A stretch of 61,503 nt of DNA, the filler included, from Choristocarpus tenellus KU-1152 (lineage: Eukaryota; Protista; Phaeophyceae): assembly GCA_964200185.2 (NCBI GenBank). It is 13 parts of 13 records of this genome, joined end to end, with 100 filler letters (N's around TTAATTAATTAA, not from the genome) between each part and the next. Parts side by side here need not be neighbours in the genome. Positions count along the whole stretch, not along the records: positions 38,787 to 45,269 come from CAXNAD020008042.1; positions 45,370 to 52,147 come from CAXNAD020007368.1; 11 more parts are not named here. One strand, 5' to 3'. The position numbers and the translations under genes are program-made. Under the pieces are notes generated by a model. It did no database searches. It saw only the letters and a list, made by a program, of their open reading frames with translations, and was not told the DNA's origin. Shown here one piece after another: positions 1 to 61,503 of this stretch (position 1 is its first letter; each line of letters starts with the position of its first letter).

Positions 1-1143
1 AGGAAGGCGCTGCTGCCGCTGCCACCATCGCCACCGCTGCCGCAGCCCCCCCCACTCCTCCCCCCTGCCCTCGAACTTTTCGCCGCCTTTGGTGCTGCTG
101 GTGCGGCTTCAAGCGCCCATTGCTCCCGTCGCCGTCCTCCTTCTCATCGACTTTCCCCTCCCCTTTCCCCTCCCCTCTGCCCGTGTCTACGCCCTCATTC
201 AATTTTGCACAGCCCGGAGAAACACAACATCCATTAGTCGCGTGCTCCTCTCCTTGTCCCCTCGCCTTCCCACCACCCAGTTGAGACCCTTCCTCCTTTC
301 CCTTCTCCTCTACCTCACGATCCTCCAGAACTACTTCTGGACACAAGGCCCCAGACACCGCATCACGTTCCAGTCGGAATCTCTTCTGCTCAGCAGGTAA
401 CCGGGGCTCCTGCACCGAGGACAATCTCTGCCGTGACAGACGCAACTCAGTACGAGCGTCCAACCAAACCTTCCACTCCTCCGTACCTCGAACTGGAGGC
501 AATTCGCTCTGACGCGGACTCACCGGGGAAGATCGCACAGAAGGCGTTACCACAGGCAGCAAATTCACGCCTGACTCCCCTTCGACGCCCTCCCCACACG
601 CACCCCCCCCTGAGGCAGTAGCGTCAGTTATCGCCGCCGCCGCCGCCGTGATTGATGGCGAAGGACCCGATGCCTGCATCCAGAGCGAAAGCGAGGCCGC
701 CGGCACTACTCCCAAAACAGGGTCAAACAAAAGCCAGCCCGGCGGCTTGGGTCGCTTGTCCAGTGCCAGCGGAACCCCCCCTTCCCACCCATCCACACCA
801 AAGTCCCCCCGGGCCACGGCATATCCACCGCTCTCTCCCATCCAAGTGCCTGCACTAGATGGGCAGCGGCGCCGGCGACGTCGTCCGTTGCCATCCTCAC
901 CAACCTGGCCCTTTCCACCACCCAAAGTACCACCCACTGTGGAAGGGGAAGCAACCTCGGAGTCTGAGATGAGGACGGGGAGTTGGTCGTCTTGGAAGCT
1001 CCCTGCATCCGAGGACCTCCTGCTCCCTGGGAGAATGGGAACGGGCCATTGGCCGGATGGCTGCGCCAGGTTTTCAACCCAGCCTGGCTGCGATTCTGAG
1101 GTTTGGTTTTGGTACAGAGGTGGGCAAGGGAGGCATGCGACTT
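1..1143 (-). CDS. Large internal exon of an uncharacterised Gly/Glu-rich protein (open to window edge); probably downstream exon of the 2515-4774 gene
   Basis: Acceptor cttacag at 1144-1150, then an uninterrupted frame (E)VACLPCPPLYQ...PGWLLFDPVLGVVP...RRRKVRG to position 1. Its phase (2 nt + codons) matches the phase-1 donor at 2514. It is absent from the ORF track because it has no stop in the window. Confidence 0.6.
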
Positions 1144-1251
1144 CTGTAAGAACGGAATGAACAATGAATAAATCAAGATTGGACTGTAATGTGGTGAAAA
1201 CAGATGAGAGTAAAAGAACAAGAAGCAGAGGGAAGGACAGTAAGGGAAGTG

Positions 1252-1304
<53 letters not shown>

Positions 1305-1856
1305 AGACCATAGGGTGGTCACTGTGGATATGGCTACAGAGGGAACATAACAACCAAATATAGTGTGACAATGAGCTGCACAAAAATAAGCATCCTTTCT
1401 GGTCTACAACATGGCACAACAGAAAGGCCTCTGAGAAATGTAGGTTATTGTCCATGAGACAGAACAAAACTAGATGATCACGAGGGCAACATGAAGAACT
1501 AGATCATTTCTGAGCCTGGGCATGTGCCCAACGAGATTGTTTTCCCACTAGAACTCCTGCAAGCATTTCTGAGGCTAGGGTAGGTTGTCAATAGGTACAG
1601 CAGCCAGAACATAAAAAAAAAGCTTCAGCACTCCTTCAGCACTCTATACGATGGCGTAGAGTATCACATACTGCATGTGATACCAGGGTGTGAATGAGGC
1701 ATCAGAACAATCTGACGTCACCCCAACCCACGCCACTGGGGGGAGGGAACACATCAAACATCGAACTTTCGAAATCTGCTAACTATGAACAACGGCAAAC
1801 ATAACTTGTTCTGGGCGGTCCTAAACACTGATTCCTTTCATTCGTCCATTAAAAAC

Positions 1857-1967
1857 AGTACATGAATCATCAATCATCAGTTACATGAATCATCAATCAT
1901 CAGTTACATGAATCATCAGTTACATGAATCATCAGTACATGAATCATCAGTACATGAATCATCATCA
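1857..1967. repeat. Short intronic tandem repeat (AGT[T]ACATGAATCATC[AATCATC])n
   Basis: About 6 copies of a 15-23 bp unit visible directly. Confidence 0.85.
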
Positions 1968-2113
1968 GTCGAAGTGCAATTGAAAGCACGTGTGAGGACA
2001 TCAATCTGAGAGCGCATGAATTTTTCCCACAATCTGATATGAGAGCACATGTGTGTGTGAGGACATGCTGCGCGCATGTGCCAGTAAGGCATGTCTGTGA
2101 CAGATCAACTCGC

Positions 2114-2161
<48 letters not shown>

Positions 2162-2514
2162 ACACACCCCCCCACCCCCCCCCCCACCGGAGTCCCACAC
2201 GANNNNNNNNNNTGTGACAGATCAACTCGCAACCCCCTCCCCCCCCTCCCCCCTCCTACACCCACCGGCACACACACACACACACACACACCCCGCCTAC
2301 AACGGGTATCCTAACGTAACTAGAACTGATTCACACGCGTAAACCAAACTGGGAGATGCAATGCTATAGTGAGGGGATAAGGTTCAACCGCAAGGCACAG
2401 CAAGGAGATAGCAAATGCACTACTAGGACAAGACCACAACTCTCCACCCCCCATTCCAGCCCCATCCAAGGTGCGCCATCCGTCAATGACCTATTAACTG
2501 CTTCGTGCTCTCAC

Positions 2515-4774
2515 CTCGGTATCTCAAAAAATATGCAGCTGAAAGGACTGAAGCCACCACCAGCAGTTGCACAGCCATACGCCAACCTCTAATCTCCACT
2601 GGACCATCTTTGAGCACTTCCTTCCTCCTCACCCTTCCACCCCAATGTCCCCTTTCCCTTCTCCCATAAAAAATATCCTCCTCAACGTCCTCCTCCTCTT
2701 CCTCCCCCTCCTCCTCTTCCTCCCCCTCCTCCTCTTCTTCCTCTTCCAGCAACACCCTGCCCCCTTCCCTCTCCTCTCTCCTGTCCTCCTCCTTCATGTA
2801 CACCGCAGTCCCAGCTTCCACTTTTCCTTCCAACTGATCCTGAAAGTCCCACCCCCCTTCTCCCTCTTCAGCAAACTCTGGTTGGGTGACCTGTGAAATA
2901 GTACCAATGCCTTTCACAGCGTCTGGAAATCCCTCTGCCATGCCTCCAAGCTGTCCTGACCTTCCGCCTGCCGAAGCACTGTTTATCTCCTCTCCTGCAT
3001 CTTTGAAAGGGGAAGAGGATTGCTGTAGAGGACACTGGATGTTGCCACTACCACCACAACGTCCATGACTATAAGAATGTTCCTCCTCCTCCTCCTCCTT
3101 TGTACCCTGTTCTGTACTTTGTTTACAGGTATGAGACTCGTGGGTAGTCCCTGTTTCACCCTGTTGGGGTCCTGCACAGTGGACCTCTTTAAACTCTGCT
3201 TGGGTCTTGGCAACTTGATCTGGTCGACTGTGGGCTCTGTGCACATCATCACTCACCTGGGTGACATACTCTTCATCCCATTTGTTTTCAATCTTAACCT
3301 GACTGACCTGAAAGTTGCCCTCGCACCCAACTGTTCCCCCATCTCTCTCACTCTGTACCTCCACCTCATCTTCATCACCATCCACATCTCCATCCCTATC
3401 ACTCTCCCCCTCCTCACCCTCTCCAACCTCACGCCTCTCCCTGTCTACCTCACCCTCCTCTCTCTCTGTATCGCCTTTGATAGCACCAGACTCTAAGCCC
3501 AAGACAGCAATTGCATCCGTTTGCTCAGGTATCTTCCCTACATCTCCATCATCTATATCTTCCAAGCCTCCAGGGATAGACTTAATCTCCCTATACTGTG
3601 GGATTCTTCCTTGGTCTCTAGGGTCCTGGTCAAGCGAGCAAGGCAGAGAGCAGGTGTCGGTACTCAACCATGGAGTTGAGCTTGAATCCAAGCTTGCATA
3701 TGTAACTGAGCGATGGCATGACCCCCTTTCCTCCTTAGCATAAACTTCTCTCTCCTCTTCCCCTTCACTTTGGTTCTCCACACCAGCAAGTAGCATAACC
3801 TTCTCAGTGCCAATAGTAGTCTTACAGCCAACAGGGAGGGCTTGTGAGGTAGGAGCTTCTACATTCAAGGGTCCATACACATCCACTACTGAACATCCTG
3901 TAGAGTGTTCAGGGGAGTCATCGCCCCCAAAGGTTCCAGCATCCTCCAGTTTTCCACCTGAAACAATTGCAATCTGCTCCCATGTTTTCCCTAAACCATG
4001 ATGCCCTGCCCCATTGTTGTCAATTTCCTCGTGCCGGACCTCGATAGCCCCTTCTGGAATACCATCTGCATCCTGTTCCTGTTTACTCATTACTATCACA
4101 CCTCTTCTTTCCTTAGTCACAATGTCTGCTTGTGTTACAACTCCCCCATCCCCCATGCGCCCCTCACTTTCAGAAATATCTGTTGACACAACCGAGATGT
4201 CAGCCATTGCTGTGTCTACCTTTGCCCATTCTGACTGCATGGGACTGGCAATGAAGGGCGGTTCATCCTTCACACCAGCATCAACCTCACTAGTTGGGCC
4301 ACCTTCTTCCGACCTATCGGCCATCGCCCTCTCTAGATTAAGAATAGATGTGGCTAAATGAGATGTTGCTTCATAGGTTTGTCGGTAGTGCTGCATGGAG
4401 CTCTCCATGGCAATGGTTTCTTCCTCTAGCACTGACAGGTATGCCACAGCTCCAGATGTCGACTCCTCCATTTTGAGAAGCTCCTGCGCTGATTCGACGG
4501 CGTGATTCAAGGCATCAGCTTGGAGTGGGTCTGTCTCCCTAGAGTCCACAGGCAATGGGACATCACCTGTGATTGATACCTCTTTGGTCACATCATTTGT
4601 GCTTTCAACAATAGAAGAGAAGTGGGTTGGCGCAGTATCAACCTCGGCACCTTGAAATAAAAATGTACTACCGCTTAGACTTCCCGGGTCAGCCTCCTCA
4701 TCAAGGTTAATCATGGCTGCGTGCAGCCCCCCATGGGTGTTACCATGAGTGGGCAACTCTGCACTGCTGAGATG
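2515..4774 (-). CDS. Large exon of an acidic, low-complexity protein with one predicted transmembrane helix (5' part off contig)
   Basis: 757-aa ORF, very Glu/Asp-rich, ending in hydrophobic AVQLLVVASVLSAAYFL followed by RYR and a strong donor G|GTGAG at 2514. Confidence 0.7.
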
Positions 4775-4874
4775 NNNNNNNNNNNNNNNNNNNNNNNNNN
4801 NNNNNNNNNNNNNNNNNNTTAATTAATTAANNNNNNNNNNNNNNNNNNNNNNNNNNNNNNNNNNNNNNNNNNNN
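4775..4874. other. Artificial contig linker N44-TTAATTAATTAA-N44 (first of 12; others at 8126-8225, 11019-11118, 13791-13890, 18892-18991, 27497-27596, 36035-36134, 38687-38786, 45270-45369, 52148-52247, 55841-55940, 58612-58711)
   Basis: Identical 100-bp spacer with a six-frame-stop 12-mer repeated 12 times; sequence on either side is unrelated. Confidence 0.98.
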
Positions 4875-5340
4875 GTGGGGGTGGGGGGGGGGGGGGGGGG
4901 GTGGTGGGTGGGGGTGTGGGGTGGGGGGTGGGGGGGGGGGGGGGGGGGGGGGGGGGGTTGTATTTTGAGAGTGGGTGACAATGATTTGAGGAGGATGCAG
5001 TGGTATTCGTTGATTTGGTGCTGGTTGTTGTTGCGTCTTATATTACCTAGTTGGCATTGTTCTTGATAAAGGGTCTTGGTAGAATGGAAGGTGGGTATGT
5101 AAAGGATTTCATTAGTTGTACCTGTCCCCAGTGGTCTCCCTTCTCCTTCCTGATCTCTTTTCCTTATGCATCGATCCCCCCTCTCTCATTTCCTTACATG
5201 GTGTGTGATGTATCCTCTCTCTCTCTCTCTCTGTGGTTGTTGACTATTGATTGTTGATTGTTAGCTGTTGATTATTGATTGTTGACTGTTGGTTGTTGAC
5301 TGTTGGTTGACTGTTGGGTCATGTTGTTGGTTACCTTCAG

Positions 5341-7391
5341 GCACAAGCAAGGGCACATCGCATTGGGCAGACAAAGGCAGTCATGGTGTACCGCCTGCTT
5401 TCTAAGAAAACCTATGAGATGCATATGTTCCACCAGGCCAGCCTTAAGGTAAGTGACTAGGCGGTTTTGTTGTATTGATGCAATCGATATAGAGGGAGTT
5501 GTGATACATATTTGATGTAGTAGATTTGGTGGCAGTTGATCTTTTTTTCAAGGTGGGCCATTGGGGTTAGTGTGTGTGTGTGTGTTTGTCTAGATTACCT
5601 TGGTAGTAGTAAGAGACTGTTTCTTTATGAGTAGTGTGATGTATACTATGCTCTAGTGTGATACACATTTTTTGTTGATAGGTAATATTCTCGCAATGGG
5701 TGGTTTAGTGGTGGTATGTTGGGTGATGTTTGTAGTCATGGTCCTCCTAGGCTTCTTCCTTTTGTTGGAGGGTTGTAGAAAGGGTTGTAGAAAGGGTTGC
5801 AGGGTGTCACTGCACGTTAGTGTTGGATGAGGGCATGTTCCAGGGGGTTGAATGAAGAGGTAAAATGATGCAAGTACGAGTCTTGATTGGTTTGCTATCT
5901 TGTGGCATTTTTAATTGAAAAACTTGGGAGGGGGAGCGAGTCCGTCATTTCATTTGTGGGGTGCCTTTTTATGTTCCTACGGAGTACTGACATGAAACTG
6001 TCATTCTCATCAATGAGTTGTGACTTGTTGAGTTTGGATAATAACAGATGAATACATTTGTTGGTCGTTACCCCCCCTTACCCCAGACAATTTACAATAT
6101 TTACTTCGGTGGTGGTGGGTTCTTTTGAGAGAAATGGATTGTGGTTGCATTAATCAAGTGTGTTTTTGGTGAGGGCAGGAAGGTGTGTTGTTTGAGTCTC
6201 ACTATCAGTCTCACCATAAGCCTCGGCAAGGAAGATGATGCCTGTCAATTGTGTATTTTTCTTTTTTTGCACCTTTTTTTTCTTTTTCAGTAGAACGGAA
6301 TAATTGTCAATAGTATTGCCTGCTGATAATTATTCCATCTGTTCTGTTGTGTTTTTTTTAATATTTATTGTTTCTATAGTTCAAATTTGATGTGCTCTAA
6401 ATGAAGAAAATATTCTTGTTTTATGTATGTACATAGTATGGACGATTAAGTACAAATATTTGATTTTTTGTGTAAAAGTAGTGAGAGAATTCTCTTCCAT
6501 CACTCTTTCTCAATGCTACTACTACTAAGCCCTTCCTTCCTTCCCTCTTCCCTTTCCCTTGTATTCCTTGGTCTTTTTCCTTGTTCTTCTGGGTTGACTG
6601 TTTAGCTTGGCTTGGACAAGGCTGTGTTAGCGCATGCTAGAAACGAGGCAGAGGCAGGGGGGGATGAGGAAGGAGACACTGGGGTCAGTGGTAAAAGCCG
6701 TGCTATGATAAGTACTCGAGGCAATGGCAAGGTTGGTGTCCTTAGGAGGATAGACGGTGTGGTGAAGTGGCTTGCAAGTTTGTTATGTTGGTGGTGTTGG
6801 TATTGTTTGAATTGTGCATCCATTCCAGCTATTGATATTAGTCAATATTGATGTTGATATTAGTCAATACTGATACAGAAACAAGAACCATTATTATCTT
6901 GCAACCACAATGTACACACAAGAGGGTAATTTTTTTTTTCTTATTGAACAATTTTCTTTTTCTTTCTTGATGTGTAGGGTTAGGGTTTGTCTCTGGATAA
7001 CAGGTCCTCCTCTTATCTCATGCTACCATCCCAGTCCCATCAACAATCTGCTACCCCCCCCCCCCCCCCCCCCCTCCCCCCCCCCCCCCCCCCCCCAATA
7101 TATATTTTGGGTTTTTTTTTNNNNNNNNNNACAATCTGCTACCCCCCCGCCCACCCATTCCTGCCTCCATCCCAGTCCCATCAAATGTGTAATTTGGGTT
7201 CTGACTTGCATGGTCTTTGTGTGTGCATCTGTGTGTGTGTTTGTTTTTTTTCCTAGTTTGATCTGGCTGCAGAGGAGATTGATCACCTCCTTAAGCGAGG
7301 GGCGTATGATGTTTTTCGAGAAGATGATGAGGAGGGGAAGGACTTTGTCGAGGCTAGCATTGATGACATCATGAAGAGGGCAGCCACCAAG
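5341..7391 (+). CDS. CHD-type SNF2 chromatin remodeler, internal exons 5341-5448, 6606-6731, 7257-7391
   Basis: In-phase exons translate [36 protein letters not shown]|LGLDKAVL...|[39 protein letters not shown]. This is helicase motif VI plus the post-helicase segment typical of CHD proteins. Confidence 0.9.
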
Positions 7392-8225
7392 GCATGGGTG
7401 GTGGACTGGACCTTCTTTGTAGTTTTGTATCCTTTGTTAATTGATGTCAGTTGATGTTATTGGTCTGATGTTAATTGATGTTGTTGCTCTGATGTTATGT
7501 TTTTTTATAGTGGTAGTTTGGAGAAGGGTTATGATTCTTGGTTTATATTGTTGTAATTAAGATTTTATTTTATTTTTGTGTGTGTGTGTGTGATAGAGAT
7601 AAGTCAGTTTGTTGTGGTGATGGATGGGATGCCTTGGTAGGAGTTGATTTGTGTGGTTGGACTTTTTGTCTTTTTGTGTGTCTTTTGTTTTTTTACATGT
7701 GTAGTGTGTGTGTCATGTGTGTGTTTGTAAGTTGTGTATTGTAATAGGATGTAATTATTGATACGATTATATAATGTAGAAGGCATTCTTGAGGAGTTTC
7801 TTGCAGTGGAGTATAGGCCTGGCTTGAGGACAGTGTTGTGTTGAACATTGAAGAACACAGTTACTAAAGATGACAATATTTGACATGTTACTAAAGATGA
7901 CCGTTTTGGTTTCTTAGTGCAGTAGTTGTAGCTTATAGCATATATATTACTATTTTATGTGATTTTATGTGATTTTGGAAAGGGTGTACATTATAGCACT
8001 ATACCTTGTGAGTAGTCACAATTGTTTCTAGTTAATTGTAGTCTGTTTTCATTAGTGAGTTATCACCATGGTGATTTCCTAACCCCCCTCCCCACCACCA
8101 CCGCCACCGCCACTGCCACCCCCTGNNNNNNNNNNNNNNNNNNNNNNNNNNNNNNNNNNNNNNNNNNNNTTAATTAATTAANNNNNNNNNNNNNNNNNNN
8201 NNNNNNNNNNNNNNNNNNNNNNNNN

Positions 8226-8246
8226 CCCCCCCAGATACTTTGACCC
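8226..8246. mobile_element. Terminus of MITE family B (poly-C-AGATACTTTGACCC) at contig edge
   Basis: Matches termini at 33369, 38965, 55962, 58889 and 61422. Confidence 0.75.
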
Positions 8247-9309
8247 TTAAGGAAAGGGAGAAGAGTTAAATGGAAACGAGTGGTAAGGAGAGGATAGGAG
8301 GAGATGTCAGTAAGTAATAAGAAGGCCGAGAATCAGGGGTACAGGACGAGGAGGGGAGACCAAGGTAACCTACGAGCAAGCTCTCGCCGGAGTGGATCAA
8401 GACATAATCCGAACAATCTTTCTGACAGCTGGAAGGGAGAAAGGTTCGAGGGAAGGGGCGGGGATGCTTGAGAAGCGGATACGGAAATAGAAAAAATAGT
8501 TCGACAAGGTAAGGGGGCTGGTGAATGAGACGATGAATAACAGTGTGGATAGGTGTAGGGTAGGTATGGAATACGGGTAGTGAAGTGGGTAGATTCAGAC
8601 ATAATACAAGGGGTATCGGGGAAAATCCATAGGACAAGCAATTACGAAAGATGGACCACGATGTAATGGTGGAGTGAAACAAGGGAAAGGGTTGAGGGCC
8701 CTACCAGAGTTACAGTCCAAGAGGGTGACGGAAAGTAGGAGTAGAGTGTGCCGGTTATGCCACAAACACGGTTAGCCCATGGAGATCACGATAAAAAGGG
8801 GAAAGTTAACGGTTCGGGGGAAGAGTAGTGTATCTGCGCTAATCTTGTGGAGAAAGTGCATTTTTAGATATCGCTCGAACGATAGGGCCGGGACTGATGC
8901 TAGGTTTATACCGATCGGTGGGATCGCATGGATTTGTTTTCCGCTCTTACGTCGTTCAACCTAACCCAATAGAGAAAAAGAAAATCAAATGAGTGGGTTC
9001 ACTGTAGGATGATGTAGAGGGGCCCATTTCGTTTAAGGGTAACGCGTGGAAGTTACGAGGTTAGCGATGGACGTTTACTAAGCACAGGCACCATGTGAAT
9101 CAGTGGTTATGTCATTATGAGTAGCCATAGAATTTATGGGTTATAGCTACAAACTGGGAAATAACGTGGCATAGTAAACAAAACAAATATGAAAACCTAC
9201 ATAGGTATTCCAGAGTACCGAATGATGCCACAGGGTAGGTGGAGATTCTAGGTTGAGTCACAGCGACGAGATTAAGTACAGATAATGGCAGAGTCCCGGA
9301 TGGACATGC

Positions 9310-9609
9310 GAGTGAAAGTATCTTAGAGGGGACGAATTTTAACCTGTTTGTCCATTTGGGGCTTGGTTTCCATTGGGGTTCATATGACATTTTCCCACTC
9401 GAAAAAAATTCAGAGCAGGTAAAATGTGTATGTTATGAAAAGGTGTGTCCAGAACAAGGATGTTGGCACTTCCTAACAAACACGATAGACAAAATTACAT
9501 CGAAATCGCAACATTGGATTTTGGCCCCNNNNNNNNNNGTTGATAAAAGCTGATCTTGGGCGGATGCTTTCAAATGGACGCGGCTCTACCCTCTAAGATA
9601 CTTTGGCTC
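9310..9609 (+). mobile_element. MITE family A, full-length, GAG..CTC termini, 4-bp TSD ATGC (Sola-like non-autonomous element)
   Basis: Left end GAGTGAAAGTATCTTAGAGGG, right end CCCTCTAAGATACTTTGGCTC, flanked by ATGC on both sides. Homologous copies lie at 46633 and 51815-52147. Confidence 0.85.
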
Positions 9610-10079
9610 ATGCAGTAGGTGGGAATTTTAGGTGGGGTGAATGTCTCGAAAGTAAGAACTGGGGATTGGCAGTAGATGTACAGTAGATGTATGTTAAAAG
9701 AAAAAATATATATATGAGATGCAATGTTGGCTATCAAATGGGGAATAGATAATAGAGGAATGGCAAACTAGGAATGAGCAAAATAATAATAATAATCCAG
9801 AATTCGTGAGCAAAACAAACATAATCAATTAATATATATTCTCTTAAACTAATTTATGTCTAAAAAAATTAAACATAGCACGAACATAAACTAAAGTCTT
9901 TGTATTATTAAGTGCACTTGTTGCTTGTTAATTCTATTTTAGATTAATTTGGTAAGCTTCCAATATATAGTTAAGTTTTTCTCCCCAGGTAAGAGATGGA
10001 GACTTCAGGTGAGCCACACATGTTATTTATTTATGTATTTCGTATGGCATGATTCCCCCGACATGATGTAATGACCGTA

Positions 10080-10380
10080 CAGTCACCTCTTATCGTTTTA
10101 GGAGAGTTGAGTCACCAACATCGTATGTCTGAGTTGTCCATTTTGGAATACTGTAGTCGTCGTGAACAATATTCCAATCGATGTCAGAATTGAGGAAGGA
10201 GAGTGGGTACAAACATTTGATCTCATCGTTTGCTGTGTTGATTTGGTCATGTAACACGTGGTGTTCTTTTCATGTATTGGAGTGGTGATCAAATCATCGT
10301 ATAACACCCGTATAGCAATGTCGAATCACAAACACTAGTCAAATCGTTTGTTGACATCGTATATAGTGTTTGCTCCTCGT
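10080..10380 (-). pseudogene. Possible highly degenerate Copia reverse-transcriptase relic
   Basis: Minus-strand fragment SFLNSDID resembles Copia AFLNxDID, with faint flanking similarity; many stops and frameshifts. Confidence 0.25.
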
Positions 10381-11854
10381 ATCCCCATTCAGAGTGTATC
10401 CTCTGTTTTATACAAGATAATATAGAGACCCTATATGCTGGCCACATATACCTCTCACCTCGTCGTTAGGATGATTAATATGCTGATCCCATACTCTTAG
10501 ACATCGTAAGCTTGATTGGTGTGCTGACCACATACCAACCTTAGGCCAATGTTATCCTGATCAGATATTCATTGTGTGCCTCGCTTATATATTACACTTC
10601 ATTTTGTATTAATGGAGAGTCATGTAATACAATGGTGCAATAGTATACTAACATTCACAAATGTTTCCCATTTCGCTCCCAGAGCACACCTTTTGGTTGA
10701 GACCTTGAATCATGTTTACATGGCTTCAAGGCCGATGAGAAGGGGGGGTGATGCGGAAAGCATGTTTGTCTGTTACACCGTTATTGCCGTATGCTATATA
10801 CCGTTATACTGATCGAGGTTGTGTTCTGAGAACTTCGATTCGACTTTGTAAAGGATATTCGGAGGACTCCTTCAGGACAAAGCTAGTTGACCTTCCAAAT
10901 GAGGCCCACCAAGGGAGGGAAAGCTCTTCATTAGCCCTAGCGCGCCACCGGAGCCAGTGTGGACAAGGAGCAAACGCCTGGGCCTCGACACAACCGCTGA
11001 AACCAGCATGCCAGATCCNNNNNNNNNNNNNNNNNNNNNNNNNNNNNNNNNNNNNNNNNNNNTTAATTAATTAANNNNNNNNNNNNNNNNNNNNNNNNNN
11101 NNNNNNNNNNNNNNNNNNGTATCGTATGACATTGTACAGAAGTTTTTTAGGAAGTCCTACACCTTCCACCTCCTGTACTCTAGTCAACATGGCATCCAGT
11201 GCGACAGGCTGGCAAGGATGTACCCAAATTTCAAGTCCCACTGTAGGACCCTTCAGAGGGAGTACCTTCAGGACGTGTCAAGCACAATGGCAGGTTCTAG
11301 TGCATAAGCATGGCAGTCATCTGCATTTGTATGTGAAGTGTGAACGATAGACTTGTTCAGAGTGTTTTGAAGGTTGGCTGCCTGGCTGCTGTCTGATGAG
11401 CTTTTCGGCATAACAGTGGAGCTACAACAATAGTGAAGAGCCTCCGGGGTGCACACAGAGACGGATGAGACATGGAGGATCACGGTGCTTCTTTTCCTGT
11501 GAAAAAACTCGTCCTGGGAGAGGAGAAACAGCCCTCCAAGCCATATACTGGACGATGGACGGACGGATGTATCAGTAACTTGATTTTGGTGAGGAAACTC
11601 GCCCCTCTTGCCCATCTAATGACAACCAACTCCAACCTTTCTATTAATGTTAGGAGTGATTCCAGGTTTACGTCAAGGTTTATTTCCACTAAAAATTCGA
11701 CTCTAATCAATATTTAGACTGGGACAAATTCTCTCCTAAAGACGACTGCTGACACCATATCACCAAGAATGGAGTCAAGACAAATAAGATGATGCCCAGA
11801 TGAAGATTTGATTCAAGTCTGAACTCCATTGATGACGGAGTTGCAGAACCGTCA

Positions 11855-13716
11855 ATGGCCCCTTGGGGAGGGGAAATTCAAGATGAGAGATCAGCCGTGC
11901 AAGGGAACGGGGTTGGGGTTGGGGCTAGACCCGTATTTAAACTCAAGTTAAAACAATATTCCTCGAAACAACCTGTGTTCAAGGGGGAACCAGGAACTTG
12001 GAGGAAGTGGAGTAAAATATTCCTTACCCATGCTCTCTCATCGGGATGGAGGGAGCCACTGGTAACGAAGGAACACCTGAGGGTATTGTCACTGGACTAT
12101 TCCCCGACTGGTGTAGACCCGCACCTTCACCTTGCGACGACGTACGCGATCAATGGACTTCAAGAGGCTACCGCTGGGCCAGCCTTGGATATTGTTTTGA
12201 CATACGGATCTCCAAGTGAAGCATTCGCCGCACTCGTCAAGAATTACGCCCATTCTGGGCAAACTGAGAGAAATCTTGTGAAGCGGATATTGTTGGAGAT
12301 GGTGCTGGAACCTGGAGGAGATCCTGCTGACATCATAAACCGGCAGGAGGCTCTTATAATGGAGCTGAAGAGCCTGGGAGGTTCGGTGACTGAAGAAGAT
12401 CGAGTGGGTTGGCTTCAAAATTCACTCGGCAATGAATACGTCGACATATTATGCCAGATTGATGATGACGAGTCGCCAGAGGCGCGGATGAAACTGGAAA
12501 AGTTAGTCTTGAAGAAATACCGTATACGCTCTATCCAAAATGGGACAAGATCGACTGGAGTGAGAGCTGGCGCACTGGTGCCAGGACGGCAATCCAGACG
12601 TACTGGTGGTCGGCAACGGGCTTGTTGGGAATGTGGTGGACCTCACTTCCGATCCAAGTGCCCACAACTCAAAAAGCAGAAGGAGACTGAAGGGGGTATT
12701 ACCTGTTTTGTTTGCGGGGAATTAGGTCACCAAAGCTTTGGATGTCCTCAAAGAAAGTTTGGTGCGTCAAGGAGTCTGGAATCTCCGAACATCCTAAAGC
12801 TTCCTGGTATCGACTGGCATGAAAAGTTGGTACCAACAGCTCAAATGTCAAGCCTGCGTATGATCCTTGCACTGACTGCACGTTTGGGGTGGGACCTAAA
12901 TATGGCGGACGTAGTGAGGGCTTTCACCAATGCAAACCTGGAGGAAGACCTGTATGTAGAACCATCAGAGGGGGTGGTGACTGAATTCAATGTGGCGGTT
13001 GGGAAGCTACAAAAATCATTGTATGGGATTGACCAAGCATCATGTAATTGGAATGTCCTACTTGTGGCATCATTCCTGGAGCTGGGACTGGAACAATGTG
13101 AGGCTGATCTTTGTTTGTTTAGGTGGGTGTTAGATGGGGAACTGGTACTAATCATGCTCATTCATGTCAATGATATGCTTATGGCCAGCAAGGGGTCTAA
13201 GTATGCCATGGATGTAGTTCAGGGATTAAACAAGAAGTTTCCTGTGAAGTACCTTGGGGAGAAGGGACAGTTCATGGGATGTCGTATCAATAGGGATTGT
13301 GGACATGGGACAGTTTCCATAGACCAGCAGATGTATGTTGAAAGCTTGGCAGCCAAATGTGGGATAACGAGTGGCTGCAACCTTCCTGCTGCTACTACTA
13401 AAGAGCCTGTTGAGGAGGGACCGATTGGAGATGGTTATCGTGCAATGGTTGGGAGTTTGATGTGGGCATCAATCATGACCAGGCCAGATGTAGCATCAGC
13501 TGTAAGGAGCCTAGCAATGAAGTGTGTGAATCCCACAGTTACCGATTGGAAAGGGGCAGAGAGAGTGATTGCTTATTTATTGAAGACAAGTAGGAGGGGC
13601 TTGACCTTTGGTGATTTCAGTTTTTATGGTGATGCACCTAGGGACCAACTCATTGGCTATGCTAAAGCAGACTATGCCAATTGTGAGATTTCAAGATTTT
13701 CTGTGTCTGGCGGAGT
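11855..13716 (+). mobile_element. Ty1/Copia element ORF: gag + two zinc knuckles fused in frame to RT and start of RNase H; protease and integrase absent
   Basis: CWECGGPHFRSKC and CFVCGELGHQSFGC knuckles, then GIDWHEKLVP, DVVRAFTNANLEEDLY, LQKSLYG, LIHVNDML, YRAMVGSLMW, TRPDVA, IGYAKADYANC. Interrupted at 13717 by a MITE. Confidence 0.92.
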
Positions 13717-13790
13717 GACCCAAAGTATCTGGGAGGGGGGGGGGGGTCTACACCAAGGTGTCCATTTGGATCAAAATCAGGAAAAGTGCA
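13717..13790 (+). mobile_element. MITE family B, left part, inserted in Copia RNase H
   Basis: GACCCAAAGTATCT-polyG-TCTACACCAAGGTGTCCATTTGG...CAGGAAAAGTGCA, homologous to 52281-52432. Confidence 0.85.
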
Positions 13791-13890
13791 NNNNNNNNNN
13801 NNNNNNNNNNNNNNNNNNNNNNNNNNNNNNNNNNTTAATTAATTAANNNNNNNNNNNNNNNNNNNNNNNNNNNNNNNNNNNNNNNNNNNN

Positions 13891-14845
13891 TCGCAAAGCC
13901 TGGCCTTAGGCAGGAACATCTCCGAATCACTGATTCCCAGCGGAACCTGTTAAATAAAAGAACAGTGTAATACACGAAAAACATATCGGGAATGTGAGTG
14001 GACGAATGGTGAGGAAGAACTACCTAGGCAACGTCTATACCATGGCGGTCAAACACCACTCGTTTACGACTATAGGTGGATGATGTGGCAGTCAGAGACC
14101 ACTCAATGTACAACAATGAAGGATGATGGTTCCCTCGGAGCCGCAGATGCCATCACACCCACGGAGACAATGAGGCTAAGACGAAAACCCCGCAAACACC
14201 GCATGAAGATCACAAACCCTAGTGGGAAAAGAAAAGAATCCAGGTGAGCGTAGGAAGCTACAAAGAATCCTAAGTGTTGAGGTGAATACGGAGTATTCTC
14301 TCCAGTTTGAAGAGAGGCGGTAGGACCTCCATATTACAGGATGGAAGTCTCGGTAGGACCTCCACCTTACAACGTGCCCCCCAGAATTCACCTCCACAGA
14401 ATATGTTACAGGCACCTCTCGATGCTCACCTTTCCAGGATGTACAAGTCAAGTCCAATTCAAGGATTATCGAACGTCAGCTCAGCAGAACAGGGGTACTC
14501 TCAATGAATCAATCAGTATAAGAAATATATAATGTTTGATATCAGATTTGAGAGTGAGACATATGTGGGTCTTGTTAGATCAGAAGAACTGATCTGGTTT
14601 GAGCCGTTTTTAGGAACTCTAATCATCATTTGCCGCTGGGGGATTGTTCGGGTTTGCAAATACTGGTATGTATCTGAGACCCTTTCCGACCATCCATCCA
14701 TGACCCTCTGCAATTACCCGAGTTACAGTTTATTCTGCAACTTTTAGGCAAATCGGAGTTCCCCCTTTTGGGGTTCCCCACGCGCGTATACTGCTCGCGC
14801 TGGTTAAAGCACGGGAAGAAACACTCGCGCTATTCGCCTGTGACA
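13891..14845 (-). repeat. Dispersed LTR-like repeat, reverse-complement homolog of 56134-57411
   Basis: Collinear homology, e.g. GGAAGAACTACCTAGGCAACGTCTATACCATGGCGGTCA. Both copies share the same terminal boundary TGTxxCAGGCGAATA. Confidence 0.85.
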
Positions 14846-17419
14846 AATATGCAACTCAAATCCAACAACCCTAAAACGATGCTACACGGGGGTCCACAGG
14901 TGATGACCACGTGCGGTGTCAGTTGGTGCTTTAGCTCAGTCAAATGCTCACTCAACACTGGTCTACATTGCGTGATGTACAGAACACACTTGGAGTCACT
15001 TGCTTTATATTGTCCAGGATAACACCTGTACCTCCATTGCACTGTAACCATACTGTTTTCAGTTCGACCCTCCGAGCTATTTGCTCTATTGCGCCAGTTG
15101 CTCGGACAGTGACAATGCTGAGGATTGTTTACCCTCTAGTGTTTGTTGCCCAGATAAGCCATTATTACTTGTATTTCAAAAGAGTTTTGAATTTGAGTAG
15201 TGAGTAGCGTAGTTCGAGTTTGCCCCTTTTCTTCTGATTGTTGCTGATGACGACCGGTCTATCCCTTCCATTTGTTGAAGGGGGCTTGTTGAGTGATACC
15301 TGCGGATGGATCACAATGTTTGGAAGGAGCAATATTCGATACCATCCATATCCATCTGTTGAAGAAGAGGGCGGAAGTTGCATTCGACGTACCCCACAAC
15401 CAAGAGGAATGTTCAAGGACTCCAGCGCAGCATCTCTGAGTGATGTCAATTGCCAATATTGCAAGCTATTATTCTCTTGTAGAAAGGTTTTGTCCTTCAT
15501 ACGACCACACCGATCACACCTCATTGTTGTAGTGGTGGTTAAACTTGGTACAAGACTCCCATAGGTGGTAGAGTTTCCTCGTCTGTCAACTTTATCGGTA
15601 CGTTTTTTTTTATCTTTCCTCTGCGCTTTATTTGTACGTCTCTTGTACCTTTTATATGAACTTCATACATCCGTGATCTGTATGTGATCTGTATCTGTAG
15701 GTGATCTGTACCTCTTATGCACTCAACCTGTACTTGACCTACGCCTCAACTCTTTCATTGGTGATATTCATTTGTGATTTATATGCTTTTCAATCAGTAC
15801 CTCATACGTTACTCACCTGTTCTTTCATTTACGCATATTTTTCCCGCCATTAATTTGTACTTACATTTGCACTTTGTTCCGTACTTTCATCTGTACTTAG
15901 TTGAGTATCAGCATTTGTCCCTATATCTGTACTTTCGTCCGTACCTATATCTGTACTTGCATTTGTGCATTGCAGGAGCCAAAAGGAAAACACTTGGATG
16001 AGGAGTTTGTACGCATCACGTACAATGGCAGGGCAGTTAAACCTTCCTTCTGCCAGACAACAAAGTGTCCACTGCGCATTTTTACGGATTTCGTGAGACA
16101 ATTTCAGGTACCTCAGGACATCAAGGCGAGCACAGATATCCAAATACCTCCCGTTCTCAGACCCTCACCTACCTGCCCTGCCTGCTATTACCGGGGACCT
16201 CTGATTTCGTATGAATTGTGCCATCCCTTACCCTTGAAAAAACAACTTTTGCTCATGTTCCTTAGGCTTTCGATTTTTTTGTCTGTAGATGACATCACTG
16301 TTAGTCCAATTCGTGACGTTCTTGAAGAGGCGTTCAGGTATTGTTCACCCTTGTTCATTACTAGATGATTGATCAAGTATCAATTATTTTTTAAGACGAT
16401 CCACGTATATCTATGCACATGATAGCAAAATGAAGCAAACAAGCGGTGGATAGTTGGAACTGCCGTTTGATTTGAAAAATGCTTACGTACACAGTATGTG
16501 AGCGGAATGAGAATAGGGTTCCAGGAAGTAGTGGGCTGCCATTTTTCCAGAGCAATCCGAGATTGGTCATGTCTAAGTATTTGACCATCGGTGGGATGGT
16601 ATGACAGTATGAATATGTCAATGAAAGTAGAGAGTATATCCATGATAGTGTCAACATTTAACACATCATGCAGTTGTCGTCATTCTCACATTCATACTCT
16701 ACCGCTGACTATGCCGCAACCCTGAATCTGCCACCCAAGCCAGGAAGAGCAAATGGGATAGCTATGCACATAATATTGTATACACTTGTGTGAAAAGAAT
16801 AAAACACTTGGGAAAAAATTCCTATAAAGTGAAGGGTAGAGCTTTATGTTGGGCAAGAACCAATCTTCTGGGGTGGGGATGGAGTGCCGCTTGTGTATTT
16901 TGCGGGTGCTTTCTAGGTAGTTGGGTAGATGAAGTAGCTGTTGCGCCCTAAATTGCGCGATCTCTGCAATTATCTATGGGAATATATGTTAGAACTGTTC
17001 TGGTGACAAGACCAAATATCTTATTTCTTCTCTGTCAAGGTTCCAAAGTGCATCTGAATCCAACGTAAAATGATATAATAGTCTCTTCAAGTTTGTGCAA
17101 TAATAGACGGTGAGGGTTGAGGTTCGACAGCAGTCTTGAATTTCCGCTGCTATACGTGTAGCCACAGGTACTAATACCGTGTATGTATGTATGGCACTCC
17201 ACTGACATGGCAGCACCAATGTAAGTAGTGAGAGTGGCAGGAGAATATAAGGGATTTAGTTTCTCTTTGAAATAGAAATCGACATGGATGGCAGATAATC
17301 CAAGACTAGCTGACCCTTTATCCTCAGTCCTCTCTTTCCTAGAAGCGAGTTAACCATATCCCTAACCCTGATATGATACATGTGTGTGTATGTGTGTGTG
17401 TTGTTTTGTTCATGTGCAG

Positions 17420-17558
17420 GAGGCATGTCGAAGGACTCCGCTGCCTAGTTCGTGTCCCCCTAAACTTATATTGCGATGGCACCAACAGCAAATACCTGTA
17501 TGAAGACATGGCCCAACAACAAGTCCTCCATGAAACACTCTTCACTAGAGGAAGATGA
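17420..17558 (+). CDS. Possible terminal exon of unknown gene
   Basis: Pyrimidine/GT tract and tgcag acceptor followed by coding-like RHVEGLRCLVRVPLNLYCDGTNSKYLYEDMAQQQVLHETLFTRGR*; family not recognised. Confidence 0.3.
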
Positions 17559-19644
17559 TAGAATTCGCTAGTATCATTAGTGGGAATGAGGAAGAAGGAG
17601 AGGGGAAAGGGATACTTGTGAGAGGAAGACGCTTCTGTTTTGCCTTGAGTTAGTTTTCCATTGGGAGTGGACTTTCTTCTCGCAGAGCTTGAAGGGCAAA
17701 CGATTTCAGTGTACAGGAATCTTGTGGTCTTAGAGGGGGCAGCAGGGGGGAGGGGTTATGTGTGATTGGAGAGGTGATGGAGCTGGGTATAAAATTGTGA
17801 GAGGTGGCAGAGTGACAGTCTGGTAAGACCGTGGGAGAAATCAATGACGATATAATAGTTCTAGCTCATACCTTCAGTGGTATAAATCGCTGTATCATAC
17901 CTTTCCACCTACCCCCCCGTATTCATCTGGCTACAATATCTGATTTCTGGGGAAAATGGGCGGGCCCAGCATAGACTGGAGCATAATTTTGCAAAGGATG
18001 AGAAAATTGCTATTTGTCGGTTTAGTGGGGATTGACTCTCTTCTATTCTGTATTTTTTTGTCAAGCAATTTTTGCTTTCAAATGACAGTGAGAATAGGTG
18101 TTTATTGGTGTGTTTCCTGTAATTAATCTTCAGGGGTTTTTCTCTTTCGAGGGAATGAGGGATTGATTGGTGTGAGGTGGGTGGAATTGGCTGATACTGG
18201 TTGTCATAGTAAATATCCATCCTGGGTGCTTCATTTATTCTGTAAAATCTTGTGTACTTTAAAGTTTGACACCTTGTACATCTCCTTGTATGAATTTGTT
18301 TTCACTGAACTATATTTCTTTTGAAAAAAATGTTTTTGTTGTTGATGCTATTAACTAGGTGGTCACCTGCGTAGTCAAGACAGGGATAATGCTTCTTCTA
18401 CACAATGTTCCTGCTGAAACAAGAGCAGACAGCGTAAGTTGCCCTCTTACAGTGAACAAAGATTGTTTGTTTCCTACTACCTGGCACTGGAAAATATCTA
18501 GGGGGATGCCATACACTCCAGAGTATGTTACATACATACACATTTGCTATCACTAACCAAATAACACCTAATTCTTCCTTGTATTTTTAGCAAGTATATT
18601 TATTACTTCCTCCGGTCGGAATTAAGGGCAACCTAACGTTTGCAGTCCAGATGAAGAAGCAAGACTTCTTTCACACTTTGAAATTTTATGGGTGTATTTC
18701 CCTGATACTGAAAGGTTGCCCACCAAAATGTCAAGCAAAATGGGGCAGTCGACACCTGTCTGTGATTCCACACCACCAATGCCCTCCATAACTCCATTAT
18801 AGCACGGTATTTCACCGCATCCACTGGGGCATTGGGGGGGGGGGGCTTGCCTGCCTTCTCAGCCTTTTCCTTGTTAAGATGGGAGCCAAAGNNNNNNNNN
18901 NNNNNNNNNNNNNNNNNNNNNNNNNNNNNNNNNNNTTAATTAATTAANNNNNNNNNNNNNNNNNNNNNNNNNNNNNNNNNNNNNNNNNNNNCGTGTGAGG
19001 CTTCACACCTTCTTATCTTCACTACTAACAAATAGCATTACCTCCCAAGGTAATTTGCACAGAAAGTATTAGCAGGATGTACTAACAGGGGGTGCCACAT
19101 GTAAGGAGGAAAGTGAAGAAGCAATACGATATAAGCTGCAACCTCTGTAAGAAGAGCTCTGTATACTGCTCACGATTGCAAGGGTGGGATTGTGAGAAGC
19201 AGTGCATCCGCATATTCAAGGAGAAGCAAGGATTAAGTGGCAATATATCACAGTCTGCTGGATAAACCAGATGGTGTCAGTGTGATAAGGCACGTATCCA
19301 AGCGGTGGGGTGGCACTGGGGTAAGTATTTCTGTGAGGTGAAGATAAAGTGATGGTGGAGTTCTACTCTGCTCTAATTCCTAGGCAGGGGAAGGATCAAA
19401 GTCTAGAACAAAGGGCCGTGATGTTTTCTACAAACTCCAATAGATCACCAACCCTGTCAACACAACCCTGAACAGGTACTCCTTCACCTCTAACATCAAT
19501 GGACACTTTGATACAATGCATTAAGGCTCTTGCCTTGTACTATTTGCTCAGTGTGTGACGTTGCATCATTATCCCAACTTCATATGAACACAATTTATGG
19601 TACCACCTCAAAGCGAGATGACCAAATGTGATCGAGAACTCTAC

Positions 19645-20590
19645 CTGATGGAAGGGAATCTCTTCCAATCTGGCCCACGAGCAATCTATGACAGACACAC
19701 CAATGCTTTCGACCACCTCCTGGAGGATGAGTGAAGGAGGGCAAAGGGCAAGGTAGCAGGGATAAGGAGGAATTAAGGGGTGGGTCCCGAGATTGCAGGG
19801 GACCTCTGGTAAAGTAGATGTTAAAGTTGTTTTGTCACTACTAAAAATATTTCCAGCAGGTGGTTCTGACCTGAGCAGAATGCATGCCGGAAGACTAGGC
19901 ATTGAATGCAGCGATAATTAGGTCTCAGGGTGTTTTCCGTCGAGGTCAAGCTATTGGTGCTCGACTTTGGTGGTTGGTAAAGTATGAACATATAAGAAAC
20001 ACTTTCTTATGATGACAAATTCAACCAAGCAGATCTCACCCTATCCTCGGGCGAGACTGATGAGTGGCCATTGGGACTGAGCACCAGGCCCAAGAAAGGA
20101 GCACCGAGGTCCATTTCACGTACCAGTCCTGCTTCACAAGTATCATCGTCAAAGGACGTGTGGAAACACTACCACATTAGAGTACGTCTTGAATTGTGCC
20201 AAAAAAAAAGGATTCAAGTGCCAACTATGAAATCAAGGGAGGAGGTTATTTCCACAAACTCCTTGATCAAGGTGGGTTCAAAACAGGCGGACACTCACCC
20301 AGCCTGCACAGTTTACGACCTGTACATCGCTTTACATCGCACTGTTCAAAGTCCCACATGCGAAGATTCACAGTCATGGCCTTTCTCCGAGGTCTGGCGT
20401 CATCCCTCTCGTCTCTTGGTCCATTAAGATGCTCACGCTGCGTGTGCCTGAACGACCTTGTTGTGTTGATCTGATTGCGAGAGGCCCCCGAGCCTCCACC
20501 TCCTCGTCGTGAGGTTCGTCCTCTACCTTTCCCATCTCGACCTTTCTTGCCACCTCCTTTTCCCTTGCCAGGGCGATTACGGTCTTCCAT
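19645..20590 (-). CDS. TSR3: 18S rRNA aminocarboxypropyltransferase Tsr3, 5' exons 20299-20590, 20040-20128, 19645-19719 (3' part not on contig)
   Basis: Phase-consistent exons give [23 protein letters not shown]|[29 protein letters not shown]|[23 protein letters not shown], which are Tsr3 signature motifs. Confidence 0.93.
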
Positions 20591-20960
20591 TTCTTGTCAG
20601 GGAAAGGAGGGACACGCAACAAACACAATTTCGGATAATGTGTATTGAGATATGTGAACGAAGAAATACATGGAAGGCAGCCCCATAGAGCCAGCCAAAG
20701 AGGTTTTACACTGCTTTTCCCGCCAAAAATACTCGTTAGCATTCTATTATTTGTAAAAGAAAATACAACGGGTACCTACCCATACCCCCCTTCACCATGA
20801 TCCATCACTCTACTTTGTGAACAAACATCAGATCCACGAACACCTTGATCCAAAGAGAGTACCCCAAGCACATCGCAAGCATACCCAATACGCAAGACCT
20901 CGCGTCACAAGTCCTCAACGACTTTGCTGAAAAACACTACGAGATAAAAGGCCAGACAAG

Positions 20961-22442
20961 ATGAGCAACATGCCTGCTTCTGCTACCGAGATCGCTGACT
21001 TCGAGTCCATGATGTCCCTTGATGCTCCTATCAAGACCTCTGTCATGCCCCGATGGCAGCGCAAGCAGCTCCAAGAAGCATCTAGCGGAGCCCCTCCACA
21101 GGGGGAGACGCGTGACCGCTTCATCCCAAACCGTAGCGCTATGTGCATGGACATGAGCAACTACGTCCTAAGCAAGGAGAACGGGAACCCAGAAGACCCA
21201 GCTGTCCCTGGGGAAGTGGTGGGTCCTGATGGACGTGGAGGAAACAGCGCGGATTTCAACAAGGCCCTCGAGTCCAATCTTCTGTGTGCAAAAGGTCGCT
21301 CGGAATCAAGGCACCGTGTCTTGCACTTCCGCAATGCTGCCCCTCAACCGACGGAGGGGTACCAGAACGGCCTGAAGGTCCTCTACAGCCAGAACAAGAC
21401 TCGTGGAATACACCAGACAGTGAAGCCTACCCGTAATATTCCTTCTGCCCCTGTCAGGATCCTCGACGCCCCGGATCTTCTGGACGACTACTACCTGAAC
21501 CTTCTTTCCTGGGGGGAAAACAATGTCCTCGCTGTTGCCCTTGGCCAATCCGTCTACCTCTGGAACGCTGCCAGTGGTGATATCACGGAGCTCGTTACCC
21601 TCGAGGGCGACGACTATGTTTCGTCGGTTTCTTGGATCCAGGAAGGTGGGTCTCACGTTGCCATCGGTACAGGGAGTGGCCAGACGCAGCTGTGGGACGC
21701 CGGAGCAGTCAAATACGTTCGTGGCATGAACGGCCACAGCGCCAGGGTGGGGTCTCTTTCATGGAACAAGCACATCATAACTTCAGGATCCCGCGACACC
21801 ACTGCAGTTCATCACGATGTGCGCGCTCGCCGTGACATTGTGGCCACGCTCCGTGGACACAATCAGGAAGTGTGCGGGCTTGCTTGGTCTCCTGATGGCT
21901 CTACCCTGGCCTCTGGAAGCAATGATAACACTCTTTGCTTGTGGGATGCTTCTATTCCTGAGGGTCGCTTCTCCACGACTCCCCGTCATGTTCTCACAGA
22001 GCACCAGGCAGCAGTGAAGGCCTTGGCATGGTCCCCTCATGAGCGCAACCTTCTGGCATCTGGGGGTGGAACTGCTGACAAGTGCATCAAGTTCTGGAAC
22101 ACGCAGACAGGTTCCATGGTGAACAGCGTTGACACCGGGAGTCAGGTGTGCTCCCTGTTGTGGTCCAAGACTGAGAAAGAGATCCTGTCCAGCCACGGTT
22201 ACGCACAGAATCAATTGTGCCTTTGGAAGTATCCCACAATGGCCAAGACGCGTGAGCTCACCGGGCACACCTCCCGAGTGCTGCACATGGCTCCGTCACC
22301 TGATGGGCGGACAGTTGTGTCTGCTGCAGGTGACGAGACCCTGCGTTTCTGGGACATCTTTGCCCCTCCTTCCAAGACCAAGAGCATGGGGGGTGGTCGG
22401 GGTGACTCCCACAAGGCCATCTCCCAGCTCAATATTAGGTGA
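20961..22442 (+). CDS. CDC20: APC/C co-activator Cdc20/Fizzy, complete, single exon, 493 aa
   Basis: PRWQRK, C-box DRFIPNR, KEN, ILDAPDLLDDYYLNLLSW, WD40 repeats, LASGGGTADKCIKFWN, AAGDETLRFW and C-terminal IR tail. Confidence 0.97.
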   Translation: MSNMPASATEIADFESMMSLDAPIKTSVMPRWQRKQLQEASSGAPPQGETRDRFIPNRSAMCMDMSNYVLSKENGNPEDPAVPGEVVGPDGRGGNSADFNKALESNLLCAKGRSESRHRVLHFRNAAPQPTEGYQNGLKVLYSQNKTRGIHQTVKPTRNIPSAPVRILDAPDLLDDYYLNLLSWGENNVLAVALGQSVYLWNAASGDITELVTLEGDDYVSSVSWIQEGGSHVAIGTGSGQTQLWDAGAVKYVRGMNGHSARVGSLSWNKHIITSGSRDTTAVHHDVRARRDIVATLRGHNQEVCGLAWSPDGSTLASGSNDNTLCLWDASIPEGRFSTTPRHVLTEHQAAVKALAWSPHERNLLASGGGTADKCIKFWNTQTGSMVNSVDTGSQVCSLLWSKTEKEILSSHGYAQNQLCLWKYPTMAKTRELTGHTSRVLHMAPSPDGRTVVSAAGDETLRFWDIFAPPSKTKSMGGGRGDSHKAISQLNIR

Positions 22443-24189
22443 GTGGTCTCCCCCAGCCGATGGCTGCGTTGTCTGGTCTATTTTTTGTGAATAGTGTGAA
22501 TAGTGTTTGGATCTCTGTTCTGGTGTCAGTTGTGGTGTTATGTTTGTAAATTGTTGTAGAGATTTTTGTGAGATTATGATGTAGACGTTCAATTCCCCCA
22601 AAATAGATACACAATTTTGTTGTAGAGTGTATGTAGGATGACTGTATTTTAGTATGTACTCCTTACTGTGTGAGTATATATATATATATTGTTCGTAGAG
22701 GTTATTTATGTTGAAAGTGCTTCAGAAATTTTGGAAGGAAGTTGGAGTCTTACCGTGACACCTTTTTCTTTTTTTAATGTTTTGTTGTGCTTCTACTTAA
22801 TTCTATCTGGCTTTTGTCGGGACAGCTGTTTTTTTTATCCCAGGCTAGTACTTCCTTTTTGTAGGGGGTTTGGTGGTACATCTGTAATGACCACTGACTG
22901 ATGTGTTGCTTACTGCTTGTCTTGTGTTTTTGTCTTTGGGGGTGGCCATCTGTAATGCCGCCCCTCCCCCCCCTTCCAACATTTACAAAGAAAATGCCAA
23001 TGTCGAGGTGAAGATGGTGACTGGTGTCTTTTGACACAGGTTTCCATCTGACCTTAGATGGACCTGTACACATCTCAACCCCACTGATGCCACCAATGGG
23101 TTGATCAGTAATCATCTGGGAGGAAGTACTCAAAGCAACATCCTACCAAAAAACAAAATATACATGTAATTGCAGATGAACACACAAGTAATCAATATAT
23201 TTAATGTCATGTCTATGTGAAGTACATAGTTAATAGTGTTTCATTCATCAGCAACATCAATGCCAGGCACCTTGATGTGTGATTCGGTGTGAGGAAAGCG
23301 TGTGGCAAGTTAGAAAATTGAAGAAATGCAACATCATACCTACCTAATCTGTCAGAGACTAGCGGGAAGTCAATATATTAGGAAAGTGTGGAAAAACGTG
23401 TGCTGTGGTAAGGTTAAGATTAATGATCAATGTTCATGGAACAAGAAAATGAAAACGTACCCTCATATATAGGGGACACGAAGCAGTTGAAATATGTTCC
23501 ACGTGTTTGGTGACTGTGAGTCAATTCTGGTTTCAAGTCTCCCAAAAATCAAGGAGCCTCAGAAGTGTGGGGTACAAATGTTTACGCAGGTGGACCAGTG
23601 GTATCTCGACATTGGGTCAAAAGAAAAGCACTGTGCGTGGTTTTATGGTTAACGTTAGTATCACTATATTGTTGAGTTTCCTAGTGCAGTCTCTTTCTAC
23701 CACCATCCAACACCATCTATTTCCCATACTAAAAAAGCAATGGGTGAGTGTTACCAATAAATAGTTAATGGGGACCGGACCAGAGTAACTTAGATAATCT
23801 GTTTCTTGTTTTGTTCCAAACAGCAGAATGTGTTATCTAATGTGAAGATATAAAACACAGCATACTTTAATTAGTATAGAGAGCTAGCTTTGCATGATAG
23901 GTACAGTAAAAATGACCCGAGCATTTTTTTTGGTAGAGAAGACGTAACAAGGTTACATCAAGATAGTTCGGAAGTCAGCTGTCTCTTGTGAAGTATATTC
24001 CAATTTAATGTTGGTGTATAGAAGACTACCACTATATTCTTGTTGGGTTCATTGTGTTTGCTGCCTTAAATGTTGCTCCATTTCCCCCCTTACTGGCAAT
24101 ACCTCCAAAATGTCAGTAAAATACAAATATTATTATTTCAAAGTGGATTAGAGTATTTTAAGAATCATTGGAAGGACCACTCTTTTTGA

Positions 24190-25470
24190 GGAGAGCAGGA
24201 GGATTGTCGTTATTCACCAGGTGTAGGAACAGAACAGGAGGAAGAGAGGTATGTTGCATCAGGAAAAAGTTTCTGAACAAAAACGTTTGCACCTCATATT
24301 TTTGGATTTTCACCTTTTTGAGGGGTGTTGGAGATATGCATTGAGGGATGTGAAACAATCCAGAACAACGAGGAAAAAAATCGTGCGTAGTTCCAAGATC
24401 TCAATTTTCGCTTCAAATTTTGTGCCATGCACTGCCTCATAATTCAGAAATCCCAGATGTACCTCAATTTTTATGTTTTTGTTTCTGCCCTCCCCCCACA
24501 TTTTGACAGTGTTACAGGCACAGTGAGACACAATGTTAATACAACCCATCCATGTATTTTTTTGGAGCCCATTAATCCTACTGTGAATGAAGTCCTCAAG
24601 AAAGCCCTAGCCCTAACGAAAAAGGTCGTTGCCTTGTAAGGTTATGGTTTTCTTGAGGATACACAATTTCATGTACAGATGTGAATCAGTGCTGATTGTA
24701 ATTGGCCCCATCCAACTTATTGAGAGATTAACTGATAGCAAGAACATTATTTTACTGATTAGGTCTGTTATTCCGCTTGTCTTCCGCATGCATAAATGCC
24801 TCTGAAGATTCTTGTATGTATTGTGAGGAATGACACATGCGTACCAGTGTGTCATGTTAGTTTCAAGAAGTAACCTCTGGCAGGGGGGGGGGGGCACCAC
24901 TCAGGAAGCCTATGTATATCCTCACGACTATGCTGCTTGCCGGCTGCATGCCATTTGTGATGACCCACACAATCGAACACAATTAGCCAGCTCTTATGTG
25001 CGTGCAATCAACAGCTGAACCCATTATAATTTGAAGTTGCAAATCCTCTCGGTTATCACATTTCTAATTTTAGAGCTAGGGCTTTCTCATGGACACCATT
25101 CCCAATAGGCTCAATAGGTTCTCAAAAAAGAGATGGGAGGTGCTAACATTGTGCCATACTGTGCCCAGCAGAACATCGAAGGAGTGTGGGGGAAGGTAGA
25201 AACTAGAAAAATATATATCCATCTGATATTTTGGCACTTTGAGGCGGAAAATGGTGCAAGATTTGAAGCGATAATCACAATTTCAGAATTTCAGGCACTT
25301 ATTTTTATTTTTCTAAATTGTTTCTCACCCGTCGCAGCATATCTACAACACCCTCCAAAAGGTATGACTCTGAAAAATGTGTTTTGTTGTTGTGCAGAGT
25401 CTTATTCCTGGTGCAAAGTGCTTCCCTACCTCCTGTGTTGGGCTTGGACATGGCTGACAACATTGTGAGT
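24190..25470. repeat. Diverged inverted repeat pair (~24190-24550 and ~25132-25470)
   Basis: The reverse complement of the first arm aligns to the second (e.g. GCATATCTCCAACACCCCTCAAAAAGG vs GCATATCTACAACACCCTCCAAAAGG). Spurious ORFs 24310-24549 and 25133-25468 are visibly similar for this reason. Confidence 0.8.
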
Positions 25471-26849
25471 GTTTTTGTGTGCTTTCCAGACAAGCGAGTA
25501 CGGCCTATCCTTTCTTAGAGAGGGGTGCTATTGAGTACTTGAGGCCCCTGTGACTCCCTCCTGCTGCATGTCCCTTAACCACTCTAAAGAGGATATATTT
25601 TTTTGCTCATGTACTCAAAGGGCTGTAATAGACCCTCCAGGATATGACAGGCTCTATAGAGACACCCCAAAAATATCACAGTGAAAATGTAGGTGGGTGG
25701 GTAGATGAGGTAGAGTGGCATCTAAGACAGGAAATCTGCGTTAACCGACAAATGCCATGTTAAAGCAGCACCTCAGGCAGCCCAAGCGAATCAAGTCACT
25801 TGCACACCCACCACCCCTTGCCTGTTGAATGTGGTCTTTTTTGTTATTCTATCTTTTTGACATTGATTCTACTTTCTTTGTTCCCTCTTCTGTTTACATG
25901 GTATGTGATGAGTGGCGTTTGGATTAGATGGACCCAGCGTGACACCAAATTCTCAACATTTCACCCCTTTTTCTATAGGACCAGAGGACATGGCGACGTG
26001 TGATGACATTTTTGACATTCTATTTCAGGCATTGGCTCTATTATGCTATACCAGGATTTATCTTAGCTATCCTCTCTCAATATATATGGAGTCTTTTGTT
26101 CTCTCTTCTTCCATAAGTCTGCACTAACTTGTACTTCCTTCAGAACATCTGCACTGCTTCTCCGACTACCTCCTGCCTGCGGGTTTGAGAGGAGACCCCT
26201 CAGACTAATGTGAATAAATTGTAACTGTCGTCATTGTCATGTCCCGATTCGCACTGTGGCAAAGTGCAAGATATCCTTCTAAATTTACAGGTGGAATCCT
26301 TTTTACGATTTTTTTTTCGTATTAAATATTTTTTCTCGATCTCTTCAAAATAACTAGAGAGAGAGAGAGTTGAGGCAAGGGGGGTGGTTTGAGAGTAGAT
26401 ACAGATATTCACTGGTTTGTTTCTACTAGTAGCTACTAATATATTGTGAGGTGGAGTGCTTCTTAAATTGTGCAAGGACCTCTCTCATGGGAAGGGCAGG
26501 AGTGCGTTTGAGATATTTGCAAGCACTTTTGAGATGTGCAATTATAGGGAAACAAGGAAAGGCTCCCTTCGCTAGGTGATTGGTTGATAGATAACACCAA
26601 TTAGTTTAAAGCATTATGTAATGGTACTTAAAAAAAATATGCAGATATTTATCACTGAGAAGGAAACAACATACCACATTCTCAGACTTGTCAAAGACCT
26701 AAAAAATGAGAGCAGCAGAAAAATGAGAACATCTGGGGAAGAAAAAAGCCAGCAAAATTGTTCCCAGACCCCGTGGTTGAAAGGTAGTTAAGAAAAGGCA
26801 ATACACACTGCTTGAGAAGATACTAGTAGCTATTGCTGGACACAAACCA

Positions 26850-27440
26850 ATGGATGTTTGCAAATTTGGTCAGACAACTCTCCCTTCCCTTCTACCTGCA
26901 GTCCAACAATTGTTTGTCAAAACATTAATGAGGCAATCGTTCGCCCAGAGTGTGACTGACTTGTATTTATGCTGTCCGGTAGGGTCCTGACCTGTGATGA
27001 CTTCACTATTACTTGAGAATTCCCTACTGTTAGTCACTTTGAAGGTAAAATTACGCGTATACCTCGCAGCTACACACGATAGATTAGCTCATTCACCAAA
27101 TATTGAACAGGCAGGCACAGACCCCCCATTGGCATAGCCCACCCCTTCTACCCAGGCAAAGCCCCTCCCCACATGTGACATTTCTTCTCGCGCAGCTGGA
27201 GCACTGTGGCTTCAAGCCGGTGAACTCCTCCTCTTTTCCTCCTTCTGGCACAACCACATACCTCACCCCTGTGCCCTTCCTCCTCCTGGTCGAGCACTGT
27301 GGATGTTTAGAGGCAGATGTTCTTCCTATTTCACTCCCAGCACATCCCCCACGGGCGAATCCACGAGCAACCCCTTCACTTCTCCTTTCCTTCTGGTGCT
27401 GATGGAGCACAACAATGGTTACGAACTCGCGGAGCTTCCC
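26850..27440 (+). repeat. Old dispersed repeat, homologous to ~60745-61330
   Basis: Shared collinear blocks such as CCCTTCCC.TCTACCTG, TGTGATGACTTCACTA, AGCCCACCCCT.CTA and GCACTGTGG. Confidence 0.7.
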
Positions 27441-27637
27441 CTCCCCCCCCTTTTCCCCCCGCAGCCCCCCCCACCACACTCCCCCCCCCCCCAACCNNNN
27501 NNNNNNNNNNNNNNNNNNNNNNNNNNNNNNNNNNNNNNNNTTAATTAATTAANNNNNNNNNNNNNNNNNNNNNNNNNNNNNNNNNNNNNNNNNNNNGTGT
27601 TTTTTTTTTAGAGGGGGGGGGGGGGGGGGTTTGTGGG

Positions 27638-27677
<40 letters not shown>

Positions 27678-28309
27678 AGAATAGGTGGATTAAGTCGAAT
27701 CTTGCCGAGATTTTAAGGTAACCTCATGACAGGTTTTTGTCAGACCCCGCCCAAAAAACAACAAAAAATTGTACCTACCAATGGAAGAACAAGTACTCGA
27801 AGAAACTGAGATACTTTGACTTGTTGAGGGTTCTTCTGGAGTTTTTTTCGGGCATCAATTTATGGTTCAACCACAAGGAGTGACAGACAGTAGTTAAAAT
27901 CAAATCGCCTATATTAGGTCCCCATTACTCATGTTCCTTCTCTTCAGGAAGGCTCCAACAGTTGGAAATGATATATTCTCCAGCTACCTTGGGATTAATT
28001 CCGTTGGCTACAAATTCCCCTATTACCTATCAAAACAAGTTCTTTCATTATTTGTTGGTGTAGTATATTTGTCTTAATGAAAATTTTGGTGTTTGCGTCC
28101 CGTTTCCATTCCGTGTATTTCTTGGTTTTTCCATCTTTCTGCTCCGTCCCGTTTCAGTCAATCGTTTAGATCGGTTCTTAGCATGATGTACGTCTACGAA
28201 AGCATAAGTAAAGTGTGTGAAATATACTAAGCATATATGCAACGTACCAAGGCTTGAGAGGTGCGCACATGCACCATTCCTCAGGAAAAGATAACCTGTA
28301 GACTGTAGG

Positions 28310-31083
28310 ATGTGCAGCAAGCTAGTTCTTGCTATTGCTAGGTATGTGTGGTGGATCCCAACCGCTGTAAGTCTGGGGTGTGCCACATCGAGACAAGGAC
28401 GAACTGCCCTTTTGCAAATAGATGAGAGTTGTTTCGGTCGACATCCCTTATCTCAGGGAAGACCTCCTATTCAATCAGCTTTCTTGGGATGCTGTTGTGC
28501 CAACGGGCGCATGTTGCAGACCTCTGTAGCTGGGGGTGGCCACATGAGACGTAGCACAGTTTCGACTTTGATGGGGAGGAGTGGGTCAAGGGAGACAGGC
28601 GTGGAGGAAGTCCTCAAGAGCAACTGCCAGAAAGAAGCGTTCTTTGACGAAGATCGATTACTCTCACGTGGGATGGCGTTATCGGCGTCAGCGTTGGGGC
28701 TGGTATCGCTTTTGGGGGTAGCTTCGAATGCTAACGCTGATGTGAGAGTGAGCGAGTGTTGATGGGTACTACTTTTTGACTCTATCTGTGTGCAACTCCT
28801 AGGAACAGAAGTATAGACGCAAAGATCCCGGATTATTGAGCATCTGAAGATTATTCTGCTGGTAATGGACGACCTCCTGGACACCATTCCCCAGGGTCCG
28901 TTGTTGCCGAAAACAGGGAACGTGTCAAAGATTGGTGATATGTGTGTGTAGTGCATATCGGAACGCCACACATTGTATCTGCTTGCCAACGGAAAACAGA
29001 TGTTCGGTAAAAGACGGAAAAACAATGTAGAACCGCCGTTACACTTTACTGCACATAGCAGGATGTCACAATCTCGAATCTATCACTGCAGTGATGATAC
29101 CCCCCGTTCCTTTGCCACTGCCAAATTGTGTTTGCCACGTGTTGTAGGAGGCCGGGAACCTGGAGGACACACTTATATGGAGCCCCAAGACAGAGATCCT
29201 GAAGAGGGCCAAGACAGCGGGTGGTTTTGCTGCTCCCAATGTTAACAAAACGTGTGCATCCTTCCCCTCGTCGTCTCCTTGCACGATCTCCATCGCGCAC
29301 CTTTCTCCCCTCTACCCTGGCATCTGCTGTTGGAGTTCCATCGTTATGTCATAGTCATACCCTTGCAGCAGCACAGAAGATGCATCTTGAGTGCTTCGGA
29401 CAATATTACTGACCCTCGGGTTCCTTACAGATCAATTAGCTTCAACAGTTTCTCAATGATTTGCTCGTTGTATACTGTATTTGTTGTACTAGTAGCAAGG
29501 TATGACTTGCAATGAAGGAATTTTCATTACATGTTAGTACTTTGATGTCACCGATAGATTGGTAGTGAACGATCAACCTTTATTTACCAGGCAAAACAAC
29601 ACCCATACAGGTGTCCCATTCCTTTTTTCTTGGTATCATCATCCAAGGAGACTCACTACACAAACCAAACCCCTTTAGTGCAACAGCATCCACTCCCAAC
29701 CTTGCCACTGAACCAATCGAACTGTTGCACATGTTGGCCCTGTAGTCAAAGTGATGAGCTGCATTAAACACAATCCACTCCATGGCCGCAGTTTGGAGAA
29801 CATACCGACTATATGCTCCCTCAATATTTTTTGGGGAATGCATCTCTCATCACCGTGCTGTTTTTCAAATAAACTTTCTCGTTGAACTTGGAATTTCCTT
29901 GAACTTGTTCTTTCTTTGGTGCAGTGTGAGTAAGGCCCTACTGTTGAACCGATTCACAGGTACCCTGTGAGATTTGTCACCTACCTGGCACGATTCTTAC
30001 TCAACTATGACAACGGAAGCTGCCGGCTATGGGACAAGATGGCCAGGACCATACCTCTGAGCTTCAGGTGAGGCCTTCCATGAGCGCAAACCCTGCTGGT
30101 CTGGCCCAACCTCCCCCCCCCCCATATTCTTCTACCCTTTGTCCAATGGTTATACTAAGATATTGAAGTCAACGTGTCCAATAAACTCATCCTCAGAAAC
30201 AAATATTTTTAATACAGTACAAGAAGCTGTTTGTTAGACAGGACCAAATGTAAATGTAATTCATATGTTCCACCTCCATTTGCTGCTAATTCAATTCTCG
30301 AAGCAACAGATACAAAATTAGAACTTGTGATCTGTATAACTGAGAGCATACCTGTGATAGACATGCTTCAAGTAAGAAGAGCTTTGACCGGACTTATCCT
30401 TAGCCGTTTGGTGAGTCCCCACACGTCCTGCGTAAGAGTGCCATGAACCCTCGTGGCAGACAGTTTCAACCGTTAATTGCAAAAGACATTGTGCTCGGGG
30501 GGGGGCCAAGGTGAACAGGGCAAAGGCAAAGCGCAGCAGCCTGTGATTGTTTGCCCCCCATGCCCCACCCCCCCCAGAAATCTCCACAATGAATGCGATT
30601 TGTGCTGGGTTCTCTGTGTGCTTTTCTCCTCGTGCGTGTGAACGCATGTGCAGTGGCGTGGAGGTTGAGACGGCCCGGAAGGGGCAGTTTGCGGAATTTG
30701 CCCAGGCAGTGCAGGTCGGACTGCTTGACTATCAAGGAACACAGGGCGTACGGTCGTTTTTTTCCCTCATGAGGTCCAGATATGGCACGGTGAGACCCCC
30801 TTCCCCCCCCCTTGCCTTGATGTCCTCTCTTCACTGGGTACATTCCGACTCCTCTCCTTGCGTCCACCTCAATAAAACGCCTGCCTCTCTCTCTCTCTCT
30901 AAACCCTCTTTCTCGATTCTTTTTTTGCACAAACAGTATAGTACGGTACAATTTTTTTTTTTGAGCTTGTTGGGTCGGAGTCACGGTCGGAGCATGTTCG
31001 GGATAGTAGTGCGTTAGGGAATGTAAAAAAAAAGAAAAAGTAAAAAATAAATAAATATATATATATATATATATATTTTTTTT

Positions 31084-31137
<54 letters not shown>

Positions 31138-31407
31138 ATGTGTTGTGTGGAAAGCTGGGATAACAATTTATCGTCACAGCGACATCGAACCGTTGATAGA
31201 CTATCGCGAGCGGGTGTAAGTAAGTAGATGATGCGTTTGCTGCAGCAGCGATGCAATCGAGGTTCATACTCTGCACTAGCGTCTGTCTGTCTGTCTGTCT
31301 GTGCGCATCAACTGTGCCTTCCTTGGTGTAGTACCTACGTGCCGTCGGAGTGCTTCGAGAAGTAGCCCCCTTGTTCCGGAGTTGTATCTACTACTCTACC
31401 CGCATGG

Positions 31408-31447
<40 letters not shown>

Positions 31448-31577
31448 TTGGGTGGGGTGCCCCCATTCCTTGGTTCTTTCTGGGCGCAAAAATGGCTGTT
31501 TTTTTTTCCCTTCTTTTNNNNNNNNNNTGTTTGGCGATTTTCCCCTTTTTTTGGGTTTTTTTTCTTTTTTCTCTCCC

Positions 31578-31610
<33 letters not shown>

Positions 31611-31775
31611 AGATCGGGCCCTGGGAAGAGGCGCCTCAATACGATGGTTCCTTCTGAGCGCAAAAGTGGCTGTTCTTCTTGACGTGCTGTTGGACTACAG
31701 ACCTCCCCAATTTGTACTCGGGAGAGCTTTTGCTAAATTCAGGGAGGGCGATAGCGACCGGTGTTTTTGGTTTGT

Positions 31776-31813
<38 letters not shown>

Positions 31814-32105
31814 GTTGGTAGTTGGGTTACAATTTTGGAGAGTGCACGAGGGCTGGGGGTGGGAGATGATGAGGGGGTTTTATGTGCTGGTCAAGTAGGT
31901 GGTGACCCTTCTGTTTCGTTCTAATTATAGGGTTAGGGTTTGTTGGGCGCTGTGCTATATACTGTGTGAGGAGGTTGATGTTGTTTTGCTCAGGGCGACA
32001 TTTTATGGTAGGTTGTGTTGTCCTTGTCTGTCCTGTATGGTGGGGTACGGTATACCTCATGTCGGTATATCTTGAGATATATACCTTGTGTCGTCTGACG
32101 ACACA

Positions 32106-32141
<36 letters not shown>

Positions 32142-32468
32142 TATTACTATTATTACTATTATTACTATTACTATTATTACTATTACTATTATTATAATTA
32201 TAATTATAATTATAATTACTATTATTATTATTATTACTATTACTATTATTACTATTATTACTATTACTATTATTACTATTATAATTATAATTACTATTAT
32301 TACTATTATTACTATTATTACTATTATTAGTACTATTATTATTATTACTATTATTACTATTATTATTACTATTATTATTATTATTACTATTGTTATTACT
32401 ATTACTATTATTACTATTATAATTATAATTACTATTGTTACTATTATTACTATTATTACTATTATTAC

Positions 32469-32502
<34 letters not shown>

Positions 32503-34300
32503 TTGTACACGTCAAGGCCTTGTGCGTACTGCGCGGCGCGGTGATCGTCCCAGGAAAAAAAATATAAAATAAATGTGGGAGAACGTCAACTCCGGAGTGA
32601 AAAATGCTGGTGGGTCTCAACATGCGGCAGGAGAGAAGTGATGAGTGTGACCTGGCCCGGCCTGCACTTGGCTTGCCTCCGAGGATTGATTGTATCGCTG
32701 TTGACCCTAACCCTAAGATTCGACGGAGATCCCAGTGTCGATTCTTCAACCCATGCGGGTTTGAATTTAGAGCCAAGAAACAGACAAGGCAGATAGTCTA
32801 TGTGGGTTTAGGGTTGTTCGCTGGAGAAATAAAAAAAAACAAAATGGATCGAGAGATACACTTGTTCTTAGTTTGAATTGCCTTGTTCTTAGTTTGAATT
32901 ATTTTGGAGAGTGATTTATATACAAGTTTGAAAGACTTAGAAACGTCTGCTTTGATTAAGAATGTAAAGACAAAAGTCCAGTAGTTGTTTGGGCATTAAA
33001 AAATGTACTTAATCTTTTCTTGAGGAGCGTGTAAGATATATTGTCTTAAAAGAGGAATGTGATGCATCTCTAATCACAACAGTGCTTGATTTAAAGTTTT
33101 TGAATCTTCAAGACTCAACGTGTCTGGGGGGNNNNNNNNNNCTACAATCAACTTTTTTTTTTTTTTTTTTTTTTAACCTCAGGGCGTGGGGGGGGGGGGG
33201 GGGGGGGGGGGGGGGGTGACAGTCCATTCGGTGCCCATTTTTCCATGTCGCTATTTTTGGATGATTTGGTTGCATGCGTCAGATGGATGATGTAAGTGCA
33301 CTTCTCTTGGTCAGGGCCCGAATGGACACTCTGGTGTAGATTCCCCCCCCCCCCAAGATACTTTGAGCCTCAACTTCTGGTTCATACAATGATTTTGCAG
33401 CACTTCTCAAGATCCGAGTTGGCTTCCGTTCTCAACTGGTTCTGAGTCAGAATATGTCTGCAAGAGACATCACTGTATTGACTGAACGTTTAATTACAAT
33501 CGATCCTCAAACCACCTGAATTACCTTGAAAATGCTCTAGAATCGGCCTAGAATCGGTCTAGAATCGTGCTTGAATCGGCATAGAATCGCGCTTGAATTG
33601 GCATAGAATCGTGCTTGAATCGGCCTAGAATCGTGCTTGAATTGGCATAGAATCGTGCTCGAATCGGCCTAGAATCGTGCTTGAATTGGCATAGAATCGT
33701 GCTTGAATCGGCCTAGAATCGTGCTTGAATCAGCATAGAATCGCGCTTGGATTGACATAGAATCGCGCTTGAATCGGCATAAAATTGTGCTTGAATCGGC
33801 ACATGGCTTTGATGAGTGAGTTGAAGATTGACCAGGTGTGTGTTTGAAAGCAGACGTTGTGATCTCAACATTTCGCTGGAGTTTCGATTTTGATAATAAT
33901 TTTTTTTTAATGTAGATATTTTATGACCTCAGCGAAGATCCTAAAACTTCTTTGGGACAAGAAATATATGAAATATGTATGTATATATATATATATATCT
34001 GGAGTGATGTTTACGTGCTCTGCATATCATATCGATGTGGGGATGGTTGTGGGGGTGAGAGTGCAAGGGTGGCACGAACAGTCAATTTTGATGAACACCC
34101 CATTGATCTCTGGATCTGTTCTATGATTCCAAGGAATTTTCTTAGATCTTTCATGCTTTCGATGAGACGATGCTGCATCCCCATATTCCATACACCGAGC
34201 AGTCAGTGTGTTTCCAAACCGAGTGAAGATTCTTTACTATTGAAGGGTATACCCTAATTAGTACATTGCAATATACCCTTTTCTGTCCCCCCCCCCCCCC

Positions 34301-34349
<49 letters not shown>

Positions 34350-34514
34350 AAGAGCACACACCCCAAGAGGCAGCTGGCGATACTGTTCAGTTTTTTACGG
34401 GAAGATCAACCTACTGATCTGATCGAGGCTCTCCTTGCAGATGTGGATGACGGATATGTGTCTTCCATTGCCCTTCAGGAACCAGGCAGAGGCTACACTG
34501 GTCTAGTTCCCACT
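28310..34514 (+). CDS. Putative plastid-targeted protein, 5' exons 28310-28741, 29148-29251, 29960-30067, 30654-30789, 34353-34514 (3' part off contig)
   Basis: All five exons join in phase. The N-terminus has a signal-like segment, SAFL motif, basic Ser-rich transit-like region and a hydrophobic stretch ending ANA. The mature part reads YPVRFVTYLARFLLNYD...FAEFAQAVQVGL...SRYG...KRQLAILFSFL...QP...PGRGY. From memory it resembles the N-terminal extension of algal carrier-family proteins (unverified). Confidence 0.75.
32107..32501. repeat. Long compound (ATT/ACT/ATA)n microsatellite in intron
   Basis: About 395 bp of trinucleotide repeat; source of spurious poly-Ile/Tyr ORFs. Confidence 0.95.
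33182..33369 (-). mobile_element. MITE family B, reverse orientation
   Basis: Reverse complement of the family B core, ending AGATACTTTGAGCC; TCA on both flanks. Confidence 0.8.
33538..33801. repeat. Minisatellite, 11-bp unit with 22-bp higher order (TAGAATCGTGC-TTGAATCGGCA)
   Basis: About 24 alternating 11-mers visible. Confidence 0.92.
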
Positions 34515-34660
34515 GTGAGAAGAAGCTTGGCTGGGGAGGGGATGGGAGGGGAAAATCGAGAGGAACTGGGGGGGTGTTTTTGTTTTTGTTTTTTGTTCTT
34601 GAAAGGGGTGGGATGCCAAACGTTAACACGTTGAAAAATGATAGTTGAAGTAGTACTACA

Positions 34661-34837
34661 TAGGGTTAGGGTTAGGGTTAGGGTTAGGGGATGTTTTAGG
34701 GGCAGATGTGTCCTCCATCCTATTGGCTCAACGCAACATGTGAGGCCATTCCGTGGTGTAAACGTTTGCCTTTTGTGTGTGTGTGTCTTCCTCTCCCCAT
34801 ATGTCCTTAACCCTAACCCTAACCCCAACCCCAACCC
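34661..34837. repeat. Inverted pair of interstitial telomere-like tracts: (TTAGGG)n ... (CCCTAA)n around a ~120-bp core
   Basis: TAGGG(TTAGGG)4 at 34661-34689 and TAACCCTAACCCTAACCCCAACCCCAACCC at 34808-34837. Confidence 0.85.
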
Positions 34838-35806
34838 TTCCGTTTTTGTTTTGTGTGTCTCGGCATCAGCGTTATTATTATTATTTTTTATGTATGTAAT
34901 AAAATTGATTGATAATAAGAAATCCCTGTCAAAAAAACAAAAAAGGTGTTCATAGTCAGTAACGTCGAGGAAAGAATGATATCATTTTAATTGTTCTTGT
35001 CGAGTAGCCCTCAGCCCCCACAAACATTTAAGACCCCCCCTTCATGTGCATATACTGTATAGAATCGAGATGTTATTTTTTTTCTTGTCCATCCACCTCT
35101 CTCCGCATGGGTCTGACCGTCCTTGCATTGTCAGCACCGGCTCTATTCCTCGTGCGCATTTTTGTGTACGCTTGCACCAGTGGCTTGCCATGGATTGGGT
35201 CGACTTTAACTGGCTCTATGTCGCCACTACTACTGTTAACTGCTCTCCTCTGCATCGTGCGTCTGCTCGCTATCTCATGCGTCACGTGCGTGCTGTTCCA
35301 CTGGCACCGGCTCTCGTATATTATGGCTCTATGCTATTTCTATTTTGCGTATGTTGCTTGTGGATGTAGTATGTCATCTTGGGCATCGTGCGTTTGCTCG
35401 CTGTTGTGCGTTTAGTGCGTTGAGTCGTAAATAGGATTTAATTTTACTTCCGCGATTATCGTTCTTCTACAATACTACTTGTTATCTTTCTGTACACGCT
35501 AATAATACAATAAGATAATCGGGTACTGATGCTAAAGAAACATAAATTATTTTAATATTGCTTGTCCTTTTTTTGTACGGGAAGGGGTGTCCGAACGGAA
35601 AGGCGTCTGCGTGCTGCAGAGAGTCACAACAGATAAGTCACAGAGAGAGCCGAGGAAGGATAGCAGTTCCTGCCTTGATACCGGCATGGTGCATCAAAAG
35701 GGTATACCTGTGTCAAGACTGCATTGATCGACCCGCACATGCTCGATTGTCTGTCACATCCCTAACCCTTTACCGTGCCTTTCCCCTCTATTTTGTCATG
35801 GTGTGA

Positions 35807-35845
<39 letters not shown>

Positions 35846-36134
35846 CCTCGAGAATTTGTGTTTGTATTTGATTTTTTTTTTGTATGGGTATAATTTGTAT
35901 GGGAGTATGTACGTACTATGTATGTGTTTATGTAATTATGTTTCTATAAGATACTCTCTTTTTTTTTACTCTCCCCCCCCCCCCCCCTCCCCCCCAGCCT
36001 CAGTCTCACACCCCCCCCCCCACACGTGACCAGCNNNNNNNNNNNNNNNNNNNNNNNNNNNNNNNNNNNNNNNNNNNNTTAATTAATTAANNNNNNNNNN
36101 NNNNNNNNNNNNNNNNNNNNNNNNNNNNNNNNNN

Positions 36135-36646
36135 GCGCTTCGTGCTGTCGACAAGGCCCCCCTCTCCGTCACTTGGGGGGGGTACATATCAGTCATAAAA
36201 TCAAGTCGAAGCACTCGTTCTACACAACCCTGCCTAGCCAGTCTCGAAACGCCAAGGTTGGCGACGAGGACATGCCATTCTTTCCCCCCTACAGGTTCAG
36301 ATCGCAAGCCCAGCATGTACATTGCATCAACCCTCCCGTTTCGTTGGTATCCCCTTCCCCCAATTGATCGGCGACCTTTGGACAAGTTTGTCAGGTAGAG
36401 AGCTTCACTTCTCTCAGCTATGAGACTTCCCTGCACTTCGTCCCTGTGGATCACCCGAAGACCAGACAGATGAGACGCATCAGCCAAAGCTTGGATCACA
36501 TGGGTCGAACCAAAATCCATTCGAAGGACAGTTTCCACAGTCCGCAAGCGGATGCGCCCCAAATTGCGGTGGTAGATCCGTGGATTCAACCATAGTAGAC
36601 CTTCGTCAACGTCTTGCACCTCTTGGAATTGGTCCGTACAGTCCAT
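36135..36646 (-). CDS. 5' part of uncharacterised protein, open to contig edge; weak resemblance to N-terminal half of TET/JBP-like 2OG-Fe(II) dioxygenases
   Basis: At least 170 codons of complex sequence from ATG 36646, including RNGRVDAMYMLGLRS...FMTDMYP. The catalytic HxD...H is not visible. Confidence 0.45.
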
Positions 36647-36909
36647 AGTACTACTAATGCTCTTTAGTCTTAGTGTTGGGTTGGTGTAAGGGTTAGGGTC
36701 TGTGGCGGATGATTGGAAAAGAGACAAATCTCCACAAGTGGAAAACATTTTTTGCCACTACTTTACATGGTACTACAGTATGGTAGTACTACTACAACAA
36801 TTATGTCTACATCTCTAGTGAAGCAATGTGTTTAGAGGTCCAAGGAAGGATCATTATATGACTTGATATGAGACAGTTGACCTCTATTTGGGCACCCCTA
36901 ACCAACATC

Positions 36910-38638
36910 ATGAGGTCTATGGGAAGGCCATGGTGGTTAAGGCTGAGGTGGAGATCACTTTTACTACTCGCGTTTGTTTGTCGCAACCATTATGGTTTTG
37001 AAGGTGTGAGGTCCCAGAGTCTGGGGAAGGGGTTTGCTGAAAATCTCTTATCTCTCTCAGTCGATCGAGGTCTTTCGGGTGTGGACAATTCTCACAGAGC
37101 ACCCGTATCAATAAACGGGACTTACCTGAAGTGGGTGGCGGCCGAACCACGAGAAGGGCACGCTGAGGCTTGCACAAGGTACAGTCTCAACCCCACCAGC
37201 CGAGAGGTCTTCATCCAAGACGAGGTATGGGGTTCGGTTGATTTTTCATTGGTTGTCCTGATTAGCTGAAGTTCAAAGCAGCCCGCGTTCGTTTCACCCT
37301 GGAGTTCAAATCTTTCTCGTTCGACTACTCCTGAGTTCTTTCTTGCATAGGTAAATTGTACTACTTTGGGGGTATCTAACAACTCTGATGCAGAGGACCA
37401 ATGAAGACAGTTTATTGACGAGATGTTTAGGTGCGAGACACAAATTTCACTAGGATACGCCAAACCCTCATATGAATGGAAAAGACCTACAAGACACCCC
37501 GTGGTGGTCTTGTGGGTGCCAAGCCTGACCTCGCTTTGTCCTCCCTATCGCTGGTCATCTGGCATTGATGCAGGGAGTCACGACTGAAGGTTCTCTAGCA
37601 TCATGGTCGCTCGACCTGCTATCTCTTGTGGCGGATGGTCTGGGTCTTGGTCTTCAAAGACCAGAGGGCATTGCAGGTTGCTGTGTGCCGGGGATGTGGT
37701 GTAGCTCAACTGATTGCATGACGTTGGCATTTGGAGATTCCTTCTCCAATCACGGTGGCTATGTTGGAATGCCGAAAGATAGCTTCAGGTCAGTTTGCTT
37801 TTGATGCGGTGTCGTGGAACATCACACCACTTTGAAAGAATACGCGGTAGAGCTTCTTGAAGAGGGAACATTTCGAGGTATACGTACAATATGTGCTCAT
37901 CGTGTACGCTCCTTTTACGAAATGCTGGCATGAAGACATGCTACCTACATAGTCCAAGGCGGTGGTTGAGGGTGAGTAGAATGCATCCAGTAGCAAGAAT
38001 TTTGAATTGCTAGAGGATTCGCAGCCAATGCGGAGATGCTCCACGTCAGCAAGAGATTCCACCTTGCAGGAGGGAACTCGAACAGTCCTTTACCCTATTC
38101 CATCATTATTTGATCGTTCCATTCCCTCGCTTCTCTGTCGTACACTCTTACTCAACTCAGTGTTTACACCTGTTCTGAGTCAGTGCCATCAGTCCCCCTT
38201 CGGAATGAAACAAGAAACAGCACTGGGGCTGCTGGAGTGCACAGCAGAATGATGGCAGAAGAGTTTGGGAACAAGGAAGAGGCCAATGATGAACAAAATA
38301 GTGATCCCAGTGCAGGGTTGCAAAGCAGTGAGGGCGATGGTGGGGAGTTTATTATCATCCCGCTTGACCCACCCTTGCCCACCCCAGTCATAGATTACGT
38401 AGAGGCTTCAGAAAATGGAATCACTATGCCCGCCCAGGATGGCGTGGTCAGCCCTGGTGAAAGATTAACGCTGGTTGGATCGAACTTTGGCACGGATAGG
38501 AAGCTGTCACGAGTGATGGTGGGGGGTCGGGAGTGCATGAACCCTGAACTGTGTAACCGTGTTTGCCGTCCATGTTCTGAGGACCAGCGATGCGACTTTG
38601 ACGAGATGTGTGTTGAGGATGGCATTTCCAAAGCAAAG
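36910..38638 (+). CDS. Secreted/cell-surface Cys-rich protein with IPT/TIG-like domain; exons 36910-37224, 37574-37788, ~38180-38638 (partial)
   Basis: Signal-like LLLLAFVC; CCVPGMWCSSTDC; PVI...GERLTLVGSNFG...VMVGGREC is a typical IPT/TIG pattern. GT-AG boundaries are present but the exon 2-3 phase is not resolved. Confidence 0.7.
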
Positions 38639-38799
38639 GTGAGGAAGGAGAGGCACTTTCTTGCCCGGGGGGGGGAGGGGCCAAAGNNNNNNNNNNNNNN
38701 NNNNNNNNNNNNNNNNNNNNNNNNNNNNNNTTAATTAATTAANNNNNNNNNNNNNNNNNNNNNNNNNNNNNNNNNNNNNNNNNNNNGTGTGGTGCGGGG

Positions 38800-38965
38800 G
38801 TGTGTCTGGGGGACTCCTCTACATCAGCGTGTTAATTTGGTCATAACCAGGAAAAGTGCACTTACATTATCCATCTGACATACGCAACCAAATCACACAA
38901 AATTCATGACATGAAAAAATTGGTCCCAAATGGACAGCCACCCCCCCCCCCAGATACTTTGAGCC
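38800..38965 (+). mobile_element. MITE family B in intron of HIPL gene, at contig edge
   Basis: CAGGAAAAGTGCACTTACATTATCCATC core and AGATACTTTGAGCC terminus. Confidence 0.85.
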
Positions 38966-38985
38966 AGGTAGGCGCCTGCACTTAC

Positions 38986-41900
38986 TCGATGATATTAACC
39001 TCTTCCACCTTGACCTGGCCAACATCGCCGCAGTAGAGCTCATCTGTTACTTTGTCAAAGCTGCACTTGAACGGATTCCGCATGCCCCAAGCACATATCT
39101 CCGACAAACCAGTGCCTTAACACAGAATTTGAAATATATATGCCCAGTGGAACACAAAAATTGTGGGTGAGTGAAAACGATTCACAAGGGATAATATAAT
39201 AAATTTCGTAGAAAGCACCCAAAAAAACTAAAATCACGGATAAGTGCATCCACCATATATCGCAATATAATTGTGTTCTTCTGCTCTGTTAAGACCATCC
39301 ATTCCTAATGACACTAAAAAATATTGAGACCACAAACGCTTGAACCAAAACATTTCTCTTACTGGAAGCAAGAGTGTAATGTTCTGCAGGTCCTATTTCA
39401 TGCTTCTTGGAATTTGAATTTGCAGATAAGTGGGTGTGAGTGAGCTCTGTGTTGTGCTTAAGTATTCACCAGATGTAGCAAAGGGGTTGGAGTCTGGAAT
39501 TGTGTAGCCTGTTATATCAGGGTCTGATGACACTAATACGCGCATCATGGACCCGTGCATGTTTGTAGGATCCTGCGCCTTGTTTGTGGCGTCTTGCTGG
39601 GGCCCCCCATCGCCGATTACCCAGTACAGCTCATATGACACCTGCCTCAAATTGAACAATAGGCAGTAATGGTCATGGACATCGAAATAACATGCTTCTA
39701 TTCAACCATCAACAATAACTTTTGCAACTGGTTATCTCAAGGAAAACCTTAGGCAGTGTAAATATCAGTTAATCATTTTGTACAAATGTGTCATCCAGAC
39801 TTTCCAACTATTGATGATCTGTTACACTTACTATAGTACTGTAAATCTTCTGGCAGTTGAAATTAGTGTTGGTCAAGATACACATATTGATGAAAAGTGC
39901 ATATTCAACGACACCTAGAATACTATTTTAAGGTGTATCATAATGCTGATTCATATCTACTCGTACAAGCCTAACCTTAGTGGGGTTGGCATAGTCTGAG
40001 GGCTTGAACCCAAGCCAACCGCCGTTGTGAATAGATGCTCCCTTCGGGATAGATGTAGACAGGATCTCCTCAGAAGCTACCGTCAAGCCAGAATTCCCCT
40101 CAGTGTAGACAAATTTGGAAATTCGACTCCGTCCCTTCTCAGAGGCTTTCTGCAGTTTGACAGTCCAGAAAAATCAGCTCTCAATATACACAGCAAGAGC
40201 AGGCGATCTTCACAAATAGGTAAGCAATTGATTTACAACATATGAAGTCACAGTGAGGTACTGTAGGGGACCAATGCTCAATGCAGTAGCCAGTAAGCAC
40301 CTTGTTGAGCAACAGGGTGCACTGGCTGCTCGCTACAAACATAGACAAGGTTTGGCTATGACGTTTAACTTATTGCCAGTCTATGCCTTGTAATGTGACC
40401 TCTGCAATGGAGCACAAGTTCAAGAGACCTAGCTGTATGATTTTGCTCTGACTAAGCGAAACACAGATGCTATTGAGGGGAGCTGCAAGTCATAATTCAT
40501 ATTTGTATAAGCGGCCAGCTCTCACAAGCTCAGCATCCCAACAGCTACAGCGTGTGGGTTTAGGCAATAGTTCAGTTTATCAACCTCTGGAAATTAAAGA
40601 AAATCATTTGCTTTCCCACCAAGTATAATTTCCACACTACCGTGCCAATTCTTCTGCGATGCAAACTTACATCTGATCGAACATCACTATACATCTCTTA
40701 AACCTAACACCTTCTCTTTCGCACCCTGGTCTTGGGTGGGCTACTTATTGAAGGTTTCTACATGGCAAAGAACACAATGTGCAACAAGACAATGGAATCT
40801 CAGACAGCAAACCTTACCAGTTGCACAGTGTAATCAACGTAGAACAAGTTGTTTGTGGTGAACTCGGGGTGGAATGCAAACTCCTGTAGGCCCTGCTCAT
40901 GTGCCAATAGCAGGATATCGAGTAAGTCAGCAAGAGATATGGGATATATTGGGAGAAAGCAGAGTTCTTTTTCAATTCAAAACAGCAAGTACACGAAAGG
41001 TTGAATACAGAAAACCTGTTAAGCAACAAATAATTTCAACCTGACACTATTTCTGAATCAGCTTGGTGAGTTTGTATAGCGAGTGAGCAGGACGAAATCA
41101 AGGTATTGCAAAAACTTTTTAATATCTCTATTTGTCAGTATCATGTATCATGTACCATGTACAAACACTGTAACCTTCAATTGACCAAGCCCTGCAAAAC
41201 ACACACACACACACACCAGGTACAACAACGGACCTGTTCAAACGTAAGGAGAAAGTTGTGTCCCTTGCCGATGTCCATGACTTGCGCAGCAGATGAAACA
41301 TCTCTATCCATTGCGTCAAACTTGACCGACAAGAGGGTAGAGATGTGATATTAGCGTGTGACTGAAGGAGTGGTTTGAAAGTATTCATCAATGATCACCC
41401 CACCAAACCTTTCATTGTAGTAGAATCTGCCTTACATTATATGCCTCCTACTACGTAATATTTTTCGCTTCTCTTAGGTAAATGTTGTGCGAAGCTGCCC
41501 AACCCCAAAATGATCTTGTTCTTCCAGCTTTGCTTTCCTTTCATCAAGGTGTTGAACTCTTCAGGAAAGGCCTCCCCTGGTTTTAACTAAACTTGGTGTC
41601 CGATGGCGACTCAATCCTTTTGGTGCCCTTGTCATGATTCTACTAACCTATCCAATAATATAATCTAGAAGACAGGGTGCCTATCAGTGCTCTCAACAAA
41701 TATTCGCCACCACACTAATACTGCCCTTCAGAGTATGCATTTGATATCCAGAGGAGTAAGTGCAAGCCCGAACATGTTAATATATCAACTCTTCGATTTA
41801 TTGGTCCACTGGTGGTCCTTACCTCTTTTATCTCTCCTCCCTGCCCCGCCACCCACCACTTGGTTCCATCAGGGGTCATGTGCATGGCGATGGGGTTGTC

Positions 41901-42941
41901 CGGAAGACTACTTGCAGGAAGGGACTTGAAAGCCTTTTGCATTCCTGTTTCAAAATTGGTAGCTGAACATACAGTTGATAAAACAGCGGAAATAGAGTCA
42001 GACAGTTGCTTGACGTGATTATATCTTACCGAGCGAAAGATTATTACACACGCCCTACCGCACTTGATATGCCCTGGGCCTTCAAGATTTGAGGCAGGAC
42101 TTCAAGTGATACCTTTTTGACATCGAATATTAGAGCCTTTTCTTTGTATTTCTGTCCAAGCACGAACGAAAATTGTTGTGAGTGCATCGTAGCATATAGT
42201 TAGATAGAGAGCACATTGTGGCTATATTAAACCCGCCGTCGCTCTTCCGCCAAGACTCGACAACAGCAGAGGGGTTCCACACTTACAGTCTACTTGTAAA
42301 GGATAGGACCAGTACTGGTCTTTCTCTCCCCCAGTATGCACGTCGCAGTAATTGCTCGGGAATTCCAGCTGGCTGTCGCATGCGGTGACATACGATTCGC
42401 AGAATTCATTCGTGAAGGTCATTCCGTCCTCTGGGGCTAAATTGCCCAGGTCTGGACCCAGTCTCTCATAGAGATGAGCACTGAACCCGAGGCAAATCCC
42501 ACACACAACCTGTATGAGCGAGGAAATAGGACCAAAGGTGAGTGGACTCTGCTGCAAAAGCGATGGTCAGGATATTATCGAGGTATTGGATGAGGCAATT
42601 CGAACAGGGACAACAATCACAGAGGAAAGGAATCGTGAGAGCATTCACAGTCCACATAATAATATAGGGCATTCATGGCAGATAGGCTAGCCTACATGAC
42701 ACACCTCTTTGTGTAGGTCTGCGCATTCCCCTGTAAGATCCACAGCATTGTACCTTTCCTGCACCTCGAGCTCTTCAGCGGCTGAGCAGCAGTTTCCGTT
42801 GGGGTCGTCTGCGCAGAAGAAGGGCTCATAGGTATGAGAGGGGGCGCCATCCGGACCATACCAACACAGAGGGTGAGCCCACACCCTGGCTAAGGTTGAC
42901 ACGAGAACCCCTAGTAGCAGTGTCACGGATCTCGGTGCCAT
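38986..42941 (-). CDS. HHIP/HIPL1-like secreted protein (Cys-rich domain + glucose/sorbosone dehydrogenase beta-propeller); exons 42705-42941, 42287-42509, 41823-41962, 41234-41320, 40818-40892, 39976-40149, 39470-39641, 38986-39115; 3' end off contig
   Basis: Eight in-phase GT-AG exons: signal peptide, HPLC..CC..C..C..SAHLY..FC..C, EQGLQEFAFHPEF..FYVDYT, HNGG, IGDGG..AQD..GSMMR..YTIPDSNPF, EICAWGMRNPFKCSFD..GDVGQ..EEVNII. Confidence 0.93.
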
Positions 42942-44227
42942 GTGGAGGGTGGCTCTCAATAGAACAGTAGAGTGTGCACCCCCTTGCCCAGCTTGTGGTG
43001 TGATAGCTAGACGGCAAATCGAAGTACCGGTGAAGAAGAGGGGTGGTAAGAGTTGTTAGAACACACAACAAGACTGCGCGTTGTCTGTTGATACCCCCAA
43101 ATTCCCGGTGTTGGGATATTAATATACCCGTCTTAGGATAATAATATACTTCGGCTGTTACTACTGCTCTGCCTATATGATGTTACTGTTGACTACAAAC
43201 AACAATAATAGTAGTAGAGGTCCACAAAATAATAATGACTCAATAACAGTTCGAATATATACAACGGTTTGTTCAGATTTTATATGTTGAGGATGATGTA
43301 TGATGATCTGTCTTCCAATATTTTCCAAGTAATAAGAACGCTGACAACAACGCACCGAAGTTTATTGAATGAGCTGAGAGACAACAATCAAATGTAAAGC
43401 TTTTCGAACGTCATTGTGACAAACCACAAATGAAAAATTGATCACGTATAAATAACGTAGTTGTACCAAGAAATCAATTAATTAATCAAACATATGAGTA
43501 AAAAAGTATATTAAAAAGAAAATGAAATATTGTAGTTTTTCAATTATGGAAGGAGGAATAAATCCATATCTTACCAATTCGTATTGAACGTACTGCAACA
43601 TAAGTATTACTTAAGGACGAAGTTTACCAATTATTACTTATTTTAATATAATAAGAGTTCATAGCGAAAATATTGGTATATATGGCAAGCAGTTTAGAGG
43701 GGATTTTTAATAGTCTTACTTATCAACGAAGAAGAATTGGGAAAAATTGAATGAAGAAATCATCAAACAATTGTATCCTCACTTCTAAGCAAAAAATTCC
43801 CCCGGTGAAAAAAATGAGCAGAATATCTTTTTTATATGAAGAATATTTTAGCATCGCCACTGAAAAAAAACAAAAAAATATTAAATATTAATAAGGTGAT
43901 TTGGTGGTCTTACTAGACACTTCAAAGTAGGTACAAGATTAACCAAGCAATACAGTGTTGTTGTGAGGACCATCTCAAGAACTCGATCCTGTGAGGGGAC
44001 AAGGTGGTTTTGAAACCAAGACATTTAGAGGTAAGCTTTTTTTGTTGTAACTGCTAATTAATGTGCGCGCATGTGTTGTGGTACTACTTTCTGCACCACA
44101 ACACACAGTAGTTTGTGCCGTCGAATGACTTGCCAACTGCGACTACATCTATGTGTAGATCTAAGATATTCTTGCAACATACTAGTTGCTGACTGCTCTT
44201 CTGTTTTTGTTTGTTGCTGGATCATCA

Positions 44228-44430
44228 GGTAGATAGCTCTTGGTCACGGGCTTTGTGGAGAACGCTAGGAGGGTTGGTCTGCCAGTGACGCTAGACACCA
44301 TCATCTCATTTAGTCTAAGGGCTGAAGCAGAAATTTTCGGAAAATGCCGTCTGATATACATATGATGAAGGCCTTGGAGGACTTTGATGGAGGGGAGAAG
44401 TGGGTGATAAATTTTCTTCAAACTACTGAG
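44228..44430 (+). pseudogene. pogo/Tc5 (CENP-B-type HTH) transposase remnant
   Basis: FVENARRVGLPVTLDTIISFSLRA...LEDFDGGEKWVINF (with a frameshift) matches the R-x2-G-x-PVT...F-x-AS-x-GW-x3-F pattern; stops nearby. Confidence 0.55.
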
Positions 44431-45422
44431 TAGCTGCTGTTTGACGAGGAGAGAAGGAGGAGAGAGATTGTGACGTTAAGTTTGGAAAGGTATTGGAAAA
44501 CCTTGAGATGAAGGCTAGGAAGCTCCCGACCAACAACAGGATCGCTAGGGGTCAGGAATGGCTGCAACTAGAAGAGCAGGAGGATGTAGTTGGGGCCTTG
44601 GCGTAGGGCCTCCCAAATGAGCGAGCAGAAGTACTTTGTGTTGCAAGCTCCACAAGTCAGGCTGCGGAGGAAAGGGATGAGTTGTCCAGAGATTAGAGCT
44701 TGGCATAATAGGATGGTGATGATGGTGGTGATGGTGATGATGACGGTGGAGGGGCGAATCTTCTTCCACCTTCCCTTATGTTGAAGAGGAACCATTCCTT
44801 CTTGAATTGGAGGCAAAGACAATGCTACATAATAAGGTAAAAAATGCAGTTATTCAGTCCTCTTGCTTTGAGGTCTTCGATGCAGACAAAAATCAGACCA
44901 TTATTTGACAAATGGGTGTCTTATTATATGCTTCTGTTCTCTTAACAAAAAGCATGGAGGGATACAACGTCATACCCAAGTAAACAATGAAGTCATAAAC
45001 ATGTGGATCACACTCATTTAAAAGAATGTCGACTAATGAAACGTTTTAACTTTTTTTACAATCAGTTCATCTCAAGGCGTGTCTGGACCAAAATGGTCAA
45101 GGTCGCCTTAAAGTAAACTTGCGCCAATAAGGAAGTTAGTCAATAAGAGTACTCATCATGTTGGATAGGACATGACAATAAAATAGCACAGGGTCACCTT
45201 GAAAGGGGCACGTACAGCACTAAACAGCCGATTTCAAAAATTGAGGATGGAGCTTTTCATTGAGGATGGNNNNNNNNNNNNNNNNNNNNNNNNNNNNNNN
45301 NNNNNNNNNNNNNTTAATTAATTAANNNNNNNNNNNNNNNNNNNNNNNNNNNNNNNNNNNNNNNNNNNNATCTCTGCCTCTCCCTCCCCCCTTCCTCCCC
45401 ACCCCCCGCCCCGATCCTCTTC

Positions 45423-48400
45423 TTACTCATCTTTGTCATCCCCTTCATCCTCTTCTTCATTCTCCTCTTCATCCTCCTCTTCTTCCTCCTTGTCCTCCTC
45501 CGCGTCGCTAACATACTCCGGCTCCTCTTCCGGCGCAGAATCACCGGCGCCCCTCCGCACCTTGCGACCTTTCCCCTTCCCACCCGTAGGGGAAGAGGGA
45601 CACTTGCGCTTTCTAGTGGTGATTGGCGTCAAGTCCGAGTCCGAATCCCGCACTTCGAACCCACGAGAACGCACTACCGTAAGACCGGGGAGCATGTGGA
45701 ACGGTGATCTCGCGTCATTCTTTGCCCAGGGTTTGCACACTCTCCCGACTACGGGCGTGACGAGCATCTGCCCGGGGCCAACCTGGGAGAAGGGGAGGAG
45801 GACCTCGTCACGCCTTCCGCTCTGCGGAACCTTTGACGTGAATTTAATGTTGGCGTCATCTGTCTTCTCGGTCCAACACATGTAGTAGAGAGGGCAAGTG
45901 ACTGCCACGCGCAAGTAGAGCTCTGCGCGCGGCCCACACACCTCTGTTCCAGGCGAAAGCATGCGCTTGAGCTGTTTGTTGTTGGCCACATGAAGCAACC
46001 GAATGCACTGTTCTTCTTGGTCTTCAAGAGAGATCGAACGGAAGGCCTCTGATCGAGAGTTGCACACTTGCAGATCACCCCACGCAGGGAGGTCATTTCC
46101 ACCGACTTTGTAGTCTTTTCCGTCAAGCGGGAATAAGGCCATTTCGGCGGGATTCGAGGACGAACTTGTACGCATCTGAGCATTGTGGAAGATAAAGACA
46201 GCGGTGGGGTTGGGGGGGGTGGAGGGGTGTTTGGGGGGGGGGGGGGGGGGTGGGGGGGGGGGCAGAGTTCGGTCATTCATAAATGGATGTGATATGGAGG
46301 TGCGCGATCGAAGGTGGTGCAAGAACGGCAACCTTATTGTGGCAAACGTTGAACACGCGACGGATCCAACACTTACCCACAAGGCCCATAGTCTTCTACT
46401 CAACGTATTTGGGTGCTGCATTAGATAGGTTCGGACTCGGGAAGAAAAAAAACGTGTCTACTGCATGCCAAGAGCGTGACTCTGCCATTCGTTCTTGACA
46501 AATATGTTACGAAGTGCATTCTATGCCAGATTCACCTCGATCTGGTAGCCGACGTCCGTCGACACCGTCTTCGCAACGAAAACGGTCGCCTCATCGTGCC
46601 CCATTGCCTTTCTCTAAGGACTGACGGCCTCAGAGTGAAGATATCTTAGAGGGTACGAGTTTCCTCCTGTTTGTCCATTTGGGGCTTGGCTTCCCCATTT
46701 TTTTTTTTTACATTTCACCTACTCCAAAATGTTTCAGAGTAGGTGAAATGTATACATTATGAAAATGTGTATCCAGAACGTGGACATTGATACTTCCCAA
46801 CAAATTCAATGGCCAAAATTATATCAAAATCTCAACATTGGATTTTAACCCCCAAATGGACGCGGCTCTACCCTCTCAGATACTTTGGCTCCCCAGCAAA
46901 ACATCGCTGTGTCTCAATTGGGACGAGGGTCTGCCCCAAGGCTTCCGGCAGGCAGGAAGGGCCTATCACGCATTCTTAAAAAAAAAGAGAACCGCTGCAA
47001 CTGCACCATTTACCAACCTTTGGAGCTCTGGTGTCCACTTCTCGTTGGGTAGAACCTGCCTGGTGCGTGAGATAAGCATCTTGGACATGTGCGCGTCCGA
47101 TTCGATCTCCTTGTAGTCCCTTGCCGTAGGAGTCTTCCTGTTGAATGATTTGTACCTGCAAAAAGAGAATAGCAGTGAAGGACGTCAACGAGAACGATCT
47201 GCAGGTAATGATGAGTAAAGGGTCGCCACTGCAGAAAATATTCTATGGAACGATTGTCATAGTTCAGAAAAGACAAGAGCACACATACACAGGAAACACA
47301 AACTGCAGGTAGTCTTTCCACAGTACTACGAACGGTTCGTCATTCGATACAAAAATGGCCGACTACGGTCTTCATCGTAGGAGACACCTATTGAACGTTC
47401 CTGTATAAGGTGCTGCGACCGGCACACATGTTGTTTATTTCTGTCTACACGATAAAACACAGTGGCCGTTTGACTTACCTCGCAAGAAGACGGATGCATA
47501 GCCCCTGCTTGAGAGAAGTGAAGTCGGCAAACTCCTTGCGACTCAGATAGCTCAGTGTGACCACGTTGCGGTCGACCTGTGGTGACGAGGTCTCACACAC
47601 TTCCTTCAGTACATCGAAGGACTCTGGTTGAAGGGACTTTACGCCTTGCTGCCAGTTTCGTAGAGTTGTTTTCGGCGGGGGAGTAACGCCCACCTTTGCG
47701 ATGGGCAGAAGTTGAAAAATATGATGCACCCAGTCAGCCAGGATGAGGCATCATTATTACCACGCCAATGGGGTATGTATGAGTGGGGGGGTGTTCTTCA
47801 GCGGCCTGGCCTAACGATAAAACAAACAAGAACGCTTTTTATTGTTCGTGTGTATACAACACAGACACAGCATGTGGTAGCCCACGAAGGAGAGAGTTTG
47901 GTTCGCAAAATGATGCATCGTGTGTTTATTAATTCAGGCGACACCGCAACGGTCCAAGCAAGGAGTGGACCTTACCCGTGGGAGGGAGGGGGGGAGGCAG
48001 TATGATACTCAGCGGCTTGGCCTACCCAGTGCTAAAATTAAAAACTGTTCACTTCGTCTGTGATTTTGCACACACACATACTACATGGTCACCCGAAAAT
48101 CAAGCATTTGGTTGAAAGGGTTGGTAAACACGGGATAACTATCTCAACTTAGGTTGAATAGGAGGACACAGAGAGATCTTCTCAACAGCTGTAACCCAAC
48201 AAGAGGAGGAGTAGAGTGCCACCATCCCACCAACGTTGACAACTCCCTCACCTTTTTGTACATTTTGCGGATCTCTGCTAGTGACACTTCTTTTTTCTTC
48301 GTCTGTCACTTGATAGCTTCTTGGAGCTCGGTACTGAAAATATACCTTACCGTACAGCGTGCGCTCAACCACACTTTCGGTCGCGTCCTTGAATGTTATA

Positions 48401-49153
48401 AGCGTGGCGGTGCAGTGGGCGAACGGGGCAAGGGGTCGGTGGGAAGCGGTCGCGGGACACAAGAGGCAGGCAGTAGTGAGCAACATGTTGCTGCCGATAG
48501 AAATGCCACGAGGGATAAAAAAGATCAACAACAAAAAGATCAACAACGAGCTGACTGACGATGAACAAAAGAAAGGAAACACGGCAACAACTTGGTAGAT
48601 CAGAAGAGTCATCAGGCGATCATGGAATAACAACAACACTCAACTTACTTAGTTGTTTTAGTTGATCAAAAGAGACAGGAGGTCATGGTACAACGACAAC
48701 ACTCCATCACCCACCGTTGGCAATTAGCCTCTCTTCTGCTTGGTTGAACTCCATGTAGACCCGCATCATGAAAGCGCGTTCGGGATCAAACTCTCTCTTC
48801 AACACTGCTATTCTATGGTTTCCGTCCAGTGTTCGTCCTTGAACGGCAAGCGCAGTGTCGGCGGTGAGCTCGTCCCCGTTGCCTAAGCAGTCTCATTGGA
48901 TGACGACGGATGGAGCAAACTGCTCGAGCCAGCCTTTTTCACGGATGGACTTGCTGAGTTGTGCAAGGCCACGCTCGGTCAGGGGACGCAACATCTCCGT
49001 GCATGTGATGTTGCCAAGTTTTATGTTGTACGTGCCGAGGTAGTGATGTTCGAGGAGCTTGGACATGCCTTTGGCATTGTTATACGACGCTCTCGATCCG
49101 TGGGCAGCGCCATCAGCGGGCAGGGGGGTTGTTGTTGAGCGAATGTTGGACAT
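45423..49153 (-). pseudogene. Spliced ParB/Spo0J-like gene (ParB/Srx N-domain, putative HTH, basic NLS-like segment, acidic tail), decayed; exons 48715-49153, 48252-~48395, 47479-47693, ~47014-47155, 46536-~46930, 45423-46175
   Basis: Exon 1 reads LRPLTERGLAQLSKSIREKGWLEQFAPSVVIQ*...RTLDGNHRIAVLK...EERLIANG. Exons 2-3 read EVSLAEIRKMYKK|VGVTPPPKTTLRNWQQGVKSLQPESFDVL. Inactivated by stops at 48893-48895, 48306-48308 and 46614-46616, a frameshift in exon 2 and a MITE in exon 5. Confidence 0.75.
46633..46891 (+). mobile_element. MITE family A, full-length, inserted in exon of ParB-like gene
   Basis: GAGTGAAGATATCTTAGAGGGTA...TACCCTCTCAGATACTTTGGCTC; flanks CTCA/CCCA (4-bp TSD, one mismatch). 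Removing it restores TLVPIETQRCFAEAVSP. Confidence 0.85.
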
Positions 49154-49605
49154 GGTGAAGATTGGGAGGGTGTGACGGGGAAAGATAAGTAAGGGGTAGG
49201 TTTTGCCCTTGGTTGTGGAGAGGTTGGCCGCACCCTGCGTTGGAGTTAGTTGCAAATCATGTGACCCAGCAGTACGTAGAAGAAGTGGATCGAAGGAGTA
49301 TTTCGAGTGGTGGTTGCATATTACTTTGACCGGTCTGAGACTATGGTTAAGAAAAAATGTGAAGATTCGTACGAAGTACTATTTTTTTGGTTTGTTATGT
49401 CGAGACTACAATGATGATGATGATAATCTTCGTGGCTTTTACGGAGGAAGGCACAGTGACTGTTATTTCACCGCTGTGTACACCTACTCTGCGGCCCCGG
49501 GCCCGGTCTGACCTTGGTAGTAAAAGTGTATACTTCATATATTTCAAGCGCTCCACGATGATGATGATGATGATCGTAGATTCGTCTCCTTTACTATTTC
49601 TGCAG

Positions 49606-51814
49606 ACGGCGGCGAGGCCCGAACAGAATGATGCTCTTGGCAGATTTACAAAGATCATTGTATTTGCTCTTTCATTACGCACAATGTAAGCTTGCTTGAT
49701 CCTGTCTTCCGTGTTTTCAGTTAAGTTATTGGTCAGCCCGCCTTCGAGACATCATTCAGCAGTGTTCTTCTCAATAAATCCTCACTTGCCCACACAACCA
49801 ACATTATTAATTAGGAGCTATACACGGATTTTTGCAAAGAGGCAATACGGTTGTGTATCCTGACGACACTTCCAAGTGGGTAAGCAAGGCGCACTTCCTC
49901 CGATTGCTCAGAGAGGACAGGCCTAACATCAGGTTGAGGGTAGGAGGCAAATTTATGAAATATGACATACGTGTCACGTTAAAAAGAGAAGCGGCACGGT
50001 GCGGCTGGTGCAAAACCTACGAACGACTCCACCGTCCTCGAGTCCATCGACAAGGAGCTGTCCGACCATCAAAGGGTAAGTGTCCAGCTTTAATTTTGCG
50101 CAATCATACAGTGGCAACATTTCGCCGTCATTGCTCTCCATTGGGAACAATATCTGTTGCCTTTTGCGAATGAAAACTCCGATGCAAGTGCTTATGGCAG
50201 CAGCAGTAGCCTCACTCAACGCAAAACTGTTGTTATTAGTTGCCCAAACATCTTGTGTAATAGACTGTGTCCTGGTCGTCTACAACGGGCTGTGGGAGGG
50301 ACAGGTCATGTTGCGGTCTTCCGGCCCCGCACGTACGTACTTTCTCCCTTCCCGATAATACTGTCTTTGCCTTGAATGCAGTAGTAAAAAACAGGAGCAA
50401 AGACAAACATTTATTGTTACCTACACTCGATTTTTGTCACGTACCTGGTACGTGTTAACAAGTGGCCATTTTTTTACACCTCTAAGCAGATTTATTTGAT
50501 TTACCTCCGTGATGTTGCTCTCCCCCATTCGCCAGATTATCCAAGCGGATAGGCTGGTTATCGCCAACGACACCAGCAGTGCCATGCGGGCCAAAGCCGA
50601 CGACAAACCTCTCGGCTTCGTGTTCATGTCTGTAGACGCGGCGAACCAGACATCCCACGCCCTCCCTGCACTTTACTCACCTACCCACGGCGGTGACAGG
50701 TAACAAATGCACGCATAGTCAATTTGTCAACAAGTTTACAGCCGCACACAGAACAGAATAGTCCACTCTGTTTTATTCAACGAATGAGTGCAAAGTCCCA
50801 AGAAATAACCGTCAAAACAGACGCACATAATTCCACTACCTATTCCGTTCATCATGATGATGACGCACTGTAACACCTTTCTTTACATGTTTCTTTGGTT
50901 CATGTCCTTCTTATCAGGGGCTACCACGAGCACCAGAAGGTCATGGACGCACACTTCGAAGGCCAGTTCGTGGAGGTGTTCTTCACTCCTCAAAATCTTG
51001 GAGGAGGTACGTATTGTGGGTTGTGGCTTAACAGTCACCCAACCGAATAGATGCTGGTTGCGCACGCACCACTTGATTTACCGTCATGGTGAGGGGACCC
51101 GCCGTAGGTTAGATACCCAAGGACGAGTACATCCTTGCACGATTTGCCTACAAATATCGCAGGCCTGGTGAACAGTCGATTAACTGATGATGCGCTGTGC
51201 TCCCCTGCCCTCGTACACCTCAGCTTCGGAAGGGCGAGAGTAGCGTAAGAGCTAATCAAGGAGGAGGGAAACCGACAGACATGTATATCAGCCAGTCGGG
51301 TATATGTGCTCTACATTGCAAAAACACATTCCATTACCCCTCTTTTTAGCTCCAAGTAAACAATGCGTAAGTAAGCAGAGTACTATTTGCCAACTAACGA
51401 CAGACATCATCGTTTGCGCAAGTTGTAACCTTGTCTGCACAGCCACCCACCTTGCCCTCACAAGGCTTATCGACAAGTACCACAACAGCCTCGATCACGT
51501 GGGGGGTTGCATCATCCAGCACGCGCATTGGCGGTTAAGAAAGTTTCATCTTGACACGACCTACTCAACATATACTCGCCGAATACCGGCCACCAAGTAA
51601 CTAACTGCACGTTGTTTAGTTTTGGTTTGTGGGTTGCAACCTGCATGTATGATGACGGTGATGTAGAGCTTGTGCTCTAGCAATATTGGAAACATGCCCT
51701 GTTTCTCCACGAAACGTGGTGAAATGGGCTGACATATCGGCGTCACGCCTATCCCTCCCTCGCTCCCAAATCCCCAAACTGGCCAGGTCGACAACTGCGT
51801 CTCAGAGAACAAGA
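49606..51814 (+). pseudogene. Spliced Sola-like (DUF7869-type) DDD transposase, decayed; exons ~49606-49685, ~49816-50075, 50536-50699, 50918-51006, 51350-51370, 51443-~51596, 51787-51814
   Basis: Ordered motifs: ELYTDF...VSKAHFLRLLREDRPNIRLR..FMK(Y)DI(R) (eroded CxxC)...H, FMSVDAANQ..ALP (first Asp), QKVM..HFEG, LGGAPS..THLALTRL, VDNCVSENK (second Asp). The five exons from 49816 to 51443 join in phase; truncated by a MITE at 51815. Confidence 0.75.
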
Positions 51815-52147
51815 GAGCCAAAGTATCTTAGAGGTTAGAGCCGCGTCCATTTGGGAGCCAAAATCCAATGTTGCGATTTTAATGTAATTTTGGCTATTGT
51901 GTTTTTTGAGTGAAAGTATCTTAGAGGGTACGAGTTTTGCCCTGTTTGTCCATTTGGGGCGTTGCTTCCCACATTTTTTTAATGGCATTTTCCTACTCTG
52001 AAACGTTTCGGAGTAGGTAAAATTTACACATTATGAAAAGTTGTGTTCAGAACAAGGATATTAACACTTGAGCCAAAGTATCTTAGAGGGTAGAGTTGCG
52101 TCCATTTGGGGGTCAAAATATAATGTTGCGATTTTGATGTAATTTTG
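51815..52147. mobile_element. Three nested/rearranged MITE family A halves (ends at 51815, 51908, 52070)
   Basis: GAGCCAAAGTATCTTAGAGG at 51815 and 52070 (reverse orientation), GAGTGAAAGTATCTTAGAGGG at 51908 (forward). Confidence 0.85.
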
Positions 52148-52280
52148 NNNNNNNNNNNNNNNNNNNNNNNNNNNNNNNNNNNNNNNNNNNNTTAATTAAT
52201 TAANNNNNNNNNNNNNNNNNNNNNNNNNNNNNNNNNNNNNNNNNNNNTATGTGAAGCAATTTAGGCTTTATTCGAACTAT

Positions 52281-52432
52281 GGTTCAAAGTATCAGGGGGG
52301 GGGGAGTCTACACCAGGGTGTCCGTTTTGGGTCATAACCAGGAAAATTGCACTTACATTATCCATCCGACATATGCAACCAAATCATCCAAAAATTGCGA
52401 CATGAAAAAATTGCCCCCAAATAGTTTGAGCC
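52281..52432 (+). mobile_element. MITE family B, near full-length
   Basis: GGTTCAAAGTATCAG-polyG...core...ATAGTTTGAGCC with TAT on both flanks. Confidence 0.85.
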
Positions 52433-52588
52433 TATTGTCATGTAAATTTTGTGCTTTGAACATCTAGATGCCACTTCTCGGTGATAAGAGTATTTGCACC
52501 TTCCCCTGAAGTCACACTGATACATTACTCGGGGCTCCAAACGTCATGTCAGGTGCTCCATGTGATCCTGGGTTGTCACATGTTCCAG

Positions 52589-55297
52589 AAGTTACCTCCA
52601 ACATATGTCGTGGTTCAGATGGAGCAGCTATCCAGCCCTTGGATGACCCAATCATATATGCATGTGGGTACAGACTTTAGGATTTCTCATCATCAACTCC
52701 CCCCCTGCCTCCCTACCCATACACCTTGCTGTAGAAGCTGAGGAAAGGCAAAGTACCCTTTGCCAGTAGGTGATGCAGTTATTATTCATCATAGTTCCTC
52801 TTGCCTTGAATATGCATGCAAACCTGTGTGCAGGTTGCAAGATGTACCACAGTAATTACATGCAGGACAAGAAAATTGAGAAGCCAGAAGGTCACTCTAA
52901 GATAGGCACCCCCAATTTGCATGCGTAAGAAAAAAAATCTATTCACACCAACACACCAACAAATTTCTAAAGCTTGGAAACCCCATATTTCCTACTCCTT
53001 TTATTTGATGATCTTCCTCCTCCCCTCCCTCCCACAATTTCTGGCACCCTTGCTACTAAAGGTCCATGCTTATTTATTTTCTAAGGCTGGGCATTGAACA
53101 TTGAGGGATGGCTGTAAGTATGACTATGGTTGTGTGTTGTTGTTTTTTTCAAGGTCATGCTTCTTGTAGATAGCAATTTGAACAATCTTCTGATAATAGC
53201 TTCAGAACTGAGGAGGAACAAATAGTAAAGGTTTACAAGTATCCTTAGCGGAGGTTAATCCAGAAATAATAACAAGCTTGAGGTGAAATACTGCTTAATC
53301 GTTGGAAGTTGGGGAAGATTTGAGATTCACAGTGTCACTACCCCTTCAACTCTCTCCACTCTGAGATGCTGTGTACCATGAGTGATTTTGGTCACCAGGC
53401 TCTATGGTACCCCTAGCCCCCCAGGAGGATTTGTTCTATTTGTTACTTGACTCAAAGACAAAAAGTAATTTGTGAAGGTGACAAGCCTCATCATCAATCC
53501 GTATTTTCCACTCTTGTAAGTATACAACATTATTTCCGCAGCAAATGTATGATACTGTGCCCAATTTGCATTTAATTCCTCCTAGAAATCTTCAAAGGAG
53601 TCTGTTCAATGATGTGCCTGACCCGTCCTCTCACCTTTGTTCGAGGTGCCTCTGTGTCACCTGTAACAACATTCTTCTACACTCCCTAACTTGGTAAATG
53701 ATAGATGATGCGGGGGGCTCTTGCTGTGTGGGAATTTTCTGCAAAAAGTCTGGAGGTCTGGTTGGAAATGGGACTTACAGCATTTTACCTCCCAGTGTAT
53801 GTACCAAGAGCTATCTTTGAACTTGGCCGTGAAGCCTCAGTACCATCACACCCAGGATCTCACTCTCCACTGCTGCCAAGAGAGAGATTGGGGTCAATGG
53901 GCATGGCTGGGCAGATACAGCAGGGCAGAACTTTCAGGCCAGCTGAGGGAGGCGAGGGGGGGCAGACAGGGGAAATGCATGTGACAGCTGTGAGGTCAAG
54001 CGGGGCTTCTGCTACTACCATAGGTACCCTGGCAGCAGGAGTGGGAGGGGGCTCAGGTGGAATTGGACAACAGATGGTGGCAGGGGAAAGATCAAGTGGT
54101 CAAGAGCAAGGGCAACAGGCTGGAGACAATCCAGGATGGAATATGGGTCGAGAGAATGCCAGTGGTGCTAGGTTGGGTGTAGGAGAAGGATTGGTTGGGA
54201 TAGGAACAGAGGGGATGCAAGCGATGGGTATGGGTTTGAGAGGTGTAAGTGGGGAGATGGGGGGGGCAAGGGGATTGGATAGGGGAGGGGGAAGTGGAGG
54301 GCAACCTGTGGATATCCTTTTCTATGGATTGATGAGTGAGAGGAGGCTAGAATTGGAGAGAGAAGTTCGGGAGCTGGCTGAGCTTAAAGGTCTTCGTGTG
54401 CATTTTGAAGGCGGGGTGAGAAAGTAATGTGGAAATTGTTGATGTCCTTTGTTGCCCTTTTCCATGCCATTGCCTTTGCTAATACTGCTTGAGTGGTTGC
54501 AGTTTTTTTTTCTGTCGAAATGTCAAAACAAGGCCCAAGAAAGTGTGCACAATAATCTTATACCGACCGCAAATCTCCATTTGATTGGGTACCAAATCGT
54601 CTCTCTGGCAACATAGAGGCCAAAAGAGCTGGACAGTCTGATACTATCTTGTTACCTGTTTTCTTGGAACAAGTGCAGATGTGGCATTTTTTTTCTTCAA
54701 TTTCTTTCTTTTTGCTTGGATTATGTGTCGAAGTTTGTCCATATTTTAGTCCCTTTTCTCAAGGTAGTTACTGATGAGATTATGCCTTGTGCTCTCCCTC
54801 CTAAGTCAGTCATGAGAAAAGCTGTTGGAGTTGGTGAAAATATTTTCCTAACCTCCTTGTCATATCGTGGACACCTTCACGGATTAATGCTGTAGCTTTG
54901 GATTCACCGCTCGTGACTGCTGATTTCTATGCTCTCTGTATCAGGAATTGATTCCGTTTATTGTCGATCTTACAGTACCTTTTCCCGTAGGCAGCTAATC
55001 AAGAATGTGTTGATCACAGAAAGCGTCTCATGTGGAGTGAATATTATCTGTTGTATATTGTCACATTGCTGGTTCAGAAGAATTCGAGAGCCCTGTATAC
55101 ATATTAACTCGCGCTGTGCAGTCTTAGGCTGCCTTGAAGAGAAAAGGACACAAATTGTAGAGCTTTTGAAACTGCCTAAACCCCCTTGACATGTGAAACC
55201 TCTACTCTTGTGTTTACCCTGACTCTATATCAACACCTCCTGCCAACAGTATAATCTCTTCGGAGAGGAGAGGAACAGGCTTGTGTTGGCTTCAAAG
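52589..55297 (+). CDS. GT-B-type glycosyltransferase-like protein (YkvP/CgeB-like region), internal exons 52589-52663, 53705-54415, 55250-55297
   Basis: In-phase exons: KLPPTYVVVQMEQLSSPWMTQSYMH|MMRGALAVWEFS...[Gly-rich insert]...VDILFYGLMSERR...GLRV|YNLFGEERNRLVLASK. Confidence 0.75.
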
Positions 55298-55940
55298 GTG
55301 CGAATTTTGAGGGTAGGGTTTGGTGGGGGAGGGGAGGGAAGGGGAGGGTGGTGAGCGGGAAGGATATATTGGACTAGAATGCTGCACCCTGACACAACAG
55401 TTGATTTGGTTTGATCATGGAGTTGTTTGGTTGAATAGGGGGAAACGAAATGGGATTGAAAAACAACCTGACCTCTTCCTCTTGTATTGTTGACGACCTA
55501 GTAGATTTCTTGCTTGCTGTGTTTTGGGGGGGGGAAATCAAGCACAGTGGTCTGTTATGAACAGACACATAATACAGAGAATTAGACGGGGTCTGTTGTG
55601 TATGCAAGGGGTATAGAGGACAACAACCTGCCATGATATGAGGCTCGATTGTACACAGCACAACATACACACGCCCTCACAAGCATCCCTGATTGCCTTT
55701 GTCCCGGCCCCTCCCCGTTGTCCCCCTTTTCCCTGCAACCCTCTACCCACCCTCTATCTCTCTTCCTACTGCGCCTCCACCCCCACCCTCCTCCCGTAGT
55801 TGTCTGGTGCAGTGGTTTGGCAATATGCCCGGGAAATTGTNNNNNNNNNNNNNNNNNNNNNNNNNNNNNNNNNNNNNNNNNNNNTTAATTAATTAANNNN
55901 NNNNNNNNNNNNNNNNNNNNNNNNNNNNNNNNNNNNNNNN

Positions 55941-55962
55941 CCCCCCCCAGGTACTTTGACCC
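55941..55962. mobile_element. MITE family B terminus at contig edge
   Basis: poly-C-AGGTACTTTGACCC. Confidence 0.7.
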
Positions 55963-56133
55963 ACAAGGTGTGGAATAGGGGTCACCTGCTGTACATTTGA
56001 TGCCTTGAGTTTTGAACCGTTGTAATAAGTACAGGAGGATATCCTACCTGTGTCAGTTTGGCTATCTGTCTGTCAATGACCTTAGTGCCTCAGCATTGCA
56101 AGAACCTGAAGGAGAAGACTTCTTTGTTGTATG

Positions 56134-57890
56134 TGTTTCAGGCGAATAATGCAAGTATTTCTTTTCGCGCTTTAACCGGCACAAGCAGTGTACGCGCATG
56201 GGTAACCCCAAAAGGGGGAACTCCGATTTGCTAAAAAGTTACAGAATAAAATCTGTAACCCGGGAAAGTCGCAAGGTTTGCCAGGTGGAAAGGTCACAAG
56301 GGTTCTCAGATATATTCATATATTTGTAAACCAAAGAAGCCCTGACGATAAATGATGATAAGAGATCCTAAAAACGGCTCCAAACAGCTCAGTTCTTCTG
56401 ACCTAGAGACCCCACCTATAGCACTTTCTCTTTCTGATATCGAAAACATACATATTTCTTATGCTGATTGATTCGTTTGAGAGTACCCCTGTTCTGCTGA
56501 GCTGACGTTCGTTAATCTGTAAATTGGAGGTACCCATCCTATGGAGGTAAGTTTCTGGAGCGTGCCTGTAACATGGAGGTCCTACCAAGACAGTTCCTTT
56601 TCATACGATGATATTGATGATAATCCAAATGAGAGATCCAGCATACTTGACGACTTGTGCATCAGGAGTACTATACGTCTATCAGTATAATCTATAGACC
56701 TGTAGATTGGAGCTATACATCCTGTGGAGGTAAGCCATTCGGGGCGCGCTGCAACATGGAGGTCCTACCGAGACTCCCACCCCGCAACATGGAGGTCCTA
56801 TCGCCTCTCTTCTAACTGGAGAGAGTACTCAGTGTTCACCTCACTGTATCGACGGGGCACGCTGTAACATGGAGGTCCTATCGCCTCTCTTCAAACTGGA
56901 GAGAGTATTCAGTACTCACCTCACTGTATGGACGGGGCATGCTTTAACATGGAGGTCCTACCGCCTCTCTTCAAACTGAGAGAGTACTCATTATTCACTT
57001 CAGCACTTAGAATTCTTGGTAGCTCCCTACGATAGTCCGATTTTTTTATTCATCTGGTTCGGTGGTCTTCTTGGATGGTTCTGGATCACCTTCGTCGTCT
57101 ATGGGACTTCCTTCTGCTTAGCCTCGTCGTCTCCATGGGTGTGATGAGATCTGTGGCTCCGAGGGAACCGTAATCGTTCTATAGTTGTTCAACGAGTGGT
57201 CTCTGATCGCCGCATCATCCACCTATAGTCCTAAACGAGTGGTTTCTGACCGCCATGGTATAGACGTTGCCGAGGTAGTTCTTCCTTGCCATTCGTATAC
57301 TCACATTCTCGATCTGTTTTTCGTGTGTAATGTCACGGTTTTCTTTTACTCCGCAGGTTCCGCTGGGAATCAGTAATTTGGAGATGCTCCAGCCCAGGGC
57401 CAGACTTTGCGAGAATTCCAATAGCAGTCGTGACGGCTCAACGTGTTTATGTATCGCGTCCACGCATCAAACCACTTTCCACAGTCTCAAAAGAAACGAG
57501 GAGATATGTCGACCATTGTTGAAATCCACGGGTTTAGTTGGAACTGGAGTCCCCATGTTGGAAACAACTGGCAGAGTCGGAACAGAGTCGGAACTACAGC
57601 CCCTATGTTGGAAACAACTAGCAGAGTCGGAACAGAGTCGGAACTGGAGTCCCTATGCCGAAAAAAACTGGCAGAGTCGGAACTGGAGCCCCTATGTCGC
57701 CATGTGGCAATTAATACATGCTGCTGCAGCACGATTCGAGGTGATAGATGCTATTTATTGTCCTGCCCGGTGATAATCGCCTGTGGTAAGCGTGAAACAT
57801 GTATTCCTAGTTCACGCTGGGGGGCATGTTACAGGCGAATAGCATGTCTGCCTTTTCGCATTCTAACCAGTGTGAGTAGTCTTGTTATGA
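56134..57890 (+). mobile_element. Non-coding LTR-like element: ~1.4-kb repeat beginning TGTTTCAGGCGAATA, with a second truncated start at 57827 preceded by a G-run
   Basis: Homologous to 13891-14845. The direct repeat TGTTACAGGCGAATAG at 57827 follows GGGGGGCA, and AACA-AC-TGGCAGAGTCGG near 57563-57580 is PBS-like. Confidence 0.55.
56786..57000. repeat. 80-bp tandem repeat (about 2.7 copies) inside the LTR-like element
   Basis: AACATGGAGGTCCTAYCGCCTCTCTTC at 56786, 56866 and 56946. Confidence 0.9.
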
Positions 57891-57966
57891 CATTTACTTT
57901 TTTATGTGGTTTTTAGACATTTTTGTTTGTATTTGAGACATAATTATTGTCTTGAATTGTTTGCAT

Positions 57967-58337
57967 TTATAGTTCTGAAGGGGGAAGCGTTTATGGCAGT
58001 ACCCTATTTCAGTGTCATTGTGATTTTGCATCCATATTCATTTGTGTCGATACTTGTGAGGGGCGAGAGTCTTACTATGACACTCCCTATTTTTCTGAAT
58101 CTTTTTTTGTTTGTATGTTCTTAGTTCGTAGGTAGGGCAAGTCTTTAAATGGCAGCACGTTATGTTTGTCTGTGACTGTGAGACATTATCTTTGTATCCT
58201 ATAGTTTGTGTTTATAGTTGTGAAGGGGGACAGTCTAAGGCAATACCCTATTTCAGTGCTATTGTCATTTTGTGCCTGTACTCACTTTTGTTGATATTTG
58301 TGAAGAGGGAGAGACTTGCTGAGATACTCCCTTTTTT
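57967..58337. repeat. Diverged direct duplication (~125-bp block, 244-bp spacing)
   Basis: TTTATAGTT.TGAAGGGGGA...TACCCTATTTCAGTG at 57967 and 58211. Confidence 0.8.
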
Positions 58338-58711
58338 ATTTATTGTAAGATGTCTGATTTTTATTTTTATTAAATATGGGTCTATACTTTCTGAAAAGAA
58401 CTCTAATATTGATTTATTTGAAAAATTGTTACAAAAAATTGGATTAATTTCTCAAAGTATTGATATTGATTTTCAGGTAACAAAAGTTTCGGCTGAAGCA
58501 ATTTCAGGCATTGCAAAGAAGTTACATTTGATTTTACCTGCAAATTTTGTATATGTTCATAGTTCCTAGCAAGGGTAAGCCTTTCCATGACAGCACCTGA
58601 TCTCTTTTGTGNNNNNNNNNNNNNNNNNNNNNNNNNNNNNNNNNNNNNNNNNNNNTTAATTAATTAANNNNNNNNNNNNNNNNNNNNNNNNNNNNNNNNN
58701 NNNNNNNNNNN

Positions 58712-58889
58712 CAACGTCTTGGGGTATGGGGGGGGGGGTCTACACTAGGGTGTCCATTCGGGCCCTGACCAGGAAAAGTGCACTTACATTGTCCATTCGA
58801 CACATGCAACCAAATCACATAAAGATCACGACATAGAAAAAAAGGCACCAAATGGACAGCCGTCCCCCCCACCCCAGATACTTTGAGCC
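58712..58889 (+). mobile_element. MITE family B at contig edge
   Basis: Family B core and AGATACTTTGAGCC terminus. Confidence 0.85.
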
Positions 58890-59730
58890 TTTGCTGCTTA
58901 CCGGGGTGCCATTTAGGGCATAAAAAAGGGCGGTAGTAGTTCCCAAACAGGTAAAGACAGAGAGCTCTCTTGTGCGAAGTAGTAGAGACCACTGTCTAGG
59001 ATACATGCACAAAAGACAGAAATGGGGCTTCTACCCATCAACAAAAAGCAGTCTATGTTATATCAAGAATTAAGAGCTCAGCTCTCTGCTCTGCAGCATT
59101 TTAGTTCGAAGTAAATCAGTTAAATCTCTTAGCATCAAACTTCGAAACATAGCACCTGCACCTTTACTATCACTTGGTCCCATTTTATAGTTCTAGGTTG
59201 CAAAGTATCGGTTGGAAACTTGTGGCTACTACACCTAGACTTGCTCTCCTGGGACCCAATTGACACAACCACTCCACACTCACACCCATCCAGTCTCAAA
59301 AAGGAATAAGTTGCATAGTGCCACTGAGCATTCTCTAGTGATGCAAAACATGATACGGTGCTACTATAGAAAAGACGCCCAAGAGGTTTGCAAGCACTGC
59401 TTCGTAGAGTACAATTTGTTTTAATCGCTAAATGGATAGGGGCCCCCAGCCCCCAGTCCCTCCTGGCATGTGCACACCCAAAGGAGAGGCTAAGAGCCAT
59501 AATACCCAAGGATGTGTGGCACAATTAGTGTGATCTTGGGCAAATGATGGAGATCAGTCAGCAGCATTTAAATTTCTTTTTAATTTAGCTACGGTACAGT
59601 ATGAATTAAAAAAATATTATGGTGGTATACATGGAATTACTTGTACCATTTGCTGCAAATGCAAAACGCCATCCTGCTTCACCGACTTCCTTTATCTTAG
59701 TCAGCAGAAAGTGTAAAATTTCTCACTCAG

Positions 59731-60220
59731 GCCGTCTCTTTCGGTGTGCAAAAACTCAAGTTCCTGAAAATAACAAATTCGTTCATATGCAGCACAGCTT
59801 TTTCTCATTGCATGGCCCCGGCACATGTTCTGATATTCAATTTGACGTCACTGAGCAAGGGGCTAATAATGGAAGTAATGGTGTCCCATATCCAACATGT
59901 CGTTTTAAAGTCAAATTTTCACATTTTCATTGATATTCACATCAGAGAGCTGCATACCTCAAAACTTCTACCAAACATAAGGCGTATTTTTAACATTCTC
60001 GTCATACATCCACTAAAAAGCTGAAAATTCAGCTTCGAATGATGAGTTGGATAAGGCAACCATTGGATACGGCAATCATTATACCCATGTGTAGGTACTT
60101 GCTCTGTTATGTCAAACGAAGAACAGAACACGAATCAGCCACATTTAACCTTAGAAAAATTACACCATACCCATATTTATGATTTTCAGATTAATTTTCC
60201 GTACAATGTAAGAGACAGCT
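59731..60220. repeat. Degenerate foldback/palindromic element (arms ~59731-59920 and ~60023-60220)
   Basis: Arms align as reverse complements (TGTTCTG..TTTGAC..GAGCAAG, TATCCAAC, CTGAAAAT, GTCTCTT). Confidence 0.65.
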
Positions 60221-60744
60221 TTACTTGACGGACTACACCAAAAATGGTCCCCCTTCAAAACCCTGTCAGTCAATGTGGCATTGCAGGGCTCACAAAAAAA
60301 TTTTAACTAGTATGTTGTCATTGATAGCATACTCAATGCTCAAAGGTTAGTTTTAGTCTATTGGCTTCCATCGAAGGTATATGCAGGTTCAAAATGAGAC
60401 ACATCAGATTTTTTGTAAGGAAAATACATTTTTGATGGAAAGTTTGGCGAGCACCACAGAACAATACGAAAACCTGTGCCCTCCTGTTTGTCACTATACC
60501 ACAAAAAACGAGTGTATGAAATCTGAATTGTATGGCAAGGGGATACATTTCAGTCAAAGCAAGTACTGCAAAAGATTCTAGGGAGGAGGGGGAGTGAAGA
60601 GTGATGGGATGATTGAACCAATATGTAAGAAAAAGTGCAATTTGTTATAGTGCAACAACAGCTAGTTTGTAGTTGATATCAAGTACTCACCACCATACTC
60701 GAATACCTAAGACATCATTAGCTACCGCTACAGGTGAAGTGGTA

Positions 60745-61235
60745 GATATTTGTAAATATTGTTAGACATCCCTCCCCTTCCCCTCTACCTGAAGCTCAAC
60801 CATTTTACAAAATGTTTCGAGCGTGCGGTTGCCCCAAAAAAGTGTAATTCGTTTATATTTTGTCTGACAGGGTGTGGATTGTGATGACTTCACTAGTTCT
60901 GAATCTCTTTAACCATCTTGAAGTAAAGGTTACGAGCACACACCACAGTCACACGTAAGTGTATATTGAGCAATATCATCTTCTTCTGCACAAGCATGCA
61001 CAGACCTCCTGGCATCCTCCAATGGTACAGCCCACCCCTACTATCCAAACACAACACCAAACTGCCCCTTTCCTCCAAAACTGCTGGAGGAACGTAGCTG
61101 TCAGGTGGCGGAGTTTCTTCCCCCCCATTCCCCCATTCACAGGCCCCCTCTCTGTCTTACCTTCTGGTGCTTTAGGCACTGTGGGCACTAGCTGCTAGAT
61201 CTTCTTGTCCTCCTCGATCCCCCAGCCCCCTCGAG

Positions 61236-61266
<31 letters not shown>

Positions 61267-61330
61267 TTCCATTCCGCGTGGTGCTACTGGAGGTGGCCAC
61301 CAACTGATGGAGCTTCGCGTCTTCTTTTCC
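60745..61330 (+). repeat. Old dispersed repeat, homologous to ~26850-27440
   Basis: Same collinear blocks as the 26850 copy. Confidence 0.7.
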
Positions 61331-61421
61331 CCCTGGCACATCCCCTGCAGGCTACCATGCACAGGTCTCTTCATTTGAGAGGCCTGCAGTACCCCATCGT
61401 GGTCAGGTCATTGTGGTTATT

Positions 61422-61503
61422 GGGTCAAAGTATCTGGGGGGGGGAGGTGGTTTGTGAGGGGGCGTCCGTTTCAGTCAAACAACTCTTTTTTTTGCAGACA
61501 TTT
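61422..61503 (+). mobile_element. Start of a family B-related MITE
   Basis: GGGTCAAAGTATCT-polyG terminus. Confidence 0.7.

Follow-up and report, generated by a model that had tools for sequence, protein, structure and literature searches.

Two spliced genes lie on opposite strands of one piece of brown-algal DNA, one reading as a Sola-type transposase and the other as a divergent ParB-like protein, which raises the question of whether the two belong to a single mobile element and what a ParB-like protein would do within it. The piece (positions 45370-52147, 6.8 kb) is part of a window, that is, the whole stretch of 61,503 nucleotides that was analyzed, and is of brown-algal and not human origin, its nearest copies being those of Choristocarpus tenellus at 86-91% nucleotide identity. 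A sequence-only reading had reported transposase and ParB motifs at particular positions on opposite strands, and six-frame translation of the window located all of the quoted motifs of both genes there. On the comparisons below, the piece is very probably an inner portion of a Sola1 DNA transposon copy that is inactive and has suffered internal deletions, from a multi-copy brown-algal family of the Sola1-1_Ec32 type.

Twelve loci (L001-L012) were compared with the window. Three of them are C. tenellus contigs, namely L001 (about 90% identical to the window over 47985-49193), L008 (86% over 45376-46634), and L009 (90% over 49853-51814), and L006 is from Pylaiella. Spliced models were searched one exon at a time, the ParB exon being used as separate pieces on either side of its stop.

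The Plus-Strand Transposase Gene

Five stretches of the plus-strand gene were delimited:

49816..50075, plus strand: Sola1 transposase exon with ELY..F and a decayed CxxC, two frameshifts (translation, paralogue comparison)
50538..50699, plus strand: transposase exon holding SVDAANQ, the motif of the first catalytic Asp (comparison with relatives)
50919..51008, plus strand: transposase exon, core strands (comparison with relatives)
51443..51564, plus strand: transposase exon, approximate end (L009 match, relatives)
51787..51814, plus strand: first part of the transposase exon for the second catalytic Asp (motif VDNCVSENK), interrupted by a MITE (L009 match)

ELYTDF stands at 49816 in the translation, followed on the same strand by the remains of the CxxC (FMK-D-R--LK, about 49955-49984), SVDAANQTSHALP (about 50629-50667), and VDNCVSENK (51787-51813), and the third catalytic region (GHTH..D) falls past the MITE and the contig end. 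The lesions of this gene are two extra nucleotides near 49851 and a +1 shift at 49985; an apparent stop just before ELY at 49816 is a splice site and not a lesion, and segment 49195-49815 gave no informative match. Pfam scans of the window's own exons returned no match because these exons are too short and too decayed, and identification needed paralogues and folding. The window's transposase is 90% identical to that of L009 over 1964 nt, and the L009 exon reads on past the point of the MITE insertion as VDNCVSENKNN and then MMVGHTHIKIDQIF, an exon that matches PF25273 (DUF7869) with an E of 9.8e-20. The Sola-type DDD transposase with a DUF7869 core proposed earlier is thus recognized through L009, with its first two Asp motifs inside the window. 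The order and wording of the motifs also agree, as read by eye, with the published Sola1-1_Ec32 transposase (FMLCKIC, MMDGANQ, VFFAPQILG, QVDNTVAENKNN, MMVGHTHIQIDQIF), and the plus-strand gene is identified from its sequence as a Sola1-type transposase gene.

The Minus-Strand Accessory Gene

The minus-strand gene extends far beyond its ParB domain, as far as 45423. It has suffered an internal deletion at about 46981-46998 and retains the following parts:

48715..49150, minus strand: accessory exon 1, ParB/Srx-fold N-domain with the DGNHR motif, in-frame stop at 48895-48893 (translation, profile relatives, family model)
48246..48396, minus strand: accessory exon 2, both ends approximate, with a frameshift (+1 at 48331) and a stop (comparison with relatives)
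47478..47695, minus strand: accessory exon 3, helical, approximate start (comparison with relatives)
46999..47162, minus strand: accessory exon 4, shortened by deletion (comparison with relatives)
46533..46980, minus strand: remnant of the exon after the methyltransferase-like domain, split by a MITE (L008 match)
45423..46190, minus strand: accessory last exon, with a conserved C-terminal domain, a basic (NLS-like) stretch, an acidic tail, and a stop; approximate start (relatives)

Exon 1 reads, in order, an ATG at 49150, LSKSIREKGWLEQFAPSVV, a TGA at 48895-48893 that is an Arg codon in the paralogue L001, LDGNHR, and LIAN ending at about 48716. Further lesions are the +1 shift at 48331 and a TGA in exon 2, and the apparent stop after exon 3 at 47477 is a splice site. 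A 332-aa open reading frame at 45423-46421 was considered as a separate element and rejected, being collinear with the ParB gene in L004, L007, L010, and L012. The C-terminal domain of the last exon gave no Pfam, NCBIfam, or PDB sequence match.

A profile search with exon 1 yielded 128 relatives, and all those with a species name are from brown algae. The alignment of the domain gave weak ParB-clan matches only in a Pfam scan and no PDB sequence match, and the ParB N-domain claimed for this strand was borne out by folding. A family model built from 91 relatives and made on the L002 protein, which is 66% identical to the window's domain, reached a pLDDT of 89.6 and matches the folds of ParB, PadC, KorB, Noc, and sulfiredoxin (Srx), with a Foldseek E of 6.6e-4 to Myxococcus ParB and its best structural match to PadC (Z 9.8, rmsd 2.6, 95 residues aligned). 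In the family alignment, G85 is invariant and D84, H87, R88, and R30 are nearly so, and a G-x-x-R that resembles ParB box II is close to invariant across the 91 homologues. Inner branches of the ParB-domain tree are without good support.

Deletions and Insertions in the Window Copy

Two deletion junctions and two sites of MITE insertion, none assigned to a strand, were delimited in the piece:

46633..46891: 259-bp MITE with GAG...CTC ends, 23-bp terminal inverted repeats (TIRs), and a 4-bp target duplication, CTCA/CCCA (L008 empty site)
46981..46998: deletion junction; helical, acidic, Zn-finger-like, and methyltransferase-like exons gone (L008 match ends at 46980; exons ordered in L005, L007, and L010)
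49193..49195: deletion junction; bidirectional intergenic region and transposase exon 1 gone (L001 match halts at 49193)
51815..52147: three copies of the 259-bp MITE family, nested or partial, starting at 51815, 51908, and 52070 and running off the contig end

The MITE is a later, unrelated insertion. L008 presents the empty site for the copy at 46633, a copy of the same 259-bp MITE in L009 is flanked by a perfect 4-bp duplication (ATCT/ATCT), and the ends differ from those of Sola1-1_Ec32 (AACCG-CGGTT). The GAG...CTC ends look Sola2-like, a reading that draws on a listed entry with GGCGG-CCGCC ends and a 4-bp duplication. That the copies at 46633 and 51815 might be the element's own TIRs was rejected on the grounds of the empty site in L008, the 4-bp duplication that each complete copy has of its own, and the position of the copies inside exons. 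One MITE family does interrupt both genes, as had been noticed; as a sign that the genes belong together the observation carries no weight because the MITE is very abundant genome-wide, its read depth being at least ten times that of both genes.

The first deletion lies within the accessory gene. No match to the helical, acidic, Zn-finger-like, or methyltransferase-like exons was found in the window, and the L008 match halts at 46980, midway along the exon that comes after the methyltransferase-like domain and some 18 bases away from where exon 4 ends, the loss amounting to about 5 kb by comparison with L007. Since the N4C/N6A methyltransferase domain is missing here and yet present in the close paralogue L008 and in relatives, the family has this domain and the window copy is a deletion derivative.

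The second deletion lies between the genes. Beyond the point corresponding to 49193, L001 continues into about 1.3 kb of AT-rich intergenic DNA and then a divergent transposase exon 1, and L002 is arranged in the same way, the start codons of its divergent genes standing 0.67 kb apart. Transposase exon 1 was not found in the window, the N-terminal exon being present in L001, L002, and L012; loose ends occur before 49195 in two sequencing runs, and left of 49195 the other copies in the genome have a different sequence. The genes are spliced and divergent as had been described, but the 0.45-0.65 kb separating them is a second deletion scar from which the promoter region has been lost and not their native spacing, because exon 1 is missing and the copies diverge left of 49195. 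Decay of both genes was also correctly perceived. With the promoters, transposase exon 1, and the methyltransferase exons deleted, and with stops, frameshifts, and MITE insertions in each gene, the window copy is predicted to make neither protein.

One Element or Two

The proposal that both genes belong to one dead Sola-type element, with the ParB-like gene as an accessory, is upheld by a recurring layout, by TIRs around the pair, and by multi-copy coverage. The head-to-head pair was found in four other loci, L001 (Choristocarpus), L002, L006 (Pylaiella), and L012, in each of which, as in the window, the accessory gene lies on the strand opposite the transposase. L004 and L011 hold a ParB gene with no transposase match within 10 kb upstream, and L003, L005, L007, and L010 are too short or truncated upstream to show a transposase. 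The accessory gene occurs in Choristocarpus, Sphacelaria, Ascophyllum, Pylaiella, and Cladosiphon, and the head-to-head layout, seen in Choristocarpus, Pylaiella, and two further samples (L002 from a sequencing run and L012 from an assembly), is conserved across brown algae. In L006, inverted repeats of 129 bp, 95% identical, flank both genes over about 16 kb, so that TIRs of the predicted enclosing kind occur in this distant relative, without the clean 4-bp target site duplication (TSD) predicted with them at the L006 repeat ends. The window copy's own ends lie off the contig.

Across four runs of one study, one of them perhaps the source sample, the reads hold many copies of 85-95% identity that between them cover the full length of each gene and, together with the paralogues L001, L008, and L009, mark a dispersed multi-copy family. 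A single-copy host gene, which would have spoken against an accessory role for the ParB-like gene, is thereby ruled out.

The position of the second junction, exactly between the genes, invites a different account in which two independent elements, or a host gene and a transposon, were brought together by the rearrangement at 49193/49195; no single relative covers the window on both sides of it, and the two ParB-gene loci without a nearby transposase point the same way. We regard this as very improbable. The orientation is that expected after a simple deletion in a head-to-head element, the ParB genes are multi-copy and not single-copy host genes, and L001, a copy of the ParB gene at about 90%, joins transposase exon 1 to a 3' end like that of L009, which is itself 90% identical to the window's transposase. 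Because L001 makes this join, the window's ParB gene family is tied to the window's transposase family.

The Methyltransferase-Like Domain of Intact Accessory Genes

Between the exons retained in the window, L005, L007, L010, and L012 hold a helical region, a Zn-finger-like segment, and a methyltransferase-fold domain, in an exon order conserved among the four, and an acidic stretch is also among the exons deleted from the window. By comparison, the intact accessory protein has roughly 1100 aa and consists, in order, of a ParB/Srx N-domain, the helical region, the Zn-finger-like segment, the methyltransferase fold, the C-terminal domain, and the acidic tail. This fusion of ParB with a DNA-methyltransferase fold, its methyltransferase exons being deleted in the window copy, was overlooked by the sequence-only reading.

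The fold was assigned to the beta-class N6A/N4C methyltransferases in relatives (Atlas score 0.92). A model of the domain, folded from the Cladosiphon protein P0094 and tied to near relatives by pairwise matches, resembles MboIIa (Z 13.8) and M1.HpyAVI (Foldseek E 3e-6), at a mean pLDDT of only 51. Motif positions were taken by eye from the alignment and secondary structure. At the catalytic-strand position, six relatives carry no DPPY, NPPY, or SPPY, the residues there being GAEP, GAEQ, RAPH, AADP, and SLHE, and at the SAM-binding position they carry no FxGxG, having instead SAEKH, SAERH, STERH, TAESD, and SAEGD; the domain gave no Pfam N6_N4_Mtase match. Because the six relatives are without DPPY-type and FxGxG motifs, the domain is probably a pseudo-enzyme.

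The opposite possibility, that the intact protein is an active DNA methyltransferase marking its own element with N6-methyladenine or N4-methylcytosine, was proposed in the Ectocarpus paper and can draw on the beta-class N6A/N4C fold, on that published prediction (PMC12477816), and on a related red-algal accessory gene with a PF01555 domain (10.1101/2025.02.11.637652). The absence of both motifs from six relatives, at positions assigned by eye, and of a Pfam match makes it unlikely in our judgment, and the accessory protein probably acts by binding rather than methylating, given the degenerate methyltransferase motifs.

The Intergenic Palindrome and a Proposed Role

Within L001-L012 and the window, the palindrome TCCGnCGGA is confined to the intergenic regions of L001 and L002, each of which has two copies; the window has lost this intergenic DNA. 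A GC-rich 12-mer common to both intergenic regions arose in 22 of 2000 resamplings, and in L001 the palindromes are part of tandemly repeated units, about 269 bp long, that contain inverted repeats. TCCGnCGGA is a candidate ParB site and a lead only, because L001 and L002 are related to each other and the more distant L006 and L012 are without the motif.

Sola transposases cut and paste their elements via terminal inverted repeats, with a 4-bp duplication, and brown algae have negligible 5mC. An intact element, by comparison of the loci, carries two divergent spliced genes, for a DDD transposase that would move the element through its terminal inverted repeats and for the accessory protein of roughly 1100 aa. 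We lean modestly toward a role for the latter in binding the DNA of its own element, possibly at the palindromes between the genes, and thereby regulating expression or chromatin.

ParB proteins bridge and slide on DNA, and the domain might instead have its part in the transposition reaction, bridging the two ends of a 16-21 kb element or clamping them, and none in silencing or expression. The giant size of the elements and the near-invariant box II-like G-x-x-R would suit such a function; the candidate palindromes, however, lie between the genes and not at the ends, the accessory protein has extra chromatin-type domains, and ordinary Sola elements are normally described with a transposase alone, so that end bridging seems doubtful.

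Regulation through binding has a more specific form, which is speculative and at present improbable, in which brown-algal giant Sola1 elements have kept a ParB and catalytically dead methyltransferase-fold protein that would load in ParB style on GATCCGnCGGA, a parS-like palindrome in the DNA separating the genes, perhaps dependent on CTP. If true, this would be a ParB-parS pair at work in a eukaryotic nucleus under the control of a transposon, a means of self-control without the writing of a methyl mark.

Comparison With Known Systems

Bacterial ParB/Spo0J CTP clamps (ParABS) share with the algal domain the N-domain fold and the conserved G-x-x-R box; the algal protein has DGNHR in place of GERR, and none of the loci read showed a ParA-like gene. 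ParB-N6_N4_Mtase fusions of phages and bacteria, from ParB-terminase loci (PMC4738411), the nearest Atlas clusters to a full-length relative, likewise place a beta-class amino-methyltransferase after a ParB N-domain, whereas the algal gene is spliced and transposon-borne, with Zn-finger-like and acidic insertions and degenerate methyltransferase motifs.

Among eukaryotes, the Plavaka elements of red algae have accessory genes for ParB-oxygenase and N6A-methylase proteins that adjoin arrays of inverted repeats, as described in a preprint on Bostrychia (10.1101/2025.02.11.637652). PAG2 and PAG3 of these elements resemble the present family in the transposon-borne ParB-like domain fused to a DNA-modifying fold and in the inverted-repeat arrays adjoining the gene, which are proposed binding sites. 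They differ in having a transposase of EnSpm/Plavaka type and not Sola, in joining ParB to a 2OG-oxygenase, and in encoding the N6A methylase apart from ParB, in a gene that also has a SET domain.

The closest system is Sola1-1_Ec32 of Ectocarpus (PMC12477816, Genome Biol 2025), a 21.5-kb element with 282-bp TIRs, a 4-bp TSD, and AACCG-CGGTT ends, whose opposite-strand gene encodes a protein of 1104 aa with ParB-like and N4C/N6A methyltransferase domains, and for which accessory proteins that bind their own transposon and modify it were proposed as a class. Together with the red-algal accessory genes, it overturns the earlier impression that the pairing was undescribed; the pairing itself is not new, and the window holds a new, doubly deleted example of a published kind. 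The likeness extends to the Sola1 transposase motifs, an opposite-strand gene for a ParB-like and N4C/N6A methyltransferase protein, and a giant TIR element in a brown alga, and by a rough count the accessory exon pieces of relatives total about 1100 aa against the 1104 aa published. The window is linked to the published family indirectly, through L012. The transposase of this locus is, by eye, very close to that of Sola1-1_Ec32, and the accessory gene paired with it and the one in the window are homologous from the ParB domain through the last exon. The window's family is diverged and of another brown-algal lineage, its ParB domain being about 30% identical to that of the Ec32-like L012. The window copy is also dead and is without methyltransferase exons, a promoter region, or transposase exon 1, and where the published methyltransferase was described as potentially active (PMC12477816), the relatives compared here are without the catalytic motifs.

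The Sola1 ParB-methyltransferase cassette is thus extended from one Ectocarpus family to further brown algae, and the additions to the published pairing are a conserved layout, a degenerate methyltransferase fold, and a candidate palindromic site. These sequences suggest that the methyltransferase fold is a pseudo-enzyme and offer a candidate binding site, points that make testable how transposons regulate themselves in brown algae.

A Deletion Derivative and a Possible Second One Among the Relatives

Transposase exon 1 is joined straight to the transposase 3′ end in L001, a Choristocarpus tenellus contig, and the catalytic core is missing (L001:1-664 vs L009:5093-5303, L009 being another contig of the species with a near copy). 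Because exon 1 directly abuts the 3′ end, L001 is a further internal-deletion derivative. In L004:10001-13379, a related locus from another species, just 2.8 kb separates the ParB exon from the last exon and no middle exons were detected between them, an arrangement which suggests that the methyltransferase region was lost there by independent deletion.

Conserved and Repeated Segments

The window segments concerned are:

45640-46190, minus strand: C-terminal domain of the accessory protein
46633-46891: 259-bp MITE
49195-49815: multi-copy segment just past the deletion junction, toward the transposase gene
51815-52147: 259-bp MITE copies at the contig end, nested three deep

The accessory C-terminal domain is well conserved (54-70% in 10 matches) and has no sequence match in Pfam, NCBIfam, or PDB. 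In the methyltransferase-like domain, DPPY and FxGxG were sought in six loci with relatives (L005, L006, L007, L008, L010, and L012) and the Cladosiphon protein P0094, and neither was found. At the C-terminus of the transposases there seems to be a conserved beta-rich domain (L.W..P...Y), with an acidic tail after it (L009:4780-5200; L006:2028-2500). In L012 (1-5278), the catalytic exons of its Ec32-like transposase have an LTR retrotransposon (rve, RVT_2) close by on their downstream side.

The segment at 49195-49815, unmatched among the loci compared, is probably an intron or small exon. The MITE family, of very high copy number and with an internal hairpin, also has four copies in L009.

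Intergenic Repeats and a Candidate Site

Intergenic DNA of L001 (1070-1802) contains ~269-bp tandem units carrying inverted repeats. The palindrome TCCGnCGGA, not found in L006 or L012, occurs twice in this region and twice in intergenic DNA of the related locus L002 (1228-1365); it is a candidate parS-like site.
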